Below are positions 1 through 64,000 of a DNA stretch of 64,000 nt, piece by piece. A program made the position numbers and the translations under genes. The first letter of the stretch is position 1. The number at the start of each line of letters is the position of its first letter. The notes beneath the pieces were generated by a model, which worked only from the letters and a program-made list of their open reading frames with translations, searched no databases and was not told where the DNA came from. Source of the DNA: Candidatus Hydrogenedentota bacterium (GTDB taxonomy: Bacteria; Hydrogenedentota; Hydrogenedentia; Hydrogenedentales; SLHB01); contig CAXXTH010000008.1 of assembly GCA_963668025.2 (NCBI GenBank), positions 1 through 64,000 of the forward strand, given 5' to 3'.

Positions 1-1
1 A

Positions 2-112
2 TTGGCCCATCGTATCCTCGTCAAATCGCGTGATGGCAATCCTCTTGCTTCCGCCCGGGCGCGGGCGCTGGCCGTTACGGAAGTTCTGAAACACGTTCCC
101 ATGCCCGAGTAG
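2..112 (+). CDS. MoxR-family AAA+ ATPase, C-terminal fragment (partial at window edge)
   Basis: Frame 2 reads LAHRILVKSR...EVLKHVPMPE*, a typical MoxR C-terminus, directly upstream of DUF58 and transglutaminase genes. Confidence 0.75.
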   Translation: MAHRILVKSRDGNPLASARARALAVTEVLKHVPMPE

Positions 113-115
113 CCC

Positions 116-1189
116 ATGCATAAACAGCATAAAGCGCGTTATATCTGTTTGCCCGGATGGGTATTCCTCGTGGCGGCTGTTTTAGTGCTGCTTGCGGGAT
201 GGAACACGGGAACGAACCTCTTTTATGTGTTGTTTGGTGGCATGGCCGGATTCCTCGTGGTGTCGTGGATGGTTTCCAAGTGGCCCTTGCGCTCCCTGGA
301 AGCCTTCCGGGAAGGCCCAGCGTCCGTATATCGAGGCGTGCGGATCCCAACCGCGTTGCGCATCCGGAACACCAGCCGCTTTTTTCCCGCGCCGGTGCTG
401 CATGTGGAGCGGCTTGACGGCTTCGATACGCCGGAGGCGTTTATTCATCAGATTCCCGCCCAGCATGAAGCGTTGTTGACTATCTACGAGCGATTCGAAC
501 GCCGGGGCGTATACCCGCTTCCGCCCATCGAGCTGGTGACATCATTTCCTTTCGGACTGATCGAGCGTCGCCTGCGCGTAGCCGATGGCCCGGAAGTGGT
601 GGTGTATCCCCGTGTCCATGCCTTGCGTCCTTCCGCCCTCGAATTGGCCAGCCAAGGAGGACGCCTTGTCCGGCGCAGGCGGGGGCAAGGCGACGAATTT
701 TACTCGATGCGCCAATACATTCCAGGAGACGATTTGAGAAGAATTGCATGGCGCGCCAGCGCCCGCGCCAATACGCTTCTCGTGAAGGAACTGGAACAGG
801 AAACATCCCGCGATGTGGCGTGCATATTTGACAACCGGCAAACAGCAGATGCGGATTCGGCTGAGCAGTATTTTGAAGACGCCGTGGAATTAGCCGCCTC
901 GTTGGCCGTGACGCTGCTCCAGCGCCAATATCGCGTCGCCCTTATCACCGCCACTTCGGCAGCGCCTCTGGGCGAAGGCCCCACCCAGATTGCGCGGGTT
1001 TTAGACATGCTGGCGCGTGTGATGCCAGCTCCCGATGGCTCGGCCGATCCATTTGCGTATGCATGCAGCCAGCAGCATAGCGCGGGCTTGCGTTTGCTGG
1101 CCGTGTCGCCGAATCCCGGTTCCTGGGGGCGCGCGCTTGCTGGCGCTGGCGTGCATGTGCTCGATCCGCGCGAGGCCCTTTATGCGTAA
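116..1189 (+). CDS. DUF58 domain protein
   Basis: N-terminal TM helices, RRGVYPL...FPFGL, EFYSMRQYIPGDDLRRIAWRASAR...LLVKE motifs. Confidence 0.92.
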   Translation: MHKQHKARYICLPGWVFLVAAVLVLLAGWNTGTNLFYVLFGGMAGFLVVSWMVSKWPLRSLEAFREGPASVYRGVRIPTALRIRNTSRFFPAPVLHVERLDGFDTPEAFIHQIPAQHEALLTIYERFERRGVYPLPPIELVTSFPFGLIERRLRVADGPEVVVYPRVHALRPSALELASQGGRLVRRRRGQGDEFYSMRQYIPGDDLRRIAWRASARANTLLVKELEQETSRDVACIFDNRQTADADSAEQYFEDAVELAASLAVTLLQRQYRVALITATSAAPLGEGPTQIARVLDMLARVMPAPDGSADPFAYACSQQHSAGLRLLAVSPNPGSWGRALAGAGVHVLDPREALYA

Positions 1190-3339
1190 AAGTGTCGAGC
1201 GCGCCCTCTTTATCAGCTCCGCCGTGTTGGTGTTGGCGGGGTATGGGGCGCTTGCCGCCAGCGGCGTTATTGGCCCTTTATTATTGCTGCCCCCGCTTGC
1301 CCTCTTTTTCATATCTCCTTTGGCGGAATATTTGGACGAGAAGCACCGAAGCTATCGGACCTTCACCTCAGCGGTTACGGTTCTTTTCACCCTGTTGACG
1401 TTAGCCACTTATTTTGTTTTAGGCTTGTTCGCCACCGTGCTTGTCTTGGTGAGTTTCATTATAGTCCATAAATACTTCCACCGCAGGACTTCCCGTGATT
1501 ACCACCAGCTTCTTCTTATGGCGTTTTTTCTCCTTTTATGCGCCTGTGCGCGGGATCCGGAGCCGATCATTGGTGTATTCCTGTTCGTGTTTCTCCTCGC
1601 CGCCACTACGTCCTATATGCTGCTCCATATGCAATCCGAGATCGCCGCAATACCGGGTGAATCCATCATCATGCTCGCCCCCATAGGCGCGCCGGGCGCA
1701 TTGTACACCCCGGCTCGCGCCACACTGGGCAGCCTGCGTCTGGCGTATTGGAGCATCGGCCTCAGCGTGGGCTGCATGGCCGTCTTGGTTCTGTTATTCA
1801 TTTTAACACCTCGCATGGAAGCGGGCATTTTACAGCGGGAGCGCACGGATCAGGCCATCACGGGAATCAGCGACGACCTGGATATGCGATTCTTCGGCTC
1901 CATCGAGGCCGATCCTACCGTAGCGATGCGGGTGCAATTCCCAGAAGAGCCAGAAGGCAGATATAATGGCCCCCTATATTGGCGTGTCGCCCCTTATCAT
2001 GAATATGCCGGTTCCCGCTGGCTTAGGGGCATCTTGCGGGGCTGGGTGAATGACGGCTCGCCTAAGCCTGCCTTTTATAGCACGGGCCTTCGCCTGCTCG
2101 AACGCACTTCCTCGGGCAATCTGCATAGCACCAGGCAGCAGATTACGCTGGAAAAAGCCCCCTCATTTGGTTTGCCAGCGCTACAATATCCGGTTCGCCT
2201 CGAGGCGCATGATACTTTTGTCTCATGGTCGCCCGATGGAGATTACACGATACAAGGTTCCGGACTGCCCGAAACCGTGCATTATGATGTTTGGGTCGGA
2301 GGCTCCGTTCCTAGATGAGGCCGCATTGCGGGCCGCTCCTACAAATTACGAAGAGGTGATGCCGAAAGACTATGAAAACCTCACTCGCCATTATTTAAAC
2401 GAAGACGCGGTTTCGCTTGCACAAAGGATTACCGCTGAGACGGATGCGCCGTATGATAAAGCGAAAGCCGTCGAGGCTTGGCTAAGCTCAAGCGCCTTCA
2501 GCTACTCCCTGGATGTGCCCGCATATGGCGGCTCAAATCCTATCAATGAATTTCTACTCAAGGGCCGCCGGGGCCATTGCCAGCTTTTCGCCACGGCCAT
2601 GGCGCTCATGCTGCGCAGCCAGGGCATACCCACCCGGGTGGTGAGCGGGTATCGTGGCGGCGATTGGAACGAGTCGGACAAATCCTATCTTGTGCTGCAA
2701 AGCCACGCTCATCTGTGGGTCGAAGTGTATATTATCGGCCACGGCTGGCTGCCTTTCGACCCATCGCCACAAGCCGACCGGTTCGAGTTGATCCGTTCGC
2801 GTTTTTCGCGCGTCTTGGCGAAAATGGGGCTTCGCGCGAATCTATTCTGGTACCGCAATGTGATCTCGTACAGCGGAGGGCTGTCATATGGCGTTTTTCG
2901 CCAGTTTTTGGCTTCTTGGTTTGATGAGGGAGCTTCCATCGGTTCTAGCGGCAAAACCTCCTTTTCCATCCCCCGTATACAGCCTCTGATTCCCGTCATC
3001 GGATTCCTGGGTGTTATTATAGGCATGTATGCGCTATATGTGCTCGTGCGTGCGGAAAACCAAGAGCGGAAATTCGGCGCGCTGACGGAAGACCAGCGAC
3101 GCGCGGTGCGTTTGTTCCTGCGCTTCAAACGGGAAGCGGCGCGGCTTGGCCTGCCTTGTGAAGGCCGCACCGCAGGTGAGCTCCTGGAATTAGCGATGAA
3201 CGTGGCCTCGCTTGATATGCAACAGGCCTCCCATATATTAGCCATTTACGAACGCGCCCGTTTTGGACGCGCCCCTCTTTCCTCGGGACTATATGCCCAA
3301 CTCATGCGCGCCGTACGTAAAATTCGGCGAACTTCTTAG
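1182..3339 (+). CDS. Membrane transglutaminase (TgpA-like, DUF3488 + transglutaminase); +1 frameshift near 2293
   Basis: TM N-terminus and LYWR motif in ORF ending 2318; GHCQLFATAM...GIPTRVVSGY...HAHLWVEVY...DPSP in ORF ending 3339. Removing one G from GGG 2293-2295 joins them (DVWSEAPFLD). Confidence 0.88.
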
Positions 3340-3407
3340 CCGGCTAAAAAAATATTTTGTACCGGCGTGCACATGCCATACACTATCTCCAAGCGTGGAG
3401 AGGCGAT

Positions 3408-3857
3408 ATGTCAAGATTCGATCATGACTATGTAAACGAAATCATCAAACGCCTGAATAGTTTGGCTGCGGACGCACGCCCCGAATGGGGAGCCATGACA
3501 GCGCCCGAGATGGTTGATCATCTTGCCTCGTTTGTCCGGTATTCCATGGGTCGCGGGCCTCAATATCCCGACCAGGGTTCGTGGTTTTCGCGCTATATCC
3601 TCTCATGGCTCTTGTTGCGTGGGATCATACGTATCCCAAAGAATCTGCAAGCGCCAAAACCTCTTTCCCCGCCGCGAAAGACGTCGCTTTGTGATGTGGA
3701 AACTTTTCACGGTTTGCTCGAAGAATACCTAAGCCTGGTCCAGGCGGGAGAGTTGGAGCCTCCGCCACATCCTTTTTTCGGCGCGATTGGCGTGGATGGC
3801 TGGGCGCGCATGCATGTCCTTCATTTTGAACATCATATGCGCCAATTTGGGGTATAA
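3408..3857 (+). CDS. DUF1569 (DinB-like) protein
   Basis: WGAMT..EMVDHL, HPFFG, HFEHHMRQFGV motifs; GGAG RBS before ATG 3408. Confidence 0.88.
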   Translation: MSRFDHDYVNEIIKRLNSLAADARPEWGAMTAPEMVDHLASFVRYSMGRGPQYPDQGSWFSRYILSWLLLRGIIRIPKNLQAPKPLSPPRKTSLCDVETFHGLLEEYLSLVQAGELEPPPHPFFGAIGVDGWARMHVLHFEHHMRQFGV

Positions 3858-3958
3858 GGTTAGGGCGTAACTCTGTCTCCGCCATATAAATCCGCACTGC
3901 AGCGACGGAGCGCCGCCAGCCCCAGAAAATGCCATTATTTTCATGAATAAAGCCTCTC

Positions 3959-3981
3959 GTAGCATGGGCGTCCCGCCCATG
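3959..3981 (+). repeat. REP-like palindrome GTAGCATGGGCGTCCCGCCCATG
   Basis: GTAG followed by a hairpin; near-identical copies at 16492-16538 (inverted pair) and 40195-40217. Confidence 0.75.
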
Positions 3982-4217
3982 TCTGGAGCTTCTCCATTAT
4001 CAAGCGTCCGCAGTGCTGCTTACATGCAATCCTGAACTGCCCTGGCCTATACGAGATTTCCAGAATGACCAATAAAATCAGAAAAATGACCCACCCGGGG
4101 TAAGATAATTCCTTTTGGTATTCTTGATTCATTAACACTTGCAGGTCTTCGCAGGCCTAGTCTATCATGTGGCCTGCTTCTTGTTTGGCCCGTTCTCTAT
4201 TGGTGGGGTTGCGCAGC

Positions 4218-5481
4218 ATGTCGGCCGGGATGGATGAAAATGCCCTGTGGCTTTCGAATGTTTCGCCGGAAGAACTCCGGCGGATCATTAATGTGCTGTA
4301 CCGCGTCCATCGTTTCATTTCCGTCATCACCGATCTCGATACCTTGCTGGAACAGGTTATGGAAGAAAGCAAAGAGGTGGCGGACGCGGAAGCGTGCAGC
4401 CTCATGCTATATGACCCGAAGCAAGATGAATTGTATTTCCATGTGGCGCTGGGAGAGAGCGGCGATCAACAGGCGCTGAAGCGGGAAATCCGGCTTTCAT
4501 TGGGGACAAGGCATTGCGGGCGCCGCCGCCGCTTCGCGGCATTCCGTCAATGTCCCGGATGTGCGCACGGACCCACGGTTTTACCGGTCCGCCGACGAAG
4601 TGACGCAGTTCGAGAGCCGCTCGATTCTTGCCGTACCCTTGCTCGACCATGACAAGCTTGTAGGGGTGCTCGAGGTGCTCAATAAGCGCGGCGGCGGGGC
4701 ATTCACCGATGCCGATCTGCATGTCATGGAAATTTTTTCAAGCCTTGTCGCCACGTCTATCGCCAATGCGCGGCTAATTGAAGAGAATCTGCGCACGGCG
4801 CGCTTGGCGGCTATCGGAGAAGCCGTGGCGGGCCTGTCTCATTTTACCAAGAATATTCTCACGGGCATGGGCGGAAGTATTGATCTCATCGACCAAGCCC
4901 TGAAATCGAACCAGGTCGAGAGCCTCCAGCGATGTTGGCCGGTGCTCAAGAGGAGCACTACGCGCATTGCCGATCTGGTCGAAGATATGCTGGCCTTTTC
5001 GAAAGAACGTGAACCTCTCCGGCATAAATGCGCCATCGAAGCCGTTGTCAAAGACGCTGTCGATACGTTTTATGGCCTGTTGGTGCGCAAACAAGTTGCC
5101 GTGGATGTCGATACGGCCGGCGTAACCGGGCCCGCTTATGTCGACGCTCGAGGCATTTTGCGCTGCCTGATCAACCTGCTGTCAAATGCTTCCGATGCGG
5201 TTCCGCCTGAAAACGGGCGCGTATGGGTGAAGGCGTATCACAACGGATGTGGCGCGTTATTGCTCGAAGTGGCTGATAATGGCGCGGGGGTTCCCGAAGA
5301 ATTGCGACAACAGGTGTTCGAACCGTTCTTTTCAACAAAAGGCACTCGGGGCACGGGACTAGGTTTGGCGGTGACATGCAAGATTGTGCGTGAGCATGGT
5401 GGGACGCTGTCCATTAAAACACGGGAAGGTGGCGGCGCCCTTTTTCAAATCGTATTGCCTGCCGTTCAAGAAAGGGAGTGA
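4218..5481 (+). CDS. GAF-sensor histidine kinase; +1 frameshift near 4502
   Basis: GAF domain split at GGGG 4502-4505 (repair gives LGQGIAG); H-box LSHFTKN, N-box NLLSNA, DNGAG, FFSTK, GTGLGL. Confidence 0.88.
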
Positions 5482-5487
5482 ATCGCT

Positions 5488-5766
5488 GTGAAAAAGATTG
5501 TAAAAAAAACGGCCCGGAGATTTCATTTTGATGCGGCGGGCTGGGAGTTCTGGACCGTGCTGTTTGTTATATTTACGTTTCCCTTCACCTACCTATCTTG
5601 GATTTTCCGCGACAAAAGCGCCTCATTTTTCACCTCTCTTATTTTCGGAATCTTTGCGTCGGCGATTACAGCAGGCCTTATCGCATGGGCTGTAAACTCT
5701 ATTTTACAGTGGAGAACCAGGCGCCAGCGCATTGAAGGACGGAAGAAAGTTAAAAAACACCATTAA
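5488..5766 (+). CDS. Small membrane protein (2 TM)
   Basis: Two hydrophobic segments, basic termini, co-oriented right after the kinase. Confidence 0.65.
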   Translation: MKKIVKKTARRFHFDAAGWEFWTVLFVIFTFPFTYLSWIFRDKSASFFTSLIFGIFASAITAGLIAWAVNSILQWRTRRQRIEGRKKVKKHH

Positions 5767-5811
5767 GAAAGGCGCTGTGCGCATGCACAAGCCGGAGAGA
5801 AGAGGCGTCCA

Positions 5812-7269
5812 TTGATGGATGTGGCGGAACTGGCTGCATACATAGAAACCCATCCAGACGAGCATGAGCAGCGCTGGCGGCTTGCCAGGGCGTTGTATAA
5901 ATCGATGGACTATAGCGCCGCCTTGGCCCATTTGCGCGTGTTGCATGAACAATGGGAACCCTACATCTACGTCGAGCGCTATTTGGGGGCGGCGTTATAC
6001 CGCCTGGGCGAATATGAACAGGCCGCTTCGGTGATTGAAAACGCCCTCGTGTTATGGCCGGATGAAGTGTCCTTACGCCAGCAATTGGCCCGCATATACG
6101 AAAAATCGGGACAGATGGAAAAGGCTTCCGCCGTCTGGCGGACCCTCTACCATTCTGGACAAGAAGGGAATGATTCCGCCCAATCCCTTGAATCCAATGA
6201 AAAGCTTACTCCCATCTCTGGGAAAAGCGCTGGCCGGGATAGCGCGCTGGAGTTAGGAAAAAGCAAAGATTGCGTTAAGTGTGGGGCGCAAAACAGCGAG
6301 AAAAGGGATGTGTGCTGGCAATGCGGCGCACCATTCGGAATAGAACTCACCATAGATTCGGATGCCCCGGCGGCGGACGCAAATCCTTGGCCGCAGTGGA
6401 TTTGGGTGCTATGGGGCGGGCTCTTTATGGCGGCCCTGTGCACGGTGGGTGTTTATATAACGCTTCAGAACCTGTTTCAGGCGCTTGCGCCGGATGGGGG
6501 AGAGGCCATACGGCGCTCTACGCTGGATGGGTTGTTGGCGGAACGCTTGCTGGCTTATCGAATCACGGCGGGTGTGGGCCTGTTTTTTCTATGGCCATGG
6601 ATGTTACGCCGAGCATTGCGCCTATTGGGGGCGGCCTCCGTCCTGCGAGCTACCATCAACACCACGGGCCTGCTCCTGGCGGCCGCGGCTTATGCCGCAT
6701 TATGGGGGCCGATCCGCCTGCTGCCAATTATGGCGCTTGTCCTGCTCGCCAGCTCCTTTGTGCTTACGGCAGCCACATTGCGCATAACCATGAAGCATGC
6801 CTTCATGGTTTGGATGGCGCAGTGCGCCGTTATTCCTGTGTGGCTGGTTATTTGCCTTGCCGGATATGAGGGCGTTCGCCCGCTGCTCGAGTCTCCCGCC
6901 ATCATGCGCTTTGCCATCCATGAACACCAACGCATTACGCCAGGGTATTACGCCGCCACGCGCTTGTACCTTCCCACTACGCTCCGCTTAACATGGGCGA
7001 GCACAGGCTCCTCTTGGCTCGATGCGCAAGCCGCTCCTCCTACGTTCGAGATTATCACCGGGATGGAAATGCTTCCCTTAACGTATGTGCTCGACCAAGA
7101 TGGGGGGCAGACGTTAATGCATGATGTCGTGGCGGGAACGCCTTACCGACGTACCGCCGGGCGCATCCAGCCAGGTGCGCCGTATATCCTCGCCATGAAT
7201 GCGCCCCTGCCAGGGAATGCAATAGTGGCGTGTTACAGCCTTCTGCCGTTGGCCATGCAGCTTCAATAA
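5812..7269 (+). CDS. TPR + zinc-ribbon + multi-TM protein
   Basis: N-terminal TPR-like helices, CxxC-x10-CxxC (CVKC...CWQC), about 6 TM segments. Confidence 0.75.
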   Translation: MMDVAELAAYIETHPDEHEQRWRLARALYKSMDYSAALAHLRVLHEQWEPYIYVERYLGAALYRLGEYEQAASVIENALVLWPDEVSLRQQLARIYEKSGQMEKASAVWRTLYHSGQEGNDSAQSLESNEKLTPISGKSAGRDSALELGKSKDCVKCGAQNSEKRDVCWQCGAPFGIELTIDSDAPAADANPWPQWIWVLWGGLFMAALCTVGVYITLQNLFQALAPDGGEAIRRSTLDGLLAERLLAYRITAGVGLFFLWPWMLRRALRLLGAASVLRATINTTGLLLAAAAYAALWGPIRLLPIMALVLLASSFVLTAATLRITMKHAFMVWMAQCAVIPVWLVICLAGYEGVRPLLESPAIMRFAIHEHQRITPGYYAATRLYLPTTLRLTWASTGSSWLDAQAAPPTFEIITGMEMLPLTYVLDQDGGQTLMHDVVAGTPYRRTAGRIQPGAPYILAMNAPLPGNAIVACYSLLPLAMQLQ

Positions 7270-7317
7270 GCACGAGCGGCTTGGCTTGCGCCGCGTTGTA
7301 TCTGGGCGTGGCATTCT

Positions 7318-8559
7318 TCATTCGACTCTGGAGCAGGCTTCCGCTTTCTCGATGGCTGGCTCGTAGCCGCCGAGTCTCGTTCCCGCGAGATGGATTGCGA
7401 GGCCAAGGCTAAGGGCTCCCAGCATGATCCACGACATGGGGGCCGGTGTGCCGTCGCGCCAGACGCTTGCCAGTCCGCTGGCCAGGCTGGCAAACCCAAA
7501 TTGCAGCAAGCCAAACAAGGCGGAGGCCACGCCCGCCTTGCCACAACAGTCCCGCATGGCAATGGCAACGGAGTTGGCAAAAATCACCGGCAACGCCGCA
7601 ATCGCCAGCCAAAGTGGAATCATGTAAAGAAACATGGATGCCTGGCCAGAGAGCATAACCAACGCTCCGCAGGAAACTAGCGCAAAAACCATGGCGCGGG
7701 TAATCATCCAGCCAGGGGAGTATTTGCGCGCCAGCAGATTGTTTAATTGCGCGGCAATAAATGTTCCCACCGTATTGGATGCAAAAATCATCGTGTATTG
7801 GGCCTTGCTAACACCAAAAACGTTCATGAAAACGTAAGGCGACGCGCTAATATACGCGAACAAGAACGAACCGGCCACGGCTCCGGCGAGCGCCGGAATA
7901 ATAAAGGGGCGGTAACACAGCATTTCCCAATAGTCCCTGATGATTTGAGACATATTCACTTTGCGCCGGGCCTCTGGCGGCAAGCTTTCCGGTAATCCCC
8001 AGACCGATGCGGCAAGACATGCCACTCCAAATACGCCCATACATACAAACGTTTCACGCCACCCCCACCGCACCAGAATGAAGGCGCCCAACACCGGCGC
8101 TAAAATCGGCGCCAAGCCCTGTACGACGCCAAGCATCGCATAGACTTTGGCCGACTGGCGGAAATCGAACAGATCACGCACCACCGCGCGCCCAATAATC
8201 ATGCCCGAGCATCCGCCCAACGCCTGAAACAGGCGCAACGCAATGACAGTTTCAATGCTCGGTGCGACGACAATCAAGAACGACGAGACGACAAATACGG
8301 CCACGCCAATTAAAAGAGGCCTTTTTCGTCCAAACCGGTCAACCAGGGGGCCGTAAAGCACCTGGCCCACGGCAAGGCCAAAAAAATACACCGAAAACGT
8401 GAGCTGGGCCTTCGATATGTCGGTGCGGAAGCTCTCCGCGATGCTGCCCACCCCAGCCAAATACATGTCCGTGCCCACCGGGGCAAACATGGACAATGCG
8501 CCTAAAATAATCGAAAGCCGGATAACGGGAAATGCTGAACGGTGCTGATTATGCATCAT
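7318..8559 (-). CDS. Bcr/CflA multidrug efflux MFS transporter
   Basis: GTDMYL, GPLVDRFGRKRPL, RLFQALGG, APILAPVLG, LPESLP motifs. Confidence 0.95.
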   Translation of the reverse strand: MMHNQHRSAFPVIRLSIILGALSMFAPVGTDMYLAGVGSIAESFRTDISKAQLTFSVYFFGLAVGQVLYGPLVDRFGRKRPLLIGVAVFVVSSFLIVVAPSIETVIALRLFQALGGCSGMIIGRAVVRDLFDFRQSAKVYAMLGVVQGLAPILAPVLGAFILVRWGWRETFVCMGVFGVACLAASVWGLPESLPPEARRKVNMSQIIRDYWEMLCYRPFIIPALAGAVAGSFLFAYISASPYVFMNVFGVSKAQYTMIFASNTVGTFIAAQLNNLLARKYSPGWMITRAMVFALVSCGALVMLSGQASMFLYMIPLWLAIAALPVIFANSVAIAMRDCCGKAGVASALFGLLQFGFASLASGLASVWRDGTPAPMSWIMLGALSLGLAIHLAGTRLGGYEPAIEKAEACSRVE

Positions 8560-8570
8560 AATACCTTGGT

Positions 8571-9101
8571 TTATGCCTCATCTTCTTGTTCTGGCGCATT
8601 CTTGACCATCGCCCTGGCGTTCGCTTCCATCCGGAGCAGCAAATCAATTACGGTTTCCCGCTCCTCTGGCGTAAACCCATCGGTGAGGCTGCCACCCCAT
8701 TCCGAGGCGATAACAAACATTTTCCTCTCCATCGCAAGGGCCTTGCGCGTCAGATAAACACGGACCGAACGGCGGTCCGACGGGTCTTGCTGGCGCTCGA
8801 CCAGCCCATATTCCTGGAGTTGTTGGACTGCCCGCGTGATGCTGCCTTTGTCGATAAAAACCAACTCGCAGAGTTCATCCTGGCGGCAGCCATTGTGCCG
8901 GAACAACTCCCCGAGCACGATGATCTTGTTCATGCTCATTCCAAAAAAATGCGTGGAGCGCGCACTGTTCATGACGCATGCCCGCGAAATGGCATTGACA
9001 AGCCGGACAAGAATACGCGCCCGGCTTGCTTTCAGCGCATCGACCTCCTCGTGCGTCTGCGACAGGCCGTCCTTCAGGCTCTTCTGAGTTTTTGGGGCCA
9101 T
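8571..9101 (-). CDS. MarR-family regulator
   Basis: DKGSITRAVQQL...GLVER..DPSDRRSVRVYLT wHTH motif; AGGAG RBS upstream of ATG 9101. Confidence 0.92.
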   Translation of the reverse strand: MAPKTQKSLKDGLSQTHEEVDALKASRARILVRLVNAISRACVMNSARSTHFFGMSMNKIIVLGELFRHNGCRQDELCELVFIDKGSITRAVQQLQEYGLVERQQDPSDRRSVRVYLTRKALAMERKMFVIASEWGGSLTDGFTPEERETVIDLLLRMEANARAMVKNAPEQEDEA

Positions 9102-9222
9102 TCTTCCACTCCTATACGTCTCAAACACGCGAAAGCTTACATAACAACAGCGGCCATAACAGCCATTTCCAGGAAACACATCTCGTCGATCAACATAGAC
9201 CAAAACGATTCTAGCATACATT

Positions 9223-9240
9223 TAGTTGCAGTTGCAACTA
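9223..9240. promoter_or_regulatory. Putative MarR operator TAGTTGCA-GT-TGCAACTA
   Basis: Perfect 8-2-8 inverted repeat upstream of the marR-bcr operon. Confidence 0.7.
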
Positions 9241-9454
9241 TTTTGAAGGGGCGGGGCACACGACAAGCAGCGTCGCTACGGGAACGGCATACGGCTGCCC
9301 ATTATCTTGCGTGGACTGGAACGGATTCATCCCCGGTGGGTGAAACTCAACAACTGCGCCGAAACACAAAAGGAACTGCTCGAAGACCTCCGCGCGATAG
9401 TCCTAGGGATTCATCGCTCTAGATATGCTATACATCCCATCAGGGCTTACGCAT

Positions 9455-10612
9455 CTAAATTCCCAGTAAACGTAGAAGGTATTCGGGGTCGAGTGCAGCA
9501 GCGAAGCGCTTGCCCCTGAGGAAATCTTTGTTGGTCTTGTCTTTCTTGAGGAGGTTGAGTGTAATTCTCCTCAAGGAGGCGAGATTCTGGGCGGCGTTTC
9601 TTGTTCGGGCGCGGTTGTCGTCTTCGCGAAAGATAATGTCTAGGCACCAGTGCAAATTGTTTTCCACGCCCCAGTGTCCACGCACGGCGTGGGCGAATCG
9701 TCGTGCGTCGAGGGGCAGGCTGCTCAAGTAGTAGCGCCGCTCGATGGTGTTCTTCCCTTTTTCCTTGCGGATGGACTCGACCATGCCGAAACTCTTGAGG
9801 CCCTTCCAAAGTCCTTTGTCCTCGAACCAGCCCAAGTCGGTGGATTGCCAGTATCGGCGGGTTTCGATGCGGCCATGCCCCTTGTCGATGGTCTGGTGGA
9901 AATCCATCCGTGTGGCGTCGGCTGTTGGCGCGCACTGGGTGGCGCAAGGGGGAACGGCGTCCTTGAAAAAGGCCTTCACTTCTTCTAGGGCGGTGGCGTG
10001 GTTGCCTTTGAGGGCCAGCACGTAGTCGGCCTGCCGTTGGATAATGTGGGAGGCGATATCCTTCTGGCAGCCCATGGCGTCCAGGGTGACGATGGCTCCC
10101 TTGAGCTTTAAGGCGTTGAGGAGTTTGGGGACGGCGGTGATTTCGTTGGATTTCTCGTCCACCTTGACCTGCCCCAGCGCCAGGCCGTGCTCGCAAGCCC
10201 ATGCGCTGACGATGTAGGGGATGGCCTCCCCCTGATTCAAGGCGCGCCGCAGGGCTTTGCCGTCAATGGCGACGACCTCATCGCTTAGATTGGGGCAAAT
10301 GCCCTGCACCCATTGGCCGAAGCATTCCAGAAAGGCATGGGGGTCGAGGGCGGAAAAGACCCGGTTGAAGGTGTCGTGCGAGGGGATGCCGCCGGGCAAT
10401 TCCAGGAAGCCCTTCAGCCAATCCTCCCGGAGCCAGCCGAAGCGCTCCATATCCGAAAAGCTCTCCCCGCCCACGAGGGCTGAGCATAGCCCAATCATCA
10501 AGATGTCAATGAAGTTGTGCCTGCGGGTCCGGTCCATGCGGGGATCAGGCAGGCCCGCGAAACACTCGATAATAGGCTTGGGCTTGGGCAGGGATTTCTT
10601 TTCAGCGGTCAT
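9455..10612 (-). CDS. ISAs1-family DDE transposase
   Basis: DPR, GIPSHDTF, AIDGK, KSNEITA, DAMGCQK, KGN, HGRIETR, HWGVENNLHW motifs. Confidence 0.97.
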   Translation of the reverse strand: MTAEKKSLPKPKPIIECFAGLPDPRMDRTRRHNFIDILMIGLCSALVGGESFSDMERFGWLREDWLKGFLELPGGIPSHDTFNRVFSALDPHAFLECFGQWVQGICPNLSDEVVAIDGKALRRALNQGEAIPYIVSAWACEHGLALGQVKVDEKSNEITAVPKLLNALKLKGAIVTLDAMGCQKDIASHIIQRQADYVLALKGNHATALEEVKAFFKDAVPPCATQCAPTADATRMDFHQTIDKGHGRIETRRYWQSTDLGWFEDKGLWKGLKSFGMVESIRKEKGKNTIERRYYLSSLPLDARRFAHAVRGHWGVENNLHWCLDIIFREDDNRARTRNAAQNLASLRRITLNLLKKDKTNKDFLRGKRFAAALDPEYLLRLLGI

Positions 10613-10646
10613 GGGGTGCTCCTTTCATTCATGCGCCGAAGCACTG

Positions 10647-10676
10647 TTGACTCTAGTATATAGAATTCTATATATT
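10647..10676 (+). promoter_or_regulatory. Promoter TTGACT-N18-TATATT with embedded 18-bp palindrome TATATAGAATTCTATATA
   Basis: Perfect palindrome 10657-10674 between the divergent IS genes; ATG 10684 lies 7 nt after the -10 box. Confidence 0.6.
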
Positions 10677-10683
10677 AAAATCC

Positions 10684-10983
10684 ATGAAGCACACCAAAAA
10701 GATGCAAGCATTGCTGGAGCGCATGGCGCAGATTGAGCGGATGGAGCGCGGAAAGCTCTGTCAAATGGGCGGGCGTCCCCACTTTAACCACCAGAGCTGG
10801 GAGAACGAGAAGAACGTGGTTCGCTATGTGCCGGCGCGCGAAACCGAGTTCCTAAAAGAGGCCATCAATGGCTACCAGGCTTTCATGAAGCTGGCTGAAC
10901 GCTACGTGGACGAAGTCGTCAAGCAAACCCGCCGTGAGCGCGCAAAGACCTTCCCCCAAGCGAAAAATCCCAGGCCACGTTGA
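10684..10983 (+). CDS. Small IS-encoded protein (DUF6788-like), divergent from the transposase
   Basis: 99-aa ORF inside the IS, identical in both copies; ERGKL...HQSW..KNVVRYV pattern. Confidence 0.75.
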   Translation: MKHTKKMQALLERMAQIERMERGKLCQMGGRPHFNHQSWENEKNVVRYVPARETEFLKEAINGYQAFMKLAERYVDEVVKQTRRERAKTFPQAKNPRPR

Positions 10984-11169
10984 CAGAAAAAATCATGCAC
11001 AACAGGATAAATCGACTCTTGAGCACTATTAGATGCGTAAGCCCTGTACATCCCATTATATTGCTTGCTTTTTACGGACAATATCAAGCGCCCACTGCTC
11101 AAGATTCAAATGAGATGAGTTACTACACTGCAATTCCGCAGGAACAGATATCCCGATCCCCAGGAGCAG

Positions 11170-11557
11170 GTGTCCCGAAGGGACATCCCACCACAGCCCA
11201 GGGCCGGCCACCGCCCGAAGGGCAAGGGCGTCCCTGGGTATGGATGAATCTCTGAATATGCCCTGCAAGGGCATCCCAAACGCGTGGGAGCATGCCTATG
11301 CTCAGTTCCTCGCGCATCTGGGGTTGCATGTCGGATTTCCCGTCACATACCGAAACTGCGTTTGGAATCCATCGTCTTGCGCAATCATCCGTACGCCCCC
11401 GCTTCGAGAATTCCAATACGACGAACTGTGTATATGGCATCATAGATTTGGGGCGCCCCTACAGGGCGTGTGATTGGTTCCGCTTGCACCCAGGGGCTCC
11501 CTTGCCCTTCAGGCTGCGGTCGGCCCTGGGCTACGTTGGGATGTCCCTTCGGGACAC
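11170..11557 (+). mobile_element. Decayed RAYT/IS200-like REP element, copy 1
   Basis: ~70-bp imperfect IRs (11170-11240 / 11487-11557) around remnants resembling MPQSL..L.LH and QYDE..IW. Confidence 0.65.
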
Positions 11558-11668
11558 GCCCATACCTCCGGCATGCAGGCCAGTACTAACGGAGACGCGC
11601 AGAGTAGGTATTTTCGCTGCGAAACTTCGCGTCTTCCTCGATATAGTCCTAGGGATTCATCGCTTTAG

Positions 11669-12333
11669 TGCGACCTAGAAACCCACGTCCTTTGGACGTG
11701 GTCATAGGGCCTTTGGCTCAGCCTGTTTGAGCCCATCGGCATCCCCTACACTCGTGTTGTTCCGCAACACCGAGGAAGGAGATGCCAATGAGTCGTTTCC
11801 GCAAATTATCACATGCGATATGGTATTGCCAATATCACATGGTATGGGTGCCCAAATACCGCTACCGGGTTTTGACGGGACCGGTGGGCAAGGAGGTCTA
11901 CACCTGTATCCAAATGTTCTGTGGGCAGCAAGGATGCGAGGTGCTCGAATTGAATGTACAGCCCGAGCACGTGCATTTGCTTGTGATGGTTCCGCCAAAG
12001 GTGTCGATATCGGATCTGGCGGGCATTTTGAAGGGGCGTACGGCGATCCGGATATTCAAGCAGTTTCCGCATTTGAAAAAGAAGCCCTATTGGGGCAATC
12101 ATTTCTGGGCACCTGGATATTGCGTGGATACCGTGGGGCTTAACGAAGAAATGATCCGCAAGTACGTGAAGTTCCAGGAAGAAGCGGAACGTCACGATGA
12201 ACAGCTAAAATTGAAGTACTGAACCAAGCGGTGTTGCGGAACACAACCCACGCTTGCATCCTTTGGGTGCAAGCACTCAGCCACTCTCTGAGTGGCCAAA
12301 GCAAAGCCACGTCCTCTGGGCGTGGTTTTTTAC
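11669..12333 (+). mobile_element. IS200/IS605-family element (tnpA only), copy 1 (665 bp)
   Basis: Subterminal hairpins CCACGTCC-TTT-GGACGTGG and CCACGTCC-TCT-GGGCGTGG; inserted 3' of TTAG, ends in TTAC, no target duplication. Confidence 0.93.
11782..12222 (+). CDS. tnpA: IS200/IS605 Y1 HUH transposase
   Basis: YHMVWVPKYR, HVH motif, LKG, FWAPGY, catalytic Tyr in IRKYV. Confidence 0.96.
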   Translation: MPMSRFRKLSHAIWYCQYHMVWVPKYRYRVLTGPVGKEVYTCIQMFCGQQGCEVLELNVQPEHVHLLVMVPPKVSISDLAGILKGRTAIRIFKQFPHLKKKPYWGNHFWAPGYCVDTVGLNEEMIRKYVKFQEEAERHDEQLKLKY

Positions 12334-12943
12334 ATATGCTATACATCCCATTATATTGCCTGCTTTTTACAGACAATATCAAGCGCTCACTACTCAAGAT
12401 TCAAATGAGATGAGTTACTACACTGCAATTCCCCAGGAACAGATATCCCGATCCCCAGGAGCAGGTGTCCCGAAGGGACAACCCACCACAGCCCAGGGCC
12501 GGCCGCCGCCCGAAGGGCAAGGGCGTCCCTGGGTATAAGCACCCCCTTATGAATTGTCCTGAAGGGACAACCCAAACGCGTGGGAGCATACCTATGCTCA
12601 TCTAAGATTGCATGTCTGATTTTCCATCACATCTCGAAACTACGTTTGGAATCCACCGTCTTGCGCAATCATCCGTACGCCCACGCTTCGAGAACTCCAA
12701 TACGACGAACGGTGTATATGGCATCATAGATTTGGGGCACCCCTACAGGGCGCGTAATGGGTTCCGCTTGCACCCAGGGGCTCCCTTGCCCTTCAGGCGG
12801 CGGTCGACCCTGGGCTACGTTGGAATGTCCCTTCGGGACACGCCCATACCTCCGGCACGTGGGGCAATACTAACGGAGAAAGAGATGAACCAGTAGATGG
12901 AACTATGCGAGAGGCTAAGTAGAACCTGTCACCAAGTGAAACA

Positions 12944-12971
12944 TACTCTCTGGATCTACTCTCTGGATCTA
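12944..12971 (+). repeat. 13-bp tandem duplication TACTCTCTGGATC x2
   Basis: Seen directly upstream of the SIR2 gene. Confidence 0.7.
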
Positions 12972-13033
12972 GTTGAAGAAGACACATGGAAGTGGTACAT
13001 TGAGACAACCTATGTAGGGAGGCTGATGAAGTC

Positions 13034-14227
13034 ATGAAAGATCCCAGAACTAACGGCAGCGATGAATCCAGCATTTTGGTTCCCGAAGCAGACAGCCTTA
13101 AGTCACTACAAGACAAGCCCTTCAAGACCGCGCTGGAAGAACTCAGGCAACTACTCTCACAGAGAAGACGCGCTTTTCTATTTGGAGCGGGATGCAGTAA
13201 ATGTGCTGGTCTTCCTCTAATGTTTGAGCTAACAGAAAAGATTAGGGAAAAGCTTAGAAGTGCTCCGGAATCTAGTGGGATTCTTGAGAAAATCATCGCC
13301 CAGTTTGCTGGGTCACCTCGCCAGAATATCGAAGACTACATGAGCGAATTGGTGGACCTTATTGCAATTTGTGAGCGTCGCTCCAATCGACAAGCTAGTC
13401 AGGACTCGGTTTCGATCGATGGCAACAAGTATGAATGTGCAACTCTTCTAGGTGAATATGCATTGATAAAAAAGTTAATTGGTGAATGCATTTCAACAGC
13501 AAACACGAATATAGATCATCATAGGTTATTCGTAAGAACCATTCATAATGTGCTTCGTTCCGGAAAAGCAGGACCGCATTCTGCCGTAGACTATTTTTCG
13601 CTGAACTACGATACCCTTGTGGAAGACGCACTTGCTCTCGAAAGGGTGACTTATGCTGATGGGTTTGAAGGGGGTGCGACAGGTTGGTGGAACCTAAGCA
13701 CTCTTGAAGATAAGAGTGTCGATGCGCGCGTTCTCAAGCTACATGGTGGAATTGACTGGCGACTTCTGAAAGAAGACCCTTTGCCACGCCGGATCCGAAA
13801 AGACCTGCTAGTGCCTGATGAAGCTGATCCTGTCCTGATCTGGCCAGCGGCCACAAAATATCGAGAAACACAGCGCGATCCCTACGCACAACTTATTGCG
13901 GTCTTAAGGCAAGCTTTGCGACCTAGCGGAGATCTGGGAGTTGTGCTTGCTATAATTGGGTATTCATTTGGTGATGCTCACATCAATGCTGAAGTAGAAT
14001 CTGCTCTCAAAGATTCGCATGAAAGGCTTACATGCGTCGTTTTCACCGAAGAGGAATATCCAACAGGTGAACTTGGTCGCTGGACTCAAGATCCCGCCAT
14101 GAAACAACAAATCCGAGTATATGCAAGAAAAGGCTGTTTTCATGGCGACAACACACATAAGAGTGAATCTGATTTGCCTTGGTGGAAGTTTGAAGTGTTA
14201 ACAAGACTTCTGGGAGGCGAGCGATGA
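13034..14227 (+). CDS. SIR2-family protein (NADase effector of Sir2-HerA defence)
   Basis: FLFGAGCS, SLNYDTLVE, LKLHGG, IGYSFGDAHIN motifs; ATGA overlap with herA. Confidence 0.92.
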   Translation: MKDPRTNGSDESSILVPEADSLKSLQDKPFKTALEELRQLLSQRRRAFLFGAGCSKCAGLPLMFELTEKIREKLRSAPESSGILEKIIAQFAGSPRQNIEDYMSELVDLIAICERRSNRQASQDSVSIDGNKYECATLLGEYALIKKLIGECISTANTNIDHHRLFVRTIHNVLRSGKAGPHSAVDYFSLNYDTLVEDALALERVTYADGFEGGATGWWNLSTLEDKSVDARVLKLHGGIDWRLLKEDPLPRRIRKDLLVPDEADPVLIWPAATKYRETQRDPYAQLIAVLRQALRPSGDLGVVLAIIGYSFGDAHINAEVESALKDSHERLTCVVFTEEEYPTGELGRWTQDPAMKQQIRVYARKGCFHGDNTHKSESDLPWWKFEVLTRLLGGER

Positions 14228-16059
14228 GCATGCGTCACCACAATCCAACTGACCCTATCGAGAATCTCAGGATAGGAACGCTTCTTGAAGTTGATGGTAC
14301 GCATATTATAGCGGAACTCGACAGTGGTATATCTGAACTTACCCGTGTTCATGGTGGTATCATCTATCCCATCGGACAATTCGGTTCCGTAATAAAAATC
14401 CACTTCGGACACGTCCAGATCTTCGGATATGTCAGTCGCCTCCGTATGAAAGCAGAGTATGAACGCGAAAAGGGAATTGTGTCGTCAGAGTCAGAATCCG
14501 AGCGAGTTATTGAGGCTGATTTGTTCGGCGAAGGAAGATGGGTTATAGATGGTAGCAGCAACTCTGGATGGAACCTTGAATTTGACCGTGGCGTTTCCAC
14601 ATTCCCGCTCCCACAACAGCGAATTTACCTAACTCCCAGAACTGAGTTGCAGTTCATTTTTGGTGCAGGTGGAAACGCCGCCATCCATATCGGGGAACAC
14701 GTCGGTTCTGGTGGTACGCCTGCCTATGCAGATATGAATGAACTACTTGGAAAGCATACTGCTATTCTGGGATCTACGGGATCTGGCAAATCAGGTGCCG
14801 TGGCGGCGCTCTTACACAGTATCTGTGATAGAGGGAATGAACTAAACCTTAAAAAGTGGAATCCTCGTATTGTTGTTCTTGACCCTCATAACGAGTATGG
14901 CAACGCTTTTTCCGACTGTTGCCGGATCGCCACAGACGAAGGTTCGCTTATTCTACCTTATTGGCTATTGAATTTTGATGAGACACTGGCACTTATCGTG
15001 GGAAAAACCGAGTTTGTAGCAACTTCACAATCCAATATCGTGAAGAACGCCTTATTGGCAGCACGGCGTGATGGAGCTAAGAAGCTAGATTTCTCTGAGG
15101 AGGAGATCGCCGCAATAACTGTGGATTCACCTATTCCCTATTCCTTAGGAAGCACAGACGGATTTGACGATTTTGGCTCAAAAAGCGGTGGGGGAGAGAG
15201 ATATACGTAACGTAGTCGGCCTGGTTGGGGCCATAAATAGCCAAAGACCTACTTGGTAATAATCGTTTCACAACACGAAGAATATAACAAGGTTATTCGT
15301 AAGCTCGACACTCTGAAGAAAGATGCCAGGCTTTCTTTTATGATGAAGGAATGGTGTGGTGATGCAGATGAATTGCGTTTGGTTATAGCTCAATTCATGA
15401 ATAATTCCCACCGCGTAACAGTTGTTGATCTCTCCGGTGTACCAAATGAAGTGGCAGGTGCCGCAAGCTCGTCGATCGCGCGATTACTTTTCTCGGTCAA
15501 GCTCTGGCAAACTAATGAAGAAAGGAAGCGCTCTCCGATACTCTTGGTCTGTGAGGAGGCGCATCGTTACGTACCGGAGAAAGGTGAAGCACAGTACGCA
15601 GCGGCACAGGAGGCCATTCAGCGTTTGGCAAAGGAGGGCAGAAAATACGGTATAGGCCTCCTACTCGTCTCCCAGAGGCCTAGTGAGGTAGATGCAACAG
15701 TCCTATCACAATGCAATTCCTGGATGGTTTTGCGGATAACGAACGACCGGGACCGCGATCAGGTTCGTTCGGTGCTGCCCGATTCCCTTGCTGGACTAAC
15801 CAAGGTTCTTTCGGGTCTGCGACGCAGAGAAGCCATCTTCGTAGGACAGGCGACGTTGCTGCCATCTCGTGTGCTTATTAGAGAATTAACCGATAGCCAG
15901 CTACCACGATCACACGATATAGATTTTGCTGCAGGATGGCAAAACGATCCCGTTAGCGATGAAGAACTTACGAGGAATGCTCAATCGTGGCGCTTACAAA
16001 GACGTGAATCATCAATAGGTCAAGCAGAACAGCCGCAACAAACCAAAACAGATACCTGA
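14224..16059 (+). CDS. herA: HerA/FtsK-family ATPase; reading frame disturbed at 15190-15270
   Basis: HAS-barrel N-terminus, GSTGSGKS, DPHNEY, CEEAH, EGRKYG, SQRPSE. The two ORFs are in the same frame and are bridged if three single extra bases are removed. Confidence 0.88.
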
Positions 16060-16115
16060 TAGCCACTTTCGATGGCTCTCTGAGAAAAGTCGCGGTTTCC
16101 TAAGGCGCATGAAGC

Positions 16116-16385
16116 CTATCCTCCGAACGCCGGGTGAAACACGAGGTTTCCGGTGGGCGTTGGGGGTTGCAGGGGGAGGATGAGGACGTATTGGGGCGGG
16201 ACGCCGGGCAATGCCAAGGCGGGGTCGGCTTTGAAATCGAACCGGATGTAGTAGTTCGGGCCGCCCACGAGGGCGGGTTCAGTGGGGAGCGCGCCGGGGG
16301 CGTGTTGGGGATGGCCGAGAAAGGCGTCGTATACGAGGCGGTGGATGGCCTCGCGCTCGGTTTCCCGTTCAGGACGAATATGCAT
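16116..16385 (-). pseudogene. Internally deleted GNAT N-acetyltransferase (YhbS-like)
   Basis: MHIRPE...AF...E N-terminus joined directly to LVGGPNYY.RF...FHPAF C-terminus; central motif A missing. Confidence 0.75.
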
Positions 16386-16491
16386 GGCCGTCTCCCTATA
16401 AACCTCGGATCCTTCAGCGAGCCCATCGTACGGGCAACGGGGCGGCGCGTTCAAGCCTGGATGAAGCGCTATGAGAGGTTTTTCTTCTTCC

Positions 16492-16538
16492 GTAGCATGG
16501 CCGTCCCGGCCATGTGCATGGGCGGGACGCCCATGCTA
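16492..16538. repeat. Inverted REP pair (GTAGCATGG...CCATGCTA)
   Basis: Same family as 3959 and 40195; its terminal TA is the IS630 target. Confidence 0.75.
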
Positions 16539-17734
16539 GTACCCCGTAAGTCCTAAAAGGCTGAATAAAAAAGTGTATCTTGCCGATATATCCAGAGGGA
16601 GGAATGGGTCTTTCCTTTGGAGGATAACGGCAATGCCCACAAAGCGATACGTGGTTCGGTTGACAGAAGAGGAGCGCCAGCAACTCCATGGCTTGGTAAG
16701 CAAGGGCAAGGCGGCGGCATACAAAATCAGGCACGCCAACATCCTGCTCAAGGCGGATTGCGACGGGCCGAATTGGAAGGACGAACAGATAGCCGAAGCC
16801 TTTGGCTGCCACCGCACCACGGTGGAAGAGGTGCGCAAGCGGCTGGTTACGCAAGGCATCGAATCCGCCCTGGGCCGCAAGAAGCGGGAAACGCCGCCGA
16901 CCCCGCGCCGACTCGACGGCGACGCCGAAGCCCGGCTGGTTGCCATCGCCTGCGGAAAAGCTCCGGAAGGCCGGGCGAAATGGACCATGCGGCTCTTGGC
17001 GGACAAACTGGTGGAATTGGGGATCGTGGATTCGGTCTCGCACACGACCGTCTGGGAGACGCTTAAAAAAACGAACTCAAGCCGCACTTGCGGAAATGCT
17101 GGTGATACCGCCGAAGCAGGATGGCGAGTTCGTGGCGGCGATGGAAGACGTACTTGAAGTCTATAAGCGCGGCCGGAACCGAGAGTATCCGCTGGTGTGC
17201 ATGGACGAACAACCGACGCAGCTCTTGAAGGAGACGCGAACGCCCTTGCCCGCCGAACCTGGGGAACCGGCGAAACACGACTACGAATACGAGCGCAATG
17301 GCACAGCGGCGAACTTCATGTTCACCGCGCCATTGGAAAACTGGCGGCGGGTGAGTGTGCGGGAGCGCAAGACGAAAATCGATTGGGCACAGGAAATCCG
17401 CCAGCTTGTCGATACGGATTTTCCCGAGGCGTCAAAGATCGTGCTGGTGATGGACAACCTGAACACGCACACGCCGGGGGCGCTATACGAGGCGTTTGCG
17501 CCGCAAGAGGCGCGCCGAATTCTGGAGCGGCGGGAGATTCATTACACGCCGAAGCACGGGAGTTGGCTGAACATGGCGGAGATCGAGTTGAGCGTGTTCA
17601 CACGACAGTGCCTGGACCGGCGCATGCCGGATCTGGCGACGTTGCGTTCGGAGGCGGTTGCGTGGAACGCGAGCCGGAACGATTCGGGGATAGGTGTGGA
17701 TTGGCACTTCACAACCTCCGACGCCCGGGTAAAA

Positions 17735-18399
17735 GTAAAAAACCACGCCCAGAGGACGTGGCTTTGCTTTGGCCACTCAGAGAGTGGCTGAGTGCTTGCA
17801 CCCAAAGGATGCAAGCGTGGGTTGTGTTCCGCAACACCGCTTGGTTCAGTACTTCAGTGTTAGCTGTTCATCGTGACGTTCCGCTTCTTCCTGGAGCATC
17901 ACGTACTTGCGAATCATTTCTTCGTTAAGCCCCACGGTATCCACGCAATATCCAGGCGCCCAGAAATGATTGCCCCAATAGGGCTTCTTTTTCAAATGCG
18001 GAAACTGCTTGAATATCCGGATTGCCGTACGCCCCTTCAAAATGCCCGCCAGATCCGATATCGACACCTTTGGCGGAACCATCACAAGCAAATGCACGTG
18101 CTCAGGCTGTACATTCAATTCGAGCACCTCGCATCTTTGCTGCCCACAGAACATTTGGATACAGGTGTAGACCTCCTTGCCCACCGGTCCCGTCAAAACC
18201 TGGTAGCGGTATTTGGGCACCCATACCATGTGATATTGGCAATACCATATCGCATGTGATAATTTGCGGAAACGACTCATTGGCATCTCCTTCCTTGGTG
18301 TTGCGGAACAACACGAGTGTAGGGGATGCCGATGGGCTCAAACAGGCTGAGCCACAGGCCCTATGACCACGTCCAAAGGACGTGGGTTTCTAGGTCGCA
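17735..18399 (-). mobile_element. IS200/IS605-family element, copy 2 (665 bp)
   Basis: Near-identical to copy 1, again 3' of TTAG; removing it restores the IS630 frame. Confidence 0.95.
17846..18286 (-). CDS. tnpA: IS200/IS605 Y1 transposase
   Basis: 146 aa with a few substitutions relative to 11782-12222. Confidence 0.95.
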   Translation of the reverse strand: MPMSRFRKLSHAIWYCQYHMVWVPKYRYQVLTGPVGKEVYTCIQMFCGQQRCEVLELNVQPEHVHLLVMVPPKVSISDLAGILKGRTAIRIFKQFPHLKKKPYWGNHFWAPGYCVDTVGLNEEMIRKYVMLQEEAERHDEQLTLKY

Positions 18400-18493
18400 C
18401 TAAAACGGCTTTATCCCTTAATTAAGGGCTGACAAGGTACTAGGCGTTTACTGGGCGTATTGAGTTCAATTCCAAGCAGGGGGAATAAAGAAA

Positions 18494-19474
18494 ATGGCGG
18501 CAAATGGGCGAATTCCGACCATTCACATAATCGCTGAATCGATCCCTCAAGCGTATTTCCGCGCGATGAAAGCCGTGTGGGAACAGGGTCTGGCCATTCG
18601 CACGGAATATGACCGCAAAAACAGTGCTGGGGAATATATTGATCCGCCGAGCCGGGATGCTCGAGTGCTGATCGAAGTGCTCGATCCGTTCGCCCAGCCA
18701 AGGTATCCCGCCCTATCTTTCTGTGAAATCGGCACGTATATCGCTGAAATCATGGGCGCTAAAGACCATCTCGTGGTGCCCATCGAGCAGCTTAAAGAAG
18801 CCCTTACTGGCGAATTAACCGCTAAAGAGTGGCCATATACCTACCATCAGCGCTTGTTCAACCATCCTTCACTGGATGGCTCCGTGGTGAACCAGATGGA
18901 AAAGGCCATCGAGCGGGTGGCGCGCACACCCTATACCCGCCGGGCCATGGCCACTACCGCTGAACCCAACATTGATGTCTATCTTAAAGAAGATGTGCCT
19001 TGCCTGCGGGAAATGCAACTGCGGTGTCCCGAAGATGGAGAAGGCGGCCTTGTGCTTAATCTGAGCACGACATGGCGTTCGCGCGATCTCTTCAAGGCAT
19101 GGGCGGACAATGTGATTGCGATTACCTTTATGCAGAGCCGCATCGCCCGCGAAATCAGCAAACGCTCGGGCGGGCGTCCGGTGCATGTGGGCAGCTATGC
19201 CGATTACAGCATGGCCATGCATATATACGGGCAGGATTTCGGGGCGGTGGGCGGCGATACCGAACGGGGCTTGCAGAGTTTCTTCGATACATTTGATGAA
19301 GAAGCCTTCATCGCCCGCTCGCTCACGAGCGAGCAAGCGCGGGAAATGCTCGTGCTGCCCCAGCTCGAAGGTTTGTTGAGCGAACGCAGCATCGAGCAAT
19401 GGCGTTTCCCCGATTCGGCCATCGCGTTGCTGCAGGAGCTCGTCGAGGATATTAAAGCCAGTGAGTGGGTTTGA
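18494..19474 (+). CDS. thyA: Thymidylate synthase-fold protein (archaeal-type ThyA-like)
   Basis: YTYHQRL, NQ, RRA, catalytic PCL, WRSRD, Asn in WADN, HIY motifs. Confidence 0.75.
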   Translation: MAANGRIPTIHIIAESIPQAYFRAMKAVWEQGLAIRTEYDRKNSAGEYIDPPSRDARVLIEVLDPFAQPRYPALSFCEIGTYIAEIMGAKDHLVVPIEQLKEALTGELTAKEWPYTYHQRLFNHPSLDGSVVNQMEKAIERVARTPYTRRAMATTAEPNIDVYLKEDVPCLREMQLRCPEDGEGGLVLNLSTTWRSRDLFKAWADNVIAITFMQSRIAREISKRSGGRPVHVGSYADYSMAMHIYGQDFGAVGGDTERGLQSFFDTFDEEAFIARSLTSEQAREMLVLPQLEGLLSERSIEQWRFPDSAIALLQELVEDIKASEWV

Positions 19475-19753
19475 GCCGCTCGTTCGTCCGAGGAGTAGGA
19501 GGAAGCTTGCTTCCCGGCAATATGGTCTACGAAAAAAGACGCCATTTGTCATGCAAACACATATATATTGCGGATACATATACATTACCCACTATATTTC
19601 GTATTGAAAAGCCCCATCAGCTTGTGCTAAATTTAAGTCCCGTTAGGGAACGGGACACATCTCATCGCCCTCCTAACATCAACTTTTCCGTGCTGTTTTC
19701 ATAAGTGCGCCCAGCCAGGCAATGGAGGCGTGTTTTTTTAGGAAAGGATAGCG

Positions 19754-20518
19754 ATGCAATCGCTCAACGCACCAAAAATACTTGCCGTGATTCCCGCCCG
19801 CTACGGCTCCACCCGCATCCCTGGCAAAATGATTGCGCCGCTGGCGGGAAAACCGCTTGTATATCACACCTATCTACGCGCAAAGGAAGCGGCGCTTGTG
19901 CATGATGTGGTCGTTGCGGTAGATGATGTGCGGGTTCAGGACGCCCTGGCTCCATATGGCGTGCCCACCATCATGACCCGTGCAGACCACGTTTGCGGCA
20001 CGGACCGCATCGCGGAAGTGGCGGAGCGTACGGAAGCGGACATCTTAGTGAACGTGCAGGGCGATGAGCCCCTTATCGACCCGAAAACTATTGACGCCGC
20101 CATAAGGCCCTTGCTTGAGCATCCCGATATCCCGATGGCGACGGCCCGCCGCCGCATTGATGACCCCGAGATGATAAGAGATCCCAACGTGGTGAAGGTG
20201 GTCTGTGACGCCAATGGCCGTGCGCTTTATTTTTCGCGCTGCCCTATTCCGTATATCCGCGATCAGAAACCCCAGGCCGCGGAAATGGAGCTGGGTTCCC
20301 ACTGGCAGCACATAGGGCTATACATATACCGGCGGGCGTTTTTGCTCGAATTTTCCCGATGGGCGCCCACGCCGCTGGAACAACTAGAGAAACTCGAACA
20401 ACTGCGGGTATTGGAGCACGGTTATCCCATCGCCGTGGTTGAAACGCAATACGCAAGCATTGGCGTTGACACCCCTGAGGATCTCGTCCGGGTAAACCAA
20501 CTGATGGCAGGAGAGTGA
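19754..20518 (+). CDS. kdsB: 3-deoxy-manno-octulosonate cytidylyltransferase
   Basis: IPARYGSTR.PGK, GTDR, NVQGDEP, ALYFSR, HIGLY, EKLEQLR, GVDTPED. Confidence 0.97.
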   Translation: MQSLNAPKILAVIPARYGSTRIPGKMIAPLAGKPLVYHTYLRAKEAALVHDVVVAVDDVRVQDALAPYGVPTIMTRADHVCGTDRIAEVAERTEADILVNVQGDEPLIDPKTIDAAIRPLLEHPDIPMATARRRIDDPEMIRDPNVVKVVCDANGRALYFSRCPIPYIRDQKPQAAEMELGSHWQHIGLYIYRRAFLLEFSRWAPTPLEQLEKLEQLRVLEHGYPIAVVETQYASIGVDTPEDLVRVNQLMAGE

Positions 20519-20521
20519 ACA

Positions 20522-22177
20522 ATGGAAAAGCGGCCTAAATACGTGTTTGTCACTGGCGGAGTCGTGTCGTCCGTGGGGAAAGGCGTCGTAGCGGCCAGCC
20601 TGGGGCTCCTGCTCGAATCGCGCGGCCTTACCGTGGCCATGATGAAGCTGGATCCCTATATCAATGTCGACCCCGGCACCATGAATCCCTACGAACACGG
20701 TGAAGTCTTCGTGACCGACGACGGCGCGGAGACTGACCTTGATTTAGGCCATTATCAGCGCTTCACCCACTCCAAGCTCTCACAGAAGAGCAATGTGACC
20801 ACGGGCGGCATTTATAATGCCGTCATCCAGAAGGAACGGCGCGGCGAATATTTGGGCAAAACGGTTCAAGTCATTCCGCACATCACCGACGAGATCAAAT
20901 CACGCATCCGCATGTTGACCGCCGAGCCGGAAGACGAGACGGATGTGGCTATTATTGAAATCGGCGGCACGGTGGGCGACATCGAGAGCCAGCCGTTCCT
21001 TGAAGCCATCCGCCAGTTCTACCTCGATATCGCCCCGACGCCTTGCTGCTTCATCCATGTGACGTTGCTGCCTTACATCGCAGCGGCGGGTGAACTAAAG
21101 ACCAAGCCCACGCAGCATAGCGTCCGCGCCTTGCGCGATATTGGCATATCGCCGAATGTCATTGTCTGCCGCACGGGCAGCGAGAAAGTGGGGCCGGGCC
21201 AGCGCGCCAAGATCGCCATGTTCTGTAATGTGACCAATGACGCCATCATTGGCGCGGAAGACATTTCACCGCTCTACGCCATTCCGCTGAACTTCCACAA
21301 GCAAGGACTGGATACGATTGTCATGAAAGTATTGGACTTGCCAGCCAAAGAAGCCGATTTGGCCCAGTGGGAAGCCATGCTCGATAAAATGCGGAAGCCA
21401 TCCAGGGAGGTGCGGGTGGCCGCCGTGGGCAAATATATCGCCCACGATGATGCGTACAAAAGCATCAACGAAGCGTTCGCCCATGCGGGCATTGCCAATG
21501 ATTGCCGCGTGAAACTGGAATGGGTCGATTCGGAGCAGTTCGAGAATGGCGTCGTGCCAGCGGAAAAGCTCAAGGATTACGATGCGGTGCTCATCGGGCC
21601 CGGATTTGGCCTGCGAGGTATCGAGGGGAAGGTCAAGACCGTTCAATATGTGCGCGAAAGCAAGAAACCTTTTTTGGGCATTTGCTTGGGCATGCAGATC
21701 GCCGTTATCGAATTATGCCGCAATCTCCTGGGCCGCCATGAAGCCAACAGCACCGAGTTCAACACCAACACGCCTGATCCAGTCATCTCGCTATTGACCG
21801 AACAGCAAGGCATCAAGGATATGGGCGGCACCATGCGGCTGGGCGCATACCGTTGCGTGCTCAAACCGGGTACGAAAGCCCAGCAAGCCTATGATACGGA
21901 TGTCATCAGCGAACGCCACCGCCATCGCTATGAGTTCAACAATCTCTACCGGGAAGGGTTGGAAGAGAAGGCGGGCCTCGTGGTGAGCGGCGTCCACCCC
22001 CGCAGCGATCATGAACTCGTCGAGATCATCGAGCTTAAAGACCATCCATGGTTCTGCGCTTCCCAGTTCCATCCTGAGTTTAAGAGCACGCCGCTCAATC
22101 CCCAGCCGCTTTTCCGCGCGCTCATCAAGGCGGCCATCGAGTGCCAGGATGCCAGGCGCAAGGATGCCATCGGCTAG
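20522..22177 (+). CDS. pyrG: CTP synthase
   Basis: FVTGGVVSSVGKG, DPYINVDPGTM, KTKPTQHSV, GICLGMQ, QFHPEF. Confidence 0.99.
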   Translation: MEKRPKYVFVTGGVVSSVGKGVVAASLGLLLESRGLTVAMMKLDPYINVDPGTMNPYEHGEVFVTDDGAETDLDLGHYQRFTHSKLSQKSNVTTGGIYNAVIQKERRGEYLGKTVQVIPHITDEIKSRIRMLTAEPEDETDVAIIEIGGTVGDIESQPFLEAIRQFYLDIAPTPCCFIHVTLLPYIAAAGELKTKPTQHSVRALRDIGISPNVIVCRTGSEKVGPGQRAKIAMFCNVTNDAIIGAEDISPLYAIPLNFHKQGLDTIVMKVLDLPAKEADLAQWEAMLDKMRKPSREVRVAAVGKYIAHDDAYKSINEAFAHAGIANDCRVKLEWVDSEQFENGVVPAEKLKDYDAVLIGPGFGLRGIEGKVKTVQYVRESKKPFLGICLGMQIAVIELCRNLLGRHEANSTEFNTNTPDPVISLLTEQQGIKDMGGTMRLGAYRCVLKPGTKAQQAYDTDVISERHRHRYEFNNLYREGLEEKAGLVVSGVHPRSDHELVEIIELKDHPWFCASQFHPEFKSTPLNPQPLFRALIKAAIECQDARRKDAIG

Positions 22178-22376
22178 CGCTGCTCAAGCCCAGCGTATAA
22201 CATACAGAAGAATTCCAACACGTTATGTTCGTGGTGGCCGCCGTGTGCCAAATCTGGAACACGACGGCCACGGTGATACTTCTTCATGTGAAGTGGTGCT
22301 GTATTCGTTGTTTCATCCAGCGCGAGTTTGCTTTCGGGCAAGCCCATTTGGGCAGGCTCTCCGTTAGCGTTTGGTT

Positions 22377-23567
22377 TCAACCAGGCACTCCTACTGTTCG
22401 CACGTGGGCGAAAGCTGTCGAGCGCAGGCTCCCTACCGCCTGGGGCAAGATGGCCAGAAACCTTCGCACTTCGGCCTCCGTATTGAAGCGGCCCAGCGTG
22501 ATGCGCAACGAGCCGCGCGCGCGAATCGGATCATATCCCATCGCCGTAAGCACATGGGACGGCTGCCCGGCATGGCTGGCGCTGCATGCACTGCCCGATG
22601 AGATGCAAAAACCTTCCGCGTCCAATGCCAACAGAAGCTTAATGGCTTCGCCTTCCAGGCCCGAAAATCCCAAGCAGATATGGCCCGGCAAACGCTGGTA
22701 GCGGTGGCCAATCAAATACGCATTTGGAATGGTTTCGGAAATGGTATCAATGATGTGATCCCTCAGCCGTACTAAGCGGGCCGCTTCCTCAGCCATTTCT
22801 TCCCGGGCGATTTGAGCGGCGCAGCCCGCGCCCACTATTCCAGCCACGTTCTCCGTGGCGGAACGCAAGCCAAACTCCTGCCCGCCGCCATGAATCAGAG
22901 GCATGATGGGCGCGCCTTGCCGGATGTACAACGCACCCACGCCCTTGGGGCCATGGAATTTGTGCGCGGATAGCGACAGCAAATCAAAAGAATGCCGTTC
23001 CGCATCGAGCGGGATCCTGCCAGCCATTTGTACGGCATCCGTGTGAAACAACGCTCCATGCGCATGCGCGACCCGGGCCAGCTCCAGAATGGGCTGAAGC
23101 GTTCCGGCTACGTTATTCGCCGCCATGACGGACACCAGGCGTGTGGCGGGTTTCATCACCTGGGCCAATGCGTCCGGGCTGGCGACGCCATCCCGCCCAA
23201 CTGGCAGGAAAGTGGCCTCCACGCCATGCCGTTGCAAGTAGCGGCAGGTTTCCAGTATAGCCGGATGTTCAATGGCGCTCGTTATAATATGGCAATCACC
23301 CCATCCAAAAGACTCCGCCACGCCGAGCAGCGCCAGATTGTCTGACTCGGTCCCGCTTCCCGTGAAGACGATCTCCTCCGGTTTCGCGTTCAGCAATTCC
23401 GCGATCTGCCCCCGCGCGCGGTCCACGGCCGCCTTTGCCTCACGTCCGGCGGAATGCAGGCTGGAAGGATTGCCAAATGCGCCAGCCAGAAAGGGCCGCA
23501 TGGCCTCGGCGGCGCGGGGCTCCATAGGCGTTGTCGCGGAGTTATCAAAATAGATGCCATCGTGCAT
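22377..23567 (-). CDS. iscS: Class I (IscS/NifS-type) cysteine desulfurase
   Basis: YFDNSATT, GNPSS, HTDAVQ, PLP site SAHKFHGPKG, catalytic SSGSAC. Confidence 0.93.
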   Translation of the reverse strand: MHDGIYFDNSATTPMEPRAAEAMRPFLAGAFGNPSSLHSAGREAKAAVDRARGQIAELLNAKPEEIVFTGSGTESDNLALLGVAESFGWGDCHIITSAIEHPAILETCRYLQRHGVEATFLPVGRDGVASPDALAQVMKPATRLVSVMAANNVAGTLQPILELARVAHAHGALFHTDAVQMAGRIPLDAERHSFDLLSLSAHKFHGPKGVGALYIRQGAPIMPLIHGGGQEFGLRSATENVAGIVGAGCAAQIAREEMAEEAARLVRLRDHIIDTISETIPNAYLIGHRYQRLPGHICLGFSGLEGEAIKLLLALDAEGFCISSGSACSASHAGQPSHVLTAMGYDPIRARGSLRITLGRFNTEAEVRRFLAILPQAVGSLRSTAFAHVRTVGVPG

Positions 23568-23575
23568 ATGCGCGC

Positions 23576-24295
23576 CTATCCTATGAATAGTCCTTCGAGG
23601 CGGATCTGATAGCCTTCGGGTATCCGGTTGAGATAATTGACAAGGCCGCTATGCCGCCATTGAAGCATGCACATACGGGGCTGGAAGAAATACCGCATGC
23701 CAATACGCAGTTCACATTGCGTACGTTTCACCAATCCTTCGTATGCCTCGGCGATGTAATAGCCGATGTCTTTATACCCGTTTGCGCGCGGGCCTAACGG
23801 GCCGGTGACGCACCACGTGAGCACGCCCGTGCGCGCATCCACGGCTGTCACTACGCCGCAATGCGTGATGGGACACCCGCACGACATGCCCAGCGGACGG
23901 CCAATGAGCGTATCGCCCACGGCAATATCCATTTCACGCGTGATCATGGGATTGTGGGGAATGATCACTTCACGCGGGCCTGGATCTTCCGGGAAGTGTT
24001 CGAGATAAAAATCAATGTCGCGCCCAAGGCTATCCACCCAGTCTCCCGCCAAGGCGGTGCTGGAAGCCGCGCTGGGAGCAGCGCACGAGGCGCATGAGGC
24101 ATGGGTATTACCCGCACACGGCGATGCGGCTGGCGCCGCCGCCGCAGTGGATGTTACACGGCTTTCCGAAAGGTGGATGCATCGCTTGGCCATTTCTGGA
24201 TGCTCCGGCAACTGCGCCGCCAAATCCGTACATTTCCGAAAACCGCAGACGCCGCAATTTAGCCCTGGAAGCTCAATACATACTGCTTCACTCAT
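23576..24295 (-). CDS. Fe-S cluster-binding protein (LPxxNCGxCG...C...C N-terminal domain)
   Basis: LPGLNCGVCGFRKC...C; further SCGCPITHC and CMLQWRH motifs. Confidence 0.85.
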   Translation of the reverse strand: MSEAVCIELPGLNCGVCGFRKCTDLAAQLPEHPEMAKRCIHLSESRVTSTAAAAPAASPCAGNTHASCASCAAPSAASSTALAGDWVDSLGRDIDFYLEHFPEDPGPREVIIPHNPMITREMDIAVGDTLIGRPLGMSCGCPITHCGVVTAVDARTGVLTWCVTGPLGPRANGYKDIGYYIAEAYEGLVKRTQCELRIGMRYFFQPRMCMLQWRHSGLVNYLNRIPEGYQIRLEGLFIG

Positions 24296-24298
24296 GGA

Positions 24299-25000
24299 TC
24301 ACTCTCCTCGGTAAAAGTTCTGGTTTTCCAGCGCCCGCACGACGCCAAAGTGCGATTGCCAGCCGATTTCTTTTTTGCCCACGCAAATGGTGCATGTCCC
24401 CACGGGCGGATTGCCGCGCAGCATCAACTGCTCCGGCACATCAGGAGTCTGAAGGACATGGTCCACAAGCGGGTCAATGCCTATGCCATACAAGGCATTT
24501 GCTTCCCGCACGCGTACGTCCGGGGCCGCCTCCAAAATGCGCGCGCGAAACACTTCGCGCTCCGCCTGGGACACCAGATCGATTTTAGTGACAACGGCGA
24601 TGTCGGCAAGTGACAGCATAGGCCCGACTTTCCGGGGAAGATTCATGCCGCTGGTCGCTTCCATGACCATAATCCCAAGCCCGCCATCCACATACGGGGC
24701 GCAACGGAGGCAAAGCCCGGCTGTTTCCACCAGCAGGATATCGGAACTGGTCTCCTCCGCCCATTTCAGCGCATCGCCCAATACAAGCACGCTACAGTGA
24801 TCCGGGCACAGTTCTCCCGAGTAGATTTTTTTGGTGGGTATTTCGAACTCTTGTGCAAACAGTTCGTCTTCATCCGCGTACTGCACGTCAATCTTCAAAA
24901 AAGCGAGATGGCGGCCAGCCGCAATCAGTTTGCGCGCCATATGGCGCAACACGGATGTCTTGCCCGTCGTAGCCGGGCCTGCGCAAATCACGAGTTTCAT
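24299..25000 (-). CDS. HypB/UreG-like (G3E) metal-binding GTPase
   Basis: GPATTGKT, LCPDH, ETAGLCLRCAP, TKID (G4), C-terminal CTIC. Confidence 0.88.
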   Translation of the reverse strand: MKLVICAGPATTGKTSVLRHMARKLIAAGRHLAFLKIDVQYADEDELFAQEFEIPTKKIYSGELCPDHCSVLVLGDALKWAEETSSDILLVETAGLCLRCAPYVDGGLGIMVMEATSGMNLPRKVGPMLSLADIAVVTKIDLVSQAEREVFRARILEAAPDVRVREANALYGIGIDPLVDHVLQTPDVPEQLMLRGNPPVGTCTICVGKKEIGWQSHFGVVRALENQNFYRGE

Positions 25001-25815
25001 GTGGACGCTCCTTCCGAAATGGCTCTAAACGCTTCTAAACCCGCGAAATCCTTGTTCTCCAAGCAGCCGCCCATGCGGAGCGTATCCCGTAGATGCGAAA
25101 GCATGTCATCGAGCTTGCTCACGGTTAACGCCAACCGGCGCTCCGCGGCGTCGGTATGGATCACCTTGGTGATGCATCCCCCCTGCATGACAATGCGGAA
25201 ATCCGACAACAGCGCGATGCGCGGATCATGCGTCACAAAAATGAAAATCTTGCGGTATTGGCGGAGCAGCTCGAGCGCCCGCGTGCGATGAATGCCCGCA
25301 TTTTCCACTTCGTCCAACAGCACAATGGGAGTGTTGCAGATGATGGTGGCGTCGGCGATAAGCAGCGCGCGGGTCTGTCCGCCGGAAAGCTCGGTCATCC
25401 GGTTATCCAGGATGATGGGCTCGCCCGTCAACTGGTTGGCGAACGCCAGCGTTTGCGCCACCAACGAGTCCACTTGCGAACCATCCAAGCTGCGAATCCG
25501 CGCGTGAATGCTCAAGAAAACTCGCACCGGCAGATCCGAGAGGAAATTCGTGTGCTGCGTGATCAAGGCAATGGGATTCATCGCGGGATCGTCACGGTAA
25601 ATGCTGGGCGGGCGCTCCCCATTGATCAGCACCCTGCGGCCGGTCGGCGTGTCTCCATTGGCGAACAGCTCAATATCGTTGATGAGCGTGGTTTTTCCGG
25701 AGCCTGTCGGGCCGACAATGCTCACCACGTCGCCCATCTTCAAGTCAATGCGCTGAACCAGCTCAGCGGCATGGGCCTTGCCGTTGCCTCCAAGAATAGT
25801 AATCGTGTCAATCAT
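24997..25815 (-). CDS. ABC-type ATPase with no adjacent permease
   Basis: GPTGSGKT, LSGGQ signature, VLLDEVE, VTHD; overlaps the GTPase start. Confidence 0.9.
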   Translation of the reverse strand: MIDTITILGGNGKAHAAELVQRIDLKMGDVVSIVGPTGSGKTTLINDIELFANGDTPTGRRVLINGERPPSIYRDDPAMNPIALITQHTNFLSDLPVRVFLSIHARIRSLDGSQVDSLVAQTLAFANQLTGEPIILDNRMTELSGGQTRALLIADATIICNTPIVLLDEVENAGIHRTRALELLRQYRKIFIFVTHDPRIALLSDFRIVMQGGCITKVIHTDAAERRLALTVSKLDDMLSHLRDTLRMGGCLENKDFAGLEAFRAISEGAST

Positions 25816-25884
25816 AGAATACTTTTCCTCCTTGTTATATTTAGCAAATCGTTTTTGTCTGCTAAATGGGCAAAAAAAAGCTAC

Positions 25885-26286
25885 TTACAGCACATCCGCC
25901 AGCGTGGTATTTTCCAGTTTATTCGCGACAAAATCGCGTATCTCCCGAAACACATTCAAGAGGCCTTCTTCCTTCTCAATCGGCGTCGATTCATAGAAAT
26001 ACTTGCTTACCGATTCCGTTGGGGCTAATGCGCCATCCAGAAGGCGGACCACTTCGGCCAAGCAGATCTCTTCGGGCCGCCGCGCAAGGCGATATCCCCC
26101 ATGCTGGCCTTTGGAACTATGCACATAATGCGCCCGCTTCAACGCAAGCAGAATCTGTTGCAGGAACTTGGGCGGAATGCCTTGTTCTTGCGCGATAGCC
26201 TCGCCGCTTATTGCTTCGTCCGACTCATTCCGAGCCAAACAAAGCAGAGCAAGCAGCGCATATTCGCTACGGCTTGTCAGTTTCAT
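25885..26286 (-). CDS. Rrf2-family regulator (CymR-like, lacking Fe-S Cys ligands)
   Basis: YALLAL, IP.KFLQQIL, S.KG..GGY.L; C-terminal region lacks the IscR Cys triad. Confidence 0.92.
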   Translation of the reverse strand: MKLTSRSEYALLALLCLARNESDEAISGEAIAQEQGIPPKFLQQILLALKRAHYVHSSKGQHGGYRLARRPEEICLAEVVRLLDGALAPTESVSKYFYESTPIEKEEGLLNVFREIRDFVANKLENTTLADVL

Positions 26287-26507
26287 ATCACCAAACCAAA
26301 CTTTCCCGGTAGACTAAGTATCATATCATCCAGAAAAATGCAACTCTTTTATGCGGGGCAAGAACAATAACGGTCAGATAGGATAAATCCGTATACTGTT
26401 CTTAGAACAGGAGGATTTCGAGCTAACGAAACACCAAACGCATTATGTGAAAATGGGTTTATCTATACCGTGATACCATGATATTAACGGATTTTCGATT
26501 CATTTTC

Positions 26508-26536
26508 TTGACTTCTTCCTAGGGCTTTTCCATAAT
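26508..26536 (+). promoter_or_regulatory. Sigma70-type promoter TTGACT-N17-CATAAT
   Basis: Consensus spacing; AGAGGAG RBS before ATG 26587. Confidence 0.55.
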
Positions 26537-27277
26537 CATAAGTAGCTGGCTTTTCATTCGTTAAACAACTAAGAGGAGTTTCAGCAATGCTCAAGATGGT
26601 CTTGTTGGTTTTGAGTATCACCTCCGCCACCGAAGGGCTACAGCTCCACGATCTTCTTCAACAGGCGGGCGCAAGGAGCTTGGCGGCATCTTCAGGAGAA
26701 TTCCAGACCACTGTTGCGGGATATGTATATCCCGGTACTACTGAAGAGTCGAATTATAATTCCGCCCATAACGACTTCGAGTCTGCCCTGAATAGTATCG
26801 CTAAAACAGCTCAGCCTGGGATGCCACCAGATGACATGGAGCAAGTTTTTGGCAAGTTTGACGCGGAACACTGGCTGCCTCTTTATCGACGCTCGGAGTC
26901 AATCGTTTACCGTGAAGACCTTTTTCGGTACTCCCAGAGTATTTCGCGCGAAAGCCTCGATTACACAATAAGAACTCAGGCCGGATCCCCAATGGACTGG
27001 AAGATACAAAGGTTTTCCCCAATTGAAAGAAGAAATATCGTCATCGACGATATCCCCACCGAAGTGGCCTTCGATGGCTCGTTCCAGTACAGTGTTATGG
27101 GCAAAGAGCTTCGAGTTACTCATCCCGGCTCACTTAGCGCACAATACAGGATCTCCGCCCTAGACATGTCAATGTACAGGAGGGATCAGATCCCCGAGGA
27201 AAGCTATGTCAGGAAAGATCAGGAGCTAATATATAAGCAACTGGACGATGATACGTATCTTTACAGGGCTTACGCAT

Positions 27278-28435
27278 CTAAATTCCCAGTAAACGTAGAA
27301 GGTATTCGGGGTCGAGTGCAGCAGCGAAGCGCTTGCCCCTGAGGAAATCTTTGTTGGTCTTGTCTTTCTTGAGGAGGTTGAGTGTAATTCTCCTCAAGGA
27401 GGCGAGATTCTGGGCGGCGTTTCTTGTTCGGGCGCGGTTGTCGTCTTCGCGAAAGATAATGTCTAGGCACCAGTGCAAATTGTTTTCCACGCCCCAGTGT
27501 CCACGCACGGCGTGGGCGAATCGTCGTGCGTCGAGGGGCAGGCTGCTCAAGTAGTAGCGCCGCTCGATGGTGTTCTTCCCTTTTTCCTTGCGGATGGACT
27601 CGACCATGCCGAAACTCTTGAGGCCCTTCCAAAGTCCTTTGTCCTCGAACCAGCCCAAGTCGGTGGATTGCCAGTATCGGCGGGTTTCGATGCGGCCATG
27701 CCCCTTGTCGATGGTCTGGTGGAAATCCATCCGTGTGGCGTCGGCTGTTGGCGCGCACTGGGTGGCGCAAGGGGGAACGGCGTCCTTGAAAAAGGCCTTC
27801 ACTTCTTCTAGGGCGGTGGCGTGGTTGCCTTTGAGGGCCAGCACGTAGTCGGCCTGCCGTTGGATAATGTGGGAGGCGATATCCTTCTGGCAGCCCATGG
27901 CGTCCAGGGTGACGATGGCTCCCTTGAGCTTTAAGGCGTTGAGGAGTTTGGGGACGGCGGTGATTTCGTTGGATTTCTCGTCCACCTTGACCTGCCCCAG
28001 CGCCAGGCCGTGCTCGCAAGCCCATGCGCTGACGATGTAGGGGATGGCCTCCCCCTGATTCAAGGCGCGCCGCAGGGCTTTGCCGTCAATGGCGGCGACC
28101 TCATCGCTCAGATTGGGGCAAATGCCCTACACCCATTGGCCGAAGCACTCCAGGAAGGCATGGGGGTCGAGGGCGGAAAAGACCCGGTTGAAGGTGTCGT
28201 GCGAGGGGATGCCGCCGGGCAATTCCAGGAAGCCCTTCAGCCAATCCTCCCGGAGCCAGCCGAAGCGCTCCATATCCGAAAAGCTCTCCCCGCCCACGAG
28301 GGCTGAGCATAGCCCAATCATCAAGATGTCAATGAAGTTGTGCCTGCGGGTCCGGTCCATGCGGGGATCAGGCAGGCCCGCGAAACACTCGATAATAGGC
28401 TTGGGCTTGGGCAGGGATTTCTTTTCAGCGGTCAT
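27278..28435 (-). pseudogene. ISAs1 transposase with premature stop
   Basis: CAG>TAG at 28127-28129 relative to copy 1. Confidence 0.9.
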
Positions 28436-28506
28436 GGGGTGTTCCTTTCATTCATGCGCCGAAGCACTGTTGACTCTAGTATATAGAATTCTATATATTA
28501 AAATCC

Positions 28507-28806
28507 ATGAAGCACACCAAAAAGATGCAAGCATTGCTGGAGCGCATGGCGCAGATTGAGCGGATGGAGCGCGGAAAGCTCTGTCAAATGGGCGGGCGTC
28601 CCCACTTTAACCACCAGAGCTGGGAGAACGAGAAGAACGTGGTTCGCTATGTGCCGGCGCGCGAAACCGAGTTCCTAAAAGAGGCCATCAATGGCTACCA
28701 GGCTTTCATGAAGCTGGCTGAACGCTACGTGGACGAAGTCGTCAAGCAAACCCGCCGTGAGCGCGCAAAGACCTTCCCCCAAGCGAAAAATCCCAGGCCA
28801 CGTTGA
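28507..28806 (+). CDS. Small IS-encoded protein (DUF6788-like), copy 2
   Basis: Identical to 10684-10983. Confidence 0.75.
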   Translation: MKHTKKMQALLERMAQIERMERGKLCQMGGRPHFNHQSWENEKNVVRYVPARETEFLKEAINGYQAFMKLAERYVDEVVKQTRRERAKTFPQAKNPRPR

Positions 28807-29411
28807 CAGAAAAAATCATGCACAACAGGATAAATCGACTCTTGAGCACTATTAGATGCGTAAGCCCTGCGTATCTTTATGGACTGCGGGACAAAGAGAT
28901 GGGAGATTGTGTCGAGCACGTTTTTTCGCTTAAGTATGCAAGTCTTGTGCGGGTCACACAGACTAGTAGAGAAGGGCGCGTTGTTCGCGATATGCGCTGG
29001 CTCTACTTCCAACCATCAAGCACTTCTGTGTATTTGCCCAGATTTTATGTGGAATTCTCAGCAACCCACGGGGAACCATGCAAAGTCTTGGTAAAATGCA
29101 TCCAGAACTGGTCTCTTCGCCCTGTCGAGAACAGCGAATTTCGTATTTCGCCGGACACATATACAAAATCTACCAATGAGGCCGCGGAAACGGAGCCTGG
29201 CCCTGAGGAAGAAACGCGCAATCTTGCTGCCGGGCTTGGTAACAAGTGACTCATTAGTCACTGTGCCAAAATAAAGTACAAAAAAGTCAAGATAACGCGA
29301 CGGATGGCAATAGTAAGCGCTCCGGAAAAACACGCCTAGTTCCCCGCGCCCCAGTGGTGGTAGAATCCAGATCTATTGCCTTCTCCCACTCAGTTTCACT
29401 CATGCTTCTTG

Positions 29412-30491
29412 TTAACCCCAACCGCCGATCAAGCCAAGCATATTGTAAGAGCGGTCCGGGCCATAACACGCGGCATAGTAGTAGCTGGGCGCTATCACCA
29501 TAGGCGCACCCTGATTCAGCTTTCTGAATTCGATATGGCCGTCCATAAACATGATATTGGAGCCGCTTGGAGAGTGATTAAACCGGCTGGAAGGCTTGTC
29601 CGCCTCCCCAGCATACTTATGGCCTTCTCCGCCATATGCGTCAAACATCACGAAAAGAACGCTTTGGGCCATTGCGCCGGAGGCCGGATTATTGATGTCG
29701 GTAATGAAGAAGCGCTCAACTCCTTCACGCAAGAGAAAATATTGGCTCGGCAACTTGTTGCCGTCGTCATCGGTCAAATTGTCGTCCACGTTATTTCTCG
29801 TTACTGTCTTTTTGTCCAGATCAGTTTCACCCATTTCCGTGTAGTGTGCAAGAAAACTCCATGTATCGGGGCACCCCATACTCGCAACTGAGTCTTTTTC
29901 GTACATTTCGTAGTTATTGTCATGATTGGTCCAGCCCCATTCGAGTAAAACATTGGTCACTTGGATGAGCTGGGAGGTCGTTTTCATGGCATACCTGGTG
30001 TAGCAATACGAAACCGGCATGCTGATTAAGGCATTCAAACAAGGCTCTTTGGTTGCTTTTGTCGCCACGTTGAATCCCGATACTGTCGGAGCTGATAGAT
30101 TACTCACTGTGTTGACTTGGCCAGGATAATCATCATCGATCCCAATGCTGTCGCCCTTATAGTTGAAGTCTGCCCGGGAATCCGACGGACAGATTACGAT
30201 GTTCAAATCGTTCCAATAATCTGGATACAGGGACAGTCCATCAAATCCGCCCTCCGAACCCAGCCCATCAAATAGCCATTTTACCTTGTTGGGGAATTTT
30301 CCCTGGTTTTCATTGGCATACATCTTGAAGATGACGCCAAACTGTTTAAGGTTGCTTGAACAAGATGCCCGCCGGGCTTGTTCCCGTGCGCGCGATAAAG
30401 CGGGAAGCAGGATGGCTGCCAATATCGCTATGATGCCGATCACCACCAAGAGCTCAATTAACGTGAAACCTTTTCTGCCTTTTTTCATCAT
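29412..30491 (-). CDS. DUF1559 prepilin-type N-terminal cleavage / H-X9-DG protein
   Basis: [43 protein letters not shown]-x9-DGH. Confidence 0.93.
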
Positions 30492-30714
30492 ATCTACTCC
30501 TTTTTGATGGTTGGCGAATAGGTGCGTTTCGAAGCCCTGTCATTCTATTGCGGTAGTCTAGATAACCTCCTTACCGGAAACATAGTCAGAGAAAAATACC
30601 TCATCGCATCTTTTGTAGAGCCAATCACTTGCCATGCTCATTGGATATTCCCGATAAAACCTATTCTTGCAAGATCCTTCATGGCCGTAGGTATTTGTTC
30701 TCGTTAATAGCATT

Positions 30715-30744
30715 ATTATACAACGTGATCGATCACTCTGTCCA
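30715..30744 (-). promoter_or_regulatory. Promoter TGGACA-N18-TATAAT with palindrome GTGATCGATCAC in the spacer
   Basis: Perfect 12-bp palindrome at 30725-30736 upstream of the DUF1559 gene. Confidence 0.55.
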
Positions 30745-31154
30745 TAGTTTTTTACTCGAATCCTTGCCTGTGTATCTCCTGAGTTTATGATTCAGTTCAA
30801 TTATCAACAATCTCGTAAGTCTCCAACACACCTCATGCGCCTAAATGGATTGCCTTGAGCACACATAATCAAAGTTATAGCAAGATGCCAAGAAATTGTA
30901 GATGGAACCGGCCAGCAGGGGGCAGCGCCGAATGCTTTCGCCGTTACGCCGAATGGACATGGCAAAATAAAGGGAAATAAATGTCGTGCCGCCAGGATGA
31001 AAATAGGGGAAGAGGTTGTTTTTACCTGTGCGCTATGGCACAATTTGGCGCGCTTGGCGGTATGCTAAAAATGCGGCGAAATGCAGTGAATGGAGGCATT
31101 TATCCTAAAGATGGCATAGTGCAGTGAAACCGCAACCAAAAAAAACGGATACTA

Positions 31155-31252
31155 ACCACGAAGATCACGTAGAACACGAAGGTTATTAACAGATGACACA
31201 GATAAAATTTGGAGCAAATATCGTTTCTCTGCGTGTCCTTCGTGCTCGTGGT
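31155..31252. repeat. Imperfect inverted repeat with 9-nt periodic arms (CACGAA-type)
   Basis: ACCACGAAGATCACGTAGAACACGAAGG versus CCTTCGTGCTCGTGGT. Confidence 0.5.
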
Positions 31253-31617
31253 GAAAATACTAGCTCTAACAAGTTGATATAAATTGATTTACACAGAAAA
31301 TCCTCGCAAGAAAACAACATTTTGACGGCTAGTAGTACGAACTACACGAAAAATGGATGCGATTTTGTAGTTTTGTAGGGCTTGCCCCGCCGATCAAGGG
31401 AGGAGCCCACCAATATATCCGGCAAGGATTGAAAGACGTAACAAGTTTATATGCTTTGGTTTACTCGGGGATTTTTTTGGGAAAGCAAAAAAATTGGCTG
31501 CTAGTAGCATAGAGGCCGTTTTCGTCTCTTGCGGTGGTGGTGGTTTCTCGGTTAATCTCGTTCTTTAGCCCATTTGACCGCAGTGGGGCGGTCTGAACCT
31601 ACAGGGGCCACTTATTT

Positions 31618-33021
31618 ATGGCCGCAATGAAGTCTTTCTGCATCAAAAAAGGGTTGTCGCTGCCGATTTCGGGCGAACCCATCCAAGAAATCGAGAGCGC
31701 CCGGCAACCCAGCCACGTGGCGCTGCTCGCCGCTGATTATTTAGGCATGAAACCTACCATGCTGGTGCTGCAGGATGATCGGGTCAAGCGCGGCCAGCCT
31801 CTCTTCGAAGACAAGAAACAGCCTGGCATTCTATACACCTCGCCTGGCGCAGGGAAGGTCGTTGCGGTTAATCGAGGTGAACGGCGCGCCCTCCAATCCG
31901 TAGTGATTGAGTTGAACGACAACGAGCGTTCCGGCAAGGTGGACGCCAGCGCCGCGCGCACGGAAGATGAGGCCGTCTTCCAATCGTATACAGGCAAGAA
32001 TATCGCCAGTTTGAACCGGCAAGAGATCAGAAGCTTGCTACTGGAGTCTGGCTTATGGACGGCGTTCCGGACACGGCCGTTCAGTAAAGCGCCCGCAATG
32101 GATAGCGAGCCGCATTCGATTTTCGTGACCGCCATGGACACGAATCCTTTAGCCCCTTCCATGGATGCCATTCTGGAAGGTCAGCAAGAAGACTTCGAGC
32201 GCGGGATGATCGCCCTCGCCAAGCTCTGCGAAGGATTCGTCTACGTCTGTAAGGCCAAAGGCTCGAAGATCAGCGTCAATCCCAATACAGGCGCGTCACT
32301 AGCCGAGTTTGACGGCATACACCCGGCGGGAACCGCCGGCGTCCATATTCATTTCCTTGATCCCGTGTATCGAGGCAAAACAGTCTGGCACTTGGGCGCG
32401 CAAGACGCCATCGCCATAGGCCGTTTGCTTGCGACGGGCCGCTTGCCCGTGGAACGGATTATTTCGCTCGCAGGCCCGCAAGTGCAAAAGCCGCGCCTGC
32501 TGCGCACGCGCCTCGGCGCTTCGACGGAAACATTGTGCCAAGGTGAATTGAAAGAAGGCGATAATCGAATCCTATCGGGGTCCGTGTTGTCGGGCCATGC
32601 GGCTGGTGGGCCAACGCATGGCTACCTGGGCCGGTATGCCCAGCAAATCTCTGTTTTGCGCGAAGGCCGCGAACGGGAATTCATGGGTTGGATGATGCCT
32701 GGCGCGGATAAATTCAGCATCTCGCGCACGTTTCTATCTACGTTCAACAAAAGCAAAAAATACGATTTTACCACCACCACCAATGGCTCCGCGCGCGCCA
32801 TGGTGCCGTTTGGCTATTTCGAGCGGGTGATGCCCATGGATTTGATGCCGACCCATCTGCTGCGCGCGCTCGTCATCGGCGATCTGGAACAAGCCGAGCA
32901 GTTGGGCTGTTTGGAATTGGATGAAGAAGATTTGGCGCTGTGTTCGTTTGTGTGCGCGGGAAAAATCGATTATGGCTTCCATCTCCGCAAGACCCTCGAA
33001 GCCATTGAGAAAGAAGGCTAA
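31618..33021 (+). CDS. nqrA: Na+-translocating NADH:quinone reductase subunit A
   Basis: [41 protein letters not shown]. Confidence 0.97.
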
Positions 33022-34268
33022 TGAAACCGCTTCTTGAATTCATGCACAAACAGGCGAAGCTGTTCGAAAAAGGCGGCAAGCTCGCGTTGTTCTACCCGAT
33101 GTGGGAAGCGCTCGACACTTTCCTCTTCACGCCGGGGCAAGTGACGGATGACGCGCCGCATGTGCGCGACGCGGGCGACCTCAAACGTCTCATGACGACC
33201 GTGGTGATCGCCCTCGCGCCCTGCATGCTCATGGCCATGTACAACACGGGCTATCAAGCCCATCTGGCCATCCAGGCAGGCTGCCAGCCGCTCGATAATT
33301 GGCAAACCGCCCTGATGCAGGCGATGGGCCTGCCATTTTCGCCAGCGAATCTCCTAGCCTGCTTCCTGCACGGCGCGTTGTACTACCTGCCAATTTATAT
33401 CGTCACGCTCACCGTGGGCGGCCTTATCGAGGTGGCCTTCTCGATTGTGCGCAAACACGATGTCAACGAAGGTTTTTTGGTCACCAGCGCCCTCTTTCCC
33501 CTGACGCTTCCCGCCACTATCCCTTTGTGGCAAGTGGCCCTCGGGATCGCCTTCGGCGTGATCTTCGGCAAAGAGGTCTTTGGCGGCACGGGGATGAACA
33601 TCTTCAATCCCGCCTTGGTGTCACGCGCGTTTCTCTATTTCGCCTACCCGGCGTACATATCGGGCGACAAGGCCTGGATCGCCGCACAGACCAAGCCCGA
33701 CGCCTATAGCGGCGCGACGTGGCTGTCGGTGTTGAAAGAGCAGGGTTTGGATGGTTTCCAGCAAGGACTGGGGCCGAATCGGCCGGGCCTCACGTGGTGG
33801 GATTCATTTCTGGGTTTCGAGCCCGGCTCGATGGGTGAGACCAGTATGCTCCTGATCCTCATCGGAGCCGCGATTATTGTCTTCACCCGCGTCGCTTCTT
33901 GGCGCGTTATCGCGGGATGTTTCGCGGGCAGCGCCGCCATGAGCATCGGATTCAACCTGCTCCACATGGCAGGCGTCGGCGGAAACTATCTGGCGGTTCC
34001 CTTCTGGTGGCACTGGGTGCTCGGCGGCTTCGCATTCGGGGCGGTGTTCATGGCCACCGATCCGGTATCCTCGCCTTTCACCGAGAGGGGCAAGTGGATT
34101 TATGGCATGATGATAGGCGCTTTCGGCGTCATGGTGCGCACCCTGAACCCCGCGTATCCGGAAAGCTGGATGCTCGCGATCTTGTTCATGAACATGTTTG
34201 CTCCCCTGATCGATCACTTCGTCGTTCGGGCGAACATCAAGAGAAGGATGGCCCGGTATGCAGCGTAG
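33021..34268 (+). CDS. nqrB: Na+-NQR subunit B
   Basis: HVRD..DLKR, KEVFGGTG, FMN site SGAT, GSMGETS, MATDPVS. Confidence 0.97.
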   Translation: MKPLLEFMHKQAKLFEKGGKLALFYPMWEALDTFLFTPGQVTDDAPHVRDAGDLKRLMTTVVIALAPCMLMAMYNTGYQAHLAIQAGCQPLDNWQTALMQAMGLPFSPANLLACFLHGALYYLPIYIVTLTVGGLIEVAFSIVRKHDVNEGFLVTSALFPLTLPATIPLWQVALGIAFGVIFGKEVFGGTGMNIFNPALVSRAFLYFAYPAYISGDKAWIAAQTKPDAYSGATWLSVLKEQGLDGFQQGLGPNRPGLTWWDSFLGFEPGSMGETSMLLILIGAAIIVFTRVASWRVIAGCFAGSAAMSIGFNLLHMAGVGGNYLAVPFWWHWVLGGFAFGAVFMATDPVSSPFTERGKWIYGMMIGAFGVMVRTLNPAYPESWMLAILFMNMFAPLIDHFVVRANIKRRMARYAA

Positions 34269-35037
34269 TGGAACGGCTTATACGCTGGTCTTCTCGGCGG
34301 TCATGTGCATCGTCTGCTCGATCATGGTGGCGGGCGCGGCGGTGCTCTTCAAGCCCAAACAAGATGAGAATGCCGTGCTGTTTCAGATGAAGCAAGTGCT
34401 ATTGGTCTCGGGATTGATCAAACAGGGCGAAGAACCGCCCGCCGCCGAGATCAAGAAACGCTTCGCGGACAACATCCAGGTGCATTACATCGATTTGAAG
34501 ACTGGCGATAATACGGACGGACAAACGCCCGCTGGATATAATCCCGTGAAGGCCCTGGGCGACGCCTCGACGAGCTATAAAGCGCCCGAAAATAATGCCG
34601 GCGTCATGACGCTTCCCAAGTATGCCGTCGTGCATCAGTTGATGCGGAACGGCCAGGTCGAGATGAATATCCTTCAGATCTGGGGCCAAGGACTCTGGTC
34701 CACCATGTACGGCTATCTCGCATTGGATAAAGACGGAAACACCATCCAGGGCCTTACCTATTATCAACAAGGTGAGACGCCTGGTTTGGGCGGTGAGGTG
34801 GACAATCCCAAATGGAAAGCCAGATGGCCGGGCCGCAAGGCGTTTGATGCCGAAGGCAAGCCCGTGGTGGCCATGCGCAAAGGCGGCGCAGGCTCCATCG
34901 AGGATGATCCCCATGGATTCGATGCCCTGTCTGGCGCCACAATCACCAGCCGCGCCGTCGAGCACATGCTCAATTTCTGGCTGGGCCCTGACGGATATGC
35001 GCCATACTTGGAGCGGTTTCATAGCGGAGTAAGGTGA
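34258..35037 (+). CDS. nqrC: Na+-NQR subunit C
   Basis: GLWS, ETPGLGGEVDNP, FMN site DALSGATITS. Confidence 0.96.
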   Translation: MQRSGTAYTLVFSAVMCIVCSIMVAGAAVLFKPKQDENAVLFQMKQVLLVSGLIKQGEEPPAAEIKKRFADNIQVHYIDLKTGDNTDGQTPAGYNPVKALGDASTSYKAPENNAGVMTLPKYAVVHQLMRNGQVEMNILQIWGQGLWSTMYGYLALDKDGNTIQGLTYYQQGETPGLGGEVDNPKWKARWPGRKAFDAEGKPVVAMRKGGAGSIEDDPHGFDALSGATITSRAVEHMLNFWLGPDGYAPYLERFHSGVR

Positions 35038-35119
35038 GAATAAAAAAGCAAGCATGCAAATCTACCCATGCTACGAATACAACACGTCATTTAGTTAGGT
35101 AAATGATGGGAAAACTGAA

Positions 35120-35773
35120 ATGAAACCATACAATCCAATTAGTTTCAAAGTCAGTGCGTGTAACTGTCCTTTTTGTGGAGCTTATTCCGCTCAGCATTGG
35201 TTAGGTGCCACATCGACAGAGCTAAAAAATAAAAGTTATCTAGGTAAAAGTCCATTCATATTTTCGTTCTGTGAACATTGCCGAAAGCAGACTGTCTGGT
35301 TAGAGGGCAAAATGGTATATCCTTTCAGCGGATCTGCACCTTTACCTAATGCAGATATGCCGCATGATATGAGGGAAGACTTTGAAGAGGCAAGAAACAT
35401 CGTAGAACACTCCCCAAGAGGCGCGATGGCATTGCTGAGATTGGCAGTTCAGAAGTTTTGTATACACCTTGGAGAGAATGGCAAGAATATTAATACAGAT
35501 ATTGGGAAACTTGTCGCAAAGGGCTTGCCAGGGAAAATGCAGCAAGCTCTAGACAGTGTCCGAGTGATAGGGAATAACGCTGTTCATCCCGGCCAGATAG
35601 ATTTAAAGGATGATAGGGAAAGTGCATACAAACTGTTTGGGTTCATAAATATTATGGTTGATATTCTTATAACACAGCCCAAAAGCATTGATGAATTCTA
35701 TGACCTGAAGATTCCGCCGAATCAAAAAGATGCTATAGCGGAAAGAGATGGCAAGATAGAACCGAACAGTTGA
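35120..35773 (+). CDS. DUF4145 (HEPN-superfamily) protein with N-terminal Zn ribbon
   Basis: CPFC/CEHC, EA....SPRGA..LLR, RVIGNNAVHPG; AT-rich coding. Confidence 0.88.
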   Translation: MKPYNPISFKVSACNCPFCGAYSAQHWLGATSTELKNKSYLGKSPFIFSFCEHCRKQTVWLEGKMVYPFSGSAPLPNADMPHDMREDFEEARNIVEHSPRGAMALLRLAVQKFCIHLGENGKNINTDIGKLVAKGLPGKMQQALDSVRVIGNNAVHPGQIDLKDDRESAYKLFGFINIMVDILITQPKSIDEFYDLKIPPNQKDAIAERDGKIEPNS

Positions 35774-35809
35774 TTTGCTGGTTCGCCAAACAGAGGAATT
35801 GGTTGCCAA

Positions 35810-36184
35810 TTGTGCATTGAGCAGAATAGTAAGGAAACCCGGACGCCACGCGATTTCGTGGATGAGGCCATTCTTCGCGCCATGACGGAAGCAATTGTCG
35901 ATGCCATTGATCCCGATGAAGTTATTTTGTTTGGTTCACAGGCCAAGGATGCCGCGCATGAAGGTTCCGACGTTGATCTGCTAGTGATTGTTCCTGATAC
36001 GCCATATATTGTCCGGCACCGCAGTGCGGAAACAGGGCGTTTATATCGTTCATTGAAGCGTTTCCGGGTGTCGAAAGACATATTACTGTACACGCGTTCG
36101 GAAGCTGAACACTGGAGAAACACGGCAGGCCATGTAGTGGCGTCGGGATATGCGGAAGGCAGGCTGCTGTATGAGCGCCAATGA
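35810..36184 (+). CDS. Minimal nucleotidyltransferase (MNT antitoxin-like)
   Basis: VILFGSQA...SDVDLLVI, EGRLLYE. Confidence 0.88.
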   Translation: MCIEQNSKETRTPRDFVDEAILRAMTEAIVDAIDPDEVILFGSQAKDAAHEGSDVDLLVIVPDTPYIVRHRSAETGRLYRSLKRFRVSKDILLYTRSEAEHWRNTAGHVVASGYAEGRLLYERQ

Positions 36185-36197
36185 GGCATTGAACTTA

Positions 36198-36323
36198 TTT
36201 GGTAACACTTTAGCCATCTGGAGCAAAAACATTGGACTGATTTTTTAAACCGCGAATAGATGCGAATAAACGCGAATACATGGCAAATCTCCGTTAAAGG
36301 AATATTTTTTTGACAGGATTTAC
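36198..36323 (+). repeat. Dispersed ~125-bp element starting GGTAACACTTTAGCCATCTG
   Basis: Highly similar to the reverse complement of 58473-58609. Confidence 0.8.
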
Positions 36324-36428
36324 AAGATGAACAAGATTTTTTGTAACACTTTAGCAACTGAAGCAGGTTTGGCTTTATGAAGAATCGTTGCGATCTAGTC
36401 CAATCTTGTGCATCTTGTAAATCCTGTC
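36312..36428. repeat. 27-bp inverted repeat with 9-nt periodicity (ACAGGATTT/ACAAGATGA)
   Basis: 36312-36338 versus 36402-36428. Confidence 0.75.
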
Positions 36429-36511
36429 TAAAAAAAGCTGCCATAGCTTTAGTCGGCTAGAGTATTACCTTATTTGTAACCGCTGCCCAAGCGGCGCTGG
36501 AGGAATAACAA

Positions 36512-37144
36512 ATGGCGGTGTTTGGCAAGGAAGAACGCGAGGCGTTTTTCGATCCCGTTTTTGAAAACAATCCGATAGCGTTACAGGTGCTGGGCATCTG
36601 CAGCGCGCTGGCGGTCACCACGCAAATGAAAACGGCGCTGGTCATGTCGATTGCCTTGACGGTGGTGACGGGCTTCTCGAATCTGGCGGTGAGCCTGATT
36701 CGCAACAGCACGCCCTTTTCCGTGCGCCTCATTGTCCAAATGACCGTCATTTCCTCCATTGTGATTGTCGTGGACCAATTCATGCGGGCCTACCTGTTTT
36801 CCGTAAGCCAGCAATTGAGCGTGTATGTCGGTTTGATCATCACGAATTGCATCGTGCTGGGCCGCGCCGAAGGCTACGCCATGCAGAATCCGCCCTGGCG
36901 CAGTTTCATCGACGGCATCGGCAACGGCGCGGGATATAGTGTCATCCTCGTTGCGCTCGCCGTCTTTCGTGAACTCTTCGGTTCCGGGCGGCTATTGGGT
37001 TATCAGATTCTGCCATTAGTCACGGATGGCGGCTGGTATGTGCCTAACGGCTTGCTGCTGCTGGCCCCGGCGGCGTTTTTCCTGATCGCGGTGATCATCT
37101 GGATATTGCGCACCGTAAAGCCCAACCAGGTGGAGGTGGACTGA
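36512..37144 (+). CDS. nqrD: Na+-NQR subunit D
   Basis: [32 protein letters not shown]. Confidence 0.97.
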
Positions 37145-37145
37145 T

Positions 37146-37763
37146 ATGCTCGAGCATTACTTGAGCCTCGGCGTTAAATCGATCTTCATCGAAAACATGG
37201 CCTTGGCCTTCTTCCTGGGCATGTGCTCGTTTCTAAACTCCTCGAAAAAGCTCGATACCGCCATGGGCCTGGGCGCGGCGGTGGTGTTCGTACAGATAAT
37301 GACAGTGCCCTTAAACAACCTTATCTATATGCATTTGCTTAGGGAAGGCGCGCTGGCTTGGGTGCATCCGTCATTTGCCCGCTTGGATCTCTCGTTTCTC
37401 GCCTTTCTCACCTTCATGGGCAGCATCGCGGCAGCCGTGCAATTGGTCGAGATGGCGCTGGACAAATACATGCCCAAGTTATACATCGCGCTGGGCGTTT
37501 TCCTGCCATTGATTACGGTGAACTGCGCCATTCTAGGCGGTTCGCTCTTCATGATGCAGCGCGAATACGATTTCGGCGAAAGCGTAGTGTATGGATTCGG
37601 CTCCGGGGCGGGTTGGGCGCTGGCGATCATCGCGCTGGCGGCCATTCGCGAGAAGATGCGGTATAGCAACGTGCCGCCTGCCTTGCGCGGCCTCGGCATT
37701 TCATTTATCACGGCAGGGCTGATGGCGATAGCGTTCATGTCCTTCTCGGGAATTCAGTTGTAA
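37146..37763 (+). CDS. nqrE: Na+-NQR subunit E
   Basis: [36 protein letters not shown]. Confidence 0.97.
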
Positions 37764-37824
37764 CGCCGTTCGATTGGGCCAGCCGCCGCAACCGGCGCAG
37801 GCCTCAAAATAGAGGGTATAGGCG

Positions 37825-39069
37825 ATGTTAACCATTATCATGGGAATGTTCATGTTCTCATTTATCATCGTGGGGCTGGTGGTGTTACTCATGGCCGCGA
37901 AGGCGAAGCTCGTGAGCGTCGGGAATGTGGATATCGTCATTAACGACGATCAAAACAAGACCCTCCAAGCGGCGGTAGGTTCGAGCCTCCTCAGTACCCT
38001 GGCCCAGCAAAAAATCTATATCCCGTCCGCCTGTGGCGGCAAAGGCAGTTGCGGCGTATGTAAAGTCACCGTGAAGGAAATCGGCGGCCAGGCGGGCGGC
38101 GGCGCGCTGCTCCCCACGGAACTCAATTTCATCAGCCGGGGCGCGGCCCGCGAGGGACGGCGTTTATCTTGCCAGCTTAAAGTAAAGCAGAATATGAAGA
38201 TCGAGGTGCCGCCGGAGATCTTCAGCGTCCAGCAATGGCAATGCAAGGTGCGCTCGAATCGCAATGTCGCCACCTTTATAAAAGAATTGGTGCTCGAACT
38301 GCCCGAAGGCCAGCATGTCCCTTTCCGCGCGGGCGGTTATATCCAGACTCTATGCCCGCCGCATAAAGTGTCTTATAAGGATTTCGATATTGATGAGCGG
38401 TTCCGGGAAGACTGGGATAAGTTCAATCTGTGGCGATTCGAGTCGGTTTGTGAAGAAAATGTCAGCCGTGCGTATAGCATGGCCAACTATCCCGAAGAGC
38501 GCGGTATTATCATGCTGAATGTACGCATCGCTTCACCGCCGCCGCGCTCGCCCGAAGGCACCCCGCCCGGCATCATGTCGTCTTATATTTTCAACCTCAA
38601 ACCAGGTGATGAAGTGACCATTTCGGGCCCCTTTGGCGAATTTTTCGCCAAAGATACCAGCGCTGAGATGGTGTTCATCGGCGGCGGCGCGGGCATGGCT
38701 CCCATGCGCTCCCATATCTTCGACCAATTGCACCGCCTAGATTCCAAACGTAAAATGTCCTTCTGGTACGGTGCGCGCAGCCTCCGCGAGGCGTTCTATG
38801 TGGAGGAGTTCGATGCCATCCAAAAAGAGCATGATAATTTCAAATGGCATTTGGCCCTTTCCGAACCGTTGTCCGAGGATAATTGGAATGGCTATATCGG
38901 TTTTATCCACCAAGTGTTGTATAACCACTATTTAAAAAATCATTCCACCCCCGAGGACTGCGAATACTACATTTGCGGCCCCCCGATGATGCTTTCGGCG
39001 GTTACAAACATGCTGCACGACTTAGGCGTCGAAGATGAAAATATCCTCTTCGATGATTTTGGCAGCTAA
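37825..39069 (+). CDS. nqrF: Na+-NQR subunit F
   Basis: [41 protein letters not shown]. Confidence 0.98.
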
Positions 39070-39111
39070 CCGTAAAGACCTTCCTAACTGTTTGAGTGTG
39101 GAGTAGCTTCC

Positions 39112-40182
39112 ATGAATGCCAGATTTGTTTCGCGCGGCTTGCCATACAAACCATGCCCCCCTTGCATGGCCGTTTTTTGCATATCGCTTCTCGTGCTTAC
39201 GGCAGGATGTCATAAAACGCCCAATACGGCGGAAATCACGGGCAAAACCATGGGCACCACGTATACGGTGAAAGCCGTCGTGGAACCGGATGCGAATCCC
39301 GAAACCGTGGCGAAACTGGGCGATATCGTGCAAAACGCCGTGGACGAAGTGAATAACCGCATGTCCACTTTCAAGCAAGATTCGGAGTTGTCAAAATTCA
39401 ATCAATTCCAGGATACCGCGCCATTTCAGATTTCCCGCGAAATGATGGAGGTATTCACTTTGGCATGGCGCGTGAGCGCAGAAACCGGAGGCGCTTTCGA
39501 TGTCACCGTCGGGCCTCTTGTAAATGCCTGGGGTTTTGGCCCGCCCGGCCATGAAACTAAGCCGCCCACGGACGAAGAATTAGCGGCATTGCGGGAACGG
39601 GTAGGGTATGAGAAAGTCGAAATAGACCCTGATGCCTGCACCCTCCGCAAAACCCGGCCTGATATTTATTGTGATTTATCGGCCATCGCCAAGGGATATG
39701 GCGTGGATCAAGTAGCCAAAGCGCTTGAGGCGGCAGGTTTTCAACGCTACATGGTCGAAGTGGGAGGGGAGGTGCGCACTTTAGGGGTGAATAGCGCGGG
39801 CGAGCCATGGCGTATCGCCATCGAACAGCCTACCCCCGATGAGCGTTCCATCGAGAAAGTCGTGCCCTTAAACGGATGGTCCATGGCGACCTCGGGCGAT
39901 TACCGGAATTTCCGGCAAGTGGACGGGCAGACCTTCTCACATGAGATTGATCCGCATACGGGACGCCCCATCCAGCATAAACTGGCCGCCGCAAGTGTTA
40001 TCGCTAAAGACTGCGCCACTGCCGATGCCTACGCGACAGGCATGATGGTGCTGGGTCCGGAAGCAGGCATGGCGCTGGCCCAAAAAGAAGGACTCATTGT
40101 GCTGCTCATCTTGCATGGCGAAAACGGCGGCTTCAAGGTGGAAACATCAAGAGCCTTCGACCAATTTATCAATCCAGAATAA
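39112..40182 (+). CDS. apbE: FAD:protein FMN transferase lipoprotein
   Basis: Lipobox LTAGC, TMGTTY, DLSAIAKGYGVD, ATSGDYRN, ADAYAT. Confidence 0.96.
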   Translation: MNARFVSRGLPYKPCPPCMAVFCISLLVLTAGCHKTPNTAEITGKTMGTTYTVKAVVEPDANPETVAKLGDIVQNAVDEVNNRMSTFKQDSELSKFNQFQDTAPFQISREMMEVFTLAWRVSAETGGAFDVTVGPLVNAWGFGPPGHETKPPTDEELAALRERVGYEKVEIDPDACTLRKTRPDIYCDLSAIAKGYGVDQVAKALEAAGFQRYMVEVGGEVRTLGVNSAGEPWRIAIEQPTPDERSIEKVVPLNGWSMATSGDYRNFRQVDGQTFSHEIDPHTGRPIQHKLAAASVIAKDCATADAYATGMMVLGPEAGMALAQKEGLIVLLILHGENGGFKVETSRAFDQFINPE

Positions 40183-40194
40183 TATTCGCTCTTC

Positions 40195-40217
40195 GTGGCA
40201 TGGGCGTCCCGCCCATG
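40195..40217 (+). repeat. REP-like palindrome
   Basis: GTGGCATGGGCGTCCCGCCCATG, same family as 3959. Confidence 0.7.
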
Positions 40218-40259
40218 CGAGCCGCTGTTCGGACAGTATAAAAAGGTGGTTTTATCGCC

Positions 40260-40466
40260 ATGGCCGTTTTTTTATTGAGCACGCTTATCGTCGGAGCAGT
40301 ATTTCTCCTGCTCAGCATCGGCGTCATATGCCACAAGCGTACGCCCCTGAAAAGCTGCGGCGGCGCACGAAACATCGGCCTGGATGGACGCCCGGCCCAA
40401 TGCGCTTCCTGCGCCCAATCCGGTGAAGGCCGCGGCGATGCCTGCGGCCGTGATGATACGCAATAA
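40260..40466 (+). CDS. nqrM: Na+-NQR maturation protein
   Basis: One TM helix, LKSCGG followed by CxxC...C, located after apbE. Confidence 0.8.
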   Translation: MAVFLLSTLIVGAVFLLLSIGVICHKRTPLKSCGGARNIGLDGRPAQCASCAQSGEGRGDACGRDDTQ

Positions 40467-40469
40467 ACG

Positions 40470-41477
40470 TCAAGCCGGCCTGTTCCGGGGGGCCGCGAGC
40501 TTAATCACCAGCAATTCCAGGGCAAGTGAACGGTCAACTCCCGTGGAGCGAAAGAGCAGGTCTGTCTCGATGCAAAGGGCGAAGGCGTCCCTGAATTTAG
40601 CCAGGCCGAGCTTAGTTGCAAGGGGCTTGACTTTATCGGCGGCAAACCGATTAATGCTGGCCCCCGCCTCACCGCCCGCGGCCACGCCGTATGCCGTGCG
40701 CAGGAGCCAGTTAATCGAGCCCAAAATCTGAAATTCGTTCTTGTTCGGTTCGATGAGTTCCCGGAGCACGCGAATGGCCTTGGTGGTGTTCGATGCGGCG
40801 ATGGCGTCCGTGAGCGCCCATACTTCTTCTTCATCCACATCGGAACAGGCGGCTTCTACATCCTTTTCCTCGATGGATTCCCGTTCGCCAATGTAGTTGC
40901 AGATGATTTCAACCGCGTTCCGTACATCCGAAAGGTGCTTGCCCGTGCGGGCGAAGAGCTGCTGCAATGCCGCTGTTTGTATCGTTTTACCGCGCGCCTC
41001 AATCTCTCGCCTTGCCCATTTGAGCACTTCATCTTCTTTGAGTTCCGGGCACTCGACAATGCGGCCCGCGCGTTCACATACTTTGAAGAGTTTCAACCGC
41101 CGGTCGATTTGGGTGGCCACCAGCAGCATCAACGTGGTGTCCGAAGGCGTTTCGATATAAGACAGGATGGGCTTCCCTACGGTCTCGAATTGGTAATGGT
41201 CCGCGCGATGCACGACAATCACCCGGCGTTCCGTAAGAAAGGGTACGGTCAGCGCATTATTCACCACCTCGCGCGGATCGGATTCATCCGCATAATACAT
41301 CGTGAAGCATAAATCACGCATCGAAGGCTCCACGAAGCGCTCGATAGCGGCTTGCACCGCTTGTTCCGCGAGCATGGGCTCATAAGTGGAAACCTTCGGG
41401 CCTTTATGAGGGCAGAATAAATAGACCGGCGCGGGAACGCCTGAGGCGATTTCCTTGTGGAATTCGGCGATATTCAC
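40470..41477 (-). CDS. holA: DNA polymerase III delta subunit
   Basis: PVYLF, TVPFLTERRVIVV, VWALTDAI, LELLVIKL; lptE-holA synteny. Confidence 0.9.
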   Translation of the reverse strand: MNIAEFHKEIASGVPAPVYLFCPHKGPKVSTYEPMLAEQAVQAAIERFVEPSMRDLCFTMYYADESDPREVVNNALTVPFLTERRVIVVHRADHYQFETVGKPILSYIETPSDTTLMLLVATQIDRRLKLFKVCERAGRIVECPELKEDEVLKWARREIEARGKTIQTAALQQLFARTGKHLSDVRNAVEIICNYIGERESIEEKDVEAACSDVDEEEVWALTDAIAASNTTKAIRVLRELIEPNKNEFQILGSINWLLRTAYGVAAGGEAGASINRFAADKVKPLATKLGLAKFRDAFALCIETDLLFRSTGVDRSLALELLVIKLAAPRNRPA

Positions 41478-41483
41478 GGCTGG

Positions 41484-42050
41484 CTACCAGGGTTCGATGG
41501 TGCGATAAAAGATATCCGAGGCCAATTGTTCGAGGGCTTCGCTTGCGCCTTGATTCTCTTCTTCCGACGCGAAAGAACGCACCGCAGGCAAATATACTTC
41601 GGCGTTTCCACGCAACCGGTCGGAAGACTGCCCCGTGGCCCGCGTATAGAAGCTTGCCTCGCCTGTCATGGCCCGCTCTTCCCAAAGCACCTCGCCCGTC
41701 TTACCATCCGAGCAACGCACGCCCGCCAGAACAACACACATATACTGTGTGACTTCGTCATTGAGATCGTCCGTCAGGCCTTTTAGCTTATAATCCCGGA
41801 TAACACCCTCAAGAATAAGGTCCGCATTATCCTGTTCCACGAGGCGCAAACGGCCATCCGTGATAAATTTGCGGCGCAACGCATTCGACAGCGGCGCTTG
41901 TAAATCATATTCCTTGCCGATATTTTGAAACGCGGTGACATACACCGTCTGGTACTTCGGATCAAGGGAACTCATGGTTGAATACCCACATCCGGAGAGC
42001 AGCCCGGCGAGACTTATTGCCCATATCACTAGAACGGCTTGCCGTTTCAT
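41484..42050 (-). CDS. lptE: LptE-family lipoprotein
   Basis: Lipobox LSGCGY, ADLILEG; position between bamD and holA. Confidence 0.8.
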   Translation of the reverse strand: MKRQAVLVIWAISLAGLLSGCGYSTMSSLDPKYQTVYVTAFQNIGKEYDLQAPLSNALRRKFITDGRLRLVEQDNADLILEGVIRDYKLKGLTDDLNDEVTQYMCVVLAGVRCSDGKTGEVLWEERAMTGEASFYTRATGQSSDRLRGNAEVYLPAVRSFASEEENQGASEALEQLASDIFYRTIEPW

Positions 42051-42059
42051 ATACTTGCC

Positions 42060-43037
42060 TTATGATTGCGCCGGTTGCGCCGCGTTGGCTGCCAGCCACT
42101 CTTGAGCGCTCGCCGCCGCTTTGGTGTCCGAGAATTGTTCCACTACGACTTGGTAATAAATACGCGCTGCGTCAAACCGGCGCCGACGTTCATAGAATTT
42201 CGCCGTGAGCAAGCGCTGCTGCGCCATGCGCTCACGCATCTCCGCACGCTTAGGAGCCAACTCGCCCGCCCGTGCATCGCTCGGATACCGGGTGGTGAAA
42301 TCATCCATGGCTTCCACCGCCAGGCGGCTGGGAGTCTGGTCATATTCCGGTCGGAGCGACGCCTCATAATAACATGAAGCCAAACCATAACTGGCTTCAT
42401 CCATCCAATCCGAACCGGAATAGTCCTCGATCACCCGCTTGTATTCATAAGCGGCTTCCACATAATGCTTTAGCGCTTGCTGGCATAAGCCCACCTTGTA
42501 TTGGGCTTCTGCTGCGGCAGGCGTGAACGGCTGATTGTCCACCACCATATTATATACTTCGATTGCCCGCTTATACGGACGCTTTTTGAGAAAAGTCCAC
42601 CAGCTTTTGCTTTGGCTCTTTTTTTGCCCTCGTTCAAAGTACTGGTCGCCGATCTCATATTGCATCTTTATCACTTGGCTGTAGAGATCACTATCGGGAT
42701 ACTTCGACACGACTTGCTGGAGTTGCTTGGCTGCGTCCATATTTTTGCCTTGTTTCAGCAGGATCTCCGCGCGCAAAAACTGGTTGTCATCCGCATATTC
42801 CGAATCGCTATAGTAATCGTCAAATTTTTCCGTCTCCCGGACGGCTTTTTTATATTGCCCATCCAGCATAAGGCCTCGGGCATATTCCACTTGCAGCTCA
42901 GCAGTCTCTTTAGGGAGCTTCTTCATGTTGATCCAGCGGCCCGTCTGTGGGGTCCACGTCCACTGCGCACTGGATTCTACACTGATCAGCAGCACCATAA
43001 CCGCCACGGCCGCCACCGCACCGATTCGATATCGCAT
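42060..43037 (-). CDS. bamD: Outer membrane assembly factor BamD-like TPR protein
   Basis: Signal peptide, TPRs, YDQT, YPS, AKFYERR motifs. Confidence 0.82.
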   Translation of the reverse strand: MRYRIGAVAAVAVMVLLISVESSAQWTWTPQTGRWINMKKLPKETAELQVEYARGLMLDGQYKKAVRETEKFDDYYSDSEYADDNQFLRAEILLKQGKNMDAAKQLQQVVSKYPDSDLYSQVIKMQYEIGDQYFERGQKKSQSKSWWTFLKKRPYKRAIEVYNMVVDNQPFTPAAAEAQYKVGLCQQALKHYVEAAYEYKRVIEDYSGSDWMDEASYGLASCYYEASLRPEYDQTPSRLAVEAMDDFTTRYPSDARAGELAPKRAEMRERMAQQRLLTAKFYERRRRFDAARIYYQVVVEQFSDTKAAASAQEWLAANAAQPAQS

Positions 43038-43494
43038 GCCTTCGCCTCCAAACATTATTTTGCTGCCCCCAGATTACCGGCCGGGCGGCCGCGGATAATC
43101 AACGCATACCGCTCTTCTGACAAGTACATGCTACACGCCTGCCGGTATGCTCATCCCGAAAGAAGATAGTAACAGCACCAGCCTTATCAAGGCAAGTTCG
43201 ATGCATGTCTGATGATGCCTGGGGAAAAACGGCGCTTTTTGGAGGCAAGCATGTGAACACGCTTCACATAGCAGGCGTTACTCGGAACACGTGTTGGTAT
43301 CCGCCACGGAAAAGGCAAGGATAGGCATGCTGGATAGTACGATCTCCCCGCGGCAAATCGAGCGATATCAAACAGGAGGCTTTCCCGCCATCGAGTATTT
43401 TCTCCCCATGGTGAATTAAGAGACTTGTGTAATATAGTTGCAGATATATATACCTAAAGCTTGTTCTTTTTTTTTGCCGCGCACGAAAAAAAAC

Positions 43495-43541
43495 TTGCAA
43501 GGAGGTTATTTTCATGGTATAGTTTCAAACAAACGATTGAA
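43495..43541 (+). promoter_or_regulatory. Promoter TTGCAA-N17-TATAGT plus putative TetR operator TTCAAACAAACGATTGAA
   Basis: Consensus spacing with TG extension; imperfect palindrome 43524-43541 just downstream of the -10 box. Confidence 0.6.
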
Positions 43542-43573
43542 TAAAACGATAGTATGAGGTCACAGAAGACATC

Positions 43574-44242
43574 GTGAATCAGGAATATTCAGGCACCAAA
43601 CTCGCCCTCCTCTTAGCCGCCGGGGAGCTATTTGCGGAATATGGCCTCGAAGGGGCCAGCATTCGCGCCATTGCCGAGAAAGCCGGGGCGAATATTGCCG
43701 CTATTAATTACCACTTTGGCAGCAAGGAGAGCCTGTTTCTCGCCGTTGTGAATCATCTCATGCAGGAAAACTTCGAAAAAATAAACCTGGATGAGCATTT
43801 GGCGCGTGCGCACACATTGCGAAAACCCGAGGAATTCTCCGAGTTAATTCGCGATATGGTGTATCGGCGTTTTCAAGTTTTTTTTGATACCGCAGAGCCT
43901 GAATGGCATATCCGTCTTTTTTTGCGAGTGTTCTTGGAGTCAGCAGCTCTACTGGAGGATTTAGTTCATAAATGCTTCGATCCGGATTTATATGCGGTGC
44001 AACAGATTTTTCGTTTGGTGAATCCTCGCCTGAATGAAGATGAAGTAGAGCAGTTCGCACTAGGCTTTATGGCGCATATTTCGTTTTTCTGCATCTCCAA
44101 AATGCCCATTCTAGTGCATCTCAAGCAAGATAAGTATTCGGAAGCTTTTTTGAAACAAACGGCTGACCATATCATCAAGTTGATAACAGCCGGTTTAGGA
44201 TTGCCTAATCCCGTAAGAACGACGATGACGGTAAGCAACTAA
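43574..44242 (+). CDS. TetR-family regulator (CecR-like)
   Basis: LFAEYG...SIRAIAEKAGANIAAINYHFGSKE. Confidence 0.92.
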   Translation: MNQEYSGTKLALLLAAGELFAEYGLEGASIRAIAEKAGANIAAINYHFGSKESLFLAVVNHLMQENFEKINLDEHLARAHTLRKPEEFSELIRDMVYRRFQVFFDTAEPEWHIRLFLRVFLESAALLEDLVHKCFDPDLYAVQQIFRLVNPRLNEDEVEQFALGFMAHISFFCISKMPILVHLKQDKYSEAFLKQTADHIIKLITAGLGLPNPVRTTMTVSN

Positions 44243-44262
44243 GAGTTTAGGGAGTGCCAAAC

Positions 44263-45477
44263 ATGCGTAAAAGTAAAAAGCTCATCGGAATTATGCTGGT
44301 GGGTGTTGGTGTCGTGCTGGCGTTTGCAGCGGTTTTTTATTTCCGCTTGGACGGAAAAGAGCCGCGTGCGCTGGCGTCTACGCCAGAAACGCAACCTGAA
44401 CAGCGGCGTATGCCTGTAGTCGTAGCGCCTCTGGCGGAGCGTGATTTTGTCGAAAAGCTTGTAGTCCAAGGCAATTGCAACGCAAAGCGTTTTGCCATGG
44501 TTCCCTCGAGAGTTGGTGGCACCATCGAAGCGCTGTATGTCGATGAGGGCGATACGGTCGTTGAAGGCGAGACCAAACTCTTTCAGGTGGATTCCCTGAA
44601 ACTCCAGAAAGCGCTGGATATGGCCCGGCAGGAGCTTGCCGTGGCGCAATGCGGCCTTCGCGAAAAAGAAGCAAACCGCGAGCAAGTCATCGCGGACTAC
44701 GATAAGGCAAAAATCGACTACGAGCGCTACCAAAAACTCTATAAGGACGAGGCGGTATCGCTGAACGTGCTGGAACAAATGGAGACGCGCTTCAAACAAG
44801 CCCAGGCCATGAGCAAGCACGCGGACAGCCTGGTGGATCTCGCAACCGAGCAGGAACGCCAGGCTAGGGCTTCTCTCGTGATGGCGGAAAAAGACCTCAG
44901 CGATTCCCTGGTGCTGGCGCCGTTAAGCGGAAGCATCAGCAAAAAATTTCAAGAACTGGGCGAGATGGCGGAAGTCGGCAAGCCCATTTTTCGCGTGGAT
45001 GATCTCTCAACCATCGAAGCCAGCGCATTGCTTCCCGCGCAATACTATGAGCGCGTTCAGGCGAATGTTACGCCCATGCGTATAAAAGTGTATGGCGTGG
45101 ATGCCGGTGAATATCCCATTACGTACAAGAGCCCCACCATTGATGAAACCATCCGTTCGTTCGAGGTGAAATGCATCATCAATAATCCGCCGCAAGGAGT
45201 GGCCCCCGGGGCCATGGCGGATATCGAAGTGGTCCTCGAGCGCCGACACGGCCTGGGCGCGCCTTCGAGCGCCATTTTATCGCGCGGCGGCGGCAGTGTC
45301 CTTTTCACCATCGAGAATGAACTTGCGAAAAGCATCGAGGTGAAAACAGGCCTCGAGTCGGATGGCTGGACGGAGCTCATTAATGACGTATTGAAACCGG
45401 GCACGCCAGTGGTCACCGTGGGACAGAACATGCTCAACAATGGCTCCCCCGTAAACGTGCAGCAGGAGAAATCCTGA
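44263..45477 (+). CDS. RND efflux periplasmic adaptor
   Basis: N-terminal TM, GTIEALYVDEGD, coiled hairpin, APLSG, PGAMA. Confidence 0.93.
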   Translation: MRKSKKLIGIMLVGVGVVLAFAAVFYFRLDGKEPRALASTPETQPEQRRMPVVVAPLAERDFVEKLVVQGNCNAKRFAMVPSRVGGTIEALYVDEGDTVVEGETKLFQVDSLKLQKALDMARQELAVAQCGLREKEANREQVIADYDKAKIDYERYQKLYKDEAVSLNVLEQMETRFKQAQAMSKHADSLVDLATEQERQARASLVMAEKDLSDSLVLAPLSGSISKKFQELGEMAEVGKPIFRVDDLSTIEASALLPAQYYERVQANVTPMRIKVYGVDAGEYPITYKSPTIDETIRSFEVKCIINNPPQGVAPGAMADIEVVLERRHGLGAPSSAILSRGGGSVLFTIENELAKSIEVKTGLESDGWTELINDVLKPGTPVVTVGQNMLNNGSPVNVQQEKS

Positions 45478-45558
45478 CGGTCCATCTTTCAGAAGTAGGG
45501 CCGTGGGCGCATCCACGGCCCATGAAACACACCCCATCTTCCATGAAGGGCTAAGTCT

Positions 45559-48500
45559 ATGTTTTTATCGAACGCTTCGATTCGCCGCCCCATCGCCATG
45601 TCGTGCCTGATCATCGCGCTGGCCGCATTGGGCTTCAATTCATATCGCAAACTCGGCCTGGAGCTGCTCCCGTCCGTGGATATTCCCTATGTCACGGTGG
45701 TGACCACCTATCCCGGCGCAAGCCCATCGGAAATAGAAACGGATGTGGCCAAGCCCATCGAGGATGCCGTCGTCACCATCGATGGCCTCAAGCATGTCAC
45801 ATCTTCCTGCATGGAAGATGCTTGCCAAACCATGATCGAGTTCAACCTTGATGTAAACGTGGATGTCGCGGCCACCGACGTGCGGGATAAAATCGACCTA
45901 ATCATAAATGACTTTCCCGAAGGCGTCGAAAAGCCAAAAGTTCTTAAATATGATATCAACGCCCAGCCCGTCATCAGCCTGGCGCTCACAGGCGATGCGA
46001 CCGTCGAAGAGTTGTACGATTTCGCCGACAACACTTTGAGCGACCGCATCTCGACATTGTCAGGGGTGGCGGAAGTGCAATTGGTGGGTGGCAGCGAACG
46101 AGAGGTGCATGTCGAGCTCGACCGCCAGCGCCTCGCCGAGCGTGGGCTGACCACGATGAATATCGTGCAAGCCATTCAAGGAGGAGTCCGCACCATTCCC
46201 TCGGGGCGCGTACGCGAGGACGGCTCCGAATACAATGTCAAGTTTGACGCGGATTACTCGGCGGTCGCCGACATGGGCAATCTGGAAATCCCCACGCAGA
46301 GCGCATCCAGATGCTACATAAAAGATCTGGGCGATGTCATCATGACTACGGAAGAACAACGCCAGCTTTCTTATGTGGATGGCCGGCCTTGCATTGCGAT
46401 CAGCGTGGTCAAAAAAGCAGATGCAAACGCAGTCGAGGTGGTGAACCGGGTTCGCAAAGCCATGGACAAGCTAAGAGCAGAACTCCCCGGAGGTATGGAG
46501 CTGCTATGGGTTACGGATGATGGGGCGTTCATCAAGGCCTCGGTGGATGGCACCACGAGCAATATTATTCAAGGCATATTGCTTACCGCGGCTATCTTGT
46601 TCTTTTTCCTGTACAATCTACGCTCGACATTCATCGTAGCACTGACTATGCCGCTCACGATCATCATCGGGATACTCGGCATGAGCGCCATGGGCTACAC
46701 CCTCAACGTTTCCACGTTGCTGGCCATCGGCCTCTCGGTGGGCGTGCTGGTGACCAACTCGATTGTAGTGCTCGAGAGCATCATCAAGCGTTTCCACGCG
46801 GGAGAAAGCGCGCTAGAGGCGAGCCGCGAAGGCGCCAGCGAAGTAGGCGTGGCCGTAAGCGCCAGCGCGCTAACCAATCTTGTGGTGCTGATCCCCGTGG
46901 CGCTCATGAGCAGTCTCGTGGGCAGTTTCTTTACCCCATTTGCACTCACCACCATCTTCGTCACGGTTGCTTCTCTCTTCATCTCCTTCACTCTAACCCC
47001 CATTCTCGCATCAAAAATGCTCAAACGCTCCGGAAAGATAGGGATATTAACCTGGATGGAGCAGCGCTGGAACACGTTTTTTGATGGAATTACGCGTGTG
47101 TACGAACGCATGCTCCGATTTTTAGCGCGCCACCGCTGGGCGGCAGGCAGCGTGCTGCTGCTTTCATTGATTATGCTTTTTCACGCATTCCACATCGCAG
47201 GAACCCTTGGTTTTAGCTTCTTTTCCGAGTCTGACCGCGGTGAAATGATGGTCAAACTGGAATTCCCCACCGGATATGATCTGAACCACACGCGGGAGCG
47301 CGTGTTGGAGATGGAAAAAGCGGTCAAGGATTTGCCCGGATTACAGCATATCTTGACGAATATCGGCAAGGTCGAGGGCGCTGTGGGCCAATCGTCCGAG
47401 GGTGTTTACCTTGCCCAGCTTCTGCTCAAATTCAATGATAAAAACGAAAGGCCTCTTGGAATTTGGGAGCTTCAAGACGAAGTGCGCAAACGGTTTGCGC
47501 CATTTCCCGACTGTATTGTGGCGGCTCAAATCAAAAGCGCCGCAGGCGGGCAGGAAGCCCCTATCCAGTTTCAAGTCTCTGGCGATGACATCACCCAGCT
47601 CGAACAAATCGCCCTGAAGTCAGCGGAACTAGCGGGCGCTATACCAGGAATTGTAACACCCGATACGACCGTGCGCCAAGGCAAGCCCGAGCTCCGGATC
47701 CATCCCAGTCGGCCGGTGTTGTCCGATATGAACGTAGTGGCTACAGATATGGGTTACATGTTGCGCGCCAACCTCGAAGGGCTTAAAGCGGGTGTTTTCA
47801 AGCAAGGCGCGCGCACCTATGACATTCGAGTGAAACTCAAAGAAGAAGAAGGCAAAGCCCAGGTTCCCGAGTTCCTCTTTCCTGGCGCTCCGGGCCGCCC
47901 TCTATTGCTGTCAAACGTGGCGAGCATCGAAAACCGGATCGCCCCGGTCCAGATCACCCGAAACGACAAGCAGCGCGTCGCGCGCGTATATGCGAATTTG
48001 GAACAAAGCCTTCCCCTGGGAACGGCGGTGCAGAAGCTCAGCAAAGAAGTGGATGAAAAGGCTGGCTTGCCATCTGGATACTCTTACCGGTTCGTAGGCG
48101 ACTATGAAATGATGAGCGACGCTGCGGCTGATTTCGCGGAAGCGGGGCTTATCGCCATCGTGCTGACCTATCTCGTGCTGGCGGCTATCCTCGAATCATT
48201 CACGCAGCCGTTCCTGATACTCGTCACATTGCCGCTAGGAATGATCGGCGTGTTTTATTCCCTGTATATAACCGGCGAGAGCATCTCGATGTTCGTGCTT
48301 CTGGGCTGCGTGATGCTCATCGGCATCGTGGTGAACAACGCCATCCTAATCATTGACGAGGTGAACCAGCAGGTGCGTTCAGGTGTAAATCCCCGAAACG
48401 CCATGATTCACGCGGCGGCCGATCAATTCAGGCCCGTGGTCATGATCACCTTGGCTGCGGTATTGGGCATGCTGCCTCTGGCCACCAGCAACGGCCTGGG

Positions 48501-48648
48501 CAGCGAAATGCAAACGGGCATTGGCATCGCGTCCGTGGGCGGCATCGCGGTATCTGCACTGCTGACATTGCTCGTGATTCCAGTGCTTTACGGCGTCTTC
48601 ACCCGGGATCCGGACAAGGACAAAAAAAAAGAAGAGCCGAAAGCATGA
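45559..48648 (+). CDS. RND efflux permease (AcrB/HAE1-like)
   Basis: SIRRP, YPGASP, GIVVNNAIL, RPVVMIT, GMLPLA; 1029 aa. Confidence 0.96.
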   Translation: MFLSNASIRRPIAMSCLIIALAALGFNSYRKLGLELLPSVDIPYVTVVTTYPGASPSEIETDVAKPIEDAVVTIDGLKHVTSSCMEDACQTMIEFNLDVNVDVAATDVRDKIDLIINDFPEGVEKPKVLKYDINAQPVISLALTGDATVEELYDFADNTLSDRISTLSGVAEVQLVGGSEREVHVELDRQRLAERGLTTMNIVQAIQGGVRTIPSGRVREDGSEYNVKFDADYSAVADMGNLEIPTQSASRCYIKDLGDVIMTTEEQRQLSYVDGRPCIAISVVKKADANAVEVVNRVRKAMDKLRAELPGGMELLWVTDDGAFIKASVDGTTSNIIQGILLTAAILFFFLYNLRSTFIVALTMPLTIIIGILGMSAMGYTLNVSTLLAIGLSVGVLVTNSIVVLESIIKRFHAGESALEASREGASEVGVAVSASALTNLVVLIPVALMSSLVGSFFTPFALTTIFVTVASLFISFTLTPILASKMLKRSGKIGILTWMEQRWNTFFDGITRVYERMLRFLARHRWAAGSVLLLSLIMLFHAFHIAGTLGFSFFSESDRGEMMVKLEFPTGYDLNHTRERVLEMEKAVKDLPGLQHILTNIGKVEGAVGQSSEGVYLAQLLLKFNDKNERPLGIWELQDEVRKRFAPFPDCIVAAQIKSAAGGQEAPIQFQVSGDDITQLEQIALKSAELAGAIPGIVTPDTTVRQGKPELRIHPSRPVLSDMNVVATDMGYMLRANLEGLKAGVFKQGARTYDIRVKLKEEEGKAQVPEFLFPGAPGRPLLLSNVASIENRIAPVQITRNDKQRVARVYANLEQSLPLGTAVQKLSKEVDEKAGLPSGYSYRFVGDYEMMSDAAADFAEAGLIAIVLTYLVLAAILESFTQPFLILVTLPLGMIGVFYSLYITGESISMFVLLGCVMLIGIVVNNAILIIDEVNQQVRSGVNPRNAMIHAAADQFRPVVMITLAAVLGMLPLATSNGLGSEMQTGIGIASVGGIAVSALLTLLVIPVLYGVFTRDPDKDKKKEEPKA

Positions 48649-48662
48649 TGCCGGAGAAGATC

Positions 48663-48829
48663 AACATGAAGGCGCAAAGACACAAAGAGTTATAAGTGAT
48701 TGTTTGCCTATTGTGATTTTTTCTTAACTAATAGTATTACAATATCTACACATAACTAATACTGAATCTATTGGCGCTAAATGCAACGAAATCCGTACGA
48801 GCCTCTTTGTGTCTTGGCGCCTTTGTGTT
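48663..48829. repeat. 27-bp inverted repeat (AAGACACAAAG-type) around an AT-rich core
   Basis: 48663-48689 versus 48803-48829, between convergent genes. Confidence 0.7.
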
Positions 48830-49889
48830 AGATTCTTTCCTTTCCGAGGATCTGGCGGATGGCGTCCAGGAGCGTGTCGATTTCCTGATCCGTGCCGACG
48901 CTGATGCGCAAGGCGTTATTCAGCCTGCGGGCATCAAAATAGCGCACCACGATGGCGCGTTCTCGCAAGCGCTCAAAAATCACCCGCGCGGATGGCTCGC
49001 CGTTCCGTTGGGCGAAAACAAAGTTCGACTGCGAGGGAGGCACGCAAAAGCCAAGGGCCTCGAGGGCGTCCTTGAGCCGGGCCCGCGTGGCGCGTACGCG
49101 CTGGACATTCGCGCGCATGTACTCATAATCCGTGAAGGCCGCCAGCGCCGCCGCCTGGCAAGCCGCGTTCATGTTATACGAATCCTTCGTCTTTATATAT
49201 TCCACGATCAGCTCAGGACGCGCCACCGCCAGCCCTACGCGGAGCCCCGCAAGGCTGAATGACTTCGAGAAAGTCCGTCCGATGATGACATTGTCGAACC
49301 GTTTCGGGAAATCCATGCAGTTGTCATCCGAAAAATCAACATACGCTTCGTCAATAAACACCAAGCCATCGAAATTTTTGCAAAACTGCGCCACTTGCTC
49401 CTTCGGGAACGCGACGCCGCTGGGCGCATTCGGCCGGGGCAGAAACACCAGGCGGGCGGGTGTCCGCATGAACGTCTCCGTAAGTTGAAAATGCTCGTCC
49501 AGATCCACTTCCGCAATGCGCGCGCCATGAAGCTGGGCCAGTGTTTCGTACAGCGTATAGGTGGGATATGTGGTCAAAATCGTATCGCCAGGATCAACAA
49601 AGGTCCGCACGGTCATGGCGAGAATCTCATCCATGCCGTTTCCCGCCACCACCCAATCCGCGCTGCCGTACCCAAAACGCTGGGCGCAGGCCTCGCGCAG
49701 CGCCAAGGAAAGCGGATCGGGATACCGGCGGATCGAACGCGCATCCAGTCCTTGTAAAGCCTCAAGTACGCGTGGTGAGGGAGGATACGGACTCTCGTTG
49801 GTGTTCAGCTTAATGATATTCGGCATCTTGGGCTGATCGCCCGGCGTATAGCCTTCCACTTCCTTCAGCATGTTTCTTCCATACTTCAT
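48828..49889 (-). CDS. hisC: Histidinol-phosphate aminotransferase
   Basis: KLNTNESPY, GNGMDE, DEAYVDF, RTFSKSFSLAGLRVG. Confidence 0.97.
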   Translation of the reverse strand: MKYGRNMLKEVEGYTPGDQPKMPNIIKLNTNESPYPPSPRVLEALQGLDARSIRRYPDPLSLALREACAQRFGYGSADWVVAGNGMDEILAMTVRTFVDPGDTILTTYPTYTLYETLAQLHGARIAEVDLDEHFQLTETFMRTPARLVFLPRPNAPSGVAFPKEQVAQFCKNFDGLVFIDEAYVDFSDDNCMDFPKRFDNVIIGRTFSKSFSLAGLRVGLAVARPELIVEYIKTKDSYNMNAACQAAALAAFTDYEYMRANVQRVRATRARLKDALEALGFCVPPSQSNFVFAQRNGEPSARVIFERLRERAIVVRYFDARRLNNALRISVGTDQEIDTLLDAIRQILGKERI

Positions 49890-51186
49890 CGGCGCAACTC
49901 CACGGCCTTGGCGTGTGCGGTAAGCTTTTCCGCCTTGGCCAGCATGATGATATCGTCCGCATCGCGCCGTATACGCTCGCGCGAATACGAGACGAAATTG
50001 GTCACTTTACGAAAGTCCTCGACCGTCAACGGCGAAGAAAAGCGCGCCCGGCGGCGCCTGTCGGCAAGATGTGATTCGGTCCAGCATAATAATCAGAGAC
50101 GGCCACCGGCGTATTGGCGCCAATCATGATCGCCCCGGCATTGCGCACTTTGTCGAATATCTTCATGGGCACATCCACCTGGATGGCGAGATGCTCCGGC
50201 GCAATGATATCAGTGAGGCGTACGGCTTCATCCAGGCTGCGCACTACAAAGGCCGCGCCATACCCATCAAGGGATTGGCGGATATAGTCCGCACGCGACA
50301 GCGTGGGGAGGAGGCCCTCGATAGCCATTTGAACCTCTTCCACTTTTTCTCTCGAAAGCGCGATGAGCGTCGTGGGCGAATCGGCGTTGTGTTCCGCCTG
50401 GCTCATGAGTTCAATGGCCGCAAGTTTCGGGTCCGCATGATCATCCACGATGACTACCACATCGGAAGGCCCCGCCTCCTTATCGATCGCGCAGACATTC
50501 GAAATAAGCCGTTTCGCCAAGGTCACATAGGCGCTTCCCGGCCCTGTGATTTTCACCACCCTTGGGATAGTCTCCGTGCCATACGCCAGCGCGGCGATGC
50601 CAGCCGTTCCGCTCACCCGGAAAATGCGCGTCGCGCCGCCAATACGCGCTGCGGCGAGCGCGAGGGGGTGGATCGTCCCGTTGTACGTAGGCGGCGACAC
50701 CATAATGATCTCTTTTACGCCGGCGGCTTTGGCCGGAACGAGGTTCATCAAGGCGGAAGAAGGGTAAAATGCCGTAGCTCCTGGCACGAATACGCCCGCG
50801 CTATCGAGCGGCGTCACACGCTGGCCCATCATGGTGCCGTCTTCGGAGGTTTCCTCCCACGATTGAAGCACATTCTTCTCATGGAAACGGCGTATATTGT
50901 CATGGGCGCGCTCCAGCGCCGCCACCAATTCCTGATCGGCTTCCGCCATGGCCTTTGCCATGTCGTCCTTGGTGATCTCGAATTGGCTGGGCTGTAGCGA
51001 GATTTTCTCGAACCGCTCCGTATACTCGGTTACGGCCGCATCGCCGCGTATGCGGACATCATCCACTATCGCGCGGACCGCTTCGAGTTTGTCCGAGTAA
51101 TCCGCGTTATCCTCCGCTTCGCGGGAGACGCAAAAAGCTTCCGCCTCGTTGAAGGCGGCGTCATCCGTGATCTCGAATAGCTTCAT
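49886..51186 (-). CDS. hisD: Histidinol dehydrogenase; frameshift near 50055
   Basis: GPG..YV..AK, AGPSD, SQAEH, APEHL, GPNHILPT; ARFSSPLTVEDF...AHA C-terminus lies in another frame and ends in ATGA overlap with hisC. Confidence 0.93.
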
Positions 51187-51206
51187 GTCTAATCCTTCCG
51201 CGGTTA

Positions 51207-52461
51207 CTATTCACGCACACGCCGGATATCCGCGCCTAAAGCGGATAAGCGCTCTTCAATCCGCTCATACCCGCGGTCAATGTGGTATACGCGCGAGATG
51301 GCAGTCTCGCCTTTTGCCGCAATCAATCCTGCGATAACAAGCGCCGCGCTCGCGCGCAGATCGGACGCCATAACTGGGGCTCCGCTTAACGCGGGCACGC
51401 CGCGCACCACCGCCGAGTTGCCATCCACATCTATTACCGCGCCCATGCGCATCAGTTCAGAGACTTGCATGAACCGGTTCTCGAAGACGGTTTCCTTGAT
51501 CGTGCTTACGCCCTGGGCAACGCATAGCATAGCCATCATTTGCGCCTGTACGTCCGTGGGAAACCCGGGAAACGGCTGCGTGGTGATTTCGAGTCCTTTA
51601 AAACCGTTTTTGGCTGTGGCGCGAATCTGGCTGCCTTGCGTATGCACCTCCGCACCTGATTCCGAGAGCTTGTCGAGAAATGCCGTAAGGAACTCCGGGT
51701 CCACATCTTGCACCGTAACATCACCGTGCGTGGCGACGCCAGCAATTAAAAACGTAGCCGCTTCGATGCGATCCCCAATGACCACATGCTCCGCGCCGTT
51801 CAAGGCGTCCACACCCACGATGGTGATAAAATCCCGTTCCCGCGCCCGAGATCCGCGCGCCCATGCTGTTCAGGAAATGGGCGAGATCGATGATTTCCGG
51901 TTCACGCGCCACATTGCTGAGGCGGGTGACTCCTTTGGCGCGGCAAGCCGCCATCATGAGATTCTCCGTAGCGCCCACACTGGGAAAATCCAGTGTGTAG
52001 TCCGCGCCCGTAAGAAGCCCCTCCGCCATCACATAGCCTTCTTCAATGTTGATTTTCGCGCCTAACGCTTCCAGGCCTTTGAGATGGATGTCCACCGGGC
52101 GCGTTCCAATGGCGCAGCCACCAGGCAATGACACGCGGGCGCGGCCCAAACGGCCCAGGAGGGGGCCTAAAACAAAAAACGAAGCCCGCATCTTGCGCAC
52201 CAGATCATAAGGCGCTTCCTGGCCGCACAGGTTCGATGAATCCAGCGTCATGTAGCGGCCCGTGAACTCGATGGACATGCCCATGCCGGACAGGATCTTG
52301 TCCATGGTGAAAATGTCATGCAAGCAAGGCACATTGTGAAGCGTGCAAGGCTGTTCCGCCAGAATCGCCGCCGCCATGAGCGGCAATGTCGAGTTCTTGG
52401 CCCCACGTATTTGAACGGAGCCTTTTAATGGCTTTCCGCCCCGAACGAGTATCTTATCCAA
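51207..52461 (-). CDS. murA: UDP-N-acetylglucosamine 1-carboxyvinyltransferase; +1 frameshift near 51834
   Basis: GAKNS, MRAS, LPGGCAIGTRP, DRIEA, PGFPTD, DLRASAAL, HIDRGYE. Confidence 0.95.
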
Positions 52462-52621
52462 ACCGTACAACCTCGTCTTTCCACACCCAATGGGGTGGCG
52501 CTTATCAGTAAACGACGTTCTGAAAACAATAGGCCCAAAGCATCTCCGCACTTTGGGCCAAATTGTCTCTGCAATTTCTATTGGACTCCCCATGAAACGG
52601 ATGGATAGCCCAATGACACGT

Positions 52622-53128
52622 CTAGTTTGCGGCTTCTTCTGGCGCCGCCGCCGGAGCAGGAGTCTCTGCTGCCGGGGCGGGAGTTGCTTCCGCTGGCGCG
52701 GGCGTCTCCGCTGCCGGTGCTGGGGTGGCTGCTGCTGGCGTAGCCGCGGCGCCGCTTGCCTCATCACTATATTTGGAGCCGAGGCCCATATCGTCGAGAG
52801 CTTGCGATTCCGCCGATTCGGCCATTTCATCCGACGTGATAAGCTCAGGCGCACTGCCGCTAGTGATTCGGGACTGCACCACGGACAAAGAAAACGCCAG
52901 CACGACAAAGATAACCGACATCACATAAGTCAGCCGCACAGGCAGGCTTTTGCTCGCACGCGGGCCAAAAACAGCTTCTGAACCGGCCCCCATGCCGAAT
53001 GCGCCCGCAAATCCCGCCCCTTTGCCTTTTTGAAGGAGCACGATACCAATCAAACCCAAACAACTCGGCACATATAAAACCCACATTAGCACGCGCACCG
53101 CCTGCCAGCTAAAAATCGTCTCCAGCAT
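52622..53128 (-). CDS. secG: Preprotein translocase subunit SecG with Ala/Pro-rich tail
   Basis: VLLQKGKGAG...FG, two TMs; downstream of tpiA. Confidence 0.9.
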   Translation of the reverse strand: MLETIFSWQAVRVLMWVLYVPSCLGLIGIVLLQKGKGAGFAGAFGMGAGSEAVFGPRASKSLPVRLTYVMSVIFVVLAFSLSVVQSRITSGSAPELITSDEMAESAESQALDDMGLGSKYSDEASGAAATPAAATPAPAAETPAPAEATPAPAAETPAPAAAPEEAAN

Positions 53129-53173
53129 TTTTCGATGTCCTTAACCCGGGCGCACGCGGCGCTATCCGGGCGG

Positions 53174-53929
53174 TTATTGCGCTGCTTTGATGATGGCCGC
53201 AAAACTGTCGGCCTTCAATGCCGCGCCACCCACCAGCGCACCGTCCACATTCGGTTTCGCCATCAGCTCCGCCGCGTTATCGGGCTTCACACTGCCGCCG
53301 TATTGTATCCTCAAGCCTTCCGCGATAGTTGCACCGAATTGATCCGAAACCAGGCTGCGCACGAATGCATGAGCCTCTTCCGCTTGCTCCGGCGTAGCCG
53401 TGACGCCCGTGCCAATCGCCCATATGGGCTCATACGCAACCGAAACGCGGGCAAAATCCACTTCCGACACACCCTGCAATCCGCGCGTGACTTGGCGGAC
53501 CAGCACATCATTCATCTTGCCGCTCTCACGTTCCTCGAGTGTTTCGCCGATGCAGAACATCACTTTGAGGCCGCTCGCCAGCGCAAAATGCAGCTTCTCA
53601 TTGAGAAACTCATCCGATTCATTAAAATACTGCCGCCGTTCGCTATGCCCGAGGATAGTCCACGCGCAGCCGGCATCCTTCAGCATCTGCGGGGAAACTT
53701 CGCCCGTAAACGCGCCGTTCTCCTTGAGATAGCAGTTCTGGCCGCCCATCTCGATATTCGAGCCCGCAAGGACTTGGCCCACGGCGTACAAGGAAGTGAA
53801 CACGGGGCATACCACGATATCCACATTCGATACACCCGCCACGAGAGGTTTCAATTCATTCACTATGGCCGTGGCTTCACCCACGAGCTTATACATTTTC
53901 CAATTGCCAGCAACCAGAGGCTTTCTCAC
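53174..53929 (-). CDS. tpiA: Triosephosphate isomerase
   Basis: AGNWKM, GHSERR, AYEPIWAIGTG, YGGSV. Confidence 0.99.
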   Translation of the reverse strand: MRKPLVAGNWKMYKLVGEATAIVNELKPLVAGVSNVDIVVCPVFTSLYAVGQVLAGSNIEMGGQNCYLKENGAFTGEVSPQMLKDAGCAWTILGHSERRQYFNESDEFLNEKLHFALASGLKVMFCIGETLEERESGKMNDVLVRQVTRGLQGVSEVDFARVSVAYEPIWAIGTGVTATPEQAEEAHAFVRSLVSDQFGATIAEGLRIQYGGSVKPDNAAELMAKPNVDGALVGGAALKADSFAAIIKAAQ

Positions 53930-54237
53930 CGTAGTCCCCTTTCTCTATATCCCATATGGGAACACCTGTTTCCTAGACAGACGAATGAACAGGCTTCTCC
54001 ACGCAAAAACCGGAAGCGAATTTTATCAGAATATTCAGGCCAACGCAACGCGCTTGACGAATTCATTTGTCTTTGGATGCATTGAATGCCTTTTCTTGCG
54101 CGGTATCCTCGAGGCGATTACAATACGCCGCTTGATTATAGAGCAACTGGCGCTTGGTTGGCGAGTATAAACTGGCATGGCGGCAAATCTAGATGCCCCG
54201 GCGTTTTCATTGCGCTGGGCATCGTTCAGGAAATAGC

Positions 54238-55593
54238 ATGGTCTCTCTGAAAGAACTCCAGCACATATTTTATTCTGTTTTTCCCGGTGTAGGCGAAGCC
54301 CGGATTTGCCGTGCGCCTGGGCGCATTAACCTGCTGGGCGAGCATGTGGACTACAACGGCTTGCCTGTATTGCCCATGGCCATCAATAAGGCTATTTATG
54401 CCGCATTCCGCCCACGTACGGATGGCGCAGTGCGCATGCGGGACGCCCTGGGTTGTTTCGCCCCTGCTGAATTCGCCAATGAGCCGGATATCCCGGTTTC
54501 TCCTCAAGGCGCTTGGGACAATTACTGCAAGGCCGCACTCCAAGGTTTGAACCGCCATTTGGGAGTCAAGCGTTATCCCGGCATGGACATGCTGTTGCAA
54601 GGCGACATTCCCGTGGCGGCGGGGCTTAGCTCCTCATCCGCCATGGTTGTCGCATGCGCCTTGGCCTACCTTGATGTCTTGGGCGTCGTGCTCGGTGAAG
54701 ACATATCCCGCGTGGAACTGGCCAACGTGCTTGCGGACGCGGAGTGTTATGTGGGAACGCGTGGCGGCGGCATGGACCATGCGGCGATACTCCTGTCCGA
54801 ACCTGGATCGGCGTGCCGCATCGACTTTTTCCCGTTGCGCGCCCAGCCCATTCCGTTGCTCGAAGGGTATGCCGTCGTGGCATGCAATAGCCTCGTGAAA
54901 GTGGAAAAGTCCGGCTCGGCCATTCACCGCTACAATGAAGGCCCCATGGCTTCCCGCCTGATATGCGCCCTCGCGGAAAAACAGGCGAAAGAGGAATTCG
55001 GCGATGAGGTGTGTCTCGAACACTTGGCGGACCTTTGGTATGGCCCACTGTGCCTGCGCGACGAAGAGGTGGAAGGATTGTTTGAGCTGGCGTTTCCTTC
55101 CGAGGCCATGACTATTGAGGAAGCGGCGCGGCGGCTGGGGATCTCGATAAAAGAAGTGCGGCGCAAATGGCTGGGCGATCTGGCGGAGCCAGCCGAAGGA
55201 TTCCGTCTGCGCGCCCGCGCCCGGCACCAGCTCACCGAATTTCAACGCGTCGAAGCCGCCCGCGATCTGCTGCTGGCTGGCGACGCTGAAGGCCTGGGGT
55301 GCCTGCTCAATGCGTCCCACGAAAGTTGTGCAAAAGACTATATGGTGAGCTGTCCTGAGCTGGACGAATTAGTGTCGCGGGCGCGGGAGGGAGGGGCATT
55401 GGGCGCTCGCATGACTGGCGCCGGTTTTGGCGGCTGCACCGTCAATCTCGTGCCGGAGAATGCCGTAAAAGATTTCCAAGCCTATCTCGAAGAGACCTAT
55501 TATAAAGAACGCCTGCGCGATGGACGCTCTCCCTCGGATGCCATACTGGTTGTCGAACCTTCCGCGGGCGCTGGGTATTGCAGCGTGGAATAA
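54238..55593 (+). CDS. galK: Galactokinase (GHMP kinase)
   Basis: APGRINLLGEHVDYN, GLSSSSA, GGMD, GARMTGAGFGGC. Confidence 0.9.
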   Translation: MVSLKELQHIFYSVFPGVGEARICRAPGRINLLGEHVDYNGLPVLPMAINKAIYAAFRPRTDGAVRMRDALGCFAPAEFANEPDIPVSPQGAWDNYCKAALQGLNRHLGVKRYPGMDMLLQGDIPVAAGLSSSSAMVVACALAYLDVLGVVLGEDISRVELANVLADAECYVGTRGGGMDHAAILLSEPGSACRIDFFPLRAQPIPLLEGYAVVACNSLVKVEKSGSAIHRYNEGPMASRLICALAEKQAKEEFGDEVCLEHLADLWYGPLCLRDEEVEGLFELAFPSEAMTIEEAARRLGISIKEVRRKWLGDLAEPAEGFRLRARARHQLTEFQRVEAARDLLLAGDAEGLGCLLNASHESCAKDYMVSCPELDELVSRAREGGALGARMTGAGFGGCTVNLVPENAVKDFQAYLEETYYKERLRDGRSPSDAILVVEPSAGAGYCSVE

Positions 55594-55626
55594 CAATTGT
55601 TTCGGAGTAGGCCGGCGGCTGGCGCA

Positions 55627-57204
55627 TTACGTGGCCAAGCGGGCTTTCGCAATGAGGCGAAGGCAGCCCGCGTAGTCGATAGGCTCCCGCAACAGGCCCT
55701 TGCAGAGCGATTCAATCTCTTCCGGAGCAAGGCGTTCCGCGCCCATGGCGGCGCGGTGCTGTTCACTGTTGCGGCATAACCACAAAAGGGTGGAAGCATA
55801 ACAAGGCTTGGCAATCTCTTTTTTCGGTTTTCCACGCCGGACTTGGCCGAGCGCTTTTTCCGCATGTTCGCGGGTTGCGCCTGGCGGCAATGGCCCGATG
55901 CCAGCGCTCAATTCATGGGCCATATGCGTGGCGTATGCCTCGCTGAGGTGCGGAAGCAGCCATCGCTCCAGTTCATCTTCGAGCACGCCGCCCAGTATCA
56001 ATGACTCAGGCGGCGTTTGCCCGCCGCTCTTCAATAGGCGCAGCATTTGTTGCGAACGCTCGCTGAAAACTTCCCAGCCGGGAATCCAGGCATCAATCGT
56101 ACGGCCCACAAGGTCTGGCAGCGCCACGGTGAGCGTAAAAGAAGTTTCCGTACACTCCATATCCAAACGCCCCTGGTGGCTGGCTTCAATGGCCCGGCGA
56201 AGCGAAGCCGCGAATGCGGCTCCAAAACGCATATCAAGGCTTCCATGCGCCGAGATCACCACACCCGCAATGCGCGCCCCTGCATCATAATCCGCAAGGA
56301 CGGACATGCGCCCGCCTGCGGTAAGCGCGGGCGCTCCGAAGCGCAGCGCATTCAAAAAAAACGCTTGCATGCGTCCTCTGGCAATCGGGATGGGAGGCAG
56401 GCTTTCATCACAGTAGGTGTCCAGATAGCCTTCCGTTGAGAGGCCCCTCGCCTCCGCCTCCCGCCGAGTGCCTTCGAAAAGCGCCGGAAGGCTGGCCGGT
56501 TCAATCGTGCTAGAACCATCGACGATAGCCAATGCCGCATCAATATGTTTGGCGGCGTGGGTGAGGTTCTGGTGGCCATTCTGGGCGCGCAAGGCTTTAT
56601 CCGCGGCATCCAGCGCCGACAAGACCGCGTCAAGGCCCATTACCGGCTCCGTCATCTGGCGGATTCCCCGCAAACGCAGGCAAAGCCCATTGGCGGTCTG
56701 GTCCACCCGGCCTCCCAAGGTCGAACGAGTCCATAAACGCTCAAAATCTTCCATTGTGATGTGCATGGCCGGGCCAAAAGAAAGGGTATTTGGAAAAGAG
56801 CCTACCCCATCTAGAGATAGCTCTATTTGGGGCACATCATCTTCTTCAAATAATTCAACGACAAGCGCGCTGTCCGCCAGCAAGTCGGTGTTACCGGTTA
56901 GCCCGCATAATAAAAGAACGATCTGCTCCGCATCACCCCGGCACGGAGCCACCGCTTCATGTTCAAACATGCACTTAGCGCCCGCAGGCGATTCGGACAG
57001 GCCATTCAGAACTCGAATAGGGTCATACTCGGAGGCCTTTGGGGGGCGATGTAAAGCAAGGAAGCCAGCCGATTGCCGAATGGCGGCATGCGCTTGAGCC
57101 AGCCCATCCGGATGAGGCGCTTCGAGCAATCGTTCGCGGGCGAACGACAAGGAAGGTTCGATTTGGCTGAGCAAGTGTTTCATTTCCGCATCCAAACCGT
57201 GCAT
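55627..57204 (-). CDS. Hypothetical protein with degenerate histidine-kinase-like (HATPase) segments
   Basis: 525-aa ORF; FLNA..GG...HQGRL..FTLTVALP pattern, with no intact H or G boxes. Confidence 0.6.
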   Translation of the reverse strand: MHGLDAEMKHLLSQIEPSLSFARERLLEAPHPDGLAQAHAAIRQSAGFLALHRPPKASEYDPIRVLNGLSESPAGAKCMFEHEAVAPCRGDAEQIVLLLCGLTGNTDLLADSALVVELFEEDDVPQIELSLDGVGSFPNTLSFGPAMHITMEDFERLWTRSTLGGRVDQTANGLCLRLRGIRQMTEPVMGLDAVLSALDAADKALRAQNGHQNLTHAAKHIDAALAIVDGSSTIEPASLPALFEGTRREAEARGLSTEGYLDTYCDESLPPIPIARGRMQAFFLNALRFGAPALTAGGRMSVLADYDAGARIAGVVISAHGSLDMRFGAAFAASLRRAIEASHQGRLDMECTETSFTLTVALPDLVGRTIDAWIPGWEVFSERSQQMLRLLKSGGQTPPESLILGGVLEDELERWLLPHLSEAYATHMAHELSAGIGPLPPGATREHAEKALGQVRRGKPKKEIAKPCYASTLLWLCRNSEQHRAAMGAERLAPEEIESLCKGLLREPIDYAGCLRLIAKARLAT

Positions 57205-57369
57205 AGCCGGGAAAAAGACGCCACGATAAGAGCTTCAGCATGATAATATGAAGAACAACGCGATATTATAACATAGGAATGGGCGTATGACAATTCCTCG
57301 TTCTCCGCTTTCACGGAGCATGCAAGCCAAAACAAGGAAATGCCAGTGAAATACACCAAAGAGAACATG

Positions 57370-57455
57370 AAAGCGGTAGCAAGCTACCGCACTCCACATG
57401 CGTTCTGAGTGTTTCTTGTAAAGCTACTTGGAGTGCGGCAGCTTGCTGCCGCTTT
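57370..57455. repeat. REPIN-like inverted pair AAAGCGGTAGCAAGCTACCGCACTCCA / TGGAGTGCGGCAGCTTGCTGCCGCTTT
   Basis: Each arm is a hairpin, and the arms are inverted relative to each other. Confidence 0.75.
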
Positions 57456-57893
57456 GGGTGTCCGGATTTCGTTTATATGCGCATTTTCGGCTCTGTGGCG
57501 ATGTAGATTTATCTGTGGCGCATTTTTTGGCGCTCCGCTTTCGTTTGAACGACAGATAGGTGATTTGAGTTATTACTACAATACATATACATGAAACATT
57601 TATTTATTAGTTCTAATAGCAGAACTGAAACCAAAATAAAAGTGTTGTCTTGCTTCGATTGAGGCATGATGGCCTAAATCCAATCTGATTGCGAGTTTGC
57701 CCACTATGGGCATATTGCCCATGTCTGCATTTAAATAATACATAAGCCATATTTTACAAAACTACATATGTAACACAAGATGTCTGCTAATATCTTCTGG
57801 CGCATGAAGAAGATCGAAGGTGCAGTCATGCGAACCCCATACCTATCGGATGAGTGTTTGGGCCTTCCGGGGTTATGCTCTCCGGGCATGACG

Positions 57894-58211
57894 CTATTCA
57901 GATGGCGTCATCACATACACCGGCAAGGCTCCTTGTAATTGGTCCTTACACGCCTGGCTTTGTTGTTGATCCCACGGGATTTGGCAATGGCTTTTCAGGA
58001 ATTTCTTCCGCAATTTGATGAGCAGATTCTTCTTGATATCTTTCCGAGAGTTCATACTACCGCGAAGATGCCATGCCCATATCAATACTTCCTGCGCAAG
58101 TGCGCGTGCGTCTTCCGTATTGTGCGTCAGTGCGAACGCCACCGAATAGCACATCTCCGCATACGATAGTAAGTCTTCTTCGTATGTTTCCCATGGCTCT
58201 AGTTGCTTCAT
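57894..58211 (-). CDS. ECF sigma region-2-only protein (or truncated sigma)
   Basis: CYSVAFALTHNTEDARALAQEV..AW resembles sigma2; no region 4; GGGG RBS. Confidence 0.6.
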   Translation of the reverse strand: MKQLEPWETYEEDLLSYAEMCYSVAFALTHNTEDARALAQEVLIWAWHLRGSMNSRKDIKKNLLIKLRKKFLKSHCQIPWDQQQSQACKDQLQGALPVYVMTPSE

Positions 58212-58472
58212 GGTGTCCCCTTAATCATGGCTTTCGTCCGCCATCATTGCAGATTCAAATACATCCTTAACCAAGTCCTGAGAAGAACGGGCACCCTCCC
58301 GGCATCCCAAGAATCCTGTTGCCCCATTTTTTCTTTTGCATCGTGTTGATGAGGATTATTTGACCACGCCGTCGTAAAAGTGGGGTAAACACTGTGTAAA
58401 GTTTTGGCAAACAGTTACTCAACCGGGCAAATAACTTCGCAATCGTTCGCGTAATAACAATCCCGTAAACAA

Positions 58473-58609
58473 GTGAATCTTGCTCAAAAAAATCTCCCGT
58501 TAATGGAGGTATGCCATGTATTCCCATGTATTCCCGTTTATTCGCATCTATTCGTGGTTCAAAAATTGGCCCAATGCTTTTTGCTTCAGATGGCTAAAGT
58601 GTTACCAAA
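58473..58609 (-). repeat. Dispersed GGTAACACTTTAGCC element, second copy
   Basis: Reverse complement aligns with 36198-36323, with one extra 9-10 nt unit. Confidence 0.8.
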
Positions 58610-58686
58610 ACTTCAATGTATGATAGTATCATGTGGTGTCAGCAAGGTCCTCGGAATCTTGGATTGTTTTTTCAAAGGGGATAGCC

Positions 58687-61590
58687 ATGGACTCGAGGCA
58701 GGAAGACACGGCGAAGGAACCAGAGGAAACCTTCGAATCCAAACCAGTCGAAATGCTAGGAACCGTTAATAGCGGTGTTATGTGTTTCCCCGTCGTGGGC
58801 ATTGGCGCGTCCGCCGGGGGGCTGGCGGCGTTTGAAGCTTTCTTCTCCGGCATGCCTGTTGACGCCGAGCCCGGCATGGCCTTTGTCTTGGTGCAACACC
58901 TGGCCCCGGATCACAAGAGCATCCTAAGCAATCTCATTCAGCGCTACACCCGCATGCAGGTCTTCGAGGTCGAGGACGGGATGCCGGTACAGCCGAACTG
59001 CGCCTATATCATTCCTCCTAACCGTGACATGGCTTTTCTAAACGGAACATTGCAGTTGCTGGAGCCGAGCGCCCCGCGCGGCCAGCGCCTTCCAATTGAT
59101 TTCTTTTTTCGCTCCCTGGCTCAGGACCAGCATGAACTGGCTATTGGCGTCGTGCTATCGGGCACAGGCAGCGATGGCACCCAAGGTGTGCGGGCCATCA
59201 AAGGGGAAGGCGGAATCGCCCTAGCCCAGAATCCAGAATCCACCGAGTACGACGGCATGCCTCGCAGCGCCATCGCCACGGGTTTAGTGGACTATGTGCT
59301 TCCGCCAGCCGAGATGCCCGCGCAGCTCATCGCTTATGTATCCCATGCCTTCGGCAAGCCCCCCAAGGCCGAATCTCCTTTAGCGCCCAAGACCGAGAAC
59401 GCATTGAAGAAGATTTTTATCCTCTTGCGCGTACAGACCGGCCATGATTTTTCCCAGTACAAACCGTCCACCATCCAGCGCCGCATCGAGCGGCGCATGG
59501 CCGTCCACCAAATCGAGGCTATTGAGCCGTACATCACCTATTTGCAGCAGACGCCCGCGGAGGTGGAGGCGCTCTTTCTCGACCTTTTGATTGGCGTGAC
59601 TCATTTCTTCCGCAATCCGGATGCATTCAAAGCCCTTGAGGAGCAAGCCATTCCCAAGCTCTTTGCCAATACGCCTGCATTTGCCACTATCCGCGCTTGG
59701 GCGCCTGGTTGTTCCACTGGCGAAGAAGCGTATTCCATCGCCATACTGATGCAAGAACATATGGAATCCTTGAAGCAGAATTATATGGTTCAGATCTTCG
59801 CCACGGACATTGACAGCCAAGCGATCGCCACGGCCCGCGCTGGCCTGTACCCGGCGAGCATAGCCGCCGATATTTCGCCGGAACGGCTGGCGCGATTCTT
59901 CGTAGCCGAACCGGGCGGCAGCGCGTACCGCATTCAAAAGAGCATCCGGGACATGCTTATCTTTTCCGAGCAGGACGTGATCAAAGACCCGCCCTTTTCC
60001 AAAGTTGATCTGCTCAGTTGCCGGAACCTCCTCATCTATATGGGCGCGGACCTGCAAAAGAAACTCATACCATTGTTCCATTATGCATTGAAACCGGGAG
60101 GCGTGCTCTTTCTAGGCCCTTCCGAGACCGTGGGGGAATTTGGCGATCTTTTTGGCGCATTGGACCGCAGCTCAAAACTCTATCTGCGCAAGGAGAACAT
60201 GCACGGCTCAACGCACGTGGCCTTGGGCAGGTTTCTCCCGCTCATGACGGCGCAGCCGGAGGCCGCCTCTCGGGCCACCAGAAAACCGGCTTTGCCCGAC
60301 AAACTACCGCTGCGTGAGCTGACAGAGCAAGCGCTTTTACAGCAGGCTGGCCTGGCTGGAGCACTCGTCGATGGACATGGGGATATCTTCTACCTCCACG
60401 GCCGCACCGGGCTGTATCTGGAGCCAGCACCGGGCAAAGCTGGGGTCAACAATATTCTGAAGATGGCCCGGGAAGGATTGCGGAGCGATTTGGCGGCTGC
60501 GCTGCACAAGGCCGCAGGGACAAAAGGTATCATATGCCACCCCGGTTTGCGCGTTAAGACGAATGGCGATTTCACCATAGTCAACCTGACCGTCAGGCCG
60601 ATTGCCCTTGATTATGCCGAGAAGCAGGAAACGCCGCTTTTCCTCATTGTCCTGGAGGATGCGCCGAAGTTCGATCCTGAACAGATGGTGCAGATAGCCG
60701 CCGCGCATGCCATGACAGGAGCGGCGGACAGCCCCGATACGGGAGCCGATGCGCGCATCGCCATGCTCGAGCAGGAATTGCGCGCCAAGGAGGAATACCT
60801 CCAAACCGCCATCGAGGAACTCGAGACTTCCAACGAAGAACTCAAATCATCGAATGAGGAAATGCAGTCCGTGAACGAGGAACTGCAATCCACCAATGAA
60901 GAGCTCGAGACCTCCAAGGAAGAATTACAGTCGGTGAATGAAGAACTGGCCACTGTCAACGCCGAACTACAAACCAAGGTGGCGGATCTGTCGCGGGCCA
61001 ACAATGACATGAACAACCTGCTGGCTGGCACCGGCATCGCCACCGTCTTTGTCGATCATCAACTCCGTATTCTGCGCTTTACACCCACCTCCACCCAGAT
61101 CATCAACCTGATTCTGAGCGATGTCGGACGGCCCGTGGGCCACATCGTCTCCAACCTCGTAGGTTACGACCGCTTGGTGGCGGATGTGCAGGCCGTGCTG
61201 GATAGCCTCATTCCCAAGGAAGAAACGGTTCAGACGACGGCCGGTGCGTGGTTCACGATGCGCATCCAGCCTTACCGCACAATCGACAATGTGATCGAAG
61301 GCGCGGTGCTCACCTTTGTCAATGTCACCGAGATGAAGCAGGCGCAGGACTCGTTGCAAAAGGCATTCGATCAGATCAAAACCTTGCGAGGCATTATTCC
61401 CATCTGTATGCACTGCAAGAAAATCCGTGACGATAAGGGCTATTGGAACCAAGTGGAGAACTACGTCCACGATCACAGCGACGCCGAGTTCAGCCACGGC
61501 ATTTGCCCGGAATGCATGAAGGAGTTGTATCCTGAGTTCGAGCGAAACGAAGATGGAAACGCACCGCAGTCCTCGGAGGATACGCGATGA
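58687..61590 (+). CDS. CheB/CheR fusion with PAS, coiled coil and C-terminal Cys/His domain
   Basis: GASAGG, QHL, GTGSDG (CheB triad); GCSTGEEAYS, ATDID, CRNLLIY (CheR); NEELQS repeats; CMHC...HGICPEC. Confidence 0.95.
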   Translation: MDSRQEDTAKEPEETFESKPVEMLGTVNSGVMCFPVVGIGASAGGLAAFEAFFSGMPVDAEPGMAFVLVQHLAPDHKSILSNLIQRYTRMQVFEVEDGMPVQPNCAYIIPPNRDMAFLNGTLQLLEPSAPRGQRLPIDFFFRSLAQDQHELAIGVVLSGTGSDGTQGVRAIKGEGGIALAQNPESTEYDGMPRSAIATGLVDYVLPPAEMPAQLIAYVSHAFGKPPKAESPLAPKTENALKKIFILLRVQTGHDFSQYKPSTIQRRIERRMAVHQIEAIEPYITYLQQTPAEVEALFLDLLIGVTHFFRNPDAFKALEEQAIPKLFANTPAFATIRAWAPGCSTGEEAYSIAILMQEHMESLKQNYMVQIFATDIDSQAIATARAGLYPASIAADISPERLARFFVAEPGGSAYRIQKSIRDMLIFSEQDVIKDPPFSKVDLLSCRNLLIYMGADLQKKLIPLFHYALKPGGVLFLGPSETVGEFGDLFGALDRSSKLYLRKENMHGSTHVALGRFLPLMTAQPEAASRATRKPALPDKLPLRELTEQALLQQAGLAGALVDGHGDIFYLHGRTGLYLEPAPGKAGVNNILKMAREGLRSDLAAALHKAAGTKGIICHPGLRVKTNGDFTIVNLTVRPIALDYAEKQETPLFLIVLEDAPKFDPEQMVQIAAAHAMTGAADSPDTGADARIAMLEQELRAKEEYLQTAIEELETSNEELKSSNEEMQSVNEELQSTNEELETSKEELQSVNEELATVNAELQTKVADLSRANNDMNNLLAGTGIATVFVDHQLRILRFTPTSTQIINLILSDVGRPVGHIVSNLVGYDRLVADVQAVLDSLIPKEETVQTTAGAWFTMRIQPYRTIDNVIEGAVLTFVNVTEMKQAQDSLQKAFDQIKTLRGIIPICMHCKKIRDDKGYWNQVENYVHDHSDAEFSHGICPECMKELYPEFERNEDGNAPQSSEDTR

Positions 61591-63335
61591 AACACAAAGA
61601 AGATGGCCTTATAAGCGCCGCCGAACTACGCAAGCGCGCGGAAGAGATAGCACGCGAAAAAGCCGCTCCCTCGCCAAAACACGCGGAGGCGCTGACTTCC
61701 GAAGAGAGCCAGCGAGTCCTCCACGATTTGCAGGTTCATCAAATCGAGCTGGAGATGCAAAACGAGGAACTGCGCCGGGCCCAGGTGGAACTGGAGGAGT
61801 CGCGTGCGCGATATTTCGACCTGTACGACTTGGCTCCGGTAGGCTACTGCACCATATCCACAAATGGACTCATCTTGGAGGCCAACCTCACCGCCGCGAC
61901 TTTGTTGGGCGTAAGCCGGGACGCGCTGGTCAACCACCCGATTCGCCGGTTCGTCTTGAAAGCGGATCAAGTCCGTTACGATCTTCACTGTAAACATATC
62001 GTTGAGAATGGAGAACCGCAAGCGTGTGAATTGCGCATGGCGAAAAATGACGGGACCGTGTTTTGGGTGCATATGAAGGCCAGCGCGGCGAAAGATGCCA
62101 ATGGCGGCTCCGTATGGCGTGTCGTGCTGACTGATATCACCGAGCGCAAAGTAACGGAGGGATCGCTTGAAAGAGTGCATGCCGAAGTGGAGAACGAACG
62201 GCTCCGATTAGAGACGGTGATGGATGTGTTGCCAACCGGCGTGGCGATTACCGATGCCCTTGGCGGCACTATCCAGACCAATACGGAGTTCGAGCGGATA
62301 TGGGCTGGCCCGCGCCCCTCGACTCGTTCTCTCGATGATTATGCCGTGTTTAAAGGGTGGTGGATCGGCACCAGCGAACCGGTAGCGCTTGAAGAATGGG
62401 CGTCCGCCCAAGCCATACGCGAGGGCAAGGCCGTCGTGGGGCAGATGCTGGAAATCCAGCGATTCGACGGCTCCCGGGCATTCGTGATAAACAGCGCTTC
62501 CCCCGTCCGGGATGCGGCCGGAAATGTGATCGGAAGCGCCATAGCCATTCAAGACATTACGAGCCTGCGGAAGGCCGAGTTGCGCATACAAGAATTGAAC
62601 GACGCACTTAAAAAACATGTGGCCACCGTGGATGCGATGAACAAAGAGCTGGAGTCATATAGCCATTCCGTATCGCATGATTTACGGACGCCCTTGCGGT
62701 TCGTGAACCGGATTGCGCATTTGCTACTATATGAGCCTGGCGCACACCTATCAAACGGTGCTGCCCAGCAAGTAAACATGATCCTCCAGGCCACGGGCGA
62801 AATGGCTAAACTGATTGAGAGTCTTCTGGTGTTCTCGCAGATGAGCCGGGAGCCCATGAAAAAGCGCCGGGTGGACCTAAAGCGGCTTTTCCAGGAAGCA
62901 GCAAACGAATTACATCACGCACAAGAAGATTGCTGTGTGGAGATTGTAATTGAAGACTTACCTCCATGCCAGGGAGATCGAACGCTCCTGAAGGAGGTCG
63001 TGGTGAACCTGTTGGGGAACGCCCTCAAGTTCACACAGCGGCGTGAACAGGCGCGGATCACGATCGGCTGTACGGAGGCTGCGGATGAAACCGCTTATTT
63101 TATCCAAGATAATGGCGTAGGCTTTGATATGAGTGATGCGGACTCCCTGTTCGTTCCGTTTCACAGGCTTCACAAACCGGCCGACTTTGAGGGATCAGGA
63201 ATTGGCCTGGCTCTCGTCAAGCGCATTATTGAACGGCACGGAGGCCGTGTATGGGCGCTTGGCGAAATCGACAAAGGGGCAACGTTCTTCTTTACGCTGG
63301 GTAAAGAGACGGCGGACAACGATGAATCAAATTAA
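61587..63335 (+). CDS. PAS-domain sensor histidine kinase
   Basis: HQIELEMQNEELR, two PAS domains, SHDLRTP, NLLGNALKF, DNGVGF, GSGIGL. Confidence 0.95.
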   Translation: MKHKEDGLISAAELRKRAEEIAREKAAPSPKHAEALTSEESQRVLHDLQVHQIELEMQNEELRRAQVELEESRARYFDLYDLAPVGYCTISTNGLILEANLTAATLLGVSRDALVNHPIRRFVLKADQVRYDLHCKHIVENGEPQACELRMAKNDGTVFWVHMKASAAKDANGGSVWRVVLTDITERKVTEGSLERVHAEVENERLRLETVMDVLPTGVAITDALGGTIQTNTEFERIWAGPRPSTRSLDDYAVFKGWWIGTSEPVALEEWASAQAIREGKAVVGQMLEIQRFDGSRAFVINSASPVRDAAGNVIGSAIAIQDITSLRKAELRIQELNDALKKHVATVDAMNKELESYSHSVSHDLRTPLRFVNRIAHLLLYEPGAHLSNGAAQQVNMILQATGEMAKLIESLLVFSQMSREPMKKRRVDLKRLFQEAANELHHAQEDCCVEIVIEDLPPCQGDRTLLKEVVVNLLGNALKFTQRREQARITIGCTEAADETAYFIQDNGVGFDMSDADSLFVPFHRLHKPADFEGSGIGLALVKRIIERHGGRVWALGEIDKGATFFFTLGKETADNDESN

Positions 63336-63348
63336 AGGGCGCTAAGGT

Positions 63349-64000
63349 TTGGCAACGGATACAAAAACTAAGATTCTGCTCGTGGATGACGACCGGAAGC
63401 TTCTGCGGGAGGTGCAGTCTCATTTGGAGAAGCTCGGTTATGAGGTGGCGACCGCGGAGGATGGACGCGCTGCGTTGAAGCTTGTCCAGTCAATGTCTCC
63501 GGACCTGGTGGTGCTCGACATCAATTTCCCCTATTCTAGGAAGGAGACAAGCCATCCTATTGATGGAGTGGAAGTGCTTCGAAGGATGCGGGAGTCGGGC
63601 AATATTCCCATCCTCATGCTAAGCACCACGAACAGCTCCGCGGTAAAAGTGATGGCGCTCAGTATCGGCGCGGACGACTATGTGTCCAAACCGTTTGAGC
63701 TTCAAGAACTCGGCGCACGAATTGAAGCGATTCTGCGGAGGACCGAACATGAGCTGCCGGGGGAACAGGCGCTGATTTTCCACCGTTTGCGATTGGACCC
63801 TGGGGAAAGGCGCGTCTGGAAAGATGAATCTACTATTGAACTAACCGGCATCGAGTTTGATATCCTATACACGCTTGCCCGGCGGCCCAAACACGTGTTT
63901 ACCCGCGAAAAAATCATTGAACTCGCATGGAAAGACTCCAACTACTGCGTTCCAAAAGCCGTCGATGTGCATATCGGGCATATTCGAAAAAAGATCGAGG
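63349..64000 (+). CDS. OmpR-family response regulator (partial at window end)
   Basis: TTG start; ILLVDDD, DLVVLD, GADDYVSKPF, LTGIEFDIL, VDVHIGHIRKK. Confidence 0.92.
   Translation, partial: MATDTKTKILLVDDDRKLLREVQSHLEKLGYEVATAEDGRAALKLVQSMSPDLVVLDINFPYSRKETSHPIDGVEVLRRMRESGNIPILMLSTTNSSAVKVMALSIGADDYVSKPFELQELGARIEAILRRTEHELPGEQALIFHRLRLDPGERRVWKDESTIELTGIEFDILYTLARRPKHVFTREKIIELAWKDSNYCVPKAVDVHIGHIRKKIE

Follow-up and report, generated by a model that had tools for sequence, protein, structure and literature searches.

Five intact open reading frames, all on the minus strand, occupy positions 22377..26286 of the window, by which we mean the whole 64-kb stretch of DNA that was analyzed, in the order Rrf2, ABC ATPase, GTPase, Fe-S protein and desulfurase. 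These genes and two repeat features at the locus are as follows.

25885..26286, minus strand: Rrf2-family regulator, 133 aa (PF02082, E 5.8e-34)
24997..25815, minus strand: soluble ABC-type ATPase, 272 aa, with Walker A, LSGGQ and Walker B motifs
24299..25000, minus strand: G3E GTPase of an unnamed subfamily, 233 aa (Pfam PF02492 plus Cys motifs)
23576..24295, minus strand: COG2000-type Fe-S protein, 239 aa (PF04060)
22377..23567, minus strand: NifS/IscS-type cysteine desulfurase, 396 aa (PF00266, E 2.4e-74)
25839..25867, unstranded: 8-bp perfect inverted repeat in the Rrf2-ATPase spacer, weak
22234..22271, unstranded: strong hairpin where the pyrG and desulfurase genes converge, 17-nt arms, 88% complementary

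The initial annotation described five co-oriented genes, the last four overlapping or lying 3 to 8 bp apart, and we recovered the same layout: the ATPase and GTPase genes overlap by 4 bp, the Fe-S protein gene follows after 3 bp and the desulfurase gene after a further 8 bp, and the Rrf2-ATPase spacer measures 69 bp. The hairpin at 22234..22271 (RNA fold z -5.97; 0 of 200 shuffles equally good) is the probable end of the operon, and the repeat at 25839..25867 gave a z of -2.0 (9 of 200 shuffles equally good). Nothing in Rfam matched between 21500 and 27500, and the promoter scan of the locus was at chance level. A shared operator, sought with a Gibbs motif from six upstream regions of four loci, was rejected, as its best site 5' of the window Rrf2 gene ranked 179th of 63,976. 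Among plasmids the GTPase had one match and the Fe-S protein none, and the ATPase had no match in GenBank phages at 1e-20.

The gene arrangement is not due to chance: among 80 unrelated GTDB loci, 25 have the genes in the order ATPase-GTPase-Fe-S. Conservation of the triad extends over archaea and many bacterial phyla, in line with the similar triads that the annotation mentioned for anaerobes and methanogens. The conserved core is nevertheless narrower than the five-gene operon and consists of the ABC ATPase and the G3E GTPase, which form an obligate genetic pair. The two genes lie within 2 kb of each other in 78/80 loci, the other two being at contig edges, and within 450 bp or fused in 76/80, with GTPase-ATPase fusions in L013 and L072. 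The identity of the third partner follows the branching of the GTPase tree: across the 80 loci it is a COG2000-type Fe-S protein in 25, a PF04060-like domain joined by fusion to the C-terminal end of the GTPase in 3 (L035, L052 and L063) and a signal-less solute-binding protein, with no PF04060 domain beside the pair, in 46. The neighborhood comparison proposed in the initial annotation thus upheld a conserved, sulfur-linked triad with no common permease, and corrected its boundary, since the third place can be filled by the Fe-S protein or by other partners. The complex modeling that it also proposed gave the ATPase-GTPase pair a score of 0.51 against 0.00 for the best of three controls, with runs agreeing in at least 77% of contacts and a partner pLDDT of at least 75. 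The mark used for this score was attained by 116 of 157 pairs with solved structures and by 2 of 215 mismatched ones, and those at 0.60 or under comprise only 18 solved pairs and both mismatches, so that the prediction gives weak support to binding between the two proteins.

The ATPase carries Walker A, Q87, LSGGQ, a Walker B DE and a THD switch, together with an atypical D-loop (DE[IV]ENAG), and the family alignment has no conserved cysteine. Its nearest solved relatives are MacB/BceA/MJ0796/LolD-type domains, with SufC absent from the best 60 of 133; against the SufC-like gene of L071 only the 24-residue Walker A aligns, and against that of L031 identity is 22.5% over 213 residues (E 1e-4). 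By sequence comparison, then, the ATPase is not SufC. As the annotation held, the operon encodes no permease or binding protein, and no transmembrane-like segment was found in the five proteins (highest 19-residue hydropathy, 1.67). We considered that the ATPase could be an ordinary transporter subunit with its permease encoded elsewhere, in which case the GTPase would receive an imported metal or sulfur compound. Transporter domains being its nearest solved relatives would fit, as would the solute-binding fold of clade B, a 12-helix ABC-type permease gene directly 3' of the trio in L070, where the contig ends soon after, and the CysT/CysW genes adjoining the trio in L049. However, L049 has its own CysA, no conserved permease was found within 4 kb of the ATPase in the 27 clade-A loci (window included), and only 4 of the 27 have a co-oriented gene with at least four predicted helices at that distance, of four different kinds. 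In a simple hydropathy test, no hydrophobic stretch appeared at the N-terminus of any of 48 binding proteins from clade B, and the ATPase-GTPase fusions in two loci also speak against a transporter, which we regard as improbable.

The Fe-S protein consists of a PF04060 domain, a low-confidence linker and a C-terminal beta domain (about residues 85-239). The N-terminal cysteines noted in the initial annotation (C14, C17, C22 and C39) do match the four-cysteine domain of PF04060, but of its second motif, CGCPITHC, only C141 (26/26 family rows), P142 (25/26) and H145 (25/26) are family-wide, with C139 and C146 in only 8/26, and a second conserved pair in the beta domain, C209 (25/26) and H215 (24/26), had been overlooked. 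An internal repeat in the beta domain, where the Cys/His motifs are alike, was rejected: profile alignment of the halves had a probability of 0.1%, and 27 of 100 column shuffles scored equally. The whole model (pLDDT 87.2), compared with 48,161 chains, reached at best Z 4.2 (rmsd 3.0 over 67 residues); Foldseek gave nothing at E 0.001 or better, no solved relative was found by sequence, and the Atlas returned only the protein's own family, at 0.75-0.76, with nothing usable once PF04060 was skipped. The beta domain was not found among 178 candidate proteins of 420-2000 aa, which is weak evidence. Relatives bear the JGI label 'uncharacterized Fe-S cluster-containing protein', which we take, with a figure legend cited below, to correspond to COG2000.

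For the N-terminal domain, which sits on the low-confidence linker, weak scores were obtained with the corrinoid Fe-S protein large subunit and RnfB. Both features would suit an ATP-driven reductive activator or persulfide reductase, in which the ATPase and GTPase would drive electrons of low potential through the tethered Fe-S domain, freeing sulfide from persulfide or driving aldehyde-to-thiol enzymes such as MMP16, without making new clusters. Type C loci, which carry thioredoxin, ferredoxin or HdrBC-like genes, are consistent with this, as is the chemistry of MMP16, which needs 2-4 electrons and whose loss is masked by sulfide (10.1101/2025.02.10.637553). Component A2 of MCR activation offers a parallel as a soluble ATPase that drives activation and is coupled to Fe-S proteins in anaerobes, although, by description only and in the available part of the source, it is dedicated to MCR and has no G3E partner described (PMC12176620). 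The pairing with a binding protein and no PF04060 domain in 46/80 loci argues against such an activator, and the available portions of the G3E literature describe these GTPases as metal chaperones, not reductases. We judge it rather unlikely.

The GTPase has the features that define the G3E class, a P-loop SIMIBI fold, a D-to-E change in G3 and a guanine-specifying G4, with E92 invariant and TKID at 138. The motifs listed in the initial annotation are all there: CPDH (65-68), CLRC (97-100, after the ExxG Walker B) and CTIC (203-206). CPDH, CxRC and the C-terminal CxxC are invariant in 77/77 aligned rows, which were selected on CxRC and on neither of the others. This makes five invariant cysteines (C65, C97, C100, C203 and C206) along with H68 within CPDH; for HypB and COG0523, the accessible parts of the literature quote single sites with fewer cysteines. 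The model (pLDDT 88.1) best matches UreG (5xkt, Z 23.7, rmsd 2.2 over 185 residues, residues 190-233 being barely tested by the comparison), followed by HypB at Z 19.0. The fold, the ExxG Walker B, the TKxD G4 and a Cys/His site at the UreG position are thus shared with UreG, HypB, MeaB and COG0523. Unlike UreG and HypB, however, the protein has CPDH and two further CxxC motifs and scores far below all curated cutoffs (HypB, 38.5 bits vs 121.2; UreG, 31.3 vs 204.2), and unlike COG0523 proteins (CobW/ZigA/Nha3) it has no CxCC and no added C-terminal domain, the G-domain family PF02492 being the only Pfam match over its 233 aa. Pairing with an ABC ATPase is not described in the available text of the G3E review literature, according to which all characterized G3E GTPases act in metallocofactor assembly (PMC13202556). 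Two Methanosarcina acetivorans genes were considered as counterparts and set aside: MA4556, a GTP-binding protein gene about 10-fold up under coenzyme M (CoM) starvation (PMC12068725, S4 table), is preceded by RuBisCO and Sua5 genes and could not be linked to the trio, and neither could MA0433.

Sulfur-gene seeds lie near the locus in 14/26 loci of clade A, the clade of the window, compared with 5/50 in clade B (Fisher p 6e-5, ignoring kinship, with a seed set drawn mostly from clade-A neighbors); 12/26 clade-A loci have no sulfur seed. The clade-A neighbors, NifS, cysK/cysE, sulfate uptake and coenzyme M synthesis, are spread over all four sub-branches. A cystathionine beta-synthase-like gene, cysK and cysE accompany the cassette in L008, the trio is inserted between sbp and cysT-cysW-cysA in L049, and MMP16, cysteate synthase, comDE or comA adjoin it in 9/26 loci; in methanogen loci the trio immediately precedes MMP16, cysteate synthase and comDE. 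Most of the CoM links are contributed by methanogens that are related to one another. A radical SAM gene stands between two GTPase copies in L030, an HdrBC-like gene neighbors L063 and a ferredoxin gene L035. A SufB seed occurs in 0/26 clade-A and 3/50 clade-B loci, there as a separate sufCB.

Metal-uptake neighbors (FecCD, TonB receptors, FeoB, ModA/ModD) show the opposite distribution, occurring in 24/50 clade-B but only 2/26 clade-A loci. They would fit a UreG/HypB-like chaperone or insertase for a single metal (Ni, Zn, Co, Fe or Mo) working with the ABC ATPase, the third protein being a metal donor or client adaptor and the sulfur genes lying nearby for no other reason than that its client is a sulfur enzyme. 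The closest folds, UreG and HypB, are in keeping with this, as are the alignment of CPDH with the UreG CPH site, the H68-x31-C100 spacing, which keeps the CHx30-34C of HypB even though C65 and H68 are not adjacent, and the Cys2His2 of the beta domain, which may suit a mononuclear site. Yet the GTPase has CPDH in place of CPH, no urease or hydrogenase genes were found among the annotated neighbors in a scan of genes near the module, and a single-metal role leaves the desulfurase inside the operon in several phyla unexplained. We consider it unlikely, though the leading rival.

The desulfurase is intact, as first annotated, with the PLP lysine K203 and the catalytic C328 in SSGSAC. NifS/IscS models fit it best but below their cutoffs (NifS TIGR03402, 455.7 bits vs 530.75), and it is 62-64% identical to the cassette desulfurases of L003, L008 and L075. 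The C-terminal SPL[WY] stretch of the two IscU-adjacent desulfurases (L029 and L058), which presumably has a role in IscU docking, is missing from the desulfurases of the cassette. The annotated absence of an IscU, NifU or SufB scaffold from the operon extends to the 64-kb window, where seeds for IscU, SufB, CysK and other sulfur genes found no further matches; a scaffold beyond the searched 64 kb may be fed by the desulfurase. The Rrf2 protein has only C16 and C75 in place of the IscR/NsrR cysteine triad. Its best named model is CymR (NF047409, 76.9 bits vs a cutoff of 195), so by sequence it is CymR-like but not a CymR member, and it is 67% identical to the Rrf2 heading the same cassette with cysK/cysE in L008. 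This clusterless regulator probably couples expression to cysteine status in the window genome. Given that the desulfurase is operonic in only 4/26 clade-A loci (L003, L005, L008 and L075, with the Fe-S gene absent from L005) and Rrf2 in only 1/26, both are accessories. The earlier proposal of a scaffold or relay that takes its sulfur from the desulfurase and is under the control of sulfur status therefore fits the window and a few relatives, but not the system.

Comparison with known systems sets the module apart. With SMS and SUF it shares a soluble ABC ATPase, a small operon, a proposed part in Fe-S cluster handling and a desulfurase that is optional, SMS having none; SmsC/SufC provide a precedent for such an ATPase in cluster assembly (PMC12192291, as far as its available text goes). 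Unlike them, the module has no SufB/SmsB in the 64-kb window, and its ATPase, which is not SufC-like, is without the cluster cysteines found at the C-terminus of SmsC and has a G3E GTPase as its partner. A NifS/IscS-type (type I) desulfurase and an Rrf2 gene heading the operon recall ISC, NIF and MIS, but the window has no IscU/NifU, and IscU shows no relationship to the Fe-S protein (E 0.39). In the literature, an ABC ATPase acting on a G3E GTPase, together with an exchangeable third subunit whose fold has no solved counterpart, was found only in the Fig 2B legend of PMC12068725, where an 'ATPase, Ni2+-binding GTPase and COG2000 Fe-S protein' stand beside CoM genes with a role that 'remains unknown'. 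Judged by description and context, not sequences, this is almost certainly the same trio. The available parts of that paper do not treat the fusions, the sister subtype or the bacterial contexts with a desulfurase, cysK or sulfate uptake. The three genes have been noted together before; what would be new is the anatomy of the whole system, and any function.

We propose, with a probability of about one half, that the pair and its partners form a cytosolic NTP-driven module for maturation of Fe-S/sulfur cofactors. This reading draws on the conserved pair, the fusions, the weak complex score, the five GTPase cysteines and the varied sulfur links, and also on the Fe-S client neighbors in L030, L063 and L035, the general role of G3E proteins and the SmsC/SufC precedent. 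The ATPase would dock on the GTPase instead of on a permease, and GTP would gate the holding of an Fe-S cluster, or of its iron, by the five cysteines and histidine of the GTPase, with ATP-driven closure of the ATPase loading or releasing it. In the window, the desulfurase would form a persulfide on C328, by the established chemistry of its family, and pass the sulfur to the module; where no desulfurase is linked, as in most methanogens, sulfide or a distant desulfurase may serve. The tethered four-cysteine domain might supply electrons to reduce the persulfide sulfur, the Cys2His2 beta domain might be the acceptor or assembly site, and the product, a cluster or cluster-bound sulfur, would go to client Fe-S enzymes, e.g., MMP16/ComF.

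Several observations count against a maturation module: the seedless clade-A loci, the rarity of an operonic desulfurase, an ATPase without the conserved cysteines of SmsC, a beta domain with no solved relative and a complex score in the weak range. The sister clade, in which the pair comes with a binding-protein fold and metal-uptake neighbors, would suit a general metal chaperone equally well. Two NTPases, labile metal sites and varied sulfur neighbors could also make up a sulfur/redox sensing switch that tunes neighboring sulfur pathways and makes no cofactor, but the three proteins have no DNA-binding, kinase or output domain, and we hold this to be the most improbable of the readings considered. 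A bolder reading, which we put forward as doubtful, is a further, so far unrecognized Fe-S biogenesis system besides ISC, SUF, NIF, MIS and SMS. In it the ATPase would drive a Cys-rich G3E GTPase scaffold, the COG2000-type protein would accept sulfur and donate electrons, and a desulfurase would be added wherever sulfur is drawn from cysteine.

In methanogens, three published questions may meet in this module: the trio beside the CoM genes (PMC12068725), the second, UreG-like GTPase of most methanogens, whose function is described as unknown in the available text of PMC13202556 and which may be the module GTPase family, and the missing Fe-S factors of Methanosarcina (PMC10500019). Deletion of sufBC left M. 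acetivorans unaffected, and 'additional factors' were invoked (PMC10500019). If the further Fe-S system is real, it could be these factors and the supplier of sulfur or clusters to coenzyme M synthase. In the window the module comes with a desulfurase and a regulator of its own, making reconstitution of the four proteins a direct route to testing cluster assembly or sulfur transfer.

The initial annotation described five co-oriented genes, the last four tightly packed, and our reading of the open reading frames confirmed this: all five are intact on the minus strand, with spacings in gene order of 69 bp, a 4-bp overlap, 3 bp, and 8 bp.

22377-26286, minus strand: operon of Rrf2, ABC ATPase, G3E GTPase, Fe-S protein, and desulfurase genes
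22234-22271: strong hairpin between the desulfurase gene, the last of the operon, and the convergent pyrG

Pfam searches on the five proteins returned Rrf2, a weak ABC ATPase domain, a CobW/HypB/UreG G-domain, the PF04060 Fe-S domain, and aminotransferase class V; no specific NCBIfam model matched the ATPase, GTPase, or Fe-S protein at the cut-off. Seeds for IscU, SufB, CysK, and 26 other neighbor families matched nothing in the 64-kb window, except that the desulfurase matched itself, which upholds the earlier statement that the IscU and SufB scaffolds are absent from the operon. The desulfurase, previously called intact, does keep K203 and C328; it is 62-64% identical to the in-cassette desulfurases of loci L003, L008, and L075 and 47-50% identical to the IscU-adjacent desulfurases of L029 and L058. 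The window Rrf2 lacks the cluster cysteine triad. Transposase genes, some of them split, lie at 9455-10612 (a DDE_Tnp_1 match), 16573-18286, and 27278-28435 (both judged by translation), one of them about 1 kb upstream of the operon. At 13034-16059, a SIR2-like gene is followed by a HerA-type ATPase gene in which two stops, lying between 15210 and 15253, interrupt the frame; the arrangement resembles a Sir2-HerA defense pair. A DUF4145 gene (35120-35773) splits the Na+-NQR operon between its nqrC-like and nqrD-like genes, and the top model for a divergent thymidylate synthase (18494-19474) was the methanogen-type TIGR03283, at 101 bits versus a cut-off of 175.

Scanning GTDB once with a degenerate GTPase-motif pattern gave at least 112 loci, of which 80 had flanks of up to 8 kb; our neighborhood counts rest on these 80, with the 32 short loci omitted throughout. 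In 78/80 loci, the family ATPase lay no more than 2 kb from the GTPase, and in 76/80 the two were separated by at most 450 bp or fused. The two loci outside the 2-kb count (L002 and L053) end at a contig edge. The third gene encoded the Fe-S protein in 25 of the 80 loci and, in 46 others, a solute-binding fold that frequently comes with DUF1858; in three (L035, L052, and L063) the four-cysteine domain of the Fe-S protein was fused to the GTPase, in one (L030) a radical SAM gene took third place between two GTPase copies, and in five none was seen. The three-protein unit initially proposed thus recurs, but its constant core is the ATPase-GTPase pair. The order in the Myxococcota locus (L030:4898-8311) is GTPase, radical SAM, second GTPase, and ATPase, which suggests a client-dedicated version of the module. 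In a GTPase tree of 77 rows (L002, L053, L038, and L059 were omitted as short or without a full ATPase), a 99/89 branch separated all Fe-S-domain types, which fall in the window's clade A, from all binding-protein types, which fall in clade B. Complex modeling, also proposed initially, was done for the window ATPase (residues 1-262) with the window GTPase and gave weak support, scoring 0.51 versus 0.00 for the highest-scoring of three controls, with contact agreement of at least 77% and partner pLDDT of at least 75. Of 157 solved pairs, 116 reached the score mark, as did 2 of 215 mismatched pairs; among the pairs that reached it, those at 0.60 or under were only 18 solved pairs and both mismatched pairs. 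Given this prediction and the ATPase-GTPase fusions in L013 and L072, the ATPase likely binds the GTPase.

In fold, the GTPase model resembles UreG (Z 23.7, rmsd 2.2, 185 residues) and also HypB (Z 19.0). The cysteine motifs noted earlier proved invariant in the family alignment (C65-P-D-H68, C97, C100, C203, and C206): CPDH aligned to the CPH site of UreG, the H68-x31-C100 spacing is that of the HypB site CHx30-34C, and the C-terminal CxxC falls outside the shared fold. The closest named relatives of the GTPase come from Candidatus Hydrogenedentes, with 87-88% identity. A chaperone for a single metal is one reading of such a protein, which we consider rather unlikely for the trio. The ATPase keeps all catalytic motifs, has an unusual D-loop, and lacks a conserved cysteine; among solved structures, domains of the MacB/BceA/LolD type are closest to it, rather than SufC. 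In its model (pLDDT 87.2), the Fe-S protein has a small N-terminal domain that a low-confidence linker joins to a beta domain; no structural match to solved folds exceeded Z 4.2. The CGCPITHC motif emphasized initially survived in part: C141 (26/26 rows) and H145 (25/26) are conserved, but C139 and C146 are kept in only 8/26. Outside that motif, C209 (25/26) and H215 (24/26) are also conserved. That these proteins form an ATP-driven reductive activator seems slightly less probable still than a single-metal chaperone.

One seed set, drawn from neighbors already seen, was used for all loci in the neighborhood test. Sulfur genes lay near 14/26 clade-A versus 5/50 clade-B loci (Fisher 6e-5, kinship ignored), and metal-uptake genes near 2/26 versus 24/50 (Fisher 3e-4, kinship likewise ignored). 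The clade-A sulfur links were of unrelated kinds and spread through all four sub-branches. MMP16 (ComF, a coenzyme M [CoM] synthesis enzyme), cysteate synthase, comDE, or comA lay near the module in nine clade-A loci; the L008 cassette carries two Rrf2 genes, cysK, and cysE; the L049 module is inserted into a sulfate ABC operon; and neighbors include an O-acetylhomoserine sulfhydrylase (L059) and a desulfurase-YedF (L076). The proposed tie to sulfur genes stands for part of clade A, but 12 of its 26 loci had no sulfur-seed gene nearby. This, together with a desulfurase inside the operon in only four (L003, L005, L008, and L075) and a co-operonic Rrf2 in one, weakens a simple sulfur story, and neither gene can be regarded as a general part of the system. 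A co-oriented multi-helix membrane gene was found within 4 kb in only 4/27 clade-A loci, each of a different kind. We consider it improbable that the ATPase is a transporter subunit, a reading favored solely by L070, where an ABC-type permease gene directly follows the trio.

The sister module, seen in 46 of the 80 loci and at L001:8823-11807, consists of a signal-less SBP_bac_6 protein, the same GTPase, and a longer ATPase; it has transporter-like annotation, yet no permease. The SBP_bac_6 protein is often DUF1858-fused and carries an LPC motif in 29/48. Module neighbors include FecCD, TonB, FeoB, sufCB, hybrid-cluster protein, a Cys-containing Rrf2, Mo uptake, and nitrogenase genes. At L017:6347-6589 and nine other clade-B loci, the ATPase is followed by a Cys/His-rich protein of 80 aa (HxGC, two CxxC, and TPCHA), which neither Pfam nor NCBIfam matched at the thresholds applied. 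In L004, L022, L037, and L073, a nitrogenase-like system lies next to the module: a NifH-like gene, two genes resembling nitrogenase component 1, a binding-protein gene, and FecCD. The L001 record (NZ_CP084075.1) is filed as a Fusobacterium plasmid of 2.1 Mb but is probably a chromosome, with a dnaJ-like gene and others of chromosomal appearance.

Of 3219 candidates, 2229 were related to the Fe-S protein, whose family is tight (in the 50% library, 33 clusters matched at E 1e-30 or better); for the GTPase, 3476 of 4571 candidates were related at E 1e-20 or better. Hosts among the GTDB matches listed were methanogenic archaea, Bacillota, Bacteroidota, Planctomycetota, Chloroflexota, Acidobacteriota, Spirochaetota, Fusobacteriota, Thermodesulfobacteriota, and others. 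In Methanosarcinaceae, the trio occurs in L046 and L059; in the latter, apparent frameshifts, which may be assembly errors, truncate the GTPase and split the Fe-S gene. No functional study of the trio was found in the literature searched, which mostly excluded subscription journals. The one mention there comes from the Fig 2B legend of the MMP16 paper, which describes the trio as often colocalized with CoM biosynthesis and of unknown role (PMC12068725; preprint 10.1101/2025.02.10.637553); it has thus been spotted in print as a gene set, but not explained. Table S4 of that paper lists M. acetivorans MA4556, a GTP-binding protein gene not tied to the trio GTPase family, as about 10-fold up on CoM starvation; the main text does not name MA4556. 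A term search of the available text of 10.64898/2026.08.20.746119 gave no mention of the trio. Two further papers state that most methanogens carry a second homologue of HypB that is UreG-like and has no known function (PMC13202556) and that sufBC is dispensable in M. acetivorans, with further factors expected (PMC10500019). Definitions of the compared systems came from the accessible parts of PMC9164220, PMC2770081, PMC12192291, and PMC12176620.

Collectively, the initial lead holds, but with its core redefined as the ATPase-GTPase pair and with the desulfurase and regulator as local additions. We hypothesize, at a probability of roughly 0.5, that the ATPase and GTPase form an NTP-driven pair for metallocofactor maturation whose third subunit can be swapped, which is the simplest reading to cover both clades; the cofactor in the window's clade is most likely Fe-S or cluster-bound sulfur. 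A sensor role is the least probable alternative and appears very unlikely. Under the maturation reading, the window desulfurase would form a persulfide, as described for its family in the accessible text of PMC8918507, the GTPase would bind the cluster, and ATP could drive loading or release. The tethered domain of the Fe-S protein would supply electrons, its Cys2His2 site may take part, and regulation may be linked to cysteine. The system is real, widespread, and functionally unassigned, and it lies outside ISC/MIS, SUF/SMS, UreG, HypB, and COG0523.
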